Below, one piece after another: positions 1 through 64,000 of a stretch of DNA of 64,000 nucleotides (the first letter of the stretch is position 1; each line of letters opens with the position of its first letter). This DNA comes from an uncultured Thermococci archaeon (GTDB taxonomy: Archaea > CAYQAE01 > CAYVLA01), in NCBI GenBank assembly GCA_964549615.1, contig CAZJVP010000088.1, positions 1 to 64,000 on the forward strand. Direction: 5' to 3'. The notes under the pieces are model-generated. The model had not been told where the DNA came from. It made no database searches and saw only the letters and a list, made by a program, of their open reading frames with translations. The position numbers and the translations under genes are program-made.

Positions 1-149
<149 letters not shown>

Positions 150-269
150 CTAGGAGAGCTGCGGGGCGCAACCCGGGCCCACGGCAGCCTCCCCCCGGCG
201 ATTGATAAGTACTTTTGCAGTTGACCGACCCACCGCGCCCACCGCACCGGCGCGCGAGTCAACTATCGG

Positions 270-1313
270 CTACCCTCTCGCAAACCCAAGATATGCGATT
301 GCCAGTATTGCCACCCCCGATGCACCGCACAGGAGTAGCACACTTGCCTGGACGCGGTTCTCTTGGCGGGCCTTGGCCTCCTCAGCCATCCTCATCTTCT
401 CAAACAACGGCCCCAGATTCTCCGCGAAGAACGCCGAACTTGCCTCCATGCGAGCTTTGAGGCCAGCGCCCTCGGCGAAGGGTTGGACTGCCCATGCCAG
501 GGACTCCCCAATGATTTGCCTGACGGCCGGAATCCCTAGGGAGTGGTTGTAGTACGTCAGGTCCTTTTCGTACTTGCCGAAGCCATCAGTGTGCTTGAGG
601 CCTGCGAAGGTTACTGACCTGCCTTGCTCGCGTTCGTACGCCACAACGGACGGCACGCTGGAGTACCCCCCAACGGTCTTGCAAACGTAGAGAACAGTCA
701 GGTTGCCCTCCTCTGGGGTCCACCATGCCCCCTCGCCGCCAGGCTTTCTGTAGACAAGCATCCCGTCCGCTGCGTCGAACCGATCTGGTGCTTGGGCGTT
801 GACAGGATGGTTCGACGCCTTTTCGTGCGTGTGCCTTAATGTGGTGACAGGCACCCTGCTCAACCTTCCAGCTGCGGACAAGTTCGCATCTAGGGGGAAT
901 ACCTCGCGGGAGATCCTTCCACAGTAGGGCGAATATCCAAGGCCCTGGATGCCGACGAGCCCAAGCCCCCGCTCGAAGGAGGAGACCACCTGGCTTGTGC
1001 GAAGAGGGGACAAGTACAGCTGCCCTCCTTCCCGGACGTTGAGAGCCACCACAGCACCGATGACATTGGGAAAGGTGAGCGCGTCCAGAAGGAAGGACCA
1101 GTCCCCCACGCCCACCACATAAACGGACTCGCCGTACCTTGACCTTACGTATTCCTCCGCAACCTTGACAAGCTCCCGGGTGTAGTTGGCCATGTATGCC
1201 ACCGGATAGGTCTGGCCATCGAAACAGCCCACCATGATTACCGGTGCGACGCCCCCTAAAGCGGCCGGCGCTATGAACATAATGAAAGCCAGGGATGCCC
1301 AACCTTTTCTCAC
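270..1313 (-). CDS. Secreted, C-terminally anchored protein with ThuA/class-I GATase-like domain (cassette gene C, copy 1)
   Basis: Signal peptide; GLGLVGI, HPV, YEREQGRSVTFAGLKH motifs; helical segment and C-terminal TM; clear paralog of 15937..16998. Confidence 0.75.
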   Translation of the reverse strand: MRKGWASLAFIMFIAPAALGGVAPVIMVGCFDGQTYPVAYMANYTRELVKVAEEYVRSRYGESVYVVGVGDWSFLLDALTFPNVIGAVVALNVREGGQLYLSPLRTSQVVSSFERGLGLVGIQGLGYSPYCGRISREVFPLDANLSAAGRLSRVPVTTLRHTHEKASNHPVNAQAPDRFDAADGMLVYRKPGGEGAWWTPEEGNLTVLYVCKTVGGYSSVPSVVAYEREQGRSVTFAGLKHTDGFGKYEKDLTYYNHSLGIPAVRQIIGESLAWAVQPFAEGAGLKARMEASSAFFAENLGPLFEKMRMAEEAKARQENRVQASVLLLCGASGVAILAIAYLGFARG

Positions 1314-1316
1314 AAG

Positions 1317-2189
1317 CTACTCCTCCGTACGTCCGTTCAAGATGACCCAATAGCCTGAAGCTTCCTTGGCCAGATCCCCGTCGGCGAAGGTCTCGACAAC
1401 CTCGAGGAAGCTCCGGGTCGCCACCCTGGTTTCGTATATGGACCTCGGCACATCGATCAGCCTCTGCTTGAGGACAAGAGTCACCCCGAAGACCCCTCCT
1501 TTGCTTACGTTCCAGAAGGCGACCGTGCCAAAGGGTGGGAGATCCCGCTCGATCGACAAACCGGCCCCGTCGGCCAGCGGAAGGTACTCTCGCGTATCGA
1601 CGCCTGCCTCGATTCTTGCAAGCTCGAGCAGATACTCCTTCGCCGCGAAGAGTTCAGAGTATCCCTCGTAGTAGGCAACGGCGTATCCAGATGCATTCAT
1701 GAGAACGGCGAATGTGGTGAGCGACTCGTTGTCCTGCTCGGGCGGAAAGATCGCCGAGTAAAGCTCGCCGAAATCCACCAAGACCAGTTTATGGTTTTTC
1801 CTGTTTGACACCGGCACCTCCCGAATGGCTACCAAATCCCGCGCGCCGACGCTTGAAAAGTACTCCAACCGATCCCTCACCCCGGGACACAGATTGAGCA
1901 GCTCCAACGTCGAATCGCTCCATGCCCTACCGGCTACGCCCGCCGGCAGTGCAGCCTCCAGAAGACACCTGAACCTGAACTCAAGGTTCCACAGATCCTT
2001 TCCGGCGCGGACCGCGATGGACACCGTCCTCGGCCGCTGCACGCTCGCGAAAAGGCTGTCCGGCCCCTCCAGAACCAGGATGTCAAGCGGCGGAGGCGTG
2101 CTCAGAATCCTGCTGCCCAAGGTCAGCGCGGTGGATGCCACTAGAAGAATCATGACCAACGCGATGTACCTTCGGCTCACCCTCGCCAT
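1317..2189 (-). CDS. Hypothetical N-terminally anchored extracellular protein (cassette gene B, copy 1)
   Basis: N-terminal TM; shares LEFRFRCL, NESLTTFA, EGYSE, VETFADG and ASGYWVI motifs with 15073..15936. Confidence 0.8.
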   Translation of the reverse strand: MARVSRRYIALVMILLVASTALTLGSRILSTPPPLDILVLEGPDSLFASVQRPRTVSIAVRAGKDLWNLEFRFRCLLEAALPAGVAGRAWSDSTLELLNLCPGVRDRLEYFSSVGARDLVAIREVPVSNRKNHKLVLVDFGELYSAIFPPEQDNESLTTFAVLMNASGYAVAYYEGYSELFAAKEYLLELARIEAGVDTREYLPLADGAGLSIERDLPPFGTVAFWNVSKGGVFGVTLVLKQRLIDVPRSIYETRVATRSFLEVVETFADGDLAKEASGYWVILNGRTEE

Positions 2190-2198
2190 CTCTGATCC

Positions 2199-3539
2199 TT
2201 ATCCCGGCCTGCTGAATTTTGTCGACTCCGTCGCCCGGTACAGCCTCCTCTTGATCATCAGGGTGTATAGGGTCGAGCCGCTCAAGAGGAGGGTACCGCT
2301 GGTTGCCATCCACTGGATGATGTAAGCGTAGAACATTGCGTCATCCTTTAACTTGAAGGCCATCCTCATCACTGTGTCCGCCTCGGCGGCCGCCTTCTGC
2401 AGGGTCTCGATCGCATCTTGATAATCGCCTGAGCTATACTCCAGTCGGGCGGCCTCGTATGTTCCCTTAAGTCTCGCCAAGGCCTGCTCAACCTTGTACG
2501 AGTTCGCCCCGAACTTCTCCGCCAGCTCCATTGTACCGACGATCAACAGCGTGGTCCTTCGCGACAGTTCAAACATCGTCCTCAGACGGTGCACAACTGC
2601 GATATCTTCGGGAAGCTTCCTACCGAAGGAATGGAATGCGATGTTGAGGAAGACGTCCTCGGCGTAGGGGTTGGGGCTAGGCCCGAAAGGCCACCACCAG
2701 GTATGGTCGAGATCGTCCGCGATGGCCCAGAACGTTCCTCCCTGTGGCCCAGGCTTCCAAGAGATTAGCCATGGCGCGGACACGCCGAAGTCGAAAACCT
2801 CGGCCTCAGCCCACACCGTTGACCCTTCCTTGGGAATGGGAGCTGTCTGGCCATCGCCCACAAACTTCTCGATGCCCAGCGGCCTGAACATGGACAAGAC
2901 AGGGGGGTCGTCCCTCAGTATCTTGATGTGGAAAGCGCCGCGCCCCTCGCGTTGGTCGCCGGTCAGCTTGATCGGAACCACATCGTGGAGCACGGAAGAC
3001 TGCCAGTCGTAGAAGTAGATCCTGCTGTAGCTTGCGAGATCCCCACCCAGGGTGACCAGCGCGGATATGCCCTTGTCCTGGAATCCCTCCTTCAGCCACT
3101 CAATCTGCGTGCCCGTGAAGGGCCTTATGTTGGCATCTGGGAAGACCACAAAATCGAATCGTTCGAACAGGTCTTGCTTGGTGCGCGGGAAGTAGATCCT
3201 TACATACTTCTTCGCCAGCTCGGGCGTGAGGCCCGAGTAGGACATGCCCGTGGGGTCGGTGGCAATGACCACATATCTGAAGGAAGGTTCGTCGTCCAAC
3301 CAAGCAGGCACGGGGCAGTCCTGCGGGAAAACCTGGCCGATGAGGAGGAAGTTCCTCTCAAAAGAGGCGGCTCCAGAACATAGACCCACCGCAAGAAAGA
3401 TCAGGACAACAAATGCTGCAACGATAAGGCTCTTGATCGCGCATTCGATATTCCCTCTGCTCATGCCTGCCGCACCTGACCGGGCAGATTCTCCAACGGC
3501 TACGATTGCCTTGGTGACCAAGATCCCGCGCGCATCCAA
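2199..3539 (-). CDS. Secreted GATase-like/coiled-coil/C-terminal TM protein (family A, copy 1); real start may be ATG 3464
   Basis: RIYFPRT, PKEGSTVWA, AEKFGAN and KRRLYR motifs shared with four other ORFs in the window. Confidence 0.8.
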   Translation of the reverse strand: MDARGILVTKAIVAVGESARSGAAGMSRGNIECAIKSLIVAAFVVLIFLAVGLCSGAASFERNFLLIGQVFPQDCPVPAWLDDEPSFRYVVIATDPTGMSYSGLTPELAKKYVRIYFPRTKQDLFERFDFVVFPDANIRPFTGTQIEWLKEGFQDKGISALVTLGGDLASYSRIYFYDWQSSVLHDVVPIKLTGDQREGRGAFHIKILRDDPPVLSMFRPLGIEKFVGDGQTAPIPKEGSTVWAEAEVFDFGVSAPWLISWKPGPQGGTFWAIADDLDHTWWWPFGPSPNPYAEDVFLNIAFHSFGRKLPEDIAVVHRLRTMFELSRRTTLLIVGTMELAEKFGANSYKVEQALARLKGTYEAARLEYSSGDYQDAIETLQKAAAEADTVMRMAFKLKDDAMFYAYIIQWMATSGTLLLSGSTLYTLMIKRRLYRATESTKFSRPG

Positions 3540-3700
3540 GGCGGGGCAATAAATGTCTTTCGAGGCCTAAGGCTGCGTTGAGCCAAGGGGCGTATGTTAT
3601 GCTCTCCCTCCAAACTTAGCGATGAAGGCCTGTGCAAGCTGTAACATCAGGTGGGGTTTACCCGACATAGGCCTGAGGCCTCAAACCTTCCAACCCCTGT

Positions 3701-5968
3701 TCAACCCCGGACCAGGGCTTCAGGGTTGAGGACCTCGACCCTTCCTTGGTCGCACAGAAAGGATCTGTGGAAGTAGTATATGTTGCCGTTCTCCGCGCCC
3801 ACGATCAAGTCAAGCTCCCCATCGCCGTCCCAGTCGACCGCATGGGGCGAGCAGCAGTGGTGTCCAAGGTCGATGGGCTCCGCCCCCTGCGTCCGGACGA
3901 AGACCGGCCTCTTGAACACCGGTTTGTCGCGGGAACCGACGTTCTCTAAGAAAAGCACGGAAGTGTGCACGTAGGGGTGCAGAAGCGGCGTTGCCTCATG
4001 CGCCCCGAAGAGTATGTCCCAGTCGCCATCCCCATCCCAGTCGGCAGCGCACAGCTGGGTCCGCCCGACCTTGCCGCCGACGCTATCCAGCTTAATCTCG
4101 GAGCCGTCAACGTATTTCGGCCTAACGCCGTTTTCGAGGATGAGCCTGCCCTTCCTTCTCCTTCTCCAATGAACCGTCAGGTAGCCTTCCTTATCAAGGC
4201 AGGCGTAGTCCACCAGTCCGTCGCCGTCCAGATCCTCAGCGATCGGCCGCGTCCTCCAGACCGTGCGGAGTTCCCTTCCGCCAACCCTCAGCGGCCGAGG
4301 ACGGTCCAGGACTGGCCTGCCCTTCCTCCCCACGTTTCTGTAGAACAGGTGTTCACCCTTGACATCGCTGAGCAGGATGTCCTGCCGGCCATCCCCGTCC
4401 CAGTCCGCCACGACGGGGCAGGTGTATCCCCACTTGGCCTCGTTTGGGCCCTGGATCGACCCGCGCCGCCCAGCCTGGATCCTGATGGTTTCACCTGCGG
4501 CCTCCAGGCGAACCGCCTGCTTGAACCGGGGCCTCCTCCTAGTGCCCACGTTCTCGAAGAACTCAACGTAACCCGCTGCGCAACCCACGATCAGATCGAG
4601 GTCTCCGTCCTCGTCCCAGTCCACGGCGCTCGGGACCGCTGCAACCCCCGTGCCTAGGCAAGGGTTCCTTTGCTTCAGCGTGCGAGGGGAAGAAAACACG
4701 GGGGGCCTTACGCCGGGCTTTTGATTCTTGCAAAAGTAGACGTACCCGTCCTCGGACCCAAAGACTAGGTCTGGGACGCCGTCCCCGTCAAGGTCGTGCA
4801 CGATGGGCTCGGTCATGCACTGCGGGTTGAGCAGCAGACTTCCGTCCAGCTGCCTAAGGTAAACCGCTTTCTTCAGCCGCGGCTTGCCAGGCCGGCCGAC
4901 GTTCTCAAGGTATGCGATCCTGTCCAGATGTTCCCCGAAAACTACGTCGACGTCGCCATCGCCGTCCAAGTCGCCCGCCCCGAGCTTTCCCCCGCCTCGC
5001 AGATCCACCTTGGACCTTCCGGCGGGGAGGTATACCGGCTCGGCGAAGACGGGCTTGTCCGGCGTCCCGACGTTTCGGCACAACATGATGCTTGAGTGCT
5101 CCCTTCCGCCAAGCCACCGGCCCGTCCTGGAATATCCCTTGCCGTATCCAACCCCACATTCCTTGTTCTGCCACGGGTTCTCCCCGCCCGGCCAGTACTC
5201 CGAGCTGTCGTTCACCCCTACGAGCAAGTCCTTCAGCCCGTCCCCCTCCCAGTCCACGACCTCAACGCTGGCCATGTTGGGAACCTGTAGGACCGAAGAC
5301 TCCGTCCGAAGGTAGTCCCTCTCCTCAAAGACGGGATCCTTGTTGGTGCCGGCGTTCTGCACGAAAAGGACCCGCCCACCTTGGGCGCAGACTAGATCCG
5401 TCCTACCATCGCCGTCCCAGTCAACAGTATCCGCGGTAAGGTAGGGCAGGAAGATCCTTCTCGGCGCATCGAACAGGAGGCTAGGAGCAGCCTGAAGCCT
5501 CCTGCAAAGAAACATGCCTCCCTGGAAGCCGGTGGTGGTGCACAGCAAGTTGTCGCGTCCAAGCTCGTCCGTGAACGCCTGCGGCCTGCTGATCAGGCCC
5601 AGGTGCAGGTCACCAATGAACTCGGGAATCCCATGCCGCATGGCATCGCCGGTGCCGAAGCCGACGCTCGACCCTTGCTGCCCTCCCCGATGGGAGTCGT
5701 GTATCTCGACCGAGTACCGAGATCCGTTCCCTCTGGAGTCCCAGCGTATCTCCAGGCACTTGCCGTCCTCAGAGAACCTAAGCCCGCACGGCTGCGGGCG
5801 CCCGCAGCCCGATTCGCGCTGCTCCCGAATCCTCACCTTGAGCTCGGGCTCAACCCGACCATGGAGGTTGCCGAACACAGGCTCCGCATCGATCTTCAAA
5901 ACAACGGGGTATCTGCCCCACGGCCGCGAGAATCCCGAGACCGTAGTCTCGAGTTTAAGGGATGACAT
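3701..5968 (-). CDS. FG-GAP/VCBS repeat beta-propeller protein
   Basis: Many DWDGDGxxDL(I/V)xG Ca-binding repeats, each followed by xxNxGxxxxPxF; start uncertain (ORF track gives 5995). Confidence 0.85.
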   Translation of the reverse strand: MSSLKLETTVSGFSRPWGRYPVVLKIDAEPVFGNLHGRVEPELKVRIREQRESGCGRPQPCGLRFSEDGKCLEIRWDSRGNGSRYSVEIHDSHRGGQQGSSVGFGTGDAMRHGIPEFIGDLHLGLISRPQAFTDELGRDNLLCTTTGFQGGMFLCRRLQAAPSLLFDAPRRIFLPYLTADTVDWDGDGRTDLVCAQGGRVLFVQNAGTNKDPVFEERDYLRTESSVLQVPNMASVEVVDWEGDGLKDLLVGVNDSSEYWPGGENPWQNKECGVGYGKGYSRTGRWLGGREHSSIMLCRNVGTPDKPVFAEPVYLPAGRSKVDLRGGGKLGAGDLDGDGDVDVVFGEHLDRIAYLENVGRPGKPRLKKAVYLRQLDGSLLLNPQCMTEPIVHDLDGDGVPDLVFGSEDGYVYFCKNQKPGVRPPVFSSPRTLKQRNPCLGTGVAAVPSAVDWDEDGDLDLIVGCAAGYVEFFENVGTRRRPRFKQAVRLEAAGETIRIQAGRRGSIQGPNEAKWGYTCPVVADWDGDGRQDILLSDVKGEHLFYRNVGRKGRPVLDRPRPLRVGGRELRTVWRTRPIAEDLDGDGLVDYACLDKEGYLTVHWRRRRKGRLILENGVRPKYVDGSEIKLDSVGGKVGRTQLCAADWDGDGDWDILFGAHEATPLLHPYVHTSVLFLENVGSRDKPVFKRPVFVRTQGAEPIDLGHHCCSPHAVDWDGDGELDLIVGAENGNIYYFHRSFLCDQGRVEVLNPEALVRG

Positions 5969-5993
5969 ATGACCATGCATGGAGAGCCTATAC

Positions 5994-6027
5994 AAAAAGA
6001 GAATGCGGACCGGCTCGCCCGGCCCGC
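5994..6027 (-). terminator. Hairpin plus U-rich tract after the 6039..7520 gene
   Basis: Minus strand GCGGGCCGG-GCGAG-CCGGTCCGC (9 bp, one G-U) followed by ATTCTCTTTTT. Confidence 0.55.
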
Positions 6028-6038
6028 TTAAGCTAGCT

Positions 6039-7520
6039 TCACTCTCTGCGCCTGATTCCTATCGCGAGTGGAATCAACGCCAGCAATGCCAGGGACATGG
6101 CTTCAGGAACGGGTAGCTGCGGCATCCCTTGGAGGTCTGGGGTCGCGCCATACCTCGGGAACGTCATCAGGTTGGGATTGATCCGCGCGCCGGTTGTGAA
6201 GGCGGCGTAGTAGCCCATGTTGTCGCTTGTGTACCAGTTCCAAAGGATGTCGACCATGCCGTCGCCCTCGAGGTCGCAAACCTCGGGGACCATGATCGAG
6301 ACTGCACCGGTGTATCCCTGCTTGTTCGCATTCCAAGGCTCAAAGACCTCATTGCCATCCTTGTCCCAGATGTACAGTATCCCTCCGCCTGCCTTGTCGT
6401 AGGTCCCAAGAAGTATCTCCAGGTTCCCGTCGTTGTTGACGTCGGCCATTGCACAACCATAGCCAACCCTGGTCGAGGTGTTCTTCTTCCAGATCAGCTT
6501 GCCTTCGTGGTCCAAAAGGTAGAAGAACCCCGGTTCGCCGGCCTGGAAGGCGACCTCAAGGAACCCGTCCTTGTTGACATCGCCGACCGCGGCCTGGCAC
6601 CTGATGTTCTTGCCCTCGGATCCGTCCTCAGGCAGCGTGAAGCGCCAGAGCTCCGTCCCATAGAAGCTCAGGCAGAACATCCTGCCCGTGGGTATCTGGT
6701 CGCCTGCGGCATCAGCGCTGCCCACGATTATCTCCATTTCGCCGTCATTGTTTATGTCGCAGATGGTCGGCTGGTACCACATGCCTCCCGCCATCACGCC
6801 CGGGCCACCGAACCTCCATTCCTCGACGCCCTTGGGCGAGAAGACCCGGAGTCCTTCAGCTGTACCCCTGCTGACGACGATGATCTCGATCTCTCCGTCC
6901 TTGTCGATGTCGTACGCATTGGGAACGAAGTCTGTGTCCGACGCGAGGTCGACCTGCCAGATCTCCTCACCGTTCTGCTTCAGCATGGCCCACCAGTACT
7001 TGCCTCCGAAGGTGATCTCAAGCCCGGGGATGTCCGGGTAGAAGTCCCTAGCGATGGGCCCGCCGGCGAACGTTCCCGTGTTGCCCTTCCACTGAACGAA
7101 GTTGAACCGCACCTTGCCGTCCCAAGTCAGGCTGGCGATTGCATCCGGGCTTCTGGCAGAGAAGGTGATGTCCGCCTTGCCATCGAGGTCAAGGTCCGCA
7201 ATGCAAGCGGGCCTGAGCATGTCTGCCCAAGGCTCCTTGTCCAGCGTGGGCCAGACCCATCTCAGGCTCCCGTCGTAGTTGCAGCAGATGACCCTCTTGA
7301 TGGCCTCTGTGCCGAAGATGATCTCCTTCTTGCCGTCGCCGTCGAAGTCGTAGGTAACATGCTGGCCCCATCGGACCTTGCCTTGTTCGTTTACGCCCAA
7401 CACCTGGGAAACGTTCTTGACCCATTTGACCGTAAGCTGTGGGGCTGCCGAGACTGTCACGATCAGTGCACCCGTCAGAACTGCGAAGACTAGCATTCCA
7501 GCAAGTTTCCGTGTGTTCAT
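6039..7520 (-). CDS. Secreted FG-GAP repeat protein with PEP/PEF-CTERM-like sorting signal
   Basis: Signal peptide; DxDxDGxxEI repeats; C-terminus PQLPVPEAMSLALLALIPLAIGIRRRE (VPE motif, hydrophobic helix, basic tail). Confidence 0.85.
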   Translation of the reverse strand: MNTRKLAGMLVFAVLTGALIVTVSAAPQLTVKWVKNVSQVLGVNEQGKVRWGQHVTYDFDGDGKKEIIFGTEAIKRVICCNYDGSLRWVWPTLDKEPWADMLRPACIADLDLDGKADITFSARSPDAIASLTWDGKVRFNFVQWKGNTGTFAGGPIARDFYPDIPGLEITFGGKYWWAMLKQNGEEIWQVDLASDTDFVPNAYDIDKDGEIEIIVVSRGTAEGLRVFSPKGVEEWRFGGPGVMAGGMWYQPTICDINNDGEMEIIVGSADAAGDQIPTGRMFCLSFYGTELWRFTLPEDGSEGKNIRCQAAVGDVNKDGFLEVAFQAGEPGFFYLLDHEGKLIWKKNTSTRVGYGCAMADVNNDGNLEILLGTYDKAGGGILYIWDKDGNEVFEPWNANKQGYTGAVSIMVPEVCDLEGDGMVDILWNWYTSDNMGYYAAFTTGARINPNLMTFPRYGATPDLQGMPQLPVPEAMSLALLALIPLAIGIRRRE

Positions 7521-7962
7521 TTTTCTCCTCCGTTTCGAAATAGCGCCTGCTCCTGCCTCCTATCAGCAGGATCGCAGTGGCTCTGGACGAGAAGACCTCT
7601 GCTAAAAAATCTATCGCGGAGGCCAGGCCAGGCCACGCTAAGGCGAAAAAGGCGAGAAGTCTGGCGAGAAAAGGATCTTTCCCCTACGCGGCCGCAAAGG
7701 AGAACCCGCCAGATGCTTCTTCCCTGCCGCCTGAAGGGAAGATGACACGGGCTGCGCCTTGCTTGGCCGTCAGTGATCACCCAGAGAACCAAGAATCTTA
7801 CAGCCAATGGCCCAAGAGCCAGCGGGGTTCTTCCCACGGCGGACGGACAGAGGACAGCTTCGGCCGGCGCCAAAAGACTCCGAGGCGAGGATCTCCGACG
7901 GAAAGCATGCCGGCAAATAACATATAAGAGGGTTTCCCCGGGGCTGGGGGCACCCGGGAGGA

Positions 7963-9309
7963 ATGGCGCTGCATCGATACGCTGTCCTGTTGGCGCTTCT
8001 GGCTTGGACGCCGGTGGTCCTTGCAAACGGAGTCCCAAATTTCACGACCTATGGCCAAGCGAACGGTCTGGTGGGGGACGTGGTGTCAGCGATCGCAGCA
8101 AACGCCAAGGACGTCTACGTCAACAGCTGGTACCCGACAACGAGCGGGGCGAATGGCGGGATCAGCACATACTCGTTCAAGACCGATAGTTGGACCTCCT
8201 ACGGAAGGAGCGAGGGGCTCGCCGCTGACGTGTTGCAGGGGCTGGGGCTTGACCCACAAGGAAACCTATGGATCTGCCACGCATTCGGCGTACAGGTCTT
8301 CGACACGTCAAAGCGACAGTTCGTAGCCTCGTATGGGCCGGATCAAGGCCTGATGGGCGCGGCTGAGGATGTGGCATTCCAAGGAGACAACCTGGTGTGG
8401 GTGGCGACCAGCGAGGGAGTGGGGAGGTTCGACAGGTCGAAAAAGGAGTGGAAGATGTTCACGACGAAGGATGGCATCGTGAGCAACAAGGTTTTCAGCC
8501 TGGCCGTCGATGGCGAAGTTCTTTGGATAGGAACGGGCTCGGGACTAACTAGGTTCAACACGGCTAGCGGCGAGTGGAAGAGCTACACAACCGCTGACGG
8601 GTTGGCGGACGACATCATCAACAAGGTTACCGTAACGGACAAGCACGTCTGGCTGGCCACGCGCAGCGGCCTAAGCAGGCTGGACAAGAAGAAGGGAACG
8701 GTGAAGAACTTCGGCAAGGCCGACGGCCTCCCGTCCAGCAACGTGGTTGACGTGGTTCTCTTTCGCGGCCGCGTCTGGGTAGCAACCTCCGACGGAGTGG
8801 GCAAGTACGAGGGCAGGTGGAAGATAGTCGGCGAGAAGGATGGCCTTCCTGTGAGCAAGGTGAACTGCATAGCGGCCCAGAAGGACTACATCTGGTTCGG
8901 CACGCCGCAGGGCGTAGCAAGATACGGCCCCCTAGGCCCGGGCCTGAGCTTCGGCAGCCCCTATTTCCTGATTATTGTGGTCGGCCTCGTCCTCGGCGGA
9001 GTGCTCGTAGTGTTGAGGCCGGGCGCGAGGAAGGCCAAGGAAGAGGCAGCGCGAAGGAAGCCCGAGCAAAGCGAGGCCGCCCCCACCCGGAAGCCCCCCT
9101 ACGAGGCCTGCGGCGGAGTGCCCCAGAGACAGCTATGTACGAGGTGCAAGTACTACACGCTCAAGGGCAGCGCCTTGAACTGCGCCAAGCACAAGATCCC
9201 CATAGCCTTCCCGGACGAGAGCGAGGGCAAGAGGCTCAGGCAGATGAGCAAAGGAGTGCCCGAGACAAGGCCCGACCAGAAGGAACGGGAAGAACCGAAG
9301 CAAAGCTGA
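7963..9309 (+). CDS. Single-pass membrane protein with two-component-regulator-type beta-propeller and cytoplasmic Cys/His cluster
   Basis: Signal peptide; repeats YTTxDGLxxxxV...W(V/I)(A/G)TxxG(V/L)xR; TM; C-x8-CxxC-x11-CxxH tail. Confidence 0.8.
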   Translation: MALHRYAVLLALLAWTPVVLANGVPNFTTYGQANGLVGDVVSAIAANAKDVYVNSWYPTTSGANGGISTYSFKTDSWTSYGRSEGLAADVLQGLGLDPQGNLWICHAFGVQVFDTSKRQFVASYGPDQGLMGAAEDVAFQGDNLVWVATSEGVGRFDRSKKEWKMFTTKDGIVSNKVFSLAVDGEVLWIGTGSGLTRFNTASGEWKSYTTADGLADDIINKVTVTDKHVWLATRSGLSRLDKKKGTVKNFGKADGLPSSNVVDVVLFRGRVWVATSDGVGKYEGRWKIVGEKDGLPVSKVNCIAAQKDYIWFGTPQGVARYGPLGPGLSFGSPYFLIIVVGLVLGGVLVVLRPGARKAKEEAARRKPEQSEAAPTRKPPYEACGGVPQRQLCTRCKYYTLKGSALNCAKHKIPIAFPDESEGKRLRQMSKGVPETRPDQKEREEPKQS

Positions 9310-9415
9310 GCCACCTTTTCGTCCGATCCTGCCACAAGACAAGGCCCAAAAAATCATCAGGGACAAACCCCACGGCCCCATCCCCGCGGCGCGTGGCGAT
9401 GCCTCGAAGACCGTG

Positions 9416-10807
9416 CTAGACGCTGGAGAATCTGGTGGCGCTGGCCTGCCTGTACAGTCTTCTTCGAAGCATTAGCATCCACATCATCACGCCTGAGGCC
9501 ATGACAGTCCCCGTGACCGCGAACCACTCCACAAGATACACCCAGGCAAGGGCCCTGTCCTTGGCCTTCGCAGCGTTGGCGTCCAACCTCGCCCACAACG
9601 CCTCCATCTCCTCAAATATCTGCGCGGCCGCATCGTATTCGTCTCGCCGGTATAGCTCTTCCGCCTTGCTCTCCCTGAGATTGATGGCCTCCAGGTCCCT
9701 GCGCAGGCTAAGTGTATTTGCCCCGTACGCCTCAACGAAGTCTAGCAGCGAGATCATCAGGGAAGCCTTGGCAGCGTGGAGGTTGATCTCGCCCCTCAAC
9801 CTGTGCGCCCTGTAAACGTCCTCGGGGATAGGCTTGTCCACGGCGAAGTACACGAGATAGATGAGGAAGTCCTGGTACCAAGCCCAGCCGCGCCGGATGC
9901 CATCGTGGACGGGTGTGGTGCCCATGCTTCCGAACACCTCGGTTTCGCCGACCACCTTTCCCTTCCCCGACCTCCAACAAGCCATCCAAGGAAACGCCGT
10001 ATCGCCGGACACGGCCTCGGCTATGGTGGTCGACCCCTCCTTTGGAGCCACCCTGTTCAGAAGCTCGATGGGGCTCGTCTCCCTCCAGGGGATTCGGGCA
10101 AGCGGGTGGTAGGGATCCGAAAAGGTGCGCTTGTAGGTGCCGGAGCCGGTGAACGGGTTATACCCGGGAAGCGAGGCGTAGGGCAGGATCGCGTCCAACA
10201 TCGTATCGCCCCATGACGGGTAGTCCCCCTCACCGCCGCCCCCCCACGATGCGTCGCCGCCCCACATGCCGAAGGACATCCCCTCATCCCTAACTCCCCT
10301 CACGAACCACGAAATCCATTTCGCGTCGAAGTGTATCACGGTCTCCACGTAATGGCCAACTGGCGCATCGTGCATGACGACGATGTCCCTCTCCGCGAGC
10401 ATCTGGTTCATCGTCCTAGGCATGTAGATCCTCATCCGCCTGTTGAGGTCGTCGGCATCGATATAGCCCTTGCCCATGGAGAATGTGTCCGGCATGGGGA
10501 CGCCAAGCACGTTTATCGACGGGTCGGCGTCCATCATTTTGTCGAACCTTGACCGGTAGCAGGCCCACCGAGATATGTAGAGCACGTCCACCCTCTCAGG
10601 ATCCCCCGCACCCAGCCCTATGCCCGATGAAGAGGGCGCGACAAGAAGGCAAAGGATGGACAACGCCCCAATCCAACCACTCTTCGTCGCGCCGCGGGAT
10701 CCCTGCGCATAGGCGGTCCTCGCCGAAGGCCTTCGTACGGCGGATCGGTCAATTGCATGAACCCGTGCGTCCCAAGATGGCATATCTGTCACCCGTCGTT
10801 TACCCAA
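9416..10807 (-). CDS. Family A secreted GATase-like/coiled-coil/TM protein (copy 2); true start probably later than the ORF start
   Basis: RIYMPRT, PKEGSTTIA, VEAYGAN, KDRALAWVYLVEW and RRRLYR motifs. Confidence 0.8.
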   Translation of the reverse strand: MGKRRVTDMPSWDARVHAIDRSAVRRPSARTAYAQGSRGATKSGWIGALSILCLLVAPSSSGIGLGAGDPERVDVLYISRWACYRSRFDKMMDADPSINVLGVPMPDTFSMGKGYIDADDLNRRMRIYMPRTMNQMLAERDIVVMHDAPVGHYVETVIHFDAKWISWFVRGVRDEGMSFGMWGGDASWGGGGEGDYPSWGDTMLDAILPYASLPGYNPFTGSGTYKRTFSDPYHPLARIPWRETSPIELLNRVAPKEGSTTIAEAVSGDTAFPWMACWRSGKGKVVGETEVFGSMGTTPVHDGIRRGWAWYQDFLIYLVYFAVDKPIPEDVYRAHRLRGEINLHAAKASLMISLLDFVEAYGANTLSLRRDLEAINLRESKAEELYRRDEYDAAAQIFEEMEALWARLDANAAKAKDRALAWVYLVEWFAVTGTVMASGVMMWMLMLRRRLYRQASATRFSSV

Positions 10808-11549
10808 AGATGGTGTCGAGGAACATCATGAGTGCAAAGCCTGCCATGAAACCCCACGTCGCCTCAAGCTCGTGTCCCTTCCGGTGGCTCTCCGGGATCA
10901 TCTCGTGGCTCACCACGAAAGCCATCGCGCCGCCCGCGAAGGCAAGCCCCGCAGGCAGGAGGGGCCGGGCCACCGCCACTATCGATACGCCGATCAGGCC
11001 TCCCACCGGCTCGACCATGCCGGTCAGGCCAGCGTACCACACGGCCTTAGACGCGCCGAGCCCTTCCCTGACCAACGGGAACGCCACCGCGGAGCCTTCA
11101 GGGATGTTCTGGAGCGCTATCGCGGTTGCGATTACGATGCCTGCCGCGATGTCCCCACCGCCAAAGCTCACCCCAACGGCAAGGCCCTCGGGAAAGTTGT
11201 GGATCGTGATGGCCAGGATGAGCAGGCTCACTCCCGAAAGATTCGAAGAAGGGCCGGCTGGCCCCTTGACGAGGTGGGCGTGGGGAACGTACCTGTCCAA
11301 GCCGTATACCATGACGCCTCCCATGAGGAAGCCGATCACCGCGACCGCGACGCCGCCCAGGCGTATGGCTGGAACCAAGAGGCTGAAGGCGGTCGCGGCC
11401 AGCATAACCCCAGCCGCAAAACCTAGCATCGTATCGAGGGTGCGGTGCGAGACCTCCTTTATGAACAGGACAGGCAGGGCGCCTAGGCTAGTCGCAAGGC
11501 CTGCTAAGAGGCTTGCGATCGCACCCAGCATAATGGGGCCGGCCGTCAC
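10800..11549 (-). CDS. ZIP family divalent metal transporter (ZupT/GufA-like)
   Basis: GFAAGVML, HNFPEGLAVG, QNIPEG and HEMIPE signatures; multiple TM helices. Confidence 0.93.
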   Translation of the reverse strand: MTAGPIMLGAIASLLAGLATSLGALPVLFIKEVSHRTLDTMLGFAAGVMLAATAFSLLVPAIRLGGVAVAVIGFLMGGVMVYGLDRYVPHAHLVKGPAGPSSNLSGVSLLILAITIHNFPEGLAVGVSFGGGDIAAGIVIATAIALQNIPEGSAVAFPLVREGLGASKAVWYAGLTGMVEPVGGLIGVSIVAVARPLLPAGLAFAGGAMAFVVSHEMIPESHRKGHELEATWGFMAGFALMMFLDTIFG

Positions 11550-12392
11550 GCGGCAGCTTGGAAACGCTGGGTTTATAACTTGCCCGATCCTGACCGAAGA
11601 GGAACCTTCCTCCCCAGCTGCCCGTCATCCTGGGCTTGGGCGGACGCCTTGCCATTCTTGCCGAACCCGATCCGAAGAACTAGTTTAGGCGCCAAGGGCA
11701 CCAGTCGGCCACGGCGCGAAAATTTCTCGGAACGTAGAAAGCTGGCGCATCCGTCATCGGTGCCCCGTGCCTAGTCTCTTGCGCTCCTTGCAAGGTTCTG
11801 GAACCTGCCAGCGCTGGAAGGTGCAAGGCATCGCTTTGGGCCGATGAGTCTCGTAGTGTCGCCCCCGCAGCCAAGACGGGCACATGAGGACACCTACCCC
11901 AGCGGCGCGCTCCCACCAAGGGCGATATCGAGAATCTGCTCGGGCAAGCCGAAGTTGCGCGTCCTGCGAATTCAAAGATTGCGTTCGCCCTGATCTAGGC
12001 CCTCATGCGCTCTGCGGCGGCTGGCACGGCTTTGCGAAAATCGATCACGGAGGCAGGGTCAATCCCCTCAAACACTTATCAAGCTACGGCGGTGACCGGC
12101 CAATCCGCACGGAGGCAAAAACTACCATATGGCGGCGCCTTGCCGCTGGAGGACAGCCGAAGCTGCAGGTCCCAAGTCCCAAACACACAGACGATGGGAT
12201 CCGAGCTCCGTCCCTGCCTTCATGAAGTCCTCAAGAGATGGCTCACGATTCCAAACAGCATCAAGCGGCAGAAGTGGCGTGTCCGAATGCCGTCTTTCCC
12301 TGGGCAACAAACTCTACTCGCTTCTTGGCCCGGACATCTACCGAACCTCACAGCGACAGCACAGCTCGTCTCATCGTAGGCGGGGTGAGTAG

Positions 12393-13439
12393 ATGGGACT
12401 ACGGTCGAGGCTTGCATTTGTTGCCGCGGCTCTCCTGATCGTTCTGCTGGTAAGCTATCTAGCGCAGAAGCGAAAGGCCACCCAAGAGCTCGCGCCGAGC
12501 GATTTCCCATCCTTGCCTGGCAGAGGATTTTTCATGGGGCTTCTTCCCACGCCGGCGCGCAACCAGACGTTTGCCGACGCCTATTTGCAGGCATCGGGGT
12601 GTTGCGATTTCGTGCCCCTGTGGGGCAGGCCAAGCCCCTTCTACGAACTCGCCAATGACATCTCCGGCCCCTGGGGTCGAACATTCTTGGACGAATACAT
12701 ACGACGCAACGGCATGTTCCCCCTGGTTCTCGTTTCCTTCATAGGCCAGAACATGACGCTCAGGACGCCTCCAGACATGCCTGGCTCCACCCTGAGTAGT
12801 GAGGAGTGGAGAAGGGCCTACCGAAAGGCAGTCCTGGATGTCGTCAGGACCGCAAAGCCCCCCTTCATCTGCATCGGGAATGAGGTGAACCGCTGGCATG
12901 AGAGGTACGGCGCAGCGCAGGGCGATCCCAACGGATTTCAAAACTACGTCACTCTGTACGAGGAGCTCTACGATGCGGTGAAGGCCATCTCCCCGCAAAC
13001 CAAGGTCTTCTGCACCTTCTCGCGGGAGATTGTCTCGGAGAATCGAGAGGCTAATCTGAGCGTACTGTCCATGTTCAGCGCTGGGAAAATGGATCTCCTT
13101 GTATTGACGTCCTATCCCTACGCGGTCAAAGGGATCAACAGGCCTTCTGACATTCCGGATGACTACTATCTCAAGGCAGCTGCATGCTTTCCGGGAAAGC
13201 CATTCGGGTTCACCGAGGTGGGTTGGGCAAGTCTGGAACCTTTCGGAGGCGAAAACGGCCAGGCGGACTTCTTAAAGGATCTAACCAGCAGGTTAACGCT
13301 GGATCGTGGATTGGACCTCACCCTCCTCGGATACGCATGGCTCCACGACCTGGATGACAAAGATGCAATCGGCTTGATCTACAGGAACGGCACCGCCAAG
13401 CTAGGATTTGAGGTCTGGCAGAAACTCTTCTCTTCATGA
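12393..13439 (+). CDS. Membrane-anchored clan GH-A-like glycoside hydrolase (TIM barrel)
   Basis: N-terminal TM; IGNEVN acid/base motif, TSYPY, FTEVGW nucleophile motif. Confidence 0.7.
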   Translation: MGLRSRLAFVAAALLIVLLVSYLAQKRKATQELAPSDFPSLPGRGFFMGLLPTPARNQTFADAYLQASGCCDFVPLWGRPSPFYELANDISGPWGRTFLDEYIRRNGMFPLVLVSFIGQNMTLRTPPDMPGSTLSSEEWRRAYRKAVLDVVRTAKPPFICIGNEVNRWHERYGAAQGDPNGFQNYVTLYEELYDAVKAISPQTKVFCTFSREIVSENREANLSVLSMFSAGKMDLLVLTSYPYAVKGINRPSDIPDDYYLKAAACFPGKPFGFTEVGWASLEPFGGENGQADFLKDLTSRLTLDRGLDLTLLGYAWLHDLDDKDAIGLIYRNGTAKLGFEVWQKLFSS

Positions 13440-13846
13440 CGTTCGGAGAGCCCTGTGCGCCCGCCTCGCGCGGCTTTTCTCGGCAAGCAGTAGTCACCTC
13501 GGATCCTTCGCGCGCCGGGCCAGGGAAGCCTCGTAGGGACACACATTCTGGGAATCAACCTGATGAGGTTCTCGCCTGAATCGCAGGATCACTAGCAAGC
13601 ACCGGATCCTGAGCTCGGAGTACTCGATCTCCAGGGATGGGGACCCAGTGAATCCGGGCAAAGGCCATCGCTTTCGTCCTTCTCCACCTTCGATGCCGCC
13701 GACCAAGACTCAGCCCACTTTAAACCTGGGAGAGCCTGATGGCCGATGGACCGAGAACCGGACTCTGGGCGGGACTCCATGGACTCGATACAGTTTTATC
13801 CCTAACTATCGCGGCCGTGTACGTGAGCGAACCTGCGGGCTGCAGT

Positions 13847-15076
13847 ATGCGAGCGACGATCCTTTTGCTCTCCATGCTAGCTATCTGGGCATTCCCGCCA
13901 CATGCATCGGGCGCGATCTGGGAGAAGGAGTTCCTGCTCATCGGCCAGGTATTTCCCCAGGAATGCCCGGTGCCGGGGTGGCTCGATCAGGAACCGATGC
14001 TCCGCTACACCGTGATACCGACCGATACCGACTCCATGGGCCTGACTGAAGAGGACTCCCGCAGATTCGTCAGGCAGTACTTCCCCCGTACCCAGAAGGA
14101 GTTCAATTCGAGATTCCAGTTCATAGTGATGCCGGACACCAAGATATCCCCCTTCACCGGACAGCAGATAATGTGGATGAAGGAGGGCATGGAGTCCCAC
14201 GGGATCGGGGGGTTCGTCACCGTCGGGGCGGACCTCGCCGGGGCCTACGAATGGCAATGGGTGAACTCCCCCCTCCACGACGTGCTCCCTTCAAGCCTCA
14301 AAGGGCATTACAGGGTGGGCTCAAGCTTCAAGATAGTCATACTGAAGGAGGATCCCCCTGTCCTCTCGATGTTCAGGCAGTACGGCATCGAGAACTTCAT
14401 CGGGAGCTGCCCCTGCTCGCGCAACTATCCCAAGGAAGGCTCCACCGTCTGGGCGGACGCCAAGTACCAAGGCGAGAGCCTCCAGTACCCTTGGCTGACC
14501 GAGTGGAAGCTCGGCACCTCGGGCGGGCACGTATGGGTCGCCTCCGATGACTTGGACCATCAGTGGTGGTGGCCGGGCGGGATGAGGTTCCAGTCCACGA
14601 ACCCCTACTCCGGGGACGTCTTCCTCAACATCATCTACTACTCGGTGGGCAGGGCTCTGCCGGACAACATCAACGTCGTCCATGCCCTGCGAAGGAGCCT
14701 GAGCCTCTACCAGACGCAGAGGCTGATGATCAGGGGCACGATGGACTGGGCAGAGAAGCTTGGAGCCAACGTGAAGAAAGCCGAGGTGGCGCTGGGGAAG
14801 GCCGAGGAGATCTACAAGACGGCCGTCGACCGGTACGCGTCGGGCGAATACGATGAGTCTGCCTCCTATCTTGAACAGGCAATCGCGGCCGCCGAAAGGG
14901 CCCAGGAGGTCGCATACAAGACGAAGGAGGAGGCCATGTTCTACATCTATGCCGTGGAGTGGCTCGTCACCACCGGGGTGCTCCTCCTCAGCGGCTCGGT
15001 GCTCTATTCCCTGATGGTAAGAAGGCGCCTGTATAAGGAGGTTGCCTCGACCGGATTCCGCCGGGCAGGAGAGTGA
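13847..15076 (+). CDS. Family A secreted GATase-like/coiled-coil/TM protein (copy 3), first gene of cassette copy 2
   Basis: ATG 13847 gives a signal peptide (MRATILLL...); closest paralog of 2199..3539 (FLLIGQVFPQxCPVPxWLD, DDLDHxWWWP, NPYxxDVFLNI). Confidence 0.85.
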   Translation: MRATILLLSMLAIWAFPPHASGAIWEKEFLLIGQVFPQECPVPGWLDQEPMLRYTVIPTDTDSMGLTEEDSRRFVRQYFPRTQKEFNSRFQFIVMPDTKISPFTGQQIMWMKEGMESHGIGGFVTVGADLAGAYEWQWVNSPLHDVLPSSLKGHYRVGSSFKIVILKEDPPVLSMFRQYGIENFIGSCPCSRNYPKEGSTVWADAKYQGESLQYPWLTEWKLGTSGGHVWVASDDLDHQWWWPGGMRFQSTNPYSGDVFLNIIYYSVGRALPDNINVVHALRRSLSLYQTQRLMIRGTMDWAEKLGANVKKAEVALGKAEEIYKTAVDRYASGEYDESASYLEQAIAAAERAQEVAYKTKEEAMFYIYAVEWLVTTGVLLLSGSVLYSLMVRRRLYKEVASTGFRRAGE

Positions 15077-15936
15077 GCAGGGTGGTCAGCATCCACGTCA
15101 AGCAGTACATTTCCCTGATTCTCCTAGTGTTGGTTGCCTCAACTGCATGGACGCTGACCACCTATATCTGGCGGGACAGGACGATCAGGCTTCTGGGCAT
15201 GCAGGGAACGGACACGCTATTTGCCGCCGCCCGGGGGGAGAGGATCCTGTCCGTCAAGGTCGCGCCGGAACGGAAGCTCGGGAGCTTAGAGTTCAGATTC
15301 AGATGCCTGATCGAACGCAGCCCGAAGGATGTCCCCATCATGTTGGAGAAGGCGGACACCGTGGACGAGCTGATCCAAGCATGCCGCCCGATCTCGGATC
15401 GTCTGGACTACTTCGCCACCATGGGCGCCGACGAGTATGTCGTTGTCCACGAAGTCTCCCCGCAGAACCTGAAAGGGCACAGGCTGGTGTTCATCGATTT
15501 CGGCCGCATCTACGCCTCGTTGTACACCCCGGAGCACAGCAACGAGTCCCTAACGACCTTCGCCTTTCTTCTGAACGGCACAAACCATCTCGTCGGCTAC
15601 TTCGAGGGGTATTCCGAGATCCTCGTCATGAGGGGGGCACTAGGCAGGTTGCTTGGGCGAGGCGAGATCCTAGACCTGGTCAGGGTTGAATCTGGAAAGG
15701 AGAGGGTCGATTACGTCCCCGAGCCGGGGCCGGGTGAGCTTTCGCTGGAGGAGCTACCGCCCTGGGGCCGGATAGAGTTCCAAGACGTCTCGTCGGATCA
15801 GTACGGCGTCACGATCGTGGTCAAGGAGGGGATGATCGGGGCGGAGAGACTGCTCTTTGTAGTCGAGACGTTCGCAGACGGAAACTGGTATGAAGACGCG
15901 TCAGGATACTGGGTCATCAAGACGAGGAGGATCTAG
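15073..15936 (+). CDS. Cassette gene B, copy 2
   Basis: Paralog of 1317..2189; 4-bp overlap with the upstream gene. Confidence 0.8.
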   Translation: MSRVVSIHVKQYISLILLVLVASTAWTLTTYIWRDRTIRLLGMQGTDTLFAAARGERILSVKVAPERKLGSLEFRFRCLIERSPKDVPIMLEKADTVDELIQACRPISDRLDYFATMGADEYVVVHEVSPQNLKGHRLVFIDFGRIYASLYTPEHSNESLTTFAFLLNGTNHLVGYFEGYSEILVMRGALGRLLGRGEILDLVRVESGKERVDYVPEPGPGELSLEELPPWGRIEFQDVSSDQYGVTIVVKEGMIGAERLLFVVETFADGNWYEDASGYWVIKTRRI

Positions 15937-16998
15937 ATGAGGGCACCTCGCCTTCTTACGGCGTTGCTGTTGGTCTCGCTCGGCTTTGCGCAGGCATCCT
16001 GCCAGGTCAAGCCTCTGGTGGTCATCGCGTGCTTCGATGGTCAGAAGTATCCCCCTGAGTTCTGCCCCAACTACTCGAAGGCCGTCCTTGAATTTGCACG
16101 TGAGGCGATCGGCGACGCATACGGGCCCGAGATCGAAGTTCGGACGGTCGGCGACTGGTTCTTCCTCTTGGACGTCCTGACGCTGCCCAACGTCATCGGC
16201 GGGCTTATTTCCCTCAGGGAAGGCCAGTTCCAGCTGTCGAAGATGCGGCAGGATGACCTGGTTGAAGCCTTCGGCAAGGGGCTGGGGCTGGTCGGCGTGA
16301 ACTTCATGGGATACTACTCCTCGATGGGTCGGGTTTCGGAAGTAGTCTTCCCTCTGAACGGAACCAAGACCGCGCCCGGGAAGGTCGTCAGGGGAACCTA
16401 CGTCACGGCACGGCACACACATGTCAAACTGGTTGACAACCCGGTGACGAGGAACCTGCCCGACACCATCAGCATTCCCGACTCGAGCCTGATTTACCAC
16501 CACCCCATATCCAAGGAGGGTTGGTGGACGCCCCCCGAGGGAAAGATGACCGTCCTTTACGCCTGCACGACCGCAAGCTCCGACGGGCAGGTCCCGTCGG
16601 TCGTGCTGTACGAGCGGGGCAAGGGGAGGTCGGTGACGCTGGCCGGCCTCAGGCACAACGATGCCACGGGGCTGTACCACAAGGACCTGGGCTGGTTCAA
16701 CCACTCCATCAGCCTGCCCGAGGTCAGGCAGCTGCTGGCGGACGCGCTGGTCTATGTCCTCGAGCCGTTTGCAAGCGCCGAACCGCTGAAGGCCAGGATG
16801 GAGGATAGCCTGCTCTTCGTCGAGGAGAGGCTTCAGAGCCTGAAGGCCGAGGTGGAGACTGCGAAGGACTCCGCCCGTCGGTTGAGGAACGAGTCCATGG
16901 CATCAACCCTCGTCGTAATCGCATTGTCGGGCCTGGCGGGGGTGGCCATAGTTTACTTTGGTTTCATCAAAACCACTCCCGGGCCTTCGGGGCGCTGA
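15937..16998 (+). CDS. Cassette gene C, copy 2 (ThuA/GATase-like, C-terminal TM)
   Basis: Paralog of 270..1313 (CFDGQxYP, VGDWxFLLDxLTxPNVIG, WWTPxEG, VPSVVxYER); starts directly after the upstream stop. Confidence 0.8.
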   Translation: MRAPRLLTALLLVSLGFAQASCQVKPLVVIACFDGQKYPPEFCPNYSKAVLEFAREAIGDAYGPEIEVRTVGDWFFLLDVLTLPNVIGGLISLREGQFQLSKMRQDDLVEAFGKGLGLVGVNFMGYYSSMGRVSEVVFPLNGTKTAPGKVVRGTYVTARHTHVKLVDNPVTRNLPDTISIPDSSLIYHHPISKEGWWTPPEGKMTVLYACTTASSDGQVPSVVLYERGKGRSVTLAGLRHNDATGLYHKDLGWFNHSISLPEVRQLLADALVYVLEPFASAEPLKARMEDSLLFVEERLQSLKAEVETAKDSARRLRNESMASTLVVIALSGLAGVAIVYFGFIKTTPGPSGR

Positions 16999-17657
16999 GT
17001 TGCGGTTGCTTCGCCGACCCTCTTGGACCCGGCACAGTTCCCACGTCGCCGCCGCGATGACGACCTCAGCCTTGTGATCGTTGTCGGGGTCCGGTGCACA
17101 GATGAAACGCAGGAGCTCATCTGCGACCTTCCACCTCTCCACGCCTTCAGCGGTGAAGCGCTAGAGGTCTCGAGCAGACGTGTGAGGAAGTGATATTTCG
17201 CGATTAAGGATTCCGGCAGCACTGCCAAGCCGGAGCGGCGCAGCATCCGGCGCCGATCTCCTCTTGTGTGGGGATTCGAGCAGCGAGGATCGACGCCTCC
17301 TCACATGACGAATTGTCTGCTCGGCGAGCAACCCAGCCCTCTTAGAGATTGCCTCACCGACCGGATTGGATGACCATGGCTCCGGCTAAGCGGACCCGCG
17401 TCATGCCCGAGCATGGGCATCACTCAGGTGTCCTCGTTGCCCCTGTCTGCATCCCTTTGCAAATCCCAGGCAGCGCCCAAGCATCGTTGCTGGCGAGAGG
17501 AGCTGCGCGATTCCTGCCTCACGGCGCCCGCCTGGCTTCAAAGCAGACCTACCCTTAACCCCCACGGGACAGGCCCATCGCCTTCGGAAACTCGCCGGAG
17601 AGTAAGATTTTTACGGAGGTAAGTCGAAAAAGGTTTGTAAGACGGCGGGGAGAATCC

Positions 17658-17906
17658 TTGCTGGAGGAATCAACGGTAACTTCAAAGCATCAGGTGACCA
17701 TTCCCAAGAGGATCCGGGAGAAGACCGGGATCGAAGTGGGTGATACCCTCCTTTTCGAGGCCAGAGGGGACCATGTGCTCGTCAGGAAGAAGGGCGTGAG
17801 CAAGCTCGCAGCCGTGCTCCCCCTGGCACAGCACGGCAAACTGGTTGCGGATGTACATGAATGGCGTGAGATCGCCAAGCGAAAGGCATTGAGGGATGCG
17901 GGTTGA
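17658..17906 (+). CDS. AbrB/MazE/SpoVT-family antitoxin
   Basis: VTSKHQVTIPKRIREKTGIEVGDTLLF signature; overlaps the PIN gene by 4 bp. Confidence 0.92.
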   Translation: MLEESTVTSKHQVTIPKRIREKTGIEVGDTLLFEARGDHVLVRKKGVSKLAAVLPLAQHGKLVADVHEWREIAKRKALRDAG

Positions 17907-18325
17907 GACTCTTCCTTGACGCGAACATCTTCCTCAGAGCCATCCTGGGTGACATGCCGGAGAAGGCCGGGGACTGCCTCAAGCTCTTCCAGCTAATAGA
18001 CGACAGGAAACACGAGGCATACACCTCCATGCTCGCGCTCAATGAGACCTTATGGGTTCTTGAGGGTCTGGAGGTGCCGGCGGAGGAAATAGCCGCAAGG
18101 ATACTCGCAATTGCCCGATCACGCGTAGAGATCCTGCCATCGGCGAACCGCGATTCGGTCGAGGAGGCGATGGAGCTCTACGGCAGACAGAGGGTTGACT
18201 TCCAGGATGCGCTGAACGCCATCACCGCCAGAAAGGCGGGCGTCGGCATGATCATCAGCTACGACAAGCATTTCGATCGTATCGAGTTCGTCGAAAGAAG
18301 GGAGCCTGACGAGGTCCTCGACTGA
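17903..18325 (+). CDS. vapC: PIN-domain (VapC) toxin
   Basis: LFLDANIF, E, DFQDAL and SYDKHFD acidic PIN motifs. Confidence 0.92.
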   Translation: MRLFLDANIFLRAILGDMPEKAGDCLKLFQLIDDRKHEAYTSMLALNETLWVLEGLEVPAEEIAARILAIARSRVEILPSANRDSVEEAMELYGRQRVDFQDALNAITARKAGVGMIISYDKHFDRIEFVERREPDEVLD

Positions 18326-18591
18326 ATCCTCCGGCCTGAAATAAGCTCTTGCTTCCCAGTGCCCTCGTGCACGAACTTCCGCTGGGTTCAAGAGCCTCTT
18401 CCCAAACTTGGTTCGCATTTCCTGAGATCGCGGCGGAAAGCATCAGACCTGATGTGAAAAGAGATACTTGTCTTCCTCGTCCACGAAGACCATGTCATCG
18501 CCCTCGCCAAACTAGCCCGGATTAAGCCCCTGGACGCCGAAGACTCGGGCAACGAAGTGCTTTCGGCCTTTGGCATCTTCCTCCTTTCACG

Positions 18592-19821
18592 CTACCATGC
18601 ACGATGCATCGTGCGCTGGGCCTTCGTGGCCTCCGCCTCCCTGTAGAGCTTGCGCTTCACCATGAGCGTCCAAAGGGCGAAGCCGCATCCCATACAGGTC
18701 GCGGCCACGACCAGGTACTCCGTAACGAAAACCCAGAGCAGTGCCCTGTCCCTAGCCCGCATCATGTCGTCGCCCATCGATTCGAACCGGCCCAGCAGGT
18801 CCTGCATGATCTCCAGGCTCTCACCAACCCTAAGGTCGACGTAGAGATCTTCGGCCTCCTCGTGGTCGGCATCCATCTCGCCGATGCGCTGCTCGAACGC
18901 AGAGGGGTTTGCGCCGAACTTCTCGATGAACCCGAGGACCAGCAGGGCCATGGCCTTCTCCTCCCTATAACGTATGAACGCGACCCGCGCTCTGTGGACC
19001 AGCTCAAGGTCGTCAGGAAACCTCGAGTCGGCCACGAAGGTGAGGTGGTTGAAGATGTAGTCGGGGAAGTATACCCACTGACGCTTCGTGTCCTCAGGGA
19101 TCGTGTCCCACCCGTGGTCGGGCTGGACGACCATGCCCTCGCCGTACCGCCGGCTCAGCAGGGCCGGCGTTCCCCTATCCCTCCACACAGCCCATACCGT
19201 CGTCCCAGCCCTTGCTGCAAGATCGCCGTGCGCACCCCAGTTCATGTTCCACCTCTCAACTCCCGGCAAGGCGAGGAGTGGACCCTCCTGCACTACCCGG
19301 TAGTACTGGCGTCCCATGGCCGCGTCTATCTGGTTGGGCACCAGATCGCCGGCGAACACCTGGTAGAACTTCACCTCCGGCCATAAGTTCATCCCGGAGT
19401 AAGTCGCGGCCCTGTTCGCGAACTCGATCAGGCACAGCCCGATGCCCTCCTCCACGCCCCTCTGGAACCAGTCAAGATGCGATGGCGGCAGGACCTCTGG
19501 GCTGAAATCGTGGAATACCAGCACATCCGTCCCCTCGTAGAGGCTGTCGTAGGACCTCGGAAGGTAGATGCGGGCAAACCTCTTAGCGTCCCCCGTGCTC
19601 AGGTACTGGAGGCAGCATGGCACCGCCCGTGAGAGCACGAATCGGGGCTCGGCCGATATGAGATCGAGCGCTATCTGGTTGTTGGCGCAGATCTCTCCCA
19701 CCCATATCACCCTGGATCTTCCCGTGGAGGGATCGGTCCTGGCGACGAGACCTTGAGGGCTTGCCAAAACGAACAGAAGAACCGCCAGCAGTTTAGGACC
19801 TTTCATGCCCATCTTCGCCAA
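18592..19821 (-). CDS. Family A secreted GATase-like/coiled-coil/TM protein (copy 4)
   Basis: RIYLPRS, IEKFGAN, RDRALLWVFVTEY and KRKLYRE motifs. Confidence 0.82.
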   Translation of the reverse strand: MAKMGMKGPKLLAVLLFVLASPQGLVARTDPSTGRSRVIWVGEICANNQIALDLISAEPRFVLSRAVPCCLQYLSTGDAKRFARIYLPRSYDSLYEGTDVLVFHDFSPEVLPPSHLDWFQRGVEEGIGLCLIEFANRAATYSGMNLWPEVKFYQVFAGDLVPNQIDAAMGRQYYRVVQEGPLLALPGVERWNMNWGAHGDLAARAGTTVWAVWRDRGTPALLSRRYGEGMVVQPDHGWDTIPEDTKRQWVYFPDYIFNHLTFVADSRFPDDLELVHRARVAFIRYREEKAMALLVLGFIEKFGANPSAFEQRIGEMDADHEEAEDLYVDLRVGESLEIMQDLLGRFESMGDDMMRARDRALLWVFVTEYLVVAATCMGCGFALWTLMVKRKLYREAEATKAQRTMHRAW

Positions 19822-20106
19822 TCCATGCGTCTAGTCGCGTTGCCTATGCAGCAAGGGTACAACATCAAGAACGGATGCTAGCCTCGGCAGAGGCCTCCAC
19901 TTCATAGCCCCGACCCCGCAAGGACTTCCATATAAAAGTCATCCATAGCACTGCGAAGGCGCTCGCTCGACCGGACGACTTACCTTCCGGCCGAGTCACC
20001 TCTTCGAAACGGCCCGCGGTGCCTACCGCCGCATCCGCTGAATAACCGCGCCACGACGCCACCCAGTGCGCCGCGGGCTCGGAAATGGCCGGGAGACCCA
20101 AGTCCC

Positions 20107-21023
20107 TCACACGTACAGTCCAAACCACGCCTTGGCAAGCCGGATGAACGGCATCGTGTAAGCGTGACCTTGTTCGGCGAGATATGTGTAGGATCGCGTG
20201 CCGGGAAGGCACTTGAAAAGCGAGGCGATCGAGGAAGCTGGGCAGGCCGAATCCCGGCCCCCCGCGGTCAGAAGGGTGGGCATGTGCAGCCTGTGTGCAT
20301 GCGACGGGACATCCACGAAGTCCAGCGCACGCCACTCGTCCCGATCCCCGCCGGGGACGCCATGGCGCTGAAGGCCGTCTCATAAGCTCCGCGGTTCTTC
20401 TGCTTGTACATGAGCGGGAAGTTGATCAGGTACAGGACATCAGCTGCGACGGCTTTGACCCCTCGACCGGCGAAGATGCTGCCCAATAGAGGCGGTGTTC
20501 CGCCTCCCTGGCTTGACCCGAAGAAGCCGTAGCGCGAAGGCTCCACCTGCTTTTGGGACAGTGCCCAGATCACCGCTGAAGCAGCGTCCCTGAGCCAATC
20601 CACATAACCCTGCCTTCCGCGTCTTTTCACCGTGTCCGGCAGCACCGGCCATGGGCGGCCCACCTGGCTTGGGCCTTGGGGGGTACCGTATCCCAGGGGG
20701 GTTATGTGAAGCACGTTGAAGCCCGCCTCCACCAACTCCGGGTGCGCGCTCATCTCTGCGCCGTATCCGGGCAGGTGGAACAGCACCGGCGCAGGCCCCG
20801 TGCTTGCTGGTTGCCAGTAGCCATAGAACGTCGCCCGCCCCGGCGCCTCGAAGGCGACGTAGTGATTTCCCTCGGTGTGGCGTACCCCCAGCTGGAAGGC
20901 GTACGACGGAGCATCGAGATGCTTCACGGTTAACGGTTCCTCCTGGGATCTTGCGAGTATGCGCTCGCACCAATCATCGATCTGCCTGCGCGTTGGGTAG
21001 TTGGGATGCATCATCCAAATCAT
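20107..21023 (-). pseudogene. Frameshifted acetyl xylan esterase/cephalosporin deacetylase-like alpha/beta hydrolase
   Basis: One frame carries HLPGYG and GSSQGGG (Ser). The Asp (GGRDSAC) and His (QGHAY) motifs are in another frame (20107..20316). The switch lies near 20345-20360. Confidence 0.78.
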
Positions 21024-21495
21024 CGCCGGTGCGTCTGCCTCGCCAACGGTCTTCCGATAGCGTTGGGGAGGTATCTCTTTTCGGCAATTGTGCAACTGGG
21101 AAGATGTTCCTTGCGCCAATAAGGCAGACCAGACCTGCCTAGCGTTTCGCCCCCGCGGCAACACCCTGGTCTGGCCCTCCGCACAGCCACAAGGGGCGCG
21201 CCGCTTTGCATGCCGACGATCCATCCGCCATGCCGGGCCCCGGCCAGATAGATAGGCCGAGGGGTGGCATTCCCAAGAAGCGCACCCACCCTCCAACGCA
21301 GCTTTCCGAGGAACCGCTACCGATCCCGATGTCCAGCGTCGAGAATCTCGACAAGCTTCAGCCCCATATGGTCTACCCTTGACCGAGCGTCCCAACCGTT
21401 GCAAAGCCCGACCGCCTTGCCCCGGAGGAGTTGACGGGAACTGACGCGGGTTGACACAGGGCGCTGTCCACACTAGCCGTCTCCAGCCAAGCGGC

Positions 21496-22845
21496 CTATG
21501 CTTGGAACCTTGTGGTGAGGACCTCCCTGTACAGCTTGCGGCGTATCATCAGTGCCCACACTACGACCCCGACGATTATCGAGGTACCGGCAACCGTGCA
21601 CCACTCGATGATGTAGATCCAGAGGAGGGCCCTGTCCTTGGCCTTGACCGCGTCCTGCATGACTTGCTCGAGGGAGGCCAGCGCCTCGTTCATCCTGGGC
21701 AGGCAGGCCGCGAAGTCCTCGTTCACCCAGAGCCGGTCAACCTCCTGCCTGATCCGGTCCGTCTCCGCCAACTTGACGTTGAGCGAGTGCGTGTTGGCGC
21801 CGAAGGTGTCGGCGAACTCGATTATGGAGAAAACCATCCCTTTCTCCAGCGCGTACTGGCCTATCTTCTCCCTGAGCGTGTGGGTCAGCGAAAGGTCCGC
21901 CGGTATGGTCGCCCTCGCGATGTAGTAGACGAGGCGGGCCATGAAGTCCTTCCAGTACTCCCACCAGTAAAGCCCGATCAGCCCGTTTCCGCCCCAGTCC
22001 CAAACGAAGGCCAATGTACGCCCGCTCCCTATGTCCCAGTATACAAGGACGGGGTCGTTCTTGCGGTCCGTCGCCACGGTCTCGTCCGTGGTCACGGCTA
22101 GGACGGTGGCCCCGGACTTTGGCTGAGGCCGGTTGTGGGACCATATGAGGGGCATGTTATCCCACCGGATGCCGTCGGTTATGGGGTTCTCCTTGACGGG
22201 AAGTATCCTGAAGTGATGGTCCCGGTATGACACGTGTTCAGTCTGGTATACCGGGAGCACGGACCCTACCGGGGTGTCGTCCCAGGGAGGAGGATTGCGG
22301 CTGGTCCAGGCGGTGGCGCAAGCTCCGAAGGACACCTGATCGTCGGACATCAGAAGCCCGAACCCATGCTCCTCAACCGCCCTCTTCGCCCAGACCTGAA
22401 ACTCGGTTCTGAGGTCGTCCGCAAAGATCGCCGTTATTATGAGGGCGTCATAGTTCTCAAGGAGGTTGGACTCGCTCCTGGGCAGATATATCCGCATGAA
22501 CCTCTGCATGTTGGCGGCGTAGAGGGCCGGGTTGCGGGAGAATATCTCCGCCTCGATCCTTGTCAGATGGATCTTGGGGTCCTCCAGAAATGCCGTCGTC
22601 GGGAAGCCCGGCTCCAAGAAAGGGTCCCCGATGAACAGCGTCCTTATCCTCCCGGTCTCAGGATCGACCCTCGGCCCCGAGGCCGCGAGCCCGACCTGCA
22701 GGGAGGCCGCAACCAGTGCCAGAACGAGTCCCGCCAGGCGCAAACTACAGCCCCTAGTCAGGTCGATTCTTTCGCTGATAACTCTTGCGCGCTTTCCTGC
22801 TTGACCTCGATTCCAAGGCTGAGGCAACACCGATCGCCCGAACAT
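21496..22845 (-). CDS. Family A secreted GATase-like/coiled-coil/TM protein (copy 5)
   Basis: RIYLPRS, WDDTPVGSVLPV, GSGRTLAF, ADTFGAN, KDRALLWIYIIEW and RRKLYREV motifs. Confidence 0.83.
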   Translation of the reverse strand: MFGRSVLPQPWNRGQAGKRARVISERIDLTRGCSLRLAGLVLALVAASLQVGLAASGPRVDPETGRIRTLFIGDPFLEPGFPTTAFLEDPKIHLTRIEAEIFSRNPALYAANMQRFMRIYLPRSESNLLENYDALIITAIFADDLRTEFQVWAKRAVEEHGFGLLMSDDQVSFGACATAWTSRNPPPWDDTPVGSVLPVYQTEHVSYRDHHFRILPVKENPITDGIRWDNMPLIWSHNRPQPKSGATVLAVTTDETVATDRKNDPVLVYWDIGSGRTLAFVWDWGGNGLIGLYWWEYWKDFMARLVYYIARATIPADLSLTHTLREKIGQYALEKGMVFSIIEFADTFGANTHSLNVKLAETDRIRQEVDRLWVNEDFAACLPRMNEALASLEQVMQDAVKAKDRALLWIYIIEWCTVAGTSIIVGVVVWALMIRRKLYREVLTTRFQA

Positions 22846-23005
22846 AATCTGCGCTCAAGAATCGGGGCCCAGAGAACCCAGGGATCTTCCGATCCTCACT
22901 GGGATGCCCTCTTCGGGCGGCCTCGGGGAGCTAGTGGGACTCTGCGCGCTTGATGCGACGGCTGCGACGGCCCATGTTCACCCTCGCGAGGCGGATCTCC
23001 CTTAC

Positions 23006-24928
23006 TTATCCGGTTCGCCTGGTGTGAAATTCGAAGACGACGTATCTGGCCACGGCGGTTCCCGGATTGCGCATCCCATGCGGCTTCCCCGCGGCATAGA
23101 AGATCACGCCGTGCGGGGCCACGCGGCGGCCGATGGTCTCCACCTCCCCCTCCAGAACGACTATGCACACATCGTACTTGTCGGCATGGGGCTCGTACCC
23201 CGCGCCGGGAGCAAGGACTGAGGTGTGGCACTGAAGCCTGTGCAGATATCTCGTCGGACCTTCCAGGACAAGATGCGTGGCGAACCCCGATTCTCCCGCC
23301 CGCTCATCCCTTGAGCCGCACATCCTGAACTCGCCGAACGCCAGTTCGGATTCCTTCTCCTTCGCAGCGCCCCACCACTTGAACATGAGATAGCTCGCCG
23401 GCGCCGCGCCCATGGCCTGGAGCGTGTGCGGGAACTGTGAGGGATAGTATACGAAACGACCCTCTTTGAGCCGCACATCCGGACCTCCCTCCCTCGTTTG
23501 GAGATCCGGCAGGATCAGATCGACTTCGCCGTACAGAAGCAGCAGCAGCTCTTCTTCCTGATGCGCATGCGGCGGGTGGGGACAGCTGCCCGGCATGAGA
23601 ACTGAGGCATGGCAGGAAAGGTCGTACAGCCCCCTGGTGGATCCCCTGAACAATGGATACTGCTTCCAGCCCGAGGCCTCATCGGGCGGAAGTGGGACCC
23701 TCAGAGGATGGGCGCCACTTTCCAGACGGGGACCGGAGATACTACCCCCGCTCCTGATCATCCAGGCAAGGTAGCCCGAGCCGGCCCCTCCCTGCATGGC
23801 CCACACGATACCCCTTGACAGCCGCCTCGCAGCAACGAGCCGCCCGACGACCCAGGAGGTCAGGTCGTACCCCAACACCTTGTTCTCAGACAGCACGACC
23901 ATTCTCCTCGGCACGTGGTCTTCCTTGATCTCGCCCGGACCAAGCCACCGGCCGGTCTCCTTCATCGCCAGGTAAGCCTTGCATCTAGAACACGGGATAT
24001 CCGCCCTGGCGGGGCGCTTCCCCATCAACATCTCCCTTGCGTAGATCATCCTGTCGCTGTTCAGCGACTGCACCAACCCGGTTTCGAAGACGTTGCCGTA
24101 ATCACCCCAGAAGTTCACCGTGCAGCCCAACAACCTTCCATCGTAGTTGATCTGCGGGCTCGTCCACAGCTCTAGACAGCAGCGGCGCAACATGTACTCC
24201 TGCCCGTAGCGCGCCCTGTACTCGCCCCTCGTAGCCGCGCCCAGGCCGGCCTCCCTCCTGACCCGGTCGGCGTCCCTGATCGGCGAGAAGGGCTCGGTGT
24301 ACAGATCCTCCCAGGAGAGCTTCGGGCGGAAGTGCATGTTCAGATCCGCCGCCATCTCGCGCGCCTTGCCGATCTCATGTTCGTTATGCCCAAAGATGAC
24401 GAACTGCCAGGAAAGCTCTGGAAAGCGCGAGTGATATCGGGCCTTGAAGGCGTTGATCTTCTTTACGTTCTCGATCACCCTGCCGAAATCGCCGCCCACC
24501 CGGTAGAGCCCGTAGGTCTCCTGGCTTGCCCCATCGATGGACACGGTAACCCTCCTCACCTTGTACCTGACCAGGCCCTCCAGAACATCGTCGCCAACAT
24601 CATTGAGGTTTACGCCGTTGCTCGCCTGCAGCGCGACGTTCCGCTTGTATGCGTACTCCATCATCCTGAGAAGCTCCCTGTTGAGGAAGATCTCCCCCCA
24701 GTTGGACAGCTCGATCCTAGATATGCGGGGATTCTCGTCGACGATGCGCCTGAAATCCGATAATGCAAGGAACCCGGCGCCCAGAGCTTCCCGTATCAGG
24801 CCGGTTCCCGTCGGGCACGCCGGGCACTTGAGCTGACAGACGGTGGACGCCTCCAGGCGTATGCTGCGCGGATCGACTTTGACATCCTCACCGAGGGGTT
24901 TTCCGGACAATGAGGCTTCACCACTCAA
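23006..24928 (-). CDS. Radical SAM protein with SPASM/twitch-like domain fused to two cupin domains
   Basis: CQLKCPAC motif, SIDGA; auxiliary C...GC...GNV...CSRC; cupins PHPPHAHQEEE...PHTL and EPHADKYD...PHGMRN. Confidence 0.85.
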   Translation of the reverse strand: MSGEASLSGKPLGEDVKVDPRSIRLEASTVCQLKCPACPTGTGLIREALGAGFLALSDFRRIVDENPRISRIELSNWGEIFLNRELLRMMEYAYKRNVALQASNGVNLNDVGDDVLEGLVRYKVRRVTVSIDGASQETYGLYRVGGDFGRVIENVKKINAFKARYHSRFPELSWQFVIFGHNEHEIGKAREMAADLNMHFRPKLSWEDLYTEPFSPIRDADRVRREAGLGAATRGEYRARYGQEYMLRRCCLELWTSPQINYDGRLLGCTVNFWGDYGNVFETGLVQSLNSDRMIYAREMLMGKRPARADIPCSRCKAYLAMKETGRWLGPGEIKEDHVPRRMVVLSENKVLGYDLTSWVVGRLVAARRLSRGIVWAMQGGAGSGYLAWMIRSGGSISGPRLESGAHPLRVPLPPDEASGWKQYPLFRGSTRGLYDLSCHASVLMPGSCPHPPHAHQEEELLLLLYGEVDLILPDLQTREGGPDVRLKEGRFVYYPSQFPHTLQAMGAAPASYLMFKWWGAAKEKESELAFGEFRMCGSRDERAGESGFATHLVLEGPTRYLHRLQCHTSVLAPGAGYEPHADKYDVCIVVLEGEVETIGRRVAPHGVIFYAAGKPHGMRNPGTAVARYVVFEFHTRRTG

Positions 24929-25975
24929 CGCATGCGCGTCGCGCTCACCATCACGAACTTGCTTACTCCAAGCGACCTCAGACGCCTTACCTGGTGAACG
25001 ATTATCGGGACATTTCCAGCAGGCATGGCGGCCTTCGCCTTGGTTTGCCCATTGGGCCAGATCCTCGCACCCCGTCCAGCCGCAAGCATCACGGCCGAAT
25101 CAACCATAGAACATAGTCCCTTATGCGACAGCAGGCCGTGACCTTAAATCTGCATCTGGAGCGGCGCAGCCGTAGTTGCGGGCAGCTCAGCCCATGGCCC
25201 TCTATGCGGCGTGGAGGCTCTCGGCTCCTCCTTAGGATCGACCTTCACATGCGCCCGATCCAAGGATGTGATCTTTGGCCCCCCCCCCGTCCGTGGACCA
25301 GGTTTCCTGCAGGAATCCCGAATCCTTCCGGTCGTTCCGGCGCGGCGATCCCAGCAATCGCGCCTCCCTCCAAGAACGGCAACATGCCCGTGATTTCCGA
25401 CCCAAAGGAGTCATAGGGCAGGATCCTACGTTGGGCCCTCAATGCTGGGCCACCCGAAGCTTCGATATCGGGAACTCAAAGGCCGTGCCAAGCCCTCTAC
25501 CCAGCAACGCTCAGGAAACTGGAGTATGCGCACCCCGCAGATCTCCATCGCCGTCACGCGTCCCTCCTTCGCCGAGCGATGTCGTTCGCTACGGACACGA
25601 TCCCATATTATCGTGAGCTGGCGAAGGGCAGGCAAGGGGGTCTGAACGGCTTGCAAGAGCTCGAGGACTGCACCACTCACTCCAACCCCACCAAGTGGTA
25701 TGAATCATTCGGCTTCATGCGAACATTCCACCTTCGTGCAGAACCGATAACAGCTAGGAAGTTGGCAGGTTGGCGGCCACATGTGCACCAAACGGCAATC
25801 TACTCGGAATCCAAGAAACATCGCTCGAAAGTCCGACTTTCCTAAAGTCCCGTACACCAGTCCCAAAGTTTCGGGATTCAAGGATTCAAGGGAAACCCTT
25901 ATTTTCCCCTCCGAGACAGGTCAACATCGTCGCGGACGGGAAGCCGATTCCGCAACATCGAGTTGAGGGAATGTC

Positions 25976-26080
25976 ATGGTGAAGCGTAGAAAGGGAAGCG
26001 GAAGCAGAAGCGGAAGCGGAAAAGATAAGAGAAAGCTGAACCCGAGGAGCAGACGGCGTCCCGCCAGATGGAAGGGATAG
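25976..26080 (+). CDS. 34-aa highly basic peptide (not in the ORF track)
   Basis: MVKRRKGSGSRSGSGKDKRKLNPRSRRRPARWKG*; GAGGGA upstream; promoter-like GAAACCCTTATTTT at about 25892; GC-rich hairpin downstream. Confidence 0.5.
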   Translation: MVKRRKGSGSRSGSGKDKRKLNPRSRRRPARWKG

Positions 26081-26122
26081 CCGGGGAGATCGGCTCGCCG
26101 GGCTCGCCCGGGTCCCCACTTT

Positions 26123-26524
26123 CTACCACTTCTCTACCCTAAGCCCGGGTATTCTCTCGAAGTGCCGTGGGTTTCCCGTCAGAAGGGGAAGGTTATTCCG
26201 GATGGCGGTGGCTGCCAGATAGACGTCCTGTATGCCGATCTCTTCACCCGACCTTCTCAGCCTTGCAGCCATCTGGGCTGCCAACTTCGCGGCCTCCTGA
26301 TCAAGGGGCAAGACGACGAATGCACTTAGGAAGTCCTCCACATCGCACACCACCTCAGCCAGGCCCTCATCTTCGTACTTGAGGTGGATCCCGAAGAGGA
26401 ATTCAAAAAGCGTCACAGCGCTGAGCGCGTGGGGTCCCGACCTATCCAAAACGGAGGCCTTCTTAGCAACTTCGGGACCTCCTTTGTCGAGATCTATCAG
26501 AACGGAGGTGTCAAGCAGCTTCAT
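26123..26524 (-). CDS. vapC: PIN-domain (VapC) toxin
   Basis: LLDTSVLID, TLFE, DVYLAATA and LLTGNPRHFERI motifs. Confidence 0.93.
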   Translation of the reverse strand: MKLLDTSVLIDLDKGGPEVAKKASVLDRSGPHALSAVTLFEFLFGIHLKYEDEGLAEVVCDVEDFLSAFVVLPLDQEAAKLAAQMAARLRRSGEEIGIQDVYLAATAIRNNLPLLTGNPRHFERIPGLRVEKW

Positions 26525-26741
26525 CTTGCATCTTCTCGGCCGATCGTCTCTGCATCTCTGCCAAGTGTTGCCTGATTGTTCTCCAGTCCTCCCGTGTGAG
26601 GAGTCCTTTACCCATGACGTCCGATATGGCAGGCCTTGCCTGCATGAGTCTTCTTATTAGATCGGTGAAGGACTCGTTCTGCCTCTTTCTTCTCTTGAGG
26701 GCCACGTACACGTCGTCTGCAATGGACACGTTCCTTGCCAC
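26511..26741 (-). CDS. vapB: VapB-type (DUF217-like, RHH) antitoxin
   Basis: NVSIADDVYVALKRRKRQNESFTDLIRRL signature; overlaps vapC. Confidence 0.9.
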   Translation of the reverse strand: MARNVSIADDVYVALKRRKRQNESFTDLIRRLMQARPAISDVMGKGLLTREDWRTIRQHLAEMQRRSAEKMQDEAA

Positions 26742-26754
26742 ATATACATATGTG
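26739..26754. promoter_or_regulatory. Palindromic operator candidate over the vapB start
   Basis: Perfect inverted repeat CACATAT-AC-ATATGTG between the TATA-like TTTTATT and the GTG start. Confidence 0.55.
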
Positions 26755-26921
26755 CACCCATAGAATAAAATGCTTTCCTAGCATCACCGCCGTAGATCGG
26801 CTACGCTCGTGCGGCCCGAGGAGCCCAAGCCCAAGCCCCATATCATCAAACCAAGGCCCCTCGTGCCATGTTGAGATCCGTTCCACCTAGCAGTCCCCTT
26901 CGTGGCTCGCGGGCATGGAAG

Positions 26922-27062
26922 CGCTGGGGAGGGGATTTGAACCCCTGATGCCTTGCGGCAACTGACTAGCCGCTCCAATCCGGATTAGCAGGCCTGCGCT
27001 CCAGATCCATCAGCGCCCTAACCAGATTGCCCGTGGATTGCTCCACCCTAGGCGACCCCAGC
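26922..27062 (-). tRNA. tRNA-Ser(GCT) with three BHB introns (15/16, 29/30, 37/38); CCA not encoded
   Basis: Removing 27027-27047, 26994-27010 and 26968-26985 gives an 85-nt cloverleaf: acceptor GCTGGGG/CCCCAGC, anticodon arm CTGGC-CTGCTAA-GTCAG, variable arm TGCC-GCAA-GGCA, T arm AGGGG-TTCAAAT-CCCCT, discriminator G. Confidence 0.92.
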
Positions 27063-27086
27063 TTGTCTCGCACCTCGCCCGGGGTC

Positions 27087-27101
27087 GAAATAAATCTTTC
27101 C
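27087..27101 (-). promoter_or_regulatory. BRE/TATA promoter of the tRNA-Ser gene
   Basis: GGAAAGATTTATTTC about 25 nt upstream of tRNA G1; nearly identical GGAAAGATTTAAAA lies upstream of endA (59946-59959). Confidence 0.65.
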
Positions 27102-27133
27102 GAGTTGAAGCGTGGGTCGGTCGGATCGGTTCA

Positions 27134-27566
27134 TCACATCTCCGAGGGAAACAACAGCGTGTCCTCGAACCCTTTGGATCGAATGAAAGATCGCAGCTTG
27201 GCGTCGACGCTCAGCAGCTTCAACCCCCAAGCTCCTCGAGCTGGCGTAGAGCAAGTTGTCGATCATATCCTTGTGGCCGGCCGAGTATACCTGAAGAGCA
27301 TGCAGGTAGGCCTCAGACTGCTCCTCGGCAATGAGGTACACGCCCCCCTTCAGGATACTGTTCAGCCCCTGCCCAAACAATCCCAGGTCAAGCCGACCAT
27401 CGGCCGCGAATCTTGCCCCGGTCCAAAGTGCTTCCAGAATCGAGAAGCGAGAGCACCAGATCTCCGCTGGGTTGGCTTTCAGCTTCTCCAGTCCTCGTCT
27501 GACTTCATCGCCGGCGTCTATCCCCATCGAGGGCAAGATGAACGGGGTATCAAGGAGGACTCTCAG
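27134..27566 (-). pseudogene. Frameshifted PIN-domain toxin
   Basis: LRVLLDTPFILP...KDMIDNLLYA; the expected PIN C-terminus LKLLSVDAKLRSFI...FPSEM* is in another frame, switching at a G5 run (about 27224-27228); the apparent start codon is CTG. Confidence 0.78.
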
Positions 27567-27801
27567 TGTGTCTTGTTTGCTCTTCAAGGCTGATTGCCTC
27601 GACTTCATCGGGGTTGATCTTGGCAAACTTCCTTCCCTCCAGAGCCAGTTTCAACGGATCCCTGATGATCTCCATTTTGATGGTGTCGCCATCGACCGTG
27701 AGTTGCACCTTCTCGCCTTCCTCAAGTCCGAGCGCTCTGACTATGTTTCTCGGCAGATAGAGGGCGCTCTTCCTCCCGATTCTCACAGTTTCAGTTACCA
27801 T
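27550..27801 (-). CDS. AbrB/MazE-family antitoxin
   Basis: VRIGRKSALYLPRNIVRALGLEEGEKV signature; CCTGACAGAA direct repeats upstream (27810, 27847). Confidence 0.88.
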   Translation of the reverse strand: MVTETVRIGRKSALYLPRNIVRALGLEEGEKVQLTVDGDTIKMEIIRDPLKLALEGRKFAKINPDEVEAISLEEQTRHTESPP

Positions 27802-27943
27802 GCAACTCACCTGACAGAAGCGGTTAGTTCATTCTCATTAGTTTTTCCTGACAGAAAGCGTCATACCAGAATTTCCACCGTTATTCAGGAGAACGGCTAA
27901 CCCTGAAGACACCGACCGTCAAGGGCCTTCGAGAAACCCAGGA

Positions 27944-29725
27944 TCAGTAGAACTCGAGCTCGACAAGCTCGCCCTGCTCGTCGTATACTCCTCTGAAGAG
28001 CGCAACCCTGCCGAACAGCTGCTCGCTGTACCGGCCCATCTCGCCCCGGATGATCTTCTGTAGCACGAGGACCGCCGTCTGCGTGCCCTCGCGCCCGAAG
28101 CCACCGACCGCAAGACGGCTGTAGCCGGCATCCACCGTGCTCTCCTCGCAGATGAGGGAAAGAAAGCCCCACTCCGACAGCGGCCCCGCCAACCTCGGGA
28201 TCAGGGTGAGCAACTCCTCTTGGGTTGCGTTCCTGAAGAACCCGGGAGCCAGGACCCTGGGGGCGGTGCGGTTGTCCAGAATCCGGAGCAGGCCCTTCTG
28301 CGCAACGTAGCCGCACAGGTAGTTCGAATCTGGGTCCCCGATCCCGATCAAGTTCCTTTGGTTGTAGGTGTACTGAACCGAGTAATAGGACCCAACCTTC
28401 GACGCGACGGTGGTGTGGTTGGTCAGGTTGACCTGCACGCCCATCTCCCAGAAGGCGTTCCGCGTCGCGTTTGACCAGTTGCCCATCTCTTCGGCGGTGT
28501 AGTTCGCCCACCCACCCTCCGATCCCACGGATATGAGGGTCCCATTGCCGAAGATCGCCGGCACGTTGTACAGGCTATATTGCCTGAGCGTCAGAGTTCG
28601 AAGCGTGCTGTACTTTTTCTCCTTTGGGGTGAAGTACTCGTACTGCAGGGCGACGTTCCTGCTGCCGTTCGCGGAGAACCTGATCTCCAGCTCCTCATCG
28701 ATCACTTCGCCCGCCCCGATGGTTGCGTGCGTTATGTTCCCGCCCACGATCTCCGCCTTGCCGCTCTGAAGCCGGAGCGTGAAATTGGTGGCGGGCGCCG
28801 TACCCTGGTTCCAGATCCTGATCGGCACTATGGCCGAGTAGTTGCCGTCCTCCCTGAGGGTCGCCGCGGGCTCCAGCAGAAGCTCGACGACCTTCACCTC
28901 CGGCTCCTCAACCCGCCGCGACACCCACCTTAGCATGTTCAGCAGGAGCTTGTTGTTGTCGAATCCGTCCAAGAACCGGCTGCTCCACAGGTTGTTGTCG
29001 CCGATGCACGCAACCTTCCCCTTGCCGTAGGTTGACACCGCCGCAACGACCTTTGCGCCAACCTCCTCATCCGGATCGAGCGCCTGGTCGCCGTCGACAT
29101 CGGACCAGGCATCCTCCGAGGTCCACGCGATGGGGGTCGCGTTGCCGGAAATCTTCAGCGAGCATCCGGAGTGGTAGCTTATGCTCTTTATCCCCTCGGT
29201 CACGTTGTGCTCGGCAAACCTGGTTATCATGGGCCAGTGTGGGTAGCGCGGATCCGCCAAGAAGGGTGAGGCAGGATCGCACACAAGGTCGGCCTGGAAC
29301 TCGATCCCGAACTTGGATGTGAGCTTGTTCACCGCGGTCCGCGCCCAGGGCTCAAACCTGCGGCTGCCGGACTGTCCCGCCACTATCAGGCCGTTGCCGG
29401 CCGCCACGTAGTCGGCGAACATATCAACGTCGTACTCAAAATCATCTGAGTCCCTAGGCGTTATGAGCAGGACGGTGACGAAGTCCGTTAGGTTGTCGGG
29501 GTGTACGGCACTGACCCCGGTATAAGGGCTTAATAGGTGGGCCGTGAAACCTATCGACCTGAAGGAGACGGCCGCGTGCCAGTAGTCGAAAAGGCTCAGC
29601 TGCTCTTCCAGGTGCGTCTCAACGAACACGGCCGTCGGACGTTCGACGGAGACCGTTGGCATGGATGATGCAGTAAGCAGCCCGACCAAGCAGATGGAGA
29701 CGAGCCATCTGCGAGCTGCGGCCAG
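27944..29725 (-). CDS. Secreted surface protein: GATase-like (DUF4350/GldG-like) domain, CARDB/Ig-like domain and S-layer-like C-terminus; start uncertain
   Basis: Hydrophobic leader; YVAAGNGLIVAG, GKGKVACIGD, DNNKLLLNMLRW; IWNQGTAPATN; IGDPDSN...GGFGREGT; many N-x-S/T sequons. Confidence 0.7.
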   Translation of the reverse strand: MAAARRWLVSICLVGLLTASSMPTVSVERPTAVFVETHLEEQLSLFDYWHAAVSFRSIGFTAHLLSPYTGVSAVHPDNLTDFVTVLLITPRDSDDFEYDVDMFADYVAAGNGLIVAGQSGSRRFEPWARTAVNKLTSKFGIEFQADLVCDPASPFLADPRYPHWPMITRFAEHNVTEGIKSISYHSGCSLKISGNATPIAWTSEDAWSDVDGDQALDPDEEVGAKVVAAVSTYGKGKVACIGDNNLWSSRFLDGFDNNKLLLNMLRWVSRRVEEPEVKVVELLLEPAATLREDGNYSAIVPIRIWNQGTAPATNFTLRLQSGKAEIVGGNITHATIGAGEVIDEELEIRFSANGSRNVALQYEYFTPKEKKYSTLRTLTLRQYSLYNVPAIFGNGTLISVGSEGGWANYTAEEMGNWSNATRNAFWEMGVQVNLTNHTTVASKVGSYYSVQYTYNQRNLIGIGDPDSNYLCGYVAQKGLLRILDNRTAPRVLAPGFFRNATQEELLTLIPRLAGPLSEWGFLSLICEESTVDAGYSRLAVGGFGREGTQTAVLVLQKIIRGEMGRYSEQLFGRVALFRGVYDEQGELVELEFY

Positions 29726-29744
29726 CGCTCGTGCAAATGACGCC

Positions 29745-32700
29745 CTACTCCGCCTGCTTGATCGATATGACGTAGCTGTCCTCCTCCAGATTCCACGTCT
29801 TCTTCCTTGCCCTGCCCCCGAGGGGCTCATCCAGCCTTACCCTCCTAGCTCGGGTCTCCGCCGCTATGTAGTCCAGCTTGTCCCTGACCTTCCCAAGCTT
29901 GTCGGCTGGCCCCCCGATGGAGACCTCGATGTAGTCGTTAACCTTGAGGTCCATCTCCTTCCTCATCTCCTGGATGCGCCTCACCAGCTCCTTGGCGAGG
30001 CCTTCGGCCACAAGCTCGTCGCTCATGGTGGCATCGACCACCACGACCCCCAGCGGGCACTCCGCCTCCGCGTGGTTGGGCGGGAGCTTCCTGACGAAGG
30101 AGACGTCCTCCCGATCTATCCTGAACTTCCTTCCATCAACGGCCAGCTCGTAGACCCCTTCCGCGTCAAGCCGAGCTTTGACATCGCCGGCCTTCGCCTC
30201 CGCCAGGCTCTTGGCGACGAGGTCAGCATCCGATCTGAACTTCCTTCCGAGGTTCGCCATCCGGGGCCTCACGGCCATGCCGAGCGCCTCCTCTGAAACC
30301 AGCTCGACGGACTTTGCGTTCACCTGTTCCGCGAAGATCCCGCCCAACGACCTGACGGCTTGGCAAACCTCCGGGTTCACGGACGACACGAGCACCCTAG
30401 CGACCGGATGCCTCAGCCTGACTCCCGCCTTCTGCCTTGCGGCGAGCGCACATTCAACCAGACCATGGATGGCCTCCATCCCACGCTCCAAGCCGGAGTC
30501 GATCAGACCTTCCTCAGCCTCGGGCCAATCCTCCAAGTGCACGCTCTCAAGCGGCGAGCCGTCCCTCATCATCCTCTGATAGATGATCTCGGTCAGATGG
30601 GGCACGATCGGCGCCATCAGGCGGAGAAGCCGGCCGATGGCGTAGTGAAGGGTGTAGTAACATGCCAGCTTGTCCGGGTCCTCGGCCTCTACCCATGTCC
30701 TCTCCCTCGCCAGCCTGACGTACCACCTGCTCAGCTCTTCCAGGATGAAGCGCTGCAGCCCCCTGGTGACGTGAAGGAAGTTCATCTCCTCCATGCCCTT
30801 GGTGACTTCCCGGACGAGGCTGTTGACCCTCGAGAGCAGCCACCTGTCCTCGGCCCGAAGGCTTGCCCTCACGTCCTCGATTGAGACCTTGCCGACGAAG
30901 CCGTCAAGCTCCATGTAGGTGGACGCAAAGACGCAGACGTTCCAGAACACGTTCAGCATCCTCTGCACGGTCGTGAGTTCTGCGAAGCTGAACCTTAAGT
31001 CCTCCCATGGCAGCGTGGCCCAGAGCAGGTAGTAACGGAACACGTCCGCGCCGTACTTCGCCACGACCTCGTCCGGCTCCACGACGTTGCCCAGCGACTT
31101 CGACATCTTCCTGCCCTCGGGATCGAGGGCAAACCCGTGCATGAGCACCTTCTTGTAGCAGGACTTACCGAAGGTGATGACGCTCGCAGCCTGCAAGGAG
31201 TAGAACCACTTCCCGACCTGGTCGGAGCCCTCTATGATCAGGTCGGCCGGCCAGATCGAAAGGGCCTTCGGGTCGGACGGATAGCCGAGCGAGCTCCAGG
31301 ACGCTATGCCCGAGTCGAACCAGACATCCACTATGTCCGGAACCCGGCTCATCGTCCCGCCGCATTTGCACTTCAGCTTGATCTCGTCGACGTTCGGCCT
31401 GTGGGGATCGAAATCGTCGGGATCGATCTTGGTCGTGGCCAGACTTGCCAGCTCGTCGAAGGATCCGACGACGGTCATGTTCCGGCAGCTCGGACAGGTC
31501 CAGATCGGCATCGGTATGCCCCAGTACCTGTTTCGGGAGAGACACCAATCCCCCACGTACTGGACGCCGTTCTCGTACCTCTCGGAGATCCAGGCCGGGA
31601 CCCAGGTGACCTTTGCGTTCTCCTCGATGACCTTGGACTTGATCTTGCTGATCTCAAGGAACCACTGCTCCCTGGCCATGAAGATGAGCGGGGTCTGGCA
31701 TCTCCAGCAGTGCGGATAGCTGTGGAGAATCGTCTCGTAGTGGACGTAGTAGCCGTTGCGCTTCAGATCCTCGACCACGACGGGATCTGCATCCTTGACG
31801 TACATGCCCCTGTATTTCCCACCGTCCTCAGTGAACCTCCCGCTTGCGTCAAGAGGGGAGAAGATGGGGGCCCCCACCGCCCTCCCGACCTCGAAGTCCT
31901 CCTCGCCGTGCCCAGGGGCCGTGTGGACGCAGCCCGTGCCTTCCTCCAGCGTGACGTACTGTGCGGCAACGACCCGGTGGAACTCGTTCGCCCACTCCCT
32001 CTGCTTCGGCACCTGCTCGATGAGCGGATGGATGTACCTGAGGCCCTCGAGCTCTGAGCCGGCCACGGTCTCGATGATACTGTAGTCCTTGATCCCGACC
32101 TTCCGCATGACGGTTTCGACCAGCGCCTCCGCCAAGATCCAGATCTCTCCTCCCACCCTGACGCGCGCGTAGGTGAACTCCGGCTTGACCATGACCAGCA
32201 TGTTTGAGGGCAGCGTCCACGGCGTCGTGGTCCAGACAAGAATGTACTCGTCCTTGCGATCCTTAAGCTTGAACTTCAGGTATATGGATGGGTCTTCCCT
32301 TACCTCGTACTCACCGCGAACCTCGTGCTCCGCCAGCGCTGTCTCGCACCGGGGACACCAGTGAACGACCCTGAGGTCTTTGACCAAGAGGCCGGCCTCG
32401 TGGGCCTTCTTGAGGGAGTGCCACCCGGCCTCCATGTATCGGGGCATGAAGGTTATGTAGGGGTCGTCCCAGTCCATCCACACCCCGAGGCGCTTGAACT
32501 GCCTCGTCATGGTCTCCAGGTGGCGCTTGGCGTAACTGCGGCAGGCCTCTACGAAGTTGCGCACGCCAATTACGTTCTCGATGTCCTTCTTCGATTTCAG
32601 CTTGAGCTCCTTCTCAACCCGGACCTCTATGGGCAGGCCGTGCGAGTCCCACCCAGGCTGCCTGCGGACGTTCTTGCCCCGCATCGAGAGGTAGCGCAGG

Positions 32701-32906
32701 ACGGTGTCCTTCACGATCTTGTTCCAGGCGGTTCCGATGTGAATGGTCCCGCTGCAGTACGGCGGGCCGTCCAAGAAGTAGTAGACGGGCCGCTGGCGGT
32801 TCTTCTCCTTCGACTTTCCATAGATGTCGTGCTCGGCCCACCACGACTGTATCTTTTCCTCAAAGGCCGGTAGGTCGAGCTTTTTCGGCAATGCTTTCAC
32901 GGACAT
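29745..32906 (-). CDS. ileS: Isoleucyl-tRNA synthetase (archaeal/eukaryote type)
   Basis: DGPPY, HIGT, GWDSHGLP, WTTTPWTLP, GTGCVHTAPGHG and KMSKS motifs. Confidence 0.98.
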   Translation of the reverse strand: MSVKALPKKLDLPAFEEKIQSWWAEHDIYGKSKEKNRQRPVYYFLDGPPYCSGTIHIGTAWNKIVKDTVLRYLSMRGKNVRRQPGWDSHGLPIEVRVEKELKLKSKKDIENVIGVRNFVEACRSYAKRHLETMTRQFKRLGVWMDWDDPYITFMPRYMEAGWHSLKKAHEAGLLVKDLRVVHWCPRCETALAEHEVRGEYEVREDPSIYLKFKLKDRKDEYILVWTTTPWTLPSNMLVMVKPEFTYARVRVGGEIWILAEALVETVMRKVGIKDYSIIETVAGSELEGLRYIHPLIEQVPKQREWANEFHRVVAAQYVTLEEGTGCVHTAPGHGEEDFEVGRAVGAPIFSPLDASGRFTEDGGKYRGMYVKDADPVVVEDLKRNGYYVHYETILHSYPHCWRCQTPLIFMAREQWFLEISKIKSKVIEENAKVTWVPAWISERYENGVQYVGDWCLSRNRYWGIPMPIWTCPSCRNMTVVGSFDELASLATTKIDPDDFDPHRPNVDEIKLKCKCGGTMSRVPDIVDVWFDSGIASWSSLGYPSDPKALSIWPADLIIEGSDQVGKWFYSLQAASVITFGKSCYKKVLMHGFALDPEGRKMSKSLGNVVEPDEVVAKYGADVFRYYLLWATLPWEDLRFSFAELTTVQRMLNVFWNVCVFASTYMELDGFVGKVSIEDVRASLRAEDRWLLSRVNSLVREVTKGMEEMNFLHVTRGLQRFILEELSRWYVRLARERTWVEAEDPDKLACYYTLHYAIGRLLRLMAPIVPHLTEIIYQRMMRDGSPLESVHLEDWPEAEEGLIDSGLERGMEAIHGLVECALAARQKAGVRLRHPVARVLVSSVNPEVCQAVRSLGGIFAEQVNAKSVELVSEEALGMAVRPRMANLGRKFRSDADLVAKSLAEAKAGDVKARLDAEGVYELAVDGRKFRIDREDVSFVRKLPPNHAEAECPLGVVVVDATMSDELVAEGLAKELVRRIQEMRKEMDLKVNDYIEVSIGGPADKLGKVRDKLDYIAAETRARRVRLDEPLGGRARKKTWNLEEDSYVISIKQAE

Positions 32907-33084
32907 ACCAACGCCCGGCCGGAACAGCCATCCTCGGCGGAAGCGTTAGTTAAGTGTTTCTCGCTGGCCGAAATGAGCCGCACCACCGGACGGCGAAGCG
33001 GAGGAAAGGATACAGGCCGCGCGTTCACCGGCGCGCGCGAAAGCCTATTTAACTTTCCCCGATCAGCGGACATTGGAGATCGGC

Positions 33085-33615
33085 ATGAAGGTCCTCTTGT
33101 CCGGGCTTCTCGGAGCTGGGTGTACCGAGGTCGCCCAAATTCTCGCAAAGCAGAAGAACGCCAAGGTTGTTAACAGCGTCGAGGCGATAAAGGACATCAT
33201 AGGCGAGAGGGGGCAGTCCTTCCAGCTCTTCGAGAGGGAGAGCCGCTCCGGCGAGTTCGACCTTGACGCGCTCCTACGCAACAAGGCTCTGGAGTACTTA
33301 GAAGAGTTCGACAACCTGATCATCGAGGGGCGGCTCGCCCTGCTGGTCTTGGACCGAACCTTTGATCTGAAGGCTTTCCTGACCGCGACCCTGGAGGACA
33401 GGATAGCCCACGTCGCATCGCGCCGGAACATCGCCAAGGAGCAGGCTGCCAAGATCGTCCATCACAGCGACAGGGAGCGCGAGCGAGTGGTCGAGAAGCT
33501 CTACGACCAGCCGCTTGATCTCTGCCGCTTCGATGTTGTGCTCAACACTTCCACCTACGGATTCGATCGCGCCGCCCGCACCCTGGCAGAGTTCCTTGAG
33601 ATAGCCAAGCACTGA
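33085..33615 (+). CDS. Archaeal cytidylate kinase-like protein with atypical P-loop
   Basis: SGLLGAGCT (Cys where Lys is expected), IIEGRLA, FLTATLEDR, FDVVLNTS. Confidence 0.75.
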   Translation: MKVLLSGLLGAGCTEVAQILAKQKNAKVVNSVEAIKDIIGERGQSFQLFERESRSGEFDLDALLRNKALEYLEEFDNLIIEGRLALLVLDRTFDLKAFLTATLEDRIAHVASRRNIAKEQAAKIVHHSDRERERVVEKLYDQPLDLCRFDVVLNTSTYGFDRAARTLAEFLEIAKH

Positions 33616-33757
33616 GTCCGGGCGACATCCATATTCTGCAAAACTGCTTCACCAAGCTCCGAGGCCTCGGCTCTAGGGTCCCTTGCGGCGGCGCAAGCTC
33701 TGCGCCGGCAACATTTAAGATGATCGCGAGGCGCCGCATGAGAGCCCTGGTGTTTCA

Positions 33758-35212
33758 TTGGAGCCCGCCAAGCTCACCGCCTGCAAGGCCCTGATCGCCA
33801 TCAGGTCCGGGCACCTCTCCTCATCCGAGCTGACCGCCTCCGTCTTCCGCAGGATTCGCCGCGTTGAGAAGAAGGTTCACTCCTACATAACCCTGGACGA
33901 GGAGCGAGCCATGAAGAGGGCGGAGGAGATCGATGAGAGGCTCCAGAAGAAGGAAGACGTGGGGCGGCTGGCGGGCCTGCCGGTAGCGGTGAAGGACAGC
34001 ATAGTAACGAAGGGGCTGCGCACCACCTGCGGCAGCAAGATGCTCCACAACTTCATACCGCCCTACTCGGCGACGGCGGTGGAAAAGATTCTCGCCGAGG
34101 GTGCAGTGATCATCGGGAAGACCAACTGTGATGAGTTCTGCATGGGCACGACCACTGAGACCAGCCACTTCGGGCCCACCTACAACCCCTGGGACCTGGA
34201 AAGGGTGCCGGGTGGATCGTCGGGCGGAAGCGCGGCCTCCGTGGCAGCGGATGAGACGACCCTGGCGCTCGGCACCGACACCGGAGGCTCCATCCGCTGT
34301 CCGGCCGCCTTCTGCGGGGTGGTGGGCCTTAAGCCCACCTACGGACGGGTCAGCCGTTACGGCCTGATCGCCTACGCAAGCAGCCTCGACCAGATAGGGA
34401 CCCTCACCAAGGACGTAGCGGACTCCGCACTGCTGCTCTCGACGCTGGCCGGCAAGGACCCGATGGACTCCACGTCCGTGGACCGCCCTCCAGAGGACTA
34501 CCTGCTTTCCGTGGGAAGAAGCGTGGAGGGCGAAAGATTCGCCGTTCCGGACGAGTTCCTAGCCGAGGGCGTGCACGAGGACGCGGTGAAGGCAACCTGG
34601 AGGGTCGCAGACGCCCTCGAGGCGCTTGGAGCGGAGAGGCGGGAGATCCACCTTCCGTCCCTTGAGTACTCACTTGCCACGTACTACATCATAGCGATGT
34701 GCGAGGCGAGCTCCAACCTGGCCAGGTACGATGGCGTGCGCTACGGCTTCTCCATACCGTCGAAGGCGGACTGGATCACGGCCTTCTCGGAGGTGAGGGG
34801 TGCTGGCTTCGGCCCGGAGGTCCGCAGAAGGATCATCCTAGGCACGTACGCCCTCTCAGCCGGCTACTACAACGCTTACTACATGAAGGCTTTGAAGATA
34901 CGCACCGTCCTCATGAGGGAATTCCAGAAAGGTTTCGAGCAGGTCGATCTGCTCGTCACCCCCACCATGCCAGGCCCCGCCTTCAGGATAGGGGAGATGG
35001 CCGACCCGCTTACGATGTACCTTCAAGACATCGATACCGTGCCCGTGAACCTCATCGGCGCCCCGGCCATATCGTATCCAGCCGGGCTCACCGGCGGCCT
35101 GCCCCTTGGGGTCCAGATCATCGGCAGACACTTCGAGGAGGACAGGCTCATACGCGTGGCCAGCGCACTTGAGGCCCGGCTGCCTCACAGGCGGCGACCG
35201 CGCCTGCTGTAG
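33758..35212 (+). CDS. gatA: Asp/Glu-tRNA amidotransferase subunit A
   Basis: VKD, GKTNCDEF, PGGSSGGS, GTDTGGSIRCPA, SSNLARYDG and EVRRRIILG motifs. Confidence 0.96.
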   Translation: MEPAKLTACKALIAIRSGHLSSSELTASVFRRIRRVEKKVHSYITLDEERAMKRAEEIDERLQKKEDVGRLAGLPVAVKDSIVTKGLRTTCGSKMLHNFIPPYSATAVEKILAEGAVIIGKTNCDEFCMGTTTETSHFGPTYNPWDLERVPGGSSGGSAASVAADETTLALGTDTGGSIRCPAAFCGVVGLKPTYGRVSRYGLIAYASSLDQIGTLTKDVADSALLLSTLAGKDPMDSTSVDRPPEDYLLSVGRSVEGERFAVPDEFLAEGVHEDAVKATWRVADALEALGAERREIHLPSLEYSLATYYIIAMCEASSNLARYDGVRYGFSIPSKADWITAFSEVRGAGFGPEVRRRIILGTYALSAGYYNAYYMKALKIRTVLMREFQKGFEQVDLLVTPTMPGPAFRIGEMADPLTMYLQDIDTVPVNLIGAPAISYPAGLTGGLPLGVQIIGRHFEEDRLIRVASALEARLPHRRRPRLL

Positions 35213-35252
35213 CCATTTTTCAAAGGCCCCGAAAACGAGGTGAGGACCGGAC

Positions 35253-35480
35253 TTGGCCCTCAACTGGGTTAGGATCGCATGGACCCTTGCATTCGCGGTG
35301 TTGGGACTTCTCGCCTTCTTCGTCTACATCGATTACTCAAATCAGGCCCGCCAGCGAGAGGCCGAGATCGAAGCTGCCCTTGGAATGAAAGCCGGGCCAG
35401 GCGCGGGCAAGCCGACGGCGAAGGCGGCGACGACCCGCCCGCTGCCCCGCAGAAGCCGGAAGTACCGGATGAAGAGATGA
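35253..35480 (+). CDS. Small single-TM protein with basic tail
   Basis: GAGGTGAGG RBS, TTG start, one TM helix, Arg/Lys-rich C-terminus; fills the gap between gatA and the next gene. Confidence 0.65.
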   Translation: MALNWVRIAWTLAFAVLGLLAFFVYIDYSNQARQREAEIEAALGMKAGPGAGKPTAKAATTRPLPRRSRKYRMKR

Positions 35481-35483
35481 AGG

Positions 35484-37655
35484 TCAAGAAGACCGCTCGC
35501 CCGCTCCCTTTCTACTGCTCAGCGCCAACGCCGTTGCCGCGTCCACCAACCGTTGGCCAGCCTGTACGTCCAGCAACGTTGCGCCGGCCTCGTAACCCCC
35601 CTCCTCGAAGGCCTCAGGCGTGACCACGTAGCCGACCATGTCGTCGCAGTATCCCACCACCATGGTTCGGCCGCGGCCCAGCCGCCTCTTCATCTCCAGC
35701 CCATACTCCGCGAAGAGTTCCGCCGGGACGCCCACCAATAGCTTGTCGTTGATCTTTACGACCTGGACCTGAGTGCTCACCTCACTGCCCAACCACGCCC
35801 TGATGTAGCCGGCCCTCTCGGCCAGGAAGGCGGTTCCGGCCGCCCTCGCCATCTTCCTCTTGACGTCCCTCCTCTCAGTTGGAGATGAGGGTTTTGCGCT
35901 TCTCAATGCCTCAAGCTCCTCCCTTGCCTTCTCAACGCTAGGTAGCTCCCTTAGGCCTAGGGAGACGCTTGCGCACGACGAGCCGATCGCCACCTCCTCG
36001 GTCGTGTCGACGCCGCCGAGGGCGCGCAGGGCATGCCCCGCGAGGACCCCGCCAACTCTTTCCACCTCGGCAAAGCTTGAGCCGCGGCGCCTCACCGTCA
36101 GGTTGCCGCACGCACCGTTGGCGAACAGGCAGACCGCCTGGGGGCCCAGCACCCTCTCTAGGGCTTCCATGGCGTGGCCGGGATACTCTGAGCAGAAAAG
36201 CAGGTTCTTGGAGTCCATTATGACGGGGTGGGCCCCGAAGTTCACAAGGGCACCGATCAACCGCCCCGTCGAGGACTCGATTTTCATTACGGCAAGTTCA
36301 TCGTCGATCGGGCCTTCCTCTTTCTGCCTGTTGGTCGATAGATCAGAAACCGTCGTCCAGCCAAACCCGAGCCTGCCATCGGCTGCCCCGTTCACTGCCG
36401 TCACCGCACAGCAGGAAATCCTTTCGACTAGGAACCTGCGCAGAGCCGGGTTGGAGGGGAAGCCCATGAGCGGGGCTATATCGTGGTGTCCCTCAGGGCC
36501 GGAGTGCGTGTGGGTTGCGAATACCATCACGCCGTCCTCAGCTATGCCGGTCATGCGGGAGACCTCCCTCCTCACTTCGCTGACCAGCTTGGCGTCGACG
36601 TAGAGCAGATCCACCGAGACGAGAACGACGGTCTTCCGCCCGTCGCTTAGCGAGATCGCGCGCGCATGAAGATCGTCGTGCGCTCCCCTAGACAGATCGT
36701 GCCTGTCCGAGAAGCCCGCCAGCTGCGTTGGAAATGGGGGCGTGATGGGGATCTTGGCACTGCCTGCCTTCAGCCTTCTGACCCCCCTGCGGCGCATGTC
36801 GCGCTGTCTGTCCCTGATCTCCCGGAAGCTCAGAAGCTGTATGCCGCGTTCCCTGATCTCCGCCGCCACCTCGGGATCGGTGAGGAGCCTCATCTCCGCC
36901 TCGCGCTTTTCCCAAGCGGTCAGCGACCGGGTCTCCGCATCCCCAACCGCCGGGTGAAATATGAACTCGGTTATGCCCGGCCTCAGGCCGTCCAGGATCT
37001 GCAGGAACCTGCGCTTCTTGGCCTCGGGGCTGACGCCGTAGAAGGTGTAGTTGAGATCGTCCGTCGTCAGAATCCCGTCCGCCCTCAACCAGTCAAGGTG
37101 AACCGGGCTTGGCCAACGGATGGGCAGGTCACGTTCCCGGGCCACGGCCAGGACGATCTTCAGGATCTCCGGGTAGTAATTGTGCACGCCCTCGTTGCTG
37201 TCGATGTGGGTCAGGTCGAGTCCCCACTCCACTGCCTGGTCTACCTGCCGACGTATCTCCCTCTCCGCCTCGCCCAGGTCGATCTTGCCGGACAGCATCC
37301 TCTCCATGAACCTCTCCGAACTCAGGAAGAGGCCCTGCTCGTCCGTGAGGGAGGGCACCTCATCGCCCAGGAGCGGGCGGCCCACATCCTTCTGGCAGGT
37401 GAGGTCTATGTGAACGCCCACGTTGAGGCCCTTTTCCCTGGCGATCCGGGCGGCGCGCGCGGAGTCCGGCATGGTCTGTATCATGCTTATGTCCGTCGCC
37501 AGCCCCTCTTCGTAGGCCCTCACGATGCCGTCCGTTATGCCGGTGCTCATGCCCATGTCGTCCGCGTTCAGGATGAGGAACCTCGTCCCTCTCTTCACCG
37601 CGGATTCGATCTGACGGTAGTCGTACGTTTTTGTGATCTCCATGTCTGGCATCAC
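35484..37655 (-). CDS. YdjC/ChbG-like deacetylase fused to a neutral-ceramidase-like amidohydrolase
   Basis: N-terminal NADDMG, GVHIDLT, THIDS, EFIFHP; C-terminal ITPP, HDDLHARA, ATHTHSGP, NFGAHP, GACGN, PAELF, GGYE. Confidence 0.85.
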   Translation of the reverse strand: MMPDMEITKTYDYRQIESAVKRGTRFLILNADDMGMSTGITDGIVRAYEEGLATDISMIQTMPDSARAARIAREKGLNVGVHIDLTCQKDVGRPLLGDEVPSLTDEQGLFLSSERFMERMLSGKIDLGEAEREIRRQVDQAVEWGLDLTHIDSNEGVHNYYPEILKIVLAVARERDLPIRWPSPVHLDWLRADGILTTDDLNYTFYGVSPEAKKRRFLQILDGLRPGITEFIFHPAVGDAETRSLTAWEKREAEMRLLTDPEVAAEIRERGIQLLSFREIRDRQRDMRRRGVRRLKAGSAKIPITPPFPTQLAGFSDRHDLSRGAHDDLHARAISLSDGRKTVVLVSVDLLYVDAKLVSEVRREVSRMTGIAEDGVMVFATHTHSGPEGHHDIAPLMGFPSNPALRRFLVERISCCAVTAVNGAADGRLGFGWTTVSDLSTNRQKEEGPIDDELAVMKIESSTGRLIGALVNFGAHPVIMDSKNLLFCSEYPGHAMEALERVLGPQAVCLFANGACGNLTVRRRGSSFAEVERVGGVLAGHALRALGGVDTTEEVAIGSSCASVSLGLRELPSVEKAREELEALRSAKPSSPTERRDVKRKMARAAGTAFLAERAGYIRAWLGSEVSTQVQVVKINDKLLVGVPAELFAEYGLEMKRRLGRGRTMVVGYCDDMVGYVVTPEAFEEGGYEAGATLLDVQAGQRLVDAATALALSSRKGAGERSS

Positions 37656-37679
37656 CCATCCATAACGTGAGACACAGGG

Positions 37680-38651
37680 CTAGTCGGTGATCCCGCCCTC
37701 CTCAATGGAGAAGACGGTTTCGCCCTCGGGCAGGTACGGGCTGTCCACGAGCCTTGCGATCCGCTTGTTGGCCTTGGCCTTCCTCAAGAAGACCCTGTGG
37801 GTGCACTGGTGGGCGATTATGTTTCCTCCAGCCGGCGCAACCTGGTCGCCGAAGATCATGTCCACCCTGGCCAGCACCTGGTTGGTGACCACGACGGCCA
37901 TATCGTGCAGGTCCGCCAGTTTCTGGAGCTCGTGGACGTGTCTGTTCAGCTTCTGTTGTCTCTCGGCAAGGAGCGCCCTTCCAGTATACTCGGATCTGAA
38001 GTAGGAGGTGAGCGAATCCACTACCAAGAGCCTGACGTTCCACTCCTTAGCCATCTCGCCCACCTTCCCGGCAAGCTCCATCTGGTGGTCGGAGTTCCTC
38101 GCCCTGCCAACCCAGATGTTCCGCAGGATCTGCGATGCATCCTTGCCGAGGTGCTCTGAGATCTGGATTATCCTCTCGGGCCTGAAGGTGTGCTCCGTGT
38201 CGATGTAGGCCACCCTGCCCTCCAGCCCGCCCTCCTCCCTTGGGAGCTGCACCATGACCGCCACCTGGTGGGCGATCTGCGTCTTCCCGGTCGCGAACTC
38301 CCCGTAGAACTCGGTTATGGCCTGCGTCTCGATGCCGCCTCCCAGAAGGTCGTCAAGCCTCTTGCTGCCCGTGGATATCCTCTGGATCTGGCTGCGCTTG
38401 TGAAGCACTACATCCGCAGTCTCAAACCCCATGTTCAGCACAGACCTTGCGGACCTGACGATGGCCGTTGCCGTATCCTCGGGTATCCCCAGTTCACCCG
38501 ACAGTATCAGCGGGGATGCGACGGCCAGGCTTTCCAGCGAACGGTAGCCTGCCTCGCGCAACCTCTTGCCCGTGGAGGGCCCCACGAGGGGCAAGTCCTC
38601 TATCTCGCGGACCTCCGAACCAGCTCCCTGACCGTCCGCAGAACCCCCCAT
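37680..38651 (-). CDS. radA: DNA repair and recombination protein RadA
   Basis: HhH N-terminal domain (DLPLVGP), [37 protein letters not shown]. Confidence 0.97.
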
Positions 38652-40501
38652 CAGCTCGCCTCCTTCAGTTCCTTAATCAGCTCCTCCGCCTCCCGCCTGG
38701 GATCCGGGACCTCGATGCCGCTGACCCTGAGACGTCCGTCCACGACGACCCCTATGAACACCATATCGACGCCCTTGCGGAAACCGGACCTCAGCTCCTC
38801 GATGCTCCTTCCGGTCCCATCCTTGAGAAGCTTCGCACACCGGTCTCCAAAAATGATTGCAGGAATCAGCCCGGACCCATCATCGAGCACGCAGGTGCAC
38901 AGCAAGCTGTCGGGTCCGAATGAATTCGTGTAGCGAAGGTCGGTCAGCGCCACCGGGCAGGCCCTTATCCTGCAGAGCCTCCCAGCCTGCAAGGCCGAGA
39001 TCAAACCCATCTTCGGCTCGTCCTCATTGAGGACCTCAACCTTCTTGTCGAGCACCTCAAGGGAACTCTCCGGGAGAACCTGGATCTCCCCAAGGTCGTT
39101 CACCTTGGCATTCCTTATCCTCAGCCCCCTCCCGGCCTCAAGCTCCTGAACCGGGTCCACATGGCCGTCCCAGAAGACCGCCGGGACCCTTCCGGTTGCG
39201 TCTCCAACGACGGCTGAAATGAGCTTGGCGTCGTTGAACTCTTCGGGGAGGCCGACCTCGACGATGCCCACCTCCAGGGTCAGGCCCTGCATGCCCCGGA
39301 CCAGGTCGCAGACCATGGGGATGAACTCCTCCTCCTCCACCAAGAGGCGACCGCGCCAGCCGACGTGGACCTCCAACTCCTGGTTCATCCCAAACTTGGT
39401 ATAAGCATTCTCGACGGTGACCCTCGATCCCTCCTCAAGGGCGGCCGCCGCGTCAGCGGCATTGCCCCAGAGGACGACCCTCACCTGTCCCGACCCGTCG
39501 CTGACGATGACGTTCGCGACCTTGCCCTCCTGGCCGTTAAGGCGGGTGAAGCTCCTTCGCCCGAGGACGCGTTCGACCCGCCCCCTGATGTCCACGCTCG
39601 GCATGTTGTCGGTGAGCTCGGAGATCCGCACGACGGACTGGACTGACCCAAACTGAAGATCCTTTGAGGGTTCGATCAAGACGATCTGGGAGGACGACGA
39701 GCAGTGAAGCTCAGGCCTTTCGTTCAGCCCGCCCTTCACGTAAGCTCCGACAATTCGAACCAAGCTGCCCTTGGGAATCCTCTCAAGGCCTTCAGCCTTT
39801 TCGTTCCACAGCGAAACCCTGGTCTCCCCGGTGTCGTCCTTCAAGAACACCGTCGCGACCTTCCCGCCAGCGCCGTCCGGCCGGTTGAAGGTCCGTACGT
39901 TCGAGATCGCGGAGATCACTCCCTCCACGGTGACATCCCGCATGCCGACCTGGATGTCCTTGATCTTGACCTTGGTCTCCTGCAGCTCGGGCATGGGCTC
40001 CGAGATCGCGGGGTTGACAAGGATTCTCCCGCGACGGCCGACGTGCACCTCGACCTCGCCCGATAGCCCGGTCCTCGTGTAGCCTGACCTGATCTGGACT
40101 ATATCGCCCCTGTTGATCGTTCCCCTTTCCACTGGCTCTGCTTTCTCCCCCCAGAGAACCACCCGGACGCTCCCCGTCTCGTCCATGACCAGGATGTTAG
40201 AAACCTTTCCGGAGAAGCTCTCACGGTTGAAGCTCCTGACCCCGTATATGCTCACCACCCGCCCCGCAACATCCACGCTCTCCATGCCCGGAACAAGGTT
40301 CTTGATCTTCAAGCTCATCTGCGGTGGGGCCTCGAAGGTCGCGCCCATCTCCCTCGCAAGCAGCTTGGCTGCCCCTATCTCGCTGAGCAGCCCGTAGTGT
40401 TCCTTGATCTTTCCGTCGATCCTCGACTTGAACTCCTCCAGGCTGACCTTGTCCTTGACTTTATCGTGAATCTGCTTTATCGCCTGGAGGTCTTCCGACA
40501 T
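38651..40501 (-). CDS. rpa: Replication protein A (multi-OB-fold ssDNA-binding protein)
   Basis: N-terminal GLLSExGAA motif, then about 5 OB repeats (G+V..i...DETGxvRvxLW); abuts radA; TATA-like TCTATATAAG upstream. Confidence 0.88.
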
Positions 40502-40615
40502 TCCCGTCCCCGCCGGCCCGCCCTCACACGCCGAACCCCTACCGGACCTTATATAGATTATCCGCGTCCCCAGAGTCCTGTCGCGCATCGCTTGACCTAG
40601 GAACAACTTCCACCG

Positions 40616-40927
40616 CTACTTCTGGAAGGCGAGATCCGTCCCGCAGCTGGGGCACTTACCCGCGTAGGATCCGAAGCATATCTTGCAGAGGGTCTTGCCG
40701 CATTTGGGACACTTGAAGTGCCCTCGCTTCATTGCGGTGGTCCCGCAGACCGCGCACGAGAGGGTCTCCTCCTTGAAGTGCTCCAGTTCGATCTTGCAGT
40801 CGGGGCACTTAAAGCCTGACTTCTCGGCGCACTTCTGATCAAGCATCTTACGACAGTAAGGACATCTATAGTAGCCCACCTCGGGCAGGGGAGATTCGCA
40901 TACTGCGCAGATCATCCTTTCGGGCAA
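40616..40927 (-). CDS. Tandem Cys-rich zinc-finger protein
   Basis: Two repeats of CxxC-x11-CPxC-x4-(C/D)xxC-x7-CPxC. Confidence 0.8.
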   Translation of the reverse strand: MPERMICAVCESPLPEVGYYRCPYCRKMLDQKCAEKSGFKCPDCKIELEHFKEETLSCAVCGTTAMKRGHFKCPKCGKTLCKICFGSYAGKCPSCGTDLAFQK

Positions 40928-41073
40928 GGAACGTGCACCTCAGGTTGGGGCTGCGCCCGTCTGGCGGTGCAAGGCCTGATAAATATTGGCGCCGCGCAGC
41001 CGAGGAATCGGATGTCGTAATGTTGGGACGTGCCCAAAAGTCTTTATCAAGAGGTCCCCAACACGCGCATCTG

Positions 41074-41805
41074 ATGTCGAAGGGCTTCAAGGTGATTCCC
41101 GCCGTTGACCTGAAGGATGGCAAGTGCGTGACCCTGGTAGGCGGAGATCCCTCCAAGAGGGTGGTAGAACTTGAGGATCCCCTAGAGGCGGCGAAGAGAT
41201 GGGAGAGCTGCGGCGCAAGCATCCTCCACCTCATAGACCTGGACGGAGCAATCCAAGGAATGCCGGCTAACATGCCCATCGTCAGGCGGATAGTCAGTGC
41301 GCTTGGCATACCGGTGCAGTTCGGAGGCGGGATCAGATCCCTTGAGGCAGCCCGTACCCTGCTGGAAGCCGGGATTTGGAGGATCATACTCGGGACCCTT
41401 GCGTTCGCGGAGCCGAAGGCGGTATCCATTCTTTCCGCCGAGTACGGCCCATCCCGAATCATGGTGGCCCTGGACTTTAGGGCGGGGAAGGTCCTTACCC
41501 ATGGCTGGCGCTCCTTTACGGGGACCGACCCGCTCTCGGCGGCTAGAACCTACGAGGGGCTTGGGGCAGGGAGCCTCCTTGTAACGAACGTTGAGGTCGA
41601 GGGAAGGCTCGGGGGCATGCCGCTGGAACCGATCAGGGAGCTGGTTGGCGCGGTGGCCATCGACGTGGTCGCGAGCGGGGGCGTGGCCTCGCTGGACGAT
41701 ATCATATCGATCAGATCTACGGGCGCGGCCGGCGTCGTGGTCGGGGCGGCCATCTACACGGGAAGGATTAATCTGAGAGAGGCGATAGAGAGAGCGGAAA
41801 GGTAG
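41074..41805 (+). CDS. hisA: ProFAR isomerase HisA
   Basis: VIPAVDLKDGKCV, LHLIDLDGA, QFGGGIR and ASGGV motifs; ATG 41074 follows the TATA-like AAAAGTCTTTAT. Confidence 0.95.
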   Translation: MSKGFKVIPAVDLKDGKCVTLVGGDPSKRVVELEDPLEAAKRWESCGASILHLIDLDGAIQGMPANMPIVRRIVSALGIPVQFGGGIRSLEAARTLLEAGIWRIILGTLAFAEPKAVSILSAEYGPSRIMVALDFRAGKVLTHGWRSFTGTDPLSAARTYEGLGAGSLLVTNVEVEGRLGGMPLEPIRELVGAVAIDVVASGGVASLDDIISIRSTGAAGVVVGAAIYTGRINLREAIERAER

Positions 41806-41813
41806 GTGTCGGG

Positions 41814-42401
41814 GTGCTCAGGATCGAGAAGAGAAGGAAGACCAAGGAGACGGACATCTCTTTGTCCATCGATTTCGAAGGGTCAGGTGCCTCAAACATT
41901 GCAACCGGCCTGCCCTTCTTCGACCACCTCCTTGATTCGTTCGCCAGGCACGCAAGGTTTGACCTGGAGCTCAAGGTTTCGGGCGACCTCGACGTGGATG
42001 ACCACCACCTCGTCGAGGACGTCGCGATCACGCTCGGATCGGCGATCGCCGAGGCTCAGGCGCGCAGACAATCGCTCAGGCGTTTCGGAAGCTGCGTGCT
42101 TCCGATGGATGACGCACTCGTCCTCGCCGCCGTCGATCTCGGGGGCAGGGCCTTCGCCGACGCACCTATACGGTTCAAGAAGAGGATGGTCGGCAGCTTC
42201 ACCCTAGCAAACATCAGGCACTTCATCCGCTCGCTCGCGGACGGCGCCAAGCTCAACCTCCACGTGAGGGTTCTCTCCGGAACCGACGAGCATCACATTG
42301 CCGAGGCAATCTTCAAGGCCATCGGCGTCAGCTTGCGACAGGCTATGGAGGAGGATCCAAGGCTGTTGGGCTCGGTTCCAAGCACCAAGGGTACGATCTA
42401 G
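41814..42401 (+). CDS. hisB: Imidazoleglycerol-phosphate dehydratase
   Basis: RKTKETDI, FFDHLL, DDHHLVED, PMDDA, HHIAEAIFKA and VPSTKG motifs. Confidence 0.97.
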   Translation: MLRIEKRRKTKETDISLSIDFEGSGASNIATGLPFFDHLLDSFARHARFDLELKVSGDLDVDDHHLVEDVAITLGSAIAEAQARRQSLRRFGSCVLPMDDALVLAAVDLGGRAFADAPIRFKKRMVGSFTLANIRHFIRSLADGAKLNLHVRVLSGTDEHHIAEAIFKAIGVSLRQAMEEDPRLLGSVPSTKGTI

Positions 42402-43072
42402 GCCCGCTGGCGCTTGCGCAGGGCCTTCAGGATCATGAATATGCCCACCCTAAGGCCGCACCAGACCGTAACCCCCGGGACGTACTTATCGTACTTGACG
42501 GGCACCTCCTTCAGGCGTAGGCCCCTGCGCATCGCCTCGAGGATGATCTCGCTTTCGATCTCGTAGCGGTTCGCAGTCAGGTCGAAGCCCTCGAGGGCAG
42601 ATGTCCGGATGGCCTTGAGGCCGGTCTGGCTGTCGTGAACACGGGCACCCGTCAGGGCGTTGGTGAGCTTCGTCAGCCCCCAGTTGCCAAGCCGCATGAT
42701 CCAAGAGGAGGAGGCGAAATAGTTCACCCTGTGGCCCAGAACGATGTCGGCCTCGTTCTTCAGTATCGGCTCGATGAGGTTTGGGATGTCGCTCGGGTAG
42801 TGCTGCCCATCCCCGTCCAATCGAAGGATTATCTCCGCCCCATGTTGCTTTGCGATCTCCAGGCCCTTCCTGTAGGCCGCGCCCACGCCCTGGTTTCGGT
42901 CTATCCTGAAGACCTTCGCACCGCCGGCAGAGGCCTCCTGGGACGAATGATCGGTACTGCCATCGTCTATGACTATGACGTTGTCGACGTACTGCCGGGT
43001 CTCCCTCACGATCCCCTGTATGGTCTTCTCCTCGTTGTGGACTGGTATCACGCAGATCGTTCTCAAGCCCAA
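42398..43072 (-). CDS. GT2 polyprenol-phosphate glycosyltransferase (DPM1/ArnC-like)
   Basis: IPVHNEE, IDDGSTD, NQGVG, LDGDGQH, DSQTGLKA and EVPV motifs. Confidence 0.9.
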   Translation of the reverse strand: MGLRTICVIPVHNEEKTIQGIVRETRQYVDNVIVIDDGSTDHSSQEASAGGAKVFRIDRNQGVGAAYRKGLEIAKQHGAEIILRLDGDGQHYPSDIPNLIEPILKNEADIVLGHRVNYFASSSWIMRLGNWGLTKLTNALTGARVHDSQTGLKAIRTSALEGFDLTANRYEIESEIILEAMRRGLRLKEVPVKYDKYVPGVTVWCGLRVGIFMILKALRKRQRA

Positions 43073-43105
43073 CCGCCCCGGTGTCGCCTCCTCCGCCCCA
43101 CCAGC

Positions 43106-43813
43106 TTATGAATGATTCCCAGTCCACTTCGCCGCCGGTCCATCGTCGACCACCCTGCCGTCCACGATCACGACGCCCCTCCTGCAGTGCCGAAGGAAGT
43201 TGAGGTCGTGGCTCACGGCCACGACGGTGACCCCCAGCTCGTCGTTAACCTTCCTCAGAAGTTCGAATACCTTGCCCGAGGATTGCGAGTCAAGATTGCC
43301 CGTCGGCTCGTCCGCGAGTATCATCTTTGGGTCATTGGCCAGGGCCCTGGCCACCGCGATGCGTTGCTGCTCGCCGCCCGATAGCTGGTCAGGCTTGTTG
43401 TTCGCCCGCTTCTCAAGATCGACCAGCCTAAGCAGCTCCCTTGCCCTTCTCGTCCTGCTCGCCCGATCCTTGTTGGAGAGCACCATGGGGAACTCGATGT
43501 TCTCCTCCGCCGTGAGGGTGGGAATCAGGTTGTAGGCTTGGAACACGAAACCTATGGTGTGGAGCCTCAGGTCGGACAGCTCGTCATCCGACAGCGCCGA
43601 GACGTCGCTGCCAAAGATCTTGATGGACCCCGAGGTAGGGCGATCCAGGCAGCCTAAGAGGTTGAGCAGGGTCGTCTTGCCCGAACCAGACGGGCCCGAA
43701 ACGAGAACGAAATCGCCGCTCTCGACATCCAAATTGACGCCGTTGAGCGCCTCCACCTGTATTTCGCCCGATTTGTACAGCTTTCGGAGATTGCGGGTCT
43801 CTATGGCCTTCAA
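43106..43813 (-). CDS. ABC ATPase, LolD/MacB type
   Basis: GPSGSGKTT, IGFVFQ, LSGGEQQR, LADEPTGNLD and VSHD motifs. Confidence 0.95.
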   Translation of the reverse strand: MKAIETRNLRKLYKSGEIQVEALNGVNLDVESGDFVLVSGPSGSGKTTLLNLLGCLDRPTSGSIKIFGSDVSALSDDELSDLRLHTIGFVFQAYNLIPTLTAEENIEFPMVLSNKDRASRTRRARELLRLVDLEKRANNKPDQLSGGEQQRIAVARALANDPKMILADEPTGNLDSQSSGKVFELLRKVNDELGVTVVAVSHDLNFLRHCRRGVVIVDGRVVDDGPAAKWTGNHS

Positions 43814-43836
43814 TTTTCTCTCTCGAGGAAGCCCAG

Positions 43837-43851
43837 GAAAGCCTTTAAAGG
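43837..43851. promoter_or_regulatory. Probable bidirectional TATA element between the divergent ATPase and permease genes
   Basis: GAAAGCCTTTAAAGG containing palindromic CCTTTAAAGG, in a 52-bp gap about 20-30 nt from both starts. Confidence 0.55.
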
Positions 43852-43865
43852 TATTCTATTAAATT

Positions 43866-45023
43866 TTGTCCATGGCCGCAGCGCGGTCCATCTGGAAGAT
43901 CGCTTTCAGAAACCTGTCGGCCCAGAACACGACCACGATCCTGACCGTGGCGGCCATCGCAGTCTGCGTGATGACCTTCGTATCGATCTTCTCGATACTC
44001 GACGGCCTACAGCTCACCATCGAGAGCGTGATGAACAGATCCTACCAGCGCAGCGCCTTCGTCATCACGAGCTCGCACACGACGCTCTTCCACGAGAGCG
44101 CGATCCCGAGATCGGTCGCAGCCCGGTACAGGCAGATACCCCAGGTCTACGCCCTCTCGGAAGAGGACCTCGTGATGGGAACATGCAATGACGCGAACGT
44201 GCTACTGGCAGGCGTTGATCTGGAGGATCTCCGAGCGCTATACACCCTTCAGGGATTGGAAAGCGCAGCGGCCATCGGTCCCGGCGACTGCCTCGTCGGA
44301 GATACCCTTTCCGGAACCATCGGGGCCTCCGTGGGCACGAACCTGTCCGTAAGCACCGAACACGGCATGTTCGACCTCCGGGTGGCCGGGATATTCCGAA
44401 CGAGCACTCCGCTTGACGCGCAGATATTGGTCGACCGCAGTTACCTCTCCACCAGGATCCCCAAATTCGTCGTCAACTCTTCGATCCTGAGGATCCGAGT
44501 TCTAGACCCGTCCGACATATCCACGATCGCGGATTTCACCCGATCAAATTACCCCGAGCTTGCGATAAGGGAGGGAAAACAGGTGAGCAAGTTCTTCGAG
44601 AAATCGATCATCAACATCTCACGTCTGCTCAGCACGATCATCGTCTTCGTCGTGCTCCTCATGGTTCTCGGGATCTACAACTCCATGAACATGGTCGTGT
44701 CCGAGCGGAAATGGGAGATAGGAGTCATCAGGGCCATGGGAGCGAGGAGGTCATTCATCCACAGGCTCTTCATCCTCGAGAGCGCCATGCTCTCGGTTCT
44801 CGGCGGCCTCTTCGGCACTGCCTTGGGCATAGCATCTTCCCATGCAATAACCTCCTTCTTCTCGATCTTCGTGGCGGGCTCGTCAAGCGTGGTGCCGCTC
44901 ACCAAGATCAGCACGATCGGGTGGGCGATGGCTGCATCGCTTGCGATCGGGCTGGTGGGGGGAATGTTGCCCGCAAGCCGTGCCTCTAGAGTCGAGATCT
45001 CGGAGGCATTGTCGGAGGGATAG
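43866..45023 (+). CDS. ABC permease, MacB/FtsX/LolC-E family
   Basis: IAFRNL, TM1, extracellular domain, ERKWEIGVIRAMGA, LPASRASRVEISEAL. Confidence 0.92.
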   Translation: MSMAAARSIWKIAFRNLSAQNTTTILTVAAIAVCVMTFVSIFSILDGLQLTIESVMNRSYQRSAFVITSSHTTLFHESAIPRSVAARYRQIPQVYALSEEDLVMGTCNDANVLLAGVDLEDLRALYTLQGLESAAAIGPGDCLVGDTLSGTIGASVGTNLSVSTEHGMFDLRVAGIFRTSTPLDAQILVDRSYLSTRIPKFVVNSSILRIRVLDPSDISTIADFTRSNYPELAIREGKQVSKFFEKSIINISRLLSTIIVFVVLLMVLGIYNSMNMVVSERKWEIGVIRAMGARRSFIHRLFILESAMLSVLGGLFGTALGIASSHAITSFFSIFVAGSSSVVPLTKISTIGWAMAASLAIGLVGGMLPASRASRVEISEALSEG

Positions 45024-45049
45024 GGATCGGCGCCAAGCTAGGCTTCGGC

Positions 45050-48000
45050 ATGAGGGTCTTCCCGAGGCGGAGGATGTGGCTGTCGCTGGTCGGCATCCTC
45101 GTCTGCGCCGTCCTCTTCTTCGGCATTCTCTCGGTGATATACTGGCTCAGGTTCTCCTCGAGCGCCTACTTCGGCGAGGCTCGCGACATATACGTCCTGG
45201 CGCGAAACAGATCTGCCACAGTGAAACAGTCCCAGATCCCGCTCGCCCTCGCACCCGCCCTTGCCAAGATGCCCGGAATAGAGGTCGTAAGCCCCGAGCT
45301 CTTCATCTACGGCGTCTTGAACGACAAGGCGGTCATAGTCCGGGGCATCTACCCCTACGACTTCCAACGCCTCGAGAGCCTTAGGGTGATCCAGGGCCGC
45401 TGGCTCAACGAAAAGGACATCATGGGGGCGGTGGCCGGCTACAACCTCGCCCGCAAATTGGGCCTTCGGGTGAACGACATCTACGTCCTATCCGGATCCG
45501 AGGTGGACGACTTCCTGACCATACAGATCGTGGGCATATTCCGGACAGGAGGAATGATAGATGACGATCTGCTGCTGAACATGAAATATGCCCGATTCCT
45601 CCAGCAGGAAACCCCCGAGGGCTATGCCTCGATCATACGCGTGAAGGCCAACACGACGATCTGGCCCACCGTGGACAGCATCTGGAAGGCCATCAGCGGC
45701 CCGCCGGCCGTCTCTTCCCTAAGATACCTTCCGGAGCGTCCAAACAACACCGAAAGGCTGGTGATAGCTTGCGAGGCGAAGGCCTATAGCGAGATAGGGT
45801 CCGTCATCCTCCAATACAACAAGTCCGGCAGCAAGACCGTCAACCAGAAGACCATGGAGATGGTCGGGCCCGCCACCTACCGAACCGAGATCGGTCCGGT
45901 GAAGGACTCATCCTGGATCCTGATGTGGGCCAAGGCCGTCGACGTCCTAGGACATGAGTCTTGCACCGATCCGGTGAACGTCTCGGTCACGGACGCCCTA
46001 GGCCCTGACATCTTCGACGTGGACGTTCAGCCGCCGCCCCCACAGACCAAGGACGACGACCTGACCGTCTCCTTCAAGGCCATCGACTCAAGCGAGCTCG
46101 TCAAGAACGTTACCGTCTACGCCTACAGCGCGGGGAGAAACATCTCAGTGGCACTGCCCGACTCAAGCGGCGGTCCGTACGTCGCACAGATCGGCAGGTT
46201 CGAGCCGGGCCAGCTTCTTGTCTGGATCTCGGCCAAGGACAGATTCGATAATCCCAGCCTGACGGGCTTCTATACCTACCGCATACTCAACAGAACCGAT
46301 CAATCCGCACCCGAGATCTCCGACATCCTCTACGTGCCAATGCCCCCGTACGACAACTCCACCGTCAACATCACGGTGCGGATAAGGGACGATTCCAACA
46401 TCACGATCGCGAGGATCATGTACGACTTCCAGCTCAGGGGGACGCACTTCAACGCGACGCTTGCGCTGAACCGGAGCGCAGAGAAGGACCTGTGGACCGC
46501 CACGCTGGGTCCATTCCCGGGCGCAACCAACGTGCACCTCAAGGTATATGCGCAGGACGAGTTCGGCAATGCAGGCTACTCCCAACCTAAGGAGCTCTCC
46601 ATACGGTACTCGGAACCTCCGGAGGAGTTCTTCGTCTACAGGTTCCCCTTCGCCTCCATCCCGGGCATCAACAACCTGCTGTTCATGTATCTTTACGACG
46701 CATCCGAGATAGCTAGGGTGGACGTAACCTTCTACGACAGGGGCATGTGGAGGAACCTCTCGATACCTGTGAACGTCACGACATTCAGGGACCCTCTCCT
46801 GCTGGGCAGGCTGATCGCGGGAACCAAGCTGTATTCGGTGGCCATGACGGACGCAAAGAACCAGACCACCAGGACCCCCGTCGCGGGGCAGAACAGCTTC
46901 CTCGTCTCAAAGCAACCGCCGTCTGCGTACAGCATCGTCTATCCCGCGAGGGTGCTTCCGGGCGAGTACGTGGCTGTGTCCTTCAACGTGTCCTCTCTTT
47001 TCCCGATCTCGCGCGTGTACGTGACCGACTCCAGGGACGTGATCGTCCCCGGCAACTGGACGGGCTCGAAATACGTCAGCAGACTGGGACCATACTGGCG
47101 GCCCGGCCAGTACAGCTTCGTCGTAACGGTCGAGGACTTCGCCGGGAACGTGTACCGATCGCCCCAGATGCAGCTTACGGTCCTTGAGAGCGCGATACAG
47201 GACATCGACTTTTCTCCTAATCCCCCAATTCTGGGGGAGAACCTGACCGTCACGTGCAGAATCGTTGGCGATTCTCCGGGGGCAAGCGTCGACCTCATCG
47301 CCCCCATGGGAGCAAAGAACCCTCGAACCCCCATGTCGATGCAAGGCAGCTTGAGGAGCGCAACCATCACCATCGATCAGCCCGGAGTGATCGCCTTCTC
47401 GATCGAGGCAAGGATCGGGAACGAGATCTACAGATCGGAAACCCAACGCATCGTCGTCGCCTCCTTCGAGACTTCCCTCTTTACTGCACACCGCCCCTCA
47501 TATCCTACCTCCACCGACGGCGTCGTGATTCAGATCCGTTGCCGGGACGCAGAGCAGATCTACGCCGTCATCCTCAACTGGACGAACGGAACCTACGGCA
47601 AGAGGGAGATCTGGACCCCTAGGACCCCTTATTTCGCGGTCGACTTTCGCCCCGGGACTCAGACCTCGGACGTACTCTACCGGCTGGAGATCCACGGATC
47701 GAAGGGCGTGATCAGGTACCCTGACGCGATGAACGAGTGGATCACGGTCCCGATCGCGCGCAACCTCTTCGACCCACCCGAGATCAAGGGCTACGCGCTC
47801 GCCCCGCAGACCTACATCAACCTGGCTGGAGCGAGGCCCAGCGACTTCCTGATCGCCGCCTCTTGCGACGTGGCCGACGTGGAGGGCTTGTCCAAGGTCT
47901 GGATCGAGTACAAGGTCGGCGAGACTTCCTATGCGGACCCGCTCTTTCCTTCCGCGGACCCGTACGCGGCGTTCGCCGGCAGGTACGTGGCCTACCTCGG

Positions 48001-51000
48001 GCCCTTCCCCTTGAACACCACGATAACGGCGCGGATGCTAGCCACCGATATCGCAGGGAAGACCTCGTCAACTCCCTACTTCGAATACACCCTCACGGAC
48101 AACCAACCTCCAGACATCACCCAGGTCTACCACGATCCCCTCAACCCCAACCCAAGCCAGGAGGTCACGATCGGCTGCGAGGTCACGGACGACTCGGGGG
48201 TGAAGGAGGTGCTCCTCGTTGTGAACGAAACTAGGGGCGAGTATTCGGAGAGAATGAACAAGTATGGGAACAAGTACACCTTGCGGATCGTTTCCCCCTC
48301 GGCCGGGCAGACCATCTCGTACAGCATACGGGCAACGGACAACTACGGCAATTCGAACCAGACCGCCTGGCTCAGCATTCGCTCGGTCGACATCAACCCG
48401 CCCGAGATCAGCGAAGTCATCCAGGTACCAGCCCAACCCACCGACAAGCAGACCGTGAACATCACCGTCGTCCTGATCGACTGGGAGGACGCCATCCAGA
48501 ACGTCACCCTGCTCTGGTACCAGTACACCTGGAAGCAGAAGACCCAGGAGGGAGGGAAGGGCTGGCTCACCCGCACCTTCACCATCAACGCATCGGAGTT
48601 GGAGCCCGGCATCGACGTGCGCTACAAGATCGAGGCCTACGACCGGTCCGGCAACAAGGCCGTGTACCCCAAGATACTGCAGCCCGAGTCCGTCGCCCGG
48701 ACCCTAGCTCATCTCGGTCAACGGGGTCTGGAACCCTACCTCACGTTCAGGGTGATCGACCGCACGCCTCCCAGCCTTCACCTGGAGTTCTCTCCCTCGG
48801 AGCCCAACGAACTGCAGACCGTGACCTTCTCCATCCGTGCCTCCGATAACCATCTGCTGAGGAACGTCACCCTCGTTCTCTTCGTCGATGAGGATGACCG
48901 CGGTTATCGTTGGGTCATGGGACGCCCAAGCTTCGAGGAAGAGGTATCGTCCGGCCCGCTTCGCGCAGGAGGGACGGTGGTCTGCTATCTTGAGGCATAC
49001 GATCATTCCGGCAACCACGCTCGCTACCCGGACTCCTGGAACCTCAGCATTCCGGTCAAGATCCTGCAATGGGGCGGACTCATTGCCAGGATAGACCCGA
49101 CCGTCAACGTCGAGGTTTCGGGCCCGGCCAGCTTCTCGGAGGACATGGCTAGACAGGGTGCCGGAAAGATAGTCGCCAGCATAAACGGGATCTTGTTCAT
49201 GACCTTTCTGGCGACGATCGCGGGGATAGGCAACATAATCTACAGCTCGATCTACAAGTCCAAGCGAGAGATCGGGATCGTACGCACCCTGGGCGGGAGC
49301 AAGAAGTTCGTAACCCTCTTGGTCACATGCGTCACCGTCCTCATCGGATTTTTCGCCGGCCTTATGGGTTGCGGGATCGCCTACCTACTGATGGTCGTCC
49401 TGTCAAGGCTCGGCGCAAGCCTCGCATGGGTAACCCTGAGGCCTACCTTCGACCTGCTGGTGTTTGGGGCTACCGTGGCGGCGTCGGTCACCATCAGCGT
49501 CTTCGGCGGACTGGTGGCCCTCGGGAGGCTTTTCTCCTACACCCCGATCGAATCGATCAGAAAGCTCGTGCCTCCTGCGCCGAAAGAAAGGGAACCGACA
49601 TACATCGAGAACACCAAGGCCTTCTCCACCAAGACCATCGCCGTCCTCCTGCTGCTGATCGTCCCGGCAGCCGCTATGATCCGGCTGTATCCCACCCGGA
49701 TCTCGGGAATGCCCTTTGACCCCGACTCATGGCTACACCTCCAAGCCGCCAAGGACATGGCAATCTCGCACCAGATCCGCCTAGACTACGACTCGCGCGA
49801 GCTGCAGGCCGTGAGCGCGCTGCCCGGCCTGAACATCCTCCTTCTGTTCGCCCAACAACTCACCGGTACCCAGCTGCTCCCGGCTAGGCTGCTGACCCCT
49901 CTGGCGAGCTCTCTCGGCCTCCTATTCGCATTCGCGCTGGCCAGGAGAGTCTCTCGAAGCGCGTTGGCCGGCGCCGTAGCCTGCCTTGTCCTCGCCTTCG
50001 CTGGCTTCTATTCAAACCGGACGGCGGCCCTCACGAAGGAGGCCTTGGGGCTCCAGCTCCTTCTATTCTGCCTGCTCCTGCTGTACGTCGGGCGACAGCT
50101 TCGAAGCGCCAAGCTCAAGGGTCTGACTTTCCTCGCGTCGGTTGCGCTGGCCCTGACCCATCATCTCACGGCCATCTACTTCCTGCTCATCCTGGTCGGA
50201 TACCTTGCCCTGGTCAACCTCCTCAGCTACTCCAGGGGCACCCTTGATCGCCAGGAGGCCCGGCAGGATGTGCTCCTGTTCACGGCCGTCCTGATCAGCT
50301 TCATGATCATAACTCTCACGCTGGGAAAGTACGAAACGAAGATGCCGTTGCAGGATGCGCTCCTGATCATCTCCCTTTTCTACGTCGTCATAGGCTTCGG
50401 CAGGCTCCTTCTATCGTCAGCCTTCATGAATCGGCATCGGCGAATGATCACGCTGATGTCTGCAGGCGCGATGGTCGCCTTCCCCATCCTCGCCCACCGC
50501 GCAGGCCTCTTCTCATACGCTCCGTGGGAGCAGTTCATGCCCATGCTGGCCCCCCACCTCGTGCTCCTGGCCATTGCCGTGCTCGGCTTATTCCCTGTGT
50601 CGATTCTTTCCGAGGAGCAGAAGGCCTTCCTCCTGGCCTGGATATCGGCGGTTCTGCCGTTCGTCTTGTTCGGGGTGGTAAAGAGGGACATCTTGGGCTA
50701 CATCCTTCTGTTCCGGAACATCGCCTATGGCTACCAACTGGCGGCCCTCATGCTTGCGATAGCGGTCGTCTACGCATACAAGCGGTTTGAATCAGGTCGG
50801 CCGACCCGCCTGAGAAGGCTCGCCATCGCCATTGGAATCATTCTCCTCATTTGCGATATGGGTCTGGCCTCCTACATGGGATTCCTGTCCCAAGACTACG
50901 AGCTAAAGGATCTCTACTATCCGCGGGAGATGAGCGCCGCCCTGAAGGTGAATGCATCGACCCTGCGCGGGCAGCTGGTGGGCGCGGACGAGCGTGGCCG

Positions 51001-51289
51001 GAGGCTGCTCCTGTACGTCACCGGCGAAGACGGCGACCAGGTGACCACATACGTGTACCTGGTTCGGGTCGAGAAATACATCATAAACCAGTACTACCGC
51101 AGGTACTTTGAGATGACGGACAGGCCGCTCACCCACATCTTCCTGTATTCGGACATGTACAGGGTCGGATTCATCGACTCGGTCATCTTCAGGGATATCC
51201 CGAGGCTGCGTCTCAACAGGTTTGAGGATGTCGTCTTCGACAACGGCGACGATAAGCTGATCTACGTGGCAAGAAAGGACTGGCCATAG
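45050..51289 (+). CDS. 2079-aa MacB/FtsX-type permease with about 11 inserted Ig-like repeats and a C-terminal GT-C-like membrane domain
   Basis: TM1 plus MacB-like domain (GRWL, LARKLGL, IVGIF); repeats PPxI...PxxP...VxI...D...AxDxxGN; KREIGIVRTLGG; then IRLYP...FDPDSWLH...PGL...KEALG...THHLT multi-TM domain. Confidence 0.8.
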   Translation: MRVFPRRRMWLSLVGILVCAVLFFGILSVIYWLRFSSSAYFGEARDIYVLARNRSATVKQSQIPLALAPALAKMPGIEVVSPELFIYGVLNDKAVIVRGIYPYDFQRLESLRVIQGRWLNEKDIMGAVAGYNLARKLGLRVNDIYVLSGSEVDDFLTIQIVGIFRTGGMIDDDLLLNMKYARFLQQETPEGYASIIRVKANTTIWPTVDSIWKAISGPPAVSSLRYLPERPNNTERLVIACEAKAYSEIGSVILQYNKSGSKTVNQKTMEMVGPATYRTEIGPVKDSSWILMWAKAVDVLGHESCTDPVNVSVTDALGPDIFDVDVQPPPPQTKDDDLTVSFKAIDSSELVKNVTVYAYSAGRNISVALPDSSGGPYVAQIGRFEPGQLLVWISAKDRFDNPSLTGFYTYRILNRTDQSAPEISDILYVPMPPYDNSTVNITVRIRDDSNITIARIMYDFQLRGTHFNATLALNRSAEKDLWTATLGPFPGATNVHLKVYAQDEFGNAGYSQPKELSIRYSEPPEEFFVYRFPFASIPGINNLLFMYLYDASEIARVDVTFYDRGMWRNLSIPVNVTTFRDPLLLGRLIAGTKLYSVAMTDAKNQTTRTPVAGQNSFLVSKQPPSAYSIVYPARVLPGEYVAVSFNVSSLFPISRVYVTDSRDVIVPGNWTGSKYVSRLGPYWRPGQYSFVVTVEDFAGNVYRSPQMQLTVLESAIQDIDFSPNPPILGENLTVTCRIVGDSPGASVDLIAPMGAKNPRTPMSMQGSLRSATITIDQPGVIAFSIEARIGNEIYRSETQRIVVASFETSLFTAHRPSYPTSTDGVVIQIRCRDAEQIYAVILNWTNGTYGKREIWTPRTPYFAVDFRPGTQTSDVLYRLEIHGSKGVIRYPDAMNEWITVPIARNLFDPPEIKGYALAPQTYINLAGARPSDFLIAASCDVADVEGLSKVWIEYKVGETSYADPLFPSADPYAAFAGRYVAYLGPFPLNTTITARMLATDIAGKTSSTPYFEYTLTDNQPPDITQVYHDPLNPNPSQEVTIGCEVTDDSGVKEVLLVVNETRGEYSERMNKYGNKYTLRIVSPSAGQTISYSIRATDNYGNSNQTAWLSIRSVDINPPEISEVIQVPAQPTDKQTVNITVVLIDWEDAIQNVTLLWYQYTWKQKTQEGGKGWLTRTFTINASELEPGIDVRYKIEAYDRSGNKAVYPKILQPESVARTLAHLGQRGLEPYLTFRVIDRTPPSLHLEFSPSEPNELQTVTFSIRASDNHLLRNVTLVLFVDEDDRGYRWVMGRPSFEEEVSSGPLRAGGTVVCYLEAYDHSGNHARYPDSWNLSIPVKILQWGGLIARIDPTVNVEVSGPASFSEDMARQGAGKIVASINGILFMTFLATIAGIGNIIYSSIYKSKREIGIVRTLGGSKKFVTLLVTCVTVLIGFFAGLMGCGIAYLLMVVLSRLGASLAWVTLRPTFDLLVFGATVAASVTISVFGGLVALGRLFSYTPIESIRKLVPPAPKEREPTYIENTKAFSTKTIAVLLLLIVPAAAMIRLYPTRISGMPFDPDSWLHLQAAKDMAISHQIRLDYDSRELQAVSALPGLNILLLFAQQLTGTQLLPARLLTPLASSLGLLFAFALARRVSRSALAGAVACLVLAFAGFYSNRTAALTKEALGLQLLLFCLLLLYVGRQLRSAKLKGLTFLASVALALTHHLTAIYFLLILVGYLALVNLLSYSRGTLDRQEARQDVLLFTAVLISFMIITLTLGKYETKMPLQDALLIISLFYVVIGFGRLLLSSAFMNRHRRMITLMSAGAMVAFPILAHRAGLFSYAPWEQFMPMLAPHLVLLAIAVLGLFPVSILSEEQKAFLLAWISAVLPFVLFGVVKRDILGYILLFRNIAYGYQLAALMLAIAVVYAYKRFESGRPTRLRRLAIAIGIILLICDMGLASYMGFLSQDYELKDLYYPREMSAALKVNASTLRGQLVGADERGRRLLLYVTGEDGDQVTTYVYLVRVEKYIINQYYRRYFEMTDRPLTHIFLYSDMYRVGFIDSVIFRDIPRLRLNRFEDVVFDNGDDKLIYVARKDWP

Positions 51290-51300
51290 GGGGCCTGCGG

Positions 51301-52101
51301 GTGAGCAAGAGATTCGCTCTGAGGGTTGACATCGACACCGTCCGCGGGCTTTTGGACGGAGTCCCCCCGCTGCTCAGAATCTGCGAGGACCTCGACATCA
51401 GGGCGACATTCTTCGCGACGGTGGGAACCGACACGACGGCAAGAGCCTTCCTCGTCGCCCCTCGGCTTCGCAGGCATAAGGTGATCAACCCGCTGTCGAA
51501 GTACGGGCTGCGCGAGTTGCTGGGATCTACGGTCGGACGAAGATTCTCGCCTCATGCCGAGAGAATCCGGGCCATCGAGAAGCAAGGACACGAGGTCCAG
51601 CTCCACTGCTACAACCATCTCGAGTGGGTCAGGAAGATCGGGCATGCCGATGTGCCGACGGCCCTATCCATGATCAAACGGGGCGCGACAGCCTTTGAGA
51701 CCATCATGGGCAGACGCCCGGAGGGGTTCGCATCACCCTCGTTCAAGGTGACCGACGCGGTCTTGGATGCGGAGGAAAAGCTCGCCTTCAAGTACGCAAG
51801 CGATTACAAGACGGAGGGCCACGGGCGCCCCTTCAGGCAGAACGGGCGATCCGTGCTCCAGATACCCGTGAACACGCCCTTGATCGAGGACCGGGTCGCC
51901 GAGGGCGTGCCCGACGATCGCATACTCTCCGAGTTGGTGGGGATCATCAAGAACAGCTCCCTCACCGTAATGTATATCCACGCCTGCTACGAGCCGCTCC
52001 TGAAACCACAACTCCTGCGCTCAGTGCTCCAAGGCGCCTTGGGACTCGCGGAGAGCGTCACCTTCACGGAGATCTGGCGGGATTGGAATCCATCAGAATA
52101 G
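51301..52101 (+). CDS. Polysaccharide deacetylase family, ArnD-like deformylase/deacetylase
   Basis: LRVDIDTVRG..DGVPPLL, ATFFATVGTD, KYG and HEVQLHCYNH closely parallel the ArnD N-terminus as I recall it (LRIDVDTxRG..EGVPRLL, FFSVGPD, HEVGLHAWDH). Confidence 0.8.
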   Translation: MSKRFALRVDIDTVRGLLDGVPPLLRICEDLDIRATFFATVGTDTTARAFLVAPRLRRHKVINPLSKYGLRELLGSTVGRRFSPHAERIRAIEKQGHEVQLHCYNHLEWVRKIGHADVPTALSMIKRGATAFETIMGRRPEGFASPSFKVTDAVLDAEEKLAFKYASDYKTEGHGRPFRQNGRSVLQIPVNTPLIEDRVAEGVPDDRILSELVGIIKNSSLTVMYIHACYEPLLKPQLLRSVLQGALGLAESVTFTEIWRDWNPSE

Positions 52102-53255
52102 CCCTGATATACGAGCTCGGACCGACCGACGACGGGTCCTTCCTCGGCGGAATAGAGTCGCACATCCTAGGGCTTGCCAGGGAGCTTGCCAGAGAGCATG
52201 AAGTAACCCTGCTGACCGGAATGATCCCCGGAGCGAGGCGCAGGACGCGGATGGATGGTTTCACCATCGTAAGGTGCGACGCGCTCGGGCTTTTGGCGCG
52301 GACCTGGAACCCGACAAACCTGACGAATGCACGCCAGCTATTCTCGATCCCCACATTCTCTGCGGGCGGGCTCAATGTAGATGCGGACATCTACCATGGC
52401 CACGTGTATGCGTCAGGCCTCGTCGCCCTCGTTCTAGCGAGGCTGCGGCGAGCACGCGCCATCAACACGATTCACGGATCCTACTATGAACACTGGCATG
52501 AGATCACCAGCTCAACGCTCAAGTCGACGGCATACAGGGTATCCGAAAGGGTCCTTGCGACCTTCCTTGCTAAACGATGCCATCGGCAGATTCATACCGC
52601 AACGGATTTTGCGGAGAAGGTTAGGATCTGGAGCGGCGCGCATGAGAAGATCAAGGTCATCCTGAATGGCGTTGACGCCGACAGGTTCTCGCCGGACGTT
52701 GAGCCCCTGCAGCGCTATGAGCGGCCAGTCGTCATGACCGTTCGGAGGCTGGTGCCCAAAAACGGCGTGCGCTACTTCGTCGAGGCCCGGCGGCACCTAG
52801 CAACAGATGCCCAGTTCGTGGTCGTCGGCGACGGCCCTGAGAGGCCGGCCCTCGAGAAGCAGGCACGGGACCTCGGACTGTCGGGCAAGGTAAGCTTCCT
52901 TGGAGCAGTTCCCAACGATCGGCTTCCCCGCGTGCTGGCTTCAGCGGACGTCGTTGTCGTGCCGAGCATCGTGGAGGCATCCAGCATCTCGCTATTGGAG
53001 GCCATGGCCATGGAGAAGCCGTGCGTCGTGACCAACATCCCGGGCATCGACGAGGTGGCCAGTCCCGATAGGACCCTAATGGTGCCTGTGGCGGATCCCC
53101 GGGCGATAGCTGGGGCCGTCGACATCCTGTTGACCGACCCCTCGGCCCGGGCTTCATTGGGCAGAAAGGCAAGACAGTACGTCGTGTCCGAACGGTCCCA
53201 GAGAATCGTTGCCCGGCAGACCCTGGCAGTCTATAAAGAGGCCCTCGGGTGCTAG
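52083..53255 (+). CDS. GT4 (GT-B) glycosyltransferase
   Basis: GGIESH, TIHG, NGVD, RRLVPKNG, VGDGP and ExxxxxxLEAMA motifs. Confidence 0.92.
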   Translation: MESIRIALIYELGPTDDGSFLGGIESHILGLARELAREHEVTLLTGMIPGARRRTRMDGFTIVRCDALGLLARTWNPTNLTNARQLFSIPTFSAGGLNVDADIYHGHVYASGLVALVLARLRRARAINTIHGSYYEHWHEITSSTLKSTAYRVSERVLATFLAKRCHRQIHTATDFAEKVRIWSGAHEKIKVILNGVDADRFSPDVEPLQRYERPVVMTVRRLVPKNGVRYFVEARRHLATDAQFVVVGDGPERPALEKQARDLGLSGKVSFLGAVPNDRLPRVLASADVVVVPSIVEASSISLLEAMAMEKPCVVTNIPGIDEVASPDRTLMVPVADPRAIAGAVDILLTDPSARASLGRKARQYVVSERSQRIVARQTLAVYKEALGC

Positions 53256-53628
53256 GCCCGCGAAAGCAGCAGTGCCGCGAGTATGCCGAGCGCTATGCCC
53301 GCTGAGACCCTGATGCTCAGCCTTCCGCCCAACGCCTACAGGCACAGCGCCGCAAACACCACGTTCCCCAGCACCATCACGAGGTTGAGCCCAACAATCC
53401 CGGCACATCGTTGGAGAGAAGCGCCAGATCGAATGCCAGGACGAGCAACCCCATGGCCAGAACGCTCTAGACGTACGGGTTTCTCGCCAGAGAGGCGATG
53501 TAGGACCCCTCGAAAAACCCGGGCAGGTCGGTCCTCTCCAGCCGCGAGGCTGCCACCTTGTGAAGGAAGGGGTTCGCACCGCTGAGCAGCCCCGCCGCGA
53601 TCGCAAAGAGCAGTATCCTCGTTTCCAA
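53252..53628 (-). pseudogene. Disrupted small EamA/DMT-type (ArnE/ArnF-like) membrane protein
   Basis: Reconstructed METRILLFAIAAGLLSGANPFLHK...ARNPYV*SVLAMGLLVLAFDLALL, frameshift, then NLVMVLGNVVFAALCL*ALGGRLSIRVSAGIALGILAALLLSRA*; TAG at 53467-69 and 53336-38. Confidence 0.6.
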
Positions 53629-53633
53629 GATGC

Positions 53634-54404
53634 CTACCCCGCAGCAGGGATCGGAGCGCCGGCCTCGGCCACTCGGACCTTGCGATAGACAAGGAACCAA
53701 AATATGAAGATCCAGCCTATGAAGAACACGAAGCCGAAGTAGTCGTGGAAGGTCTTCATCGCGTCGAATCCGACATGGACGGTTATGAGGCACAGAACCA
53801 CGATTCGTACTATGTTCGCCGAGTAGGTGCCTATCGCCCCCACGGCGAAGTACACAGCACCCATCCGCCTGCTCACCCGTTTCCGCAGGTCCACAAGCAT
53901 CATGGCGAAGAAGGCCAAGAAGAGGAACGAGGAGTGTATGCCCGAGCATGCCTCGGTCACCTGAAGCGTCACCGGGGTCGAGTAGTCCGGGGCGGAGAGC
54001 ACTATCTCGTTTCCAGTGCCCGAGAAGGGCAGCCCTATGAGTTTGAGGACGGACCTTGAAAGGTACATGACATTGCCGAGCCACACCTTTCCAAAGGGGG
54101 TCTCCAGGATGTATTTATCGAAGCCGATCGTTATGAGGAAATAGAACACCAGGACGGGCGTCACGAAAAAGTAGAGGAGTTCCTTGTACCGTAGCAGCGC
54201 TTCGTATTCCGAAGACAGGTAACGATAGGCCAGGAAGAGCGATGCGATACCCGTGAAGACAAGCCCGGTTGCGATCGTGAGGCTGACGGACCGGAGCCTC
54301 TGGAACAGCAGGTAGGCTGCAAGTGCCACGCCCACGTACACGTAGCCCAGGATCGCTCTCGGCGCTAAGGAGAAACTGGACCTGAGGCGGGAGGAATACT
54401 TCAT
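53634..54404 (-). CDS. Exosortase/archaeosortase family protein
   Basis: Multi-TM; catalytic triad motifs VTEACSG (Cys), NIVRI (Arg) and FHDYFG (His). Confidence 0.9.
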   Translation of the reverse strand: MKYSSRLRSSFSLAPRAILGYVYVGVALAAYLLFQRLRSVSLTIATGLVFTGIASLFLAYRYLSSEYEALLRYKELLYFFVTPVLVFYFLITIGFDKYILETPFGKVWLGNVMYLSRSVLKLIGLPFSGTGNEIVLSAPDYSTPVTLQVTEACSGIHSSFLFLAFFAMMLVDLRKRVSRRMGAVYFAVGAIGTYSANIVRIVVLCLITVHVGFDAMKTFHDYFGFVFFIGWIFIFWFLVYRKVRVAEAGAPIPAAG

Positions 54405-54453
54405 CCTGCGCGGATGGCATAGGGATGGCTGATAAATGGCTCGAGAATCCTCG

Positions 54454-55347
54454 TCAGTCCCCAAGGGGCAGAGCCGGATAGAGCAAGGCCGCGCAGAAGC
54501 TCAGTGCGATTGCGGGGAAACCCAGGCATACCACTAGGGGGATGTCGGTTCTCGGCAGCGTCCCGGCGGAGACGATCTTGGCGATCTGGTGCTGGGGGGC
54601 CGGGCCGGGCGCCTGGCTTAGATAGGAGAGCATGGAGACCATGGAGTCGTACTCGAGGGGATAGGGTAGATAGCCAGGCCCGCCCTGGAGGAAGACCCTC
54701 ACAGGCTCCGGCATGGACCCAAACCAACTCGTCGAATTGACGGCATCGCGGCAGTCCCTGATGCTGATCGCCTGATCGCGCACCCTTCCTGCAACTGGCT
54801 TCCATTGGCGTGAGAATACCATGTCGTCCACCACGATGTAGAGCTCGGAATGGATGTGCACGTACGTTTTCGGCATGTAGACGTAGCTTGATGCCGAAAC
54901 GACCGATCTGATTGCTATCAGGCAGGCCACGATGACGCAGAAATAAGTTAGATCCCGCCACAGGATGTGCCACCCGGAAGATGGTTCTGAGCGAAGATAG
55001 ACTATCATAACGATCGTCAGGCCCAGCCCGAGCGCAAGGACGGTTACTGGGGGATCCAGAATTCCGTCGCCCAGACGGAACCTTTGGCTCGCGAGGTTGA
55101 GCGCATCGTGAAAGAGGAAGAGGTTGAAGATCGGCCCGGTGTCCAACTTCCGGTCGCCGAAGAACCTGGAGGCCTGCGGAAGGACGGCCAAGATTCCCAT
55201 GACGAACATGAGCGTAGCGATCTCGAGGCCAGTCACGCTCGATTTGGGCAGCCCCCGCCTCCGCCTGGGCATTTCGATTCCAAAGGCGACGATGCAGCCT
55301 GCCAGCAGAGCGCCGAAGAGAAAATGCCCGGCAGGGTGCATCGCCAA
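54454..55347 (-). CDS. Hypothetical membrane protein with YdjM-like (metal-dependent hydrolase-like) N-terminus
   Basis: MHPAGHFLFG...AVLPQ...FLFHDALN; several TM helices, extracellular loop, C-terminal TM. Confidence 0.55.
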   Translation of the reverse strand: MAMHPAGHFLFGALLAGCIVAFGIEMPRRRRGLPKSSVTGLEIATLMFVMGILAVLPQASRFFGDRKLDTGPIFNLFLFHDALNLASQRFRLGDGILDPPVTVLALGLGLTIVMIVYLRSEPSSGWHILWRDLTYFCVIVACLIAIRSVVSASSYVYMPKTYVHIHSELYIVVDDMVFSRQWKPVAGRVRDQAISIRDCRDAVNSTSWFGSMPEPVRVFLQGGPGYLPYPLEYDSMVSMLSYLSQAPGPAPQHQIAKIVSAGTLPRTDIPLVVCLGFPAIALSFCAALLYPALPLGD

Positions 55348-55447
55348 GAACCCCCTCGATCAACTCATTAATCTTTCACCCGCCCAGGAGGCAGCCGCAC
55401 AGGCGTCTGGCCTGCCGCTTCCCCTGTAGGTACGGTCACCGACTGGC

Positions 55448-57208
55448 TCACACGACGCGATAGCAGTAGTTGAAACGTCCGTTTGGGGCCGCATCGCCGT
55501 TCAGGGTGAAGTCCTCGATGCTGTCCTCCTCTTGGAAGTTGTCGGCCCACTTGAACTCGAACTCCAGCGGCACGTCTCCGTCGGGCAGCCCGAGCGCCCG
55601 GCGAGGAACGGCGAGCATGAGCTCATTGTCCCTCGCCCGAAAAGCGACCTCTGAGGCAACTTGCCAGTTCCACCCATGTTTGGTGACCTCCAGGAAGCTT
55701 GTGGTTGCATCCTTGATTCGACGGTTCACCGCAAAGTCGTATCCCTCCCAACCGGTCCTGTGGTTGCGGTCGATGTCCAGGAAAAGCACCATCCAGTTTG
55801 GGTCGGTATGCGGCGTAATGGCCTGCTTCGTCCGCGCGTAGAAATAGAGGAAATGATCGTCCCGCGCCACCTTGAGTGCGACGAAGTCGTTGCGGCCCGT
55901 CTCGTTCACGTACCGGGTCACCGTGTTGTAGCCCGGATGGTCTCGGTGGAATGTGTCCCCAATATCGTCCCGATACTCCGGCCCCACCTCGTCCCACTGC
56001 GAGAAGTCTCCGTCGAGGTCGATCGTCTTCGGAGCAGAGGCCGTGGGGATGGGCCGGACGCCCTTGAAACGGCGGACGTAGCTGACCATCTGGTAGTAGT
56101 AGTTGTCGCCATGCCCACCCCTCATCGGCTCTATGTCCCGGCTGTTCTCCTGGTTGAAGGTATCCACGAACATAACCGGCATCCTCACCCCCAAGAACTC
56201 GTTGAACCTTCCCCCAAACCACTCGTTCCAGCCCGTCACGAAGACGAACTTCGGATCCTGCTCAAGCGCCCTTTCCCACTGCTCAGCGAAGTTGAGCCCA
56301 TGGAGCACGGAGTCGGGGTCGGTTGAATGCTGGCCGCGGTGGAAGCTGCGACCCAGCGCACCGGGCTCGCTGAAGGTACCCAGTCTCAGTCCCTTCGAGT
56401 CCTTCACCGCGTTCTGGGCAACGCCGACCGTCATCTCTTCCCGCTCACCTCGGTCGTTGTAGAACACGTGCTGCGGATAGACCTCAAGCCACCCCCACAT
56501 GTTGGGCTCGGTCGGCCCGGCAAAGTAGTCCGGCTGCGGCCGGCGGAAGGTGAAGAAATCCAAGAGCTCCGGGTTCACCTGCTTCGGGTTGGCCAGAATC
56601 AGCGGCTTTCCCTCCCACCGGAACCATAGCTCCTCGTAGAGACCCCTGGAATAGAGCTCGTCATAGAGTTGCTGCACCGTGCTTGCCGGATCCCAGAAGG
56701 GTGCAAGGAACGCAGCATAGGGCGTCCTGTTTCCCTCCCGCCGGACCTCAGTCAGGACGTCAAAGAGTGCCGTGTAGTTTTGCTTGTAGGTGATCTTGTT
56801 GCTCGTGTCGAAGATGAGCGTGTCGACGCGAGCATCGGCAAGCATCTGGGCATGTTTGCGCAAGACCCACTTGTCATCCCCGAGGTAATAGCCAAAGAGC
56901 GGCTCGCCCCAGTGGTGTGGGGCATGCAAAGGGCCCCACAGGGGGCTGTCGCCCTTCTTCATCGCCTCCGGGTCCTGGCGAAGAATCCTAGTGATGTCAT
57001 AAGGGCCGCCGGCGACATGCGCGCCGTGCCAGAGGAAGTAGAAGATGCCCACCCAGCGATCGGGCCGGGGCGGCCCCACTTCCTCGAATGTCGGGATCCT
57101 TCGCCCCAGGCCATCCGTACCAACCCAGGTGTCGCTGAAATTGTCCCAACTAGCACCGCATTGGCTCACTTGAATTCCTCTTTCATCCGATCCACATGTG
57201 CGGGTCAT
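55448..57208 (-). CDS. Putative glycoside hydrolase (GH99/GH71-like TIM barrel plus beta-sandwich)
   Basis: VGIFYFLWH, WGEPLFGYY, HAQML, WEGKPL, VTGWNEW and RDIEP motifs. Confidence 0.7.
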   Translation of the reverse strand: MTRTCGSDERGIQVSQCGASWDNFSDTWVGTDGLGRRIPTFEEVGPPRPDRWVGIFYFLWHGAHVAGGPYDITRILRQDPEAMKKGDSPLWGPLHAPHHWGEPLFGYYLGDDKWVLRKHAQMLADARVDTLIFDTSNKITYKQNYTALFDVLTEVRREGNRTPYAAFLAPFWDPASTVQQLYDELYSRGLYEELWFRWEGKPLILANPKQVNPELLDFFTFRRPQPDYFAGPTEPNMWGWLEVYPQHVFYNDRGEREEMTVGVAQNAVKDSKGLRLGTFSEPGALGRSFHRGQHSTDPDSVLHGLNFAEQWERALEQDPKFVFVTGWNEWFGGRFNEFLGVRMPVMFVDTFNQENSRDIEPMRGGHGDNYYYQMVSYVRRFKGVRPIPTASAPKTIDLDGDFSQWDEVGPEYRDDIGDTFHRDHPGYNTVTRYVNETGRNDFVALKVARDDHFLYFYARTKQAITPHTDPNWMVLFLDIDRNHRTGWEGYDFAVNRRIKDATTSFLEVTKHGWNWQVASEVAFRARDNELMLAVPRRALGLPDGDVPLEFEFKWADNFQEEDSIEDFTLNGDAAPNGRFNYCYRVV

Positions 57209-57443
57209 CGCCCCATGGCCGCATATCGCCCAAAGGCGGAATGATTCTTCTTTCTTGCCTTACGCCCTCGCCAACCGTCAATCCGAGTCTGGTTCGGCAA
57301 CGAGGAACGTTCGCACCGCCCCCAGTCGATCAGGGATACCGGCCCCTCCGTTGGGGCCCTGACCTGCCGAGCGCGGACCGCTCTGATCCAAGAAGGTGAC
57401 TCCAGACACATTTAAGAGAATTTCCGGCCGAGCGCCACGGGGA

Positions 57444-58694
57444 ATGGATTCCAACAAGGTCGTTGTGATCGGGCTGGGAAGGATAGGGCTTCCGAGTGCT
57501 GTCTGCTTTGCCCAAGCTGGTTTGGACGTCGTCGGTGTCGATGTGGACGAGGCCAGACTGAGAAGCATACAGGCTGGAGAGGTCCATCCCCTAGAGCCCG
57601 GTCTCAAGGACGCTGTCGCAAGTTCCATCAGTTCGGGTAGGCTTCGGCTCTCCACCGCCCCCGAGCCAGCTGACGCGTTCGTCCTCTGCCTGCCCACTCC
57701 TCTGGACGAGGACCAGCACTGTGACCTCACCTACCTGGGCAAGGGGCTCGATGAAATTGCCAAGGTGATCCGACCGGGAAATCTCATCGTCATCGAAAGC
57801 ACGGTTCCGGTCCATACGACGCGCGACTTCGCGCTACCCCGGCTGAGGTCGGCGGGCGTCGACATCGACTCCGTGCTAGTTGCCTACGCCCCAGAGCGGA
57901 TCACGTCCGGAAACATGCTTGAGGAAATGCGCAAGGGCGACAGAATCATCGGCGGCATCACCAAGGCGGCCGCAGAGGCGGCGAGGGACCTGTACAGGGC
58001 CTTCGTATTAGGCGAAATCCTGCTGACCGACGCCTCCACCGCCGAGCTTGTGAAGTTGATCGAGAATACCTACAGGGACGTGAACATAGCCCTGGCCAAC
58101 GAGATCGCCCTGTTCTGCGACAAAGAAGGACTGAACGTCTGGGAGGCGATCGCCCTCGCAAACCGGCACCCGAGGGTGAACATACATACCCCAGGCCCTG
58201 GGGTTGGAGGCCACTGCATCCCCGTTGTGCCCCACTTCCTTGCCCAGGCAACAAAGCATAGCACGCTCATCCTTGCAGCCCGCCAGGTCAACGACTCGAT
58301 GCCTAGGTACATCGCGAACCTCATCCTGAGGGAGGTCGCCGATCTGGAGAAGCCCAAGGTCGCGCTCATGGGCGTCGCATACAAAGCGAATGCGTACGAT
58401 CCCGTTAACAGCCCAGCCCTTCAGGTACGCGCATTCTTGGAGAAGGAAAAGCTGGAGCTTGTCCTCTGCGATCCACTGGTCCGCCAGACCGACCTTCATC
58501 TGGTCGACATTCCGGAGGCAATCGCCTCGGACTGCGTGGTATTCCTCGTGCCCCATAACGTGTTTAGACAGATCAAGCCGGGCAAGCCAGTCAGGGGCAG
58601 GGGCACCGTCATAGATGCCGGAAACTGCATAGAGGCCGAGCAATGGGCGTCCCGGGGCTGGACGGTCAGGGGCTTTGCCAGGGGCAGGCACTAG
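57444..58694 (+). CDS. Nucleotide-sugar dehydrogenase (UDP-ManNAc/GlcNAc dehydrogenase, WecC-like)
   Basis: GLGRIGLP, LPTP, IESTV, PER, KLIENTYRDVNIA, PGPGVGGHCIP and AYKAN motifs. Confidence 0.9.
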   Translation: MDSNKVVVIGLGRIGLPSAVCFAQAGLDVVGVDVDEARLRSIQAGEVHPLEPGLKDAVASSISSGRLRLSTAPEPADAFVLCLPTPLDEDQHCDLTYLGKGLDEIAKVIRPGNLIVIESTVPVHTTRDFALPRLRSAGVDIDSVLVAYAPERITSGNMLEEMRKGDRIIGGITKAAAEAARDLYRAFVLGEILLTDASTAELVKLIENTYRDVNIALANEIALFCDKEGLNVWEAIALANRHPRVNIHTPGPGVGGHCIPVVPHFLAQATKHSTLILAARQVNDSMPRYIANLILREVADLEKPKVALMGVAYKANAYDPVNSPALQVRAFLEKEKLELVLCDPLVRQTDLHLVDIPEAIASDCVVFLVPHNVFRQIKPGKPVRGRGTVIDAGNCIEAEQWASRGWTVRGFARGRH

Positions 58695-59872
58695 GGTTTC
58701 GCTCTGGCAAAGCTGATCATCCTAACCCTCCCCCGCTGGGCATCGACCTGAGCTATCACGAACTTCTTCTTCACGCTCGCCGCCAACCGGCCCGCCCTCA
58801 CGATCTCGGTAGGGGTGATGCTGGAGGTGCTGGGGTAGACATGTATGAGGAAGGGGGCGTGGTCAAGCCCGGGCCCGTACTCATAGACCGCGAAGTCAAC
58901 TCCGAATTTCATCCCGGACTTCACGACCAATCCGGAGTCCTTGAGCTTCTGGTACACTATGTACCTCTCACGGAAGTGAGGTTCGCTCAGCGCAGCCTTG
59001 GCCAGCTGGTCGACGCTCACTCCCGCTTCCCCGTCCTCAAGCCTTACCCGCCCTAGGCCTGCCAGGTAGAGAAGCTCGGTGAATGAGAGCATGATCGGCT
59101 TCTCAAAGTCCATGGAACGGGGCTTCCTTATCCCTATCGGCTTGCCGAAATAGCCCTCCCTGTAAAGGCTCAAGGCGCCAAGGGGGTCCCAAACCACGGC
59201 CATGGGGCCGACGATCTGCGCCGCGTCCTTGCGATCGGGCGAGTAGCGCACAGCAGGCCTCGTTGTGAATCTCTTCATCTCGTAGTAGGAGACCTCTCCC
59301 TCCTCGTCGACGAGTGCAAGATAGACCGCCTTCTTGAAGCGCCCTGCAATCGTGAGGACCCGTTCGAGCTCATCCAGCGCGATGCTCTGGTTTCTAGAGT
59401 ACACCGCGACGAGGTGGGTGCAGGGCTTTCCGGGCTTCTCGAAAAACCAAAGGTAAGGCATCTCAGCCGTCCCCGCTTTCAGCCTGCGCCCCTTGCTCCT
59501 CATGTCTCGGTAGACCAGGTACTTGAGGAAGAACGATGCATCCGAGGCCAATCCCCTCTTCAGAATCGCTTGGAAAGGAATCTCCCTTCCGTCATCAACT
59601 ATCCGCAGCACGCCGCGGCGTTGGAGGTAGAAAGCGGCGACGTCCGGCAGAAGCAACCCACCGTCCTCGGGAAATCCGTGATCCAACTCCACCAACGATC
59701 CCGGGCTCTCGACGAGGACCCCTTCCTCGACCAACTTCCCGGTGTAGGTTTCGACGATCTCCTCGGCCGCCTCTTCGCCCTCTTGGGACTCATCCAAGTC
59801 CGTCGGCTTTTCGAGCTCCTCCTCCAACTCTTCGTCAGAATCCTCAGGCAGGATCGACACCTGCATCACCAC
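58691..59872 (-). CDS. endA: tRNA-intron endonuclease, fused structural plus catalytic repeats
   Basis: Repeat 1 YLVYRDMRSKG...LVDEEGEVSYY (non-catalytic); repeat 2 SGMKFGVDFAVY, DHAPF, RLAASVKK (Tyr/His/Lys). Confidence 0.93.
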   Translation of the reverse strand: MVMQVSILPEDSDEELEEELEKPTDLDESQEGEEAAEEIVETYTGKLVEEGVLVESPGSLVELDHGFPEDGGLLLPDVAAFYLQRRGVLRIVDDGREIPFQAILKRGLASDASFFLKYLVYRDMRSKGRRLKAGTAEMPYLWFFEKPGKPCTHLVAVYSRNQSIALDELERVLTIAGRFKKAVYLALVDEEGEVSYYEMKRFTTRPAVRYSPDRKDAAQIVGPMAVVWDPLGALSLYREGYFGKPIGIRKPRSMDFEKPIMLSFTELLYLAGLGRVRLEDGEAGVSVDQLAKAALSEPHFRERYIVYQKLKDSGLVVKSGMKFGVDFAVYEYGPGLDHAPFLIHVYPSTSSITPTEIVRAGRLAASVKKKFVIAQVDAQRGRVRMISFARAKP

Positions 59873-60076
59873 GCGACCAGAGGTAGAAGCAACGCCGCAG
59901 GGGTCCCTACTCCCCCCGATCGATCGTACGGGTCCCTAACAATCATTTTAAATCTTTCCGGCTCCTGCCGCCCTTCGCCTGGGATCGCGCTCGTGCGGAT
60001 CGAGCCCGGCAACGCATGCGCGCCCTTCCCGGCATAAGGAAAGACATATTTCCGGCATTTCCTGCTTCCCGCGCGA

Positions 60077-61873
60077 ATGAGGATAGCGATACTCGATCGA
60101 GACCGGTGCAAGGGCGGGAAAGACTGTCCCTACATCTGCGTCAGGTTCTGCCCCGGCGTGCGCATGGGAGACGAGACCATTCTGATAGACCAGGGCACAG
60201 CCAAGCCGGTCATCAGCGAGTCCCTATGCTCCGGTTGCGGAATTTGCGTGAACAAGTGCCAGTTCGGTGCGCTCACAATAATCAACCTCTTGGAGCCGCC
60301 AAAGGAGCCACCCGTGCATCGCTACGGCGAGAACGCTTTCCGCCTCTTCGGCCTGCCCATACCGCGGGCGGGCAAGGTCGTAGGGATAATCGGCCAGAAC
60401 GGCGTTGGGAAGACGACGGCGATGAAGATACTCTCAGGGGAGATGAAGCCCAACCTGGGAGACCTGAAGGGCGGCAGCAAGAGCTGGGAAGAAGTTGCAG
60501 ACTTCTTCAGGGGGTCGGAACTGCAACCCTACTTTCAAGAGATCTCGGCTGGGACGCTGCGGGCAGTGATGAAGCCGCAGAGCATCGGCCAGCTACCCAA
60601 GATCGCCAAGGGGACCGCGGGAGCGCTCCTGGATAGGGCCGACGAGCGCGGCGTCTTTGAGCACGTCGTCAAGGGACTGGACTTCGAGGAGGCGCTGGAA
60701 AAGGAGGTGTCGAGCTTGAGCGGCGGGGAGCTTCAGCGCCTAACCATAGGCGCGGTGCTGGCGAAGGACGCTGACGTGTACTTCTTCGACGAGCCCACGT
60801 CCTATCTGGACATCTACCAACGTCTCAACGCCTCGAAGATGATCCGCGAGCTCGCGGAGCAAGGCAAGTCGGTCGTATTGATCGAGCACGATATGACCTC
60901 GCTAGACTACATGAGCGACTACGTGCATCTCCTCGTGGGCGTCCCCGGCGCGTACGGTCGGGTCTCGGCCATAAGGTCGGTAGGGGCGGGGATAAACGCA
61001 TATCTGGATGGTTTCTTGCCCCAGGAGAACTTGAGAATTCGCGATTATCCTGTTCGCTTCAAGATCCACAGCCCGCTGGCAACGCAGGAGGGAAGCGAAC
61101 TGACGAGCTTCACCACCCTCAGGAAGTCGTTTGGCTCCGAGTTTTCGCTGGTCGTTGATGGGGCTCAGATCCTCCAGAACGCGGTCGTCGGCATCTTCGG
61201 ATCAAACGCGACCGGCAAGTCCACGTTCGTGAGGATGATCGCCGGTGAGATAGAGCCGGACGAGGGCAGGATCACCAAGAAGGTCACTGTTAGCTACAAG
61301 CCGCAGTACGTCACGGTGCAGAACGACGAACCTGTTTGCGAGCTGCTGCGCAGGGTTGCACAGGACAAGTTCGAGACATCGATCTACAGGACGCAGATTC
61401 TGAAGCCGTTGGGCATCACGAGGCTCATGGACCTCAACTTGTCGACGCTGAGCGGAGGCGAGATCCAGAAGGTTGCTGTGACCGAGGCCCTGTCCAGGGA
61501 TGCACAGTTGATAGTCCTGGACGAGCCCACGGCTCACATCGACGTCGAGGACAGGCTCATCCTCTCAGGCGTGATCAGGGACGTGGTCGAGAAGGGAAAC
61601 AAGGGATGTCTCGTGGTCGATCACGACACGCAGTTCCTCGATGTGGTGTCAGACGCGCTCATGATCTTCGAGGGCAGGCCGGGCGTCGAGGGACACGGCA
61701 TGGGGCCATTCGATAAGAGGGCCGGCATGAACAGGTTCCTCAGCAAGATGCAGATCACATACAGGCGCGACCTTCACACGGGAAGGCCGAGGATAAACAA
61801 GGAAGGAAGTAAGCTAGACAAGGAGCAGAAAAGGAAAGGAGAGTACTACTATGTGCCACTCACAGGCTCCTAA
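60077..61873 (+). CDS. Ribosome recycling ATPase ABCE1 (Rli1)
   Basis: N-terminal Fe-S cysteines (MRIAILDRDRC...CSGCGICVNKC), two NBDs, ITYRRD..TGRPRINK..S.LD.EQK..GEYYY. Confidence 0.97.
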   Translation: MRIAILDRDRCKGGKDCPYICVRFCPGVRMGDETILIDQGTAKPVISESLCSGCGICVNKCQFGALTIINLLEPPKEPPVHRYGENAFRLFGLPIPRAGKVVGIIGQNGVGKTTAMKILSGEMKPNLGDLKGGSKSWEEVADFFRGSELQPYFQEISAGTLRAVMKPQSIGQLPKIAKGTAGALLDRADERGVFEHVVKGLDFEEALEKEVSSLSGGELQRLTIGAVLAKDADVYFFDEPTSYLDIYQRLNASKMIRELAEQGKSVVLIEHDMTSLDYMSDYVHLLVGVPGAYGRVSAIRSVGAGINAYLDGFLPQENLRIRDYPVRFKIHSPLATQEGSELTSFTTLRKSFGSEFSLVVDGAQILQNAVVGIFGSNATGKSTFVRMIAGEIEPDEGRITKKVTVSYKPQYVTVQNDEPVCELLRRVAQDKFETSIYRTQILKPLGITRLMDLNLSTLSGGEIQKVAVTEALSRDAQLIVLDEPTAHIDVEDRLILSGVIRDVVEKGNKGCLVVDHDTQFLDVVSDALMIFEGRPGVEGHGMGPFDKRAGMNRFLSKMQITYRRDLHTGRPRINKEGSKLDKEQKRKGEYYYVPLTGS

Positions 61874-62403
61874 CCGAGCCCGAGCAGGGCGGTGATCTCC
61901 GACAGCGACAAGAGGTAGTTGGAGTCCTTGTTGAGGTTGTAGTCCGTCCTCAGCAGGTAGGCATCGATGCCAAGCTGCCTGCTCGGAAGTATGTCCCTCT
62001 CGTAGCTATCGCCGACGACTATGACGTCCTTCTTCCCGACGCCGAGCTGAAACATGGCGTACTTGAAGGGCACGAGCTCCTCCTTTTTCGCCTGAACCAG
62101 GGACGAGGTGACGACGACGTCGAAGTACTGCCTGATGCCGAAGTGTTCCAACAACGCGACCAAGCATTCTTGGATGTGGTTGGAAACCAGCGCGACCTTC
62201 ACCCCATTGTTCCTCAGAGTCTTGAGCACCGGTATGAGCTTAGGATCGAGCTTCAGTTCCTGGTCCACATACTGGGTGACCAGCTTCATATCGTTGTTCA
62301 GAAGGTACAGGTCGATTATCTTGTTCCTAACGATCTCGGGATGCAGACCGCTGACCGATCCCCAGAGAACCCCATCCGCGTCGAGGAAAACCGCCTTGGC
62401 CAT
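61870..62403 (-). CDS. HAD-superfamily hydrolase
   Basis: FLDADGVL, VSN, K and VGDSYERDI motifs; start ATG 62403. Confidence 0.88.
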   Translation of the reverse strand: MAKAVFLDADGVLWGSVSGLHPEIVRNKIIDLYLLNNDMKLVTQYVDQELKLDPKLIPVLKTLRNNGVKVALVSNHIQECLVALLEHFGIRQYFDVVVTSSLVQAKKEELVPFKYAMFQLGVGKKDVIVVGDSYERDILPSRQLGIDAYLLRTDYNLNKDSNYLLSLSEITALLGLG

Positions 62404-62453
62404 TTCGCAACACGTTCGCGATGGCCCGTAAAAGTCTTTCGATGGGCGGGCGA

Positions 62454-62876
62454 TCACTCGACAGCGAACTCCACCTCTCTTCCCCATCTATCGTAGCCCT
62501 TGACCGACGCCCTCGAATACGGACTGGCAACGATGAAGTGAACCAGGCCGTTTCTGCCGAAGAAACGGATGTCGGCCTCGGACGGCGTCGGGCTTCCCAT
62601 GGGATGGCTGTGGATGGAGCCGACGGTCTGCGTCGTCATGGGCAGCAACCCGATATCCATGAGCACGCTGCCCTCACCAGAAAGGAAGTGGGGCATCACA
62701 TAGCCCGTTATGCGGAGCGTGTTTCCCTGGATATCGCCCTCCAGGAGGGCGCCGAACTCTCGAGGGCTCGAGCTACTGGCGGCCCCGAGCACGTCGTCGA
62801 GCACCTCGGAGTCCATCACCACGCGGATCGGACGCCTCTTTCGTACTCCGAAGATCCTGTCAAAGATCCCGGGCAC
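62454..62876 (-). CDS. JAMM/MPN+ metalloprotease
   Basis: PREFGALL, GSIHSHP and PSEAD (HxH-x7-SxxD) motifs; start probably GTG 62876. Confidence 0.9.
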   Translation of the reverse strand: MPGIFDRIFGVRKRRPIRVVMDSEVLDDVLGAASSSSPREFGALLEGDIQGNTLRITGYVMPHFLSGEGSVLMDIGLLPMTTQTVGSIHSHPMGSPTPSEADIRFFGRNGLVHFIVASPYSRASVKGYDRWGREVEFAVE

Positions 62877-62931
62877 GAAACCCGGATAGGACGGGAGAAG
62901 AAAAACCCTTTTCCTCCCCAAACTCGTAATC

Positions 62932-63126
62932 CGGCGGGAAGCCTCAAACCCCCGCCGCCGTTCCGGACAACGCGCAAGTTGACGGGCTGGGACCTGGAAG
63001 GCCCTCGAGACTCTGTCAACCACAGGACGAGGCGCGATTCTTCCAGTGTAGGAGGGCCAGCTCGCCTCCAGGCCGGTCACGCGAACCAGCCCCCTCACCG
63101 CATTCGGCCCGGTCTCCCGGACGCGG
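62932..63126 (+). ncRNA. Candidate structured RNA of unknown class
   Basis: Five helices found by eye; the G-U pairs fit the plus strand; lies in the 308-bp gap between two minus-strand genes. Confidence 0.25.
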
Positions 63127-63184
63127 TTCTCCAACTCGAGGACGACCTTAGTGAGCTTTCAACGTCATGACAACGGAGCTGGGC

Positions 63185-63463
63185 CTAACCACCAGCGGAG
63201 GCGGGCAGGATGCTCACCACATCGCCCTCGGATAGGACCGTGCGCGATCCAGCTGAGAGTTGGACGCTCAGCCCATTTAGAAGAACGGAGAGGCCAGGGG
63301 GTATCGCACCACCTGAGGAGATGAGCTTGGACCGACCTTTGATCCTGCCCTGCAGGAGCCGGAGCAGATCGCCGACGTCTGAGCCTGACCGCAGTCTGAC
63401 GTCGAACTCATGGCCCAGGGCTCTTCCGAGCTGCGCGAATGCCCTCACCCTCACCCTAATCAT
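63185..63463 (-). CDS. MoaD/ThiS/SAMP ubiquitin-like protein
   Basis: MIRVRVRAFAQL...VLLNG...LSEGDVVSILPASAGG with C-terminal diglycine. Confidence 0.9.
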   Translation of the reverse strand: MIRVRVRAFAQLGRALGHEFDVRLRSGSDVGDLLRLLQGRIKGRSKLISSGGAIPPGLSVLLNGLSVQLSAGSRTVLSEGDVVSILPASAGG

Positions 63464-64000
63464 GCTGACCACCTTTGCCGTGGATCTGCTCGGAGACAAA
63501 ATCCAACCCGAGGCTGGCAAGCTTCTCCCTAGTCGGAACGCCGTCCTTGGTCCACCCGCAGAGGGCGTAGTATTCGTCCAGCATCTCGTCCAAGCGAACC
63601 ACCAAGCCCCTGCAAGGACCCACATCGTGGGGCTCTTTCAAACAACGATCAGGCAGCGAGTCGTCCTTTCTGCGGAAGCCTTCCCTGACGTTGAAAGCCC
63701 TCGTCAGATTGTCGATCCTTTCACCGATCCTGAGGAACTCGTCCAGATCCTTGAACTCGAAGCCAGTCGCGGCCGTCACCATCTTCTGCACCAGCGCCTC
63801 GTCGAAGGCGAAGGATGCGAATAGGCAAAGGCCGCTGGAATCCCACGCGACGGCTATGTTCTGTGTGCCCCTTTTGACCTCGGATGCCTTGCCCTCGATC
63901 GTCCTTGGGTCCATCGCATTCCAGCCAAGCATCTCCTTCCCAGCCGTCCAGGGCCTAAGGTGGCAGGCCCCTCTGTCGGACCGCGCGTAGGCGAGTCCCA
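63456..64000 (-). CDS. aor: Aldehyde:ferredoxin oxidoreductase family, C-terminal part (start outside the window)
   Basis: LAYARSDRGACH, DSSGLCLF, IGERI, FNVREG, DDSLPDR, YYALCGW...GVPT motifs. Confidence 0.93.
   Translation of the reverse strand, partial: GLAYARSDRGACHLRPWTAGKEMLGWNAMDPRTIEGKASEVKRGTQNIAVAWDSSGLCLFASFAFDEALVQKMVTAATGFEFKDLDEFLRIGERIDNLTRAFNVREGFRRKDDSLPDRCLKEPHDVGPCRGLVVRLDEMLDEYYALCGWTKDGVPTREKLASLGLDFVSEQIHGKGGQHD

Follow-up and report, generated by a model that had tools for sequence, protein, structure and literature searches.

A tRNA-Ser(GCU) gene with three predicted BHB introns and overlapping splice motifs in a hot-spring archaeon

Gene anatomy and detection

The window (the whole 64,000-nucleotide stretch of DNA that was analysed, from an uncultured hot-spring archaeon) carries on its minus strand, at 27062..26922, a tRNA-Ser(GCU) gene that is 141 nt long unspliced. 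When three introns (21, 17 and 18 nt, at 15/16, 29/30 and 37/38) are removed in silico, what remains is an 85-nt tRNA-Ser(GCU) whose cloverleaf is perfect. The Ser(GCT) identity, the anticodon, the positions and lengths of the three introns and the 8-nt length of exon 3 had been proposed in a first-pass annotation of this DNA, and all were re-derived here by in-silico splicing and a motif scan. The features of the locus are as follows.

26922..27062, minus strand: tRNA-Ser(GCU) gene, CCA not encoded; full-length orthologues with 89-92% identity in three relatives (genomes G001, G002 and G003)
27088..27100, minus strand: promoter-like box, a purine-rich stretch followed by the TATA-like TTTATTT, lying 26-38 nt before position 1 of the tRNA
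27048..27062, minus strand: exon 1, positions 1-15 (acceptor 5' strand, U8, C9, D-stem 5' strand, A14, G15); 0 of 15 columns vary among six versions
27027..27047, minus strand: intron 1, 21 nt, at 15/16, with an HBh' motif not equalled in any of 20000 shuffles
27011..27026, minus strand: exon 2, positions 16-29 (remaining D-loop, D-stem 3' strand, G26, C27-G29); 2 of 16 columns vary, both in the D-loop
26994..27010, minus strand: intron 2, 17 nt, at 29/30, hBH motif in this genome; 11 of 18 columns vary
26986..26993, minus strand: exon 3, 8 nt (G30-A37), carrying the anticodon GCU; 0 of 8 columns vary
26968..26985, minus strand: intron 3, 18 nt, at the canonical 37/38 position; 18 nt long in 8 of 8 loci from pattern scans
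26922..26967, minus strand: exon 4, positions 38-73, from the 3' strand of the anticodon stem through the long variable arm and the T-arm to the acceptor 3' strand and G73; 3 of 46 columns are variable

Following in-silico splicing, the features of a class II tRNA-Ser are present (7-bp acceptor, 4-bp D-stem, 5-bp anticodon stem and 5-bp T-stem, with a 15-nt variable region containing a 4-bp stem), as are the expected conserved U8, A14, G18-G19, U33 and T-loop. Every stem is paired throughout, giving a cloverleaf score of 36, as high as the score of the intron-less tRNA-Ser(CGA) in the same genome. G73 and the acceptor sequence GCYGGGG match the genome's Ser(CGA), Ser(TGA) and Ser(GGA) tRNAs; its Leu tRNAs have A73. 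ARAGORN identified the script-spliced sequence as an 85-nt tRNA-Ser(gct), and made the same tRNA-Ser(gct) call after in-silico splicing in seven of seven cases, comprising the six distinct versions of the gene and the orthologue from a sister-family genome (G004). Upstream, the core of the promoter-like box, AAAGATTTA, is invariant in all four genomes of the family while its flanks diverge; we take the box to be an archaeal BRE/TATA promoter.

Standard searches do not find the unspliced gene. ARAGORN returned 0 genes on the unspliced window, and Rfam at its gathering score gave 0 matches in the window, including none of RF00005 to the gene, a miss that is expected because of the 56 nt of insertions; at a loose threshold (E up to 10), the only match was to tRNA-Sec at 15.1 bits. 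ARAGORN in intron mode called the locus tRNA-Thr(agt) with a 67-nt intron, which is a mis-call. No second Ser(GCU) was found among 35 RF00005 matches, the ARAGORN list and the 43 T-arm/acceptor candidate spans examined genome-wide with a custom heuristic BHB-plus-cloverleaf scan. The latter gives some implausible parses (spans of 251 nt, for instance, or unremoved introns taken for long variable arms); it was relied on for tRNA-Ser(GCU) alone and gives a lower bound for other genes. An ARAGORN 'Ser gct' on contig C55 re-parses as a two-intron tRNA-Leu(UAG). This locus is apparently the sole tRNA-Ser(GCU) gene of a genome in which AGC and AGT make up 31 of 80 Ser codons (counted in three window genes), and tRNA matches number only 28-37 in each of the lineage's five genomes. 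Because standard tRNA finders do not detect it, this genome and its relatives would be annotated automatically without the only decoder of AGY serine codons.

Splice motifs and their overlap

The helices described for introns 1 to 3 in the first-pass annotation, and the bases that it reported as shared between introns 2 and 3, were checked base by base on the minus strand and are all present. In intron 1 the central helix GCCT/GGGC pairs G10-U13 (27053-27050) with intron GGGC (27032-27029), the hairpin GTGGA-GCAA-TCCAC provides a 5-bp inner helix (27046-27042 / 27037-27033), and the outer helix has 0 bp (HBh'). In intron 2 the central helix GCGC/GCGC pairs G24-C27 (27016-27013) with intron GCGC (26999-26996), and the 4-bp outer helix TAGG/CCTG pairs U20a-G23 (27020-27017) with C31-G34 (26992-26989). 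The inner helix of intron 2 is 1 bp in this genome and 2-3 bp in five of the six versions, and the outer helix in the other versions ranges from 3 to 7 bp. In intron 3 the central helix CTGC/GCGG pairs C32-C35 (26991-26988) with intron GCGG (26973-26970) and the inner helix TCC/GGA (26984-26982 / 26976-26974) has 3-4 bp; its outer helix is the anticodon stem, which has 3 bp and rises to 6 bp once intron 2 is removed. Each intron has all four of its central-helix pairs at the junctions by which the cloverleaf is restored.

C32-U33-G34 (26991-26989) take part in two helices, the central one of intron 3 and the outer one of intron 2, and because these three bases serve both motifs the competition between them is real. 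Two of the earlier motif assignments held in part. Intron 3 had been described as a full BHB, which is correct only after intron 2 has gone, and not while intron 2 interrupts the anticodon stem. Introns 1 and 2 had been described as relaxed forms that disrupt the D-stem; both D-stem strands are indeed tied up, but intron 2 is relaxed only in this genome.

To control for chance, each intron was shuffled 20000 times with the exons fixed, and lax BHB criteria were applied at the exact junctions. They were matched by 70 (intron 1), 544 (intron 2) and 889 (intron 3) of the 20000 shuffles, and by all three introns together in none. When the custom scan was applied to this span, the parse described above came top among 242 intron combinations with a score of 36, equal to the best in the genome, and tied with one alternative placement of intron 1.

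Proposed splicing order and candidate endonucleases

The window also encodes a splicing endonuclease.

58691..59872, minus strand: EndA, 393 aa, two fused units, the first beta-like and the second a catalytic alpha unit; Pfam PF02778 and PF01974 in two stretches

The first-pass annotation had placed EndA at this position, and the reading frame is a splicing endonuclease by Pfam, by NCBIfam (whose beta-subunit models match residues 110-200) and by its best solved relative, chain 3p1z_B (E 2.4e-43, residues 216-376). Alignment of the alpha unit extends through the loop region and includes a lysine corresponding to K44 in the enzyme of A. pernix. A second endonuclease, a 403-aa epsilon-type protein resembling that of ARMAN-2, is encoded on contig C90; its residues 29-403 align with residues 22-387 of chain 4fz2_A (E 2e-73), indicating whole-length homology in a single polypeptide. 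Both EndA genes are kept in all four genomes of the family, and RtcB is present in the genome.

We consider it somewhat probable that the locus is a working, apparently unique tRNA-Ser(GCU) gene with three BHB introns, from which intron 2 is removed first and intron 3 afterwards; expression, the cleavage sites, the acting enzyme and the splicing order are what we infer, as follows. The conserved TATA-type promoter would give rise to a precursor of 141 nt or more with three endonuclease-type (BHB) introns, in which the acceptor, T and variable arms could form and the D-arm and anticodon arm could not. The 3' part of intron 1 (GGGC), as a copy of the D-stem 3' strand, would capture the D-stem 5' strand to create an HBh' motif on the 5-bp hairpin, and the 3' part of intron 2 (GCGC) would capture G24-C27, with U20a-G23 pairing with C31-G34 as the outer helix. 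One or more endonucleases, the candidates being the fused beta-alpha EndA of the window and/or the epsilon-type enzyme on C90, would cut in the 3-nt bulges, and the exons would be joined by RtcB. Intron 1 is predicted to be independent and removable at any time. Introns 2 and 3 should not be presentable in one fold, because the two motifs both use C32-U33-G34 and the anticodon stem required by intron 3 is interrupted by intron 2, and this mutual exclusivity favours a route in which intron 2 would leave first, followed by the canonical intron 3.

Calculated local motif energies for this genome at 37 C are −12.2, −4.9 and −6.7 kcal/mol for introns 1, 2 and 3, respectively, so that intron 2 has the weakest of the three motifs. 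Without intron 2, the energy of the intron 3 motif falls to −12.0 kcal/mol from −6.7, and taking out intron 3 does not alter the intron 2 motif. The same asymmetry extends to all six versions, with the intron 3 motif moving from between −3.9 and −6.7 to between −12.0 and −13.0 kcal/mol after loss of intron 2, and intron 2 unaffected by loss of intron 3; the intron 2 motif is the more stable of the pair in five of the six. These modelled motif energies favour removal of intron 2 before intron 3.

A rather doubtful but possible alternative is that the same functional three-intron gene is spliced in no fixed order, with the folds interconverting and the enzyme taking whichever motif it meets; the intron 2 motif has decayed here, so intron 3 may go first as an HBh'-type substrate. 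The relative motif stabilities in this genome (−6.7 for intron 3 vs −4.9 for intron 2) are consistent with this, as is the capacity of the last intron 2 base (G) to replace G29 and complete a 3-bp outer helix for intron 3. Moreover, endonucleases of both of the types present here are described in the available text of PMC3239211 and PMC5829648 as cleaving relaxed motifs. Whole-molecule folding points the same way at one temperature: hand-built conformers bearing the intron 2 or intron 3 motif have energies of −50.3 vs −53.5 kcal/mol at 37 C, a difference of 3.2 kcal/mol in favour of intron 3, and of −8.2 vs −7.6 at 80 C. In its predicted minimum-energy fold, at −66.9 kcal/mol, the precursor shows no BHB structure, and intron 2 pairs with intron 3 over 8 bp. 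Forcing the motif cores costs 1.2 kcal/mol for intron 1, 8.3 for intron 2 and 10.4 for intron 3; removal of either intron 2 or intron 3 lowers the cost of the other (from 8.3 to 3.3 for intron 2 and from 10.4 to 6.4 for intron 3). Whole-molecule folding was, however, rejected as a judge of order, since the same model gives no cloverleaf for the mature tRNA, and it is weak in both directions. Against splicing in no fixed order, intron 3 gains 5-8 kcal/mol from the prior loss of intron 2 in all six versions whereas the motif energy of intron 2 gains nothing in return, and intron 2 has the stronger motif in all versions except the one studied here.

Ordered processing of multiple-intron pre-tRNAs was reportedly described by Tocchini-Valentini and colleagues in PNAS in 2009. 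In the three-intron tRNA-Ile(UAU) of the red alga C. merolae, the processing order follows motif free energy and the 37/38 motif is always processed last (PMC3728597, available text), which also argues against a free order here. As in such systems, the precursor described here has several BHB motifs, one of which is completed only by the removal of another intron, and an order tied to motif stability with 37/38 last is likewise predicted. The alga, however, is eukaryotic and its enzyme is of another kind, and two motifs of the archaeal gene share three exon bases over an 8-nt exon and would be mutually exclusive rather than just ranked.

An improbable further reading combines three proposals: that the two endonucleases divide the motifs between them, that decoy pairings constitute a programmed folding pathway fixing the order of the cuts, and that the 37/38 intron was a late insertion into the outer helix of the 29/30 intron. 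Of the two complete enzymes, which differ in architecture (the fused beta-alpha form of the window, with a Crenarchaea-type loop, and the epsilon-type form), one may, for example, serve strict motifs and the other relaxed ones; the decoys may be the D-stem strand as copied in intron 1 and exon 3 as paired with the D-loop; and the older intron may be that at 29/30. Related systems offer partial parallels. The pre-tRNA-Glu(UUC) of M. kandleri combines an HBh' intron in the D-loop with a canonical intron (PMC5829648, in the text available), resembling the relaxed D-loop-region intron and strict 37/38 intron found here, although it has two introns rather than three, and the M. kandleri enzyme, described as cutting the relaxed intron poorly, is without the specificity loop, whereas the alignment of the alpha unit here runs through the loop region. 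The three-unit epsilon2 endonuclease of ARMAN-2 (PDB 4FZ2) cleaves both strict and relaxed motifs, in a host with many disrupted tRNA genes, according to the accessible portion of PMC3239211; the C90 protein is a homologue over its whole length with a predicted activity, but comes from a different host lineage and occurs beside a fused alpha-beta-type enzyme. The 141-nt precursor is a testable substrate for the order of cutting and for the roles of two co-resident endonuclease types.

Conservation and relation to other multi-intron tRNAs

All three introns are present in six of six distinct versions of the gene (from four genomes and two metagenome variants, 12 records having been collapsed to six). 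Variable columns number 5 of 85 in exons and 23 of 58 in introns across the six versions, and 4 of 85 vs 23 of 58 across the four genomes (Fisher p 2.9e-7, for columns that are not independent). Intron 2 is the fastest-changing part of the gene; in intron 1 the stem is invariant and the loop has four different sequences among the six versions. Helix cells are paired at 97.7% and 98.7%, compared with 34-52% when the partners are slid. Among four sequences, a single pair has changes on both sides, a result equalled by 238 of 500 shuffles and not significant, and among six sequences no pair in the helices counted has changes on both sides. The intron motif helices are conserved, not covarying, and the conservation of the intron 2 outer helix proves nothing because its exon bases are constrained anyway.

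The alternative placement of intron 1 that tied in the scan (also 21 nt, starting five bases further 3' and also giving an 85-nt tRNA, with a different D-loop) is very unlikely to be correct. It matches the preferred placement in score (36) and in having four of four central-helix pairs, GGGT/ATCT, and gains a 4-bp outer helix, CCTA/TAGG. However, two of its central-helix pairs are G-U, an A or T at the relevant base disrupts the helix in G001 and G002, the cuts would run across the invariant 5-bp hairpin, and purines would occupy D-loop positions 16-17. The D-loop produced by splicing at 15/16, by comparison, is a single substitution and a single insertion away from the D-loop of the intron-less tRNA-Ser(CGA) and fits the pattern of the G004 tRNA-Ser(GCU), which is intron-free at that position. 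That the locus is instead a decaying or silent pseudogene or an assembly artefact, spliceable in appearance only, is highly improbable. In its favour, standard tools make no call, and no RNA run was listed for positions 26500-27500 of the window. Against it, the exons are nearly invariant beside variable introns in six versions assembled independently, the promoter box has been kept, the searches described above gave no further tRNA-Ser(GCU) in a genome where AGY codons are common, and a contig from another run spans the whole gene with an identical layout.

The tRNA-Ser(GCU) gene of the sister-family genome has a single intron, at 29/30, which makes the canonical intron at 37/38 look younger, in this lineage, than a non-canonical one. 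No intron-less DNA form of the gene was found in the contigs of four runs, one of which gave no coverage and another of which covered the T-arm end only. Separately, one contig variant of the gene has its changes clustered in intron 2.

The host lineage comprises five species and forms a phylum-level group of five genomes, whose relatives are titled Candidatus Hadarchaeota. By these nearest relatives the organism is not a Thermoproteales-type archaeon. Nor are multi-intron tRNAs still known mainly from Thermoproteales, as the first-pass annotation had said of triple-intron tRNAs, now that a 2026 preprint describes, in its available text, up to five introns per gene in Asgard archaea. The three-intron pattern is already known from other archaea and is new for this lineage. 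In Pyrobaculum, three-intron pre-tRNAs include Glu(UUC) of P. calidifontis and Pro(UGG) of P. islandicum (Sugahara et al. 2007/2008, via the available text of PMC4390854); as here, these genes carry three short BHB introns, some of them non-canonical, and are missed by standard gene finders. Thermoproteales have separate alpha and beta endonuclease subunits, in contrast to the fused two-unit and epsilon-type enzymes found here. The Asgard tRNA genes have many non-canonical introns, mostly in the D-arm, many of which were missed by the annotator (bioRxiv 10.64898/2026.10.13.758758, available text), and in this they resemble the present gene; the phylum differs, and two-subunit (alpha-beta)2-like enzymes are reported there, unlike here. 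Neither 'Hadarchae' nor 'splicing order' occurs in the available main text of that preprint. A literature search for Hadarchaeota tRNA introns matched only the work on Asgard archaea, and one for the Hadesarchaea splicing endonuclease led to PMC5829648, the main text of which only lists a Hadesarchaea genome in its survey. The locus described here extends dense, overlapping BHB introns to a deep archaeal lineage outside Thermoproteales and Asgard.

Intron transposition has been described in Thermoproteales; no such sign was seen here, with no copies of the introns elsewhere in the genome. When the three introns were compared with the genome by short-word BLAST, no match fell in another tRNA gene; the best match, 17 nt on contig C85, lies outside any tRNA. 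Within the gene, introns 2 and 3 resemble each other, with 10 of 5000 shuffles scoring as high.

The tRNA-Ser(GCU) gene and its splice motifs

The tRNA-Ser(GCU) gene opens with a 7-nt acceptor strand, and at its other end the T-arm is followed by the complementary acceptor strand and G73; as the mature tRNA has 85 nt, 56 nt have to come out of the gene interior, and they are accounted for as follows.

26922..27062, minus strand: tRNA-Ser(GCU) gene with three introns (in-silico splicing and ARAGORN)
27047-27027, minus strand: intron 1, 21 nt, position 15/16
27010-26994, minus strand: intron 2, 17 nt, position 29/30
26985-26968, minus strand: intron 3, 18 nt, position 37/38

These are the introns proposed in the first-pass annotation, and their in-silico removal led ARAGORN to call a full-length 85-nt tRNA-Ser(gct) with all stems paired, bearing out that proposal. 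With the gene unspliced, ARAGORN found 0 genes in the window and Rfam returned nothing there at the gathering score (the sole match at a loose threshold was tRNA-Sec, 15.1 bits); an RF00005 search of the whole genome gave 35 tRNAs, this gene not among them.

The three splice motifs (BHB, the endonuclease-type intron motif) differ in form. Intron 1 has an HBh' motif, with no outer helix: its central helix joins GCCT of the D-stem 5' strand to an intronic GGGC that copies the D-stem 3' strand, and stacks on a 5-bp hairpin (GTGGA/TCCAC). In intron 2 the central helix joins intronic GCGC to G24-C27 and the outer helix joins TAGG (U20a-G23) to CCTG (C31-G34); its inner helix is a single pair, making the motif a relaxed hBH form in this genome. 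The corresponding outer helix in the family genome G001 has 7 bp and spans C31-A37 (exon 3 minus G30). Intron 3 pairs intronic GCGG with CTGC (C32-C35), with TCC/GGA as the inner helix and the anticodon stem, split by intron 2, as the outer one. As C32-C35 serve the central helix of intron 3 and C31-G34 the outer helix of intron 2, C32, U33 and G34 belong to two motifs; both this dual use and the 8-nt exon 3 are as described previously.

In this genome, introns 2 and 3 also resemble each other (their alignment was equalled in 10 of 5000 shuffles) and could pair with one another over 8 bp; the likeness is missing in other versions of intron 2. This hints at a local conversion event, which may also have cost intron 2 its inner helix.

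Support for the three-intron parse

The parse was evaluated with our own heuristic scan, in which a T-arm and matching acceptor strands were located, candidate BHB introns were defined by a 4-bp helix with a 3-nt bulge on either side and one or more flanking helices, up to three introns were removed and the resulting cloverleaf was scored. Among 43 candidate spans in the genome, that of tRNA-Ser(GCU) contained 59 candidate introns in 242 allowed combinations; the annotated parse ranked first, its score of 36 being the genome's best and that of the intron-less tRNA-Ser(CGA). As a chance control, each intron was shuffled 20000 times with the exons fixed and the motif criteria applied at the exact junctions. 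Motifs arose in 70, 544 and 889 of the 20000 shuffles for introns 1, 2 and 3, respectively (jointly in 0), and matched the native quality in 0, 163 and 29. One alternative, a 21-nt intron 1 lying five bases further 3', tied with the annotated parse. It was rejected: its weak central helix is disrupted in two family genomes (G001 and G002), its boundary falls inside an invariant hairpin, and the D-loop it leaves is odd. The D-loop from the annotated parse differs from that of tRNA-Ser(CGA) by one substitution and one insertion, and resembles that of the orthologue in the sister-family genome G004, which lacks an intron there.

Full-length DNA matches were found in three other family genomes among the 41 searched (G001, 92% identity; G003, 90%; G002, 89%); outside the family there were T-arm-sized matches only, and none in G004. 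An exon-based pattern allowing 0-30 nt at 37/38 matched five metagenome loci and three genome contigs, the latter being the G001-G003 sequences, with an 18-nt intron 3 in 8/8. Together with the window, the 12 records comprise six distinct sequences, all six of which have three introns and yield tRNA-Ser(gct) on in-silico splicing. Variable columns number 4/85 in exons versus 23/58 in introns across the four genomes, and 5/85 versus 23/58 across the six versions. Intron variation falls in loops and bulge bases: the intron 1 hairpin has an invariant stem but four different loop sequences, and intron 1 begins with G, A or T. Pairing holds in 97.7% and 98.7% of helix cells, versus 34-52% with slid partners. 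Covariation, counted over four and six sequences, was absent or not significant; the helices are conserved, and compensatory change gives no proof. A contig from another run had the same gene layout, with differences clustered in intron 2, and no intron-less DNA form was seen among contigs of other runs. The three-intron tRNA-Ser(GCU) is real and was well described from the start.

Upstream of the gene, at 29-37 nt, the sequence AAAGATTTA forms an invariant core between diverged flanks in 4/4 genomes, and is a putative archaeal BRE/TATA promoter. No second tRNA-Ser(GCU) was found in the genome by the RF00005 search, the ARAGORN list or our scan, and of the 80 serine codons in three window genes, 31 are AGC or AGT. 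An ARAGORN 'Ser gct' call on another contig of the genome, C55, was rejected as a second serine gene, being a tRNA-Leu(UAG) with the same crowded intron layout.

C55:28852-28969, plus strand: tRNA-Leu(UAG), two 17-nt introns at 30/31 and 37/38 with a 7-nt exon between

A likely direction for the proposed ordered splicing

Dependent processing of multi-intron precursors was reportedly studied by Tocchini-Valentini et al. in 2009. Here, local motif energies were compared across the six versions.

Local motif energies (37 C, kcal/mol) for intron 1, intron 2, intron 3, and intron 3 after intron 2 removal
G000 (genome containing the window): -12.2, -4.9, -6.7, -12.0
G001: -12.2, -14.6, -6.6, -12.0
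G003: -7.6, -5.2, -3.9, -12.2
G002: -12.2, -7.0, -4.7, -13.0
L156 type: -12.2, -7.2, -6.7, -12.0
L160 (locus): -11.1, -9.6, -6.7, -12.0

The intron 2 motif energy did not change on removal of intron 3 in 6/6 versions. Taken together, the modelled energies suggest that intron 1 is independent, that intron 3 depends on intron 2, and that the likely route is intron 2 followed by intron 3. The ordered splicing proposed earlier is therefore plausible on these models, now with a direction. This route would agree with the C. merolae rule, for which passages of PMC3728597 describe a processing order that tracks motif free energy, with 37/38 last. Several observations run counter to intron 2 being removed first: its motif has the lowest stability of the three in G000; two hand-built conformers lie only 3.2 kcal/mol apart at 37 C (0.6 at 80 C); and whole-molecule folding favours the 8-bp pairing between introns 2 and 3, with costs of 1.2, 8.3 and 10.4 kcal/mol for forcing the motif cores of introns 1, 2 and 3. 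Whole-molecule folding was given little weight because the same model fails to give the mature tRNA cloverleaf.

Lineage, intron age and the splicing enzymes

Three MAGs titled Candidatus Hadarchaeota have proteins that share 73-80% identity with the window's ABC-E1 protein, against at most about 50% for any other protein among the matches listed; the genome is placed in a class and phylum comprising five genomes only. The host is not one of the Thermoproteales. RF00005 gave 28-37 matches per genome in these five, many of them 85-144 nt long, marking the whole group as intron-rich, and our heuristic inventory of the genome (a lower bound that includes some bad parses) has introns at several non-canonical positions. 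Across the lineage, tRNA gene sets are probably under-annotated owing to non-canonical and multiple introns.

The sister-family orthologue has a 7-bp outer helix at its single intron and is uninterrupted at 15/16 and 37/38.

L189:1501-1600 (G004:C2), minus strand: tRNA-Ser(GCU), 100 nt, one 16-nt intron at 29/30

With this one outgroup, the simplest reading of the sequences is that the 29/30 intron is older, with introns 1 and 3 gained in the family of G000, such that the non-canonical intron looks older than the canonical one; alternatively, the introns at 15/16 and 37/38 may be ancestral and lost in G004.

A three-intron tRNA gene is of a known kind; new here is the lineage, and the pair of endonucleases is unusual.

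58691-59872, minus strand: splicing endonuclease, 393 aa, two fused units (beta-alpha)
59678-59872, minus strand: N-terminal ~65 residues of the same ORF, with an acidic Glu/Asp-rich extension of about 45-65 residues (predicted start)
G000 C90:41466-42674 (L062:1195-2406), minus strand: epsilon-type splicing endonuclease, 403 aa

The first of these had been annotated as EndA and is indeed a splicing endonuclease of two fused units; its acidic extension lies outside all family models and solved chains. The chain closest to its C-terminal unit is 3p1z_B (E 2.4e-43), which we take to be the catalytic subunit of A. pernix, and the alignment continues through the loop region, placing K250 opposite chain residue 44. 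Passages of PMC5829648 identify K44 as the lysine of a Crenarchaea-specific loop that confers broad specificity. Almost all of the C90 enzyme can be aligned with the ARMAN-2 epsilon2 enzyme 4FZ2 (E 2e-73), which cuts strict and relaxed motifs according to passages of PMC3239211. The genome thus encodes two complete splicing endonucleases that differ in architecture (fused beta-alpha and ARMAN-2-like epsilon-type). Both are present in 4/4 family genomes; G004 gave one 190-aa subunit match only. A protein search with the C90 enzyme returned 634 proteins at E <= 1e-20, and MAGs named Aenigmatarchaeota contain numerous full-length relatives (38-47% identity); the epsilon type extends far beyond the ARMAN lineages that the 2011 and 2018 papers name.

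Crenarchaeota such as Pyrobaculum have tRNA genes with up to three introns (passages of PMC4390854 and PMC3239211), and Asgard archaea as many as five intervening sequences in a single gene (passages of a 2026 preprint, bioRxiv 10.64898/2026.10.13.758758). Our literature search found no publication on Hadarchaeota tRNA introns; the survey PMC5829648, in its text passages, includes a Hadesarchaea genome. An RtcB ligase is present in G000.
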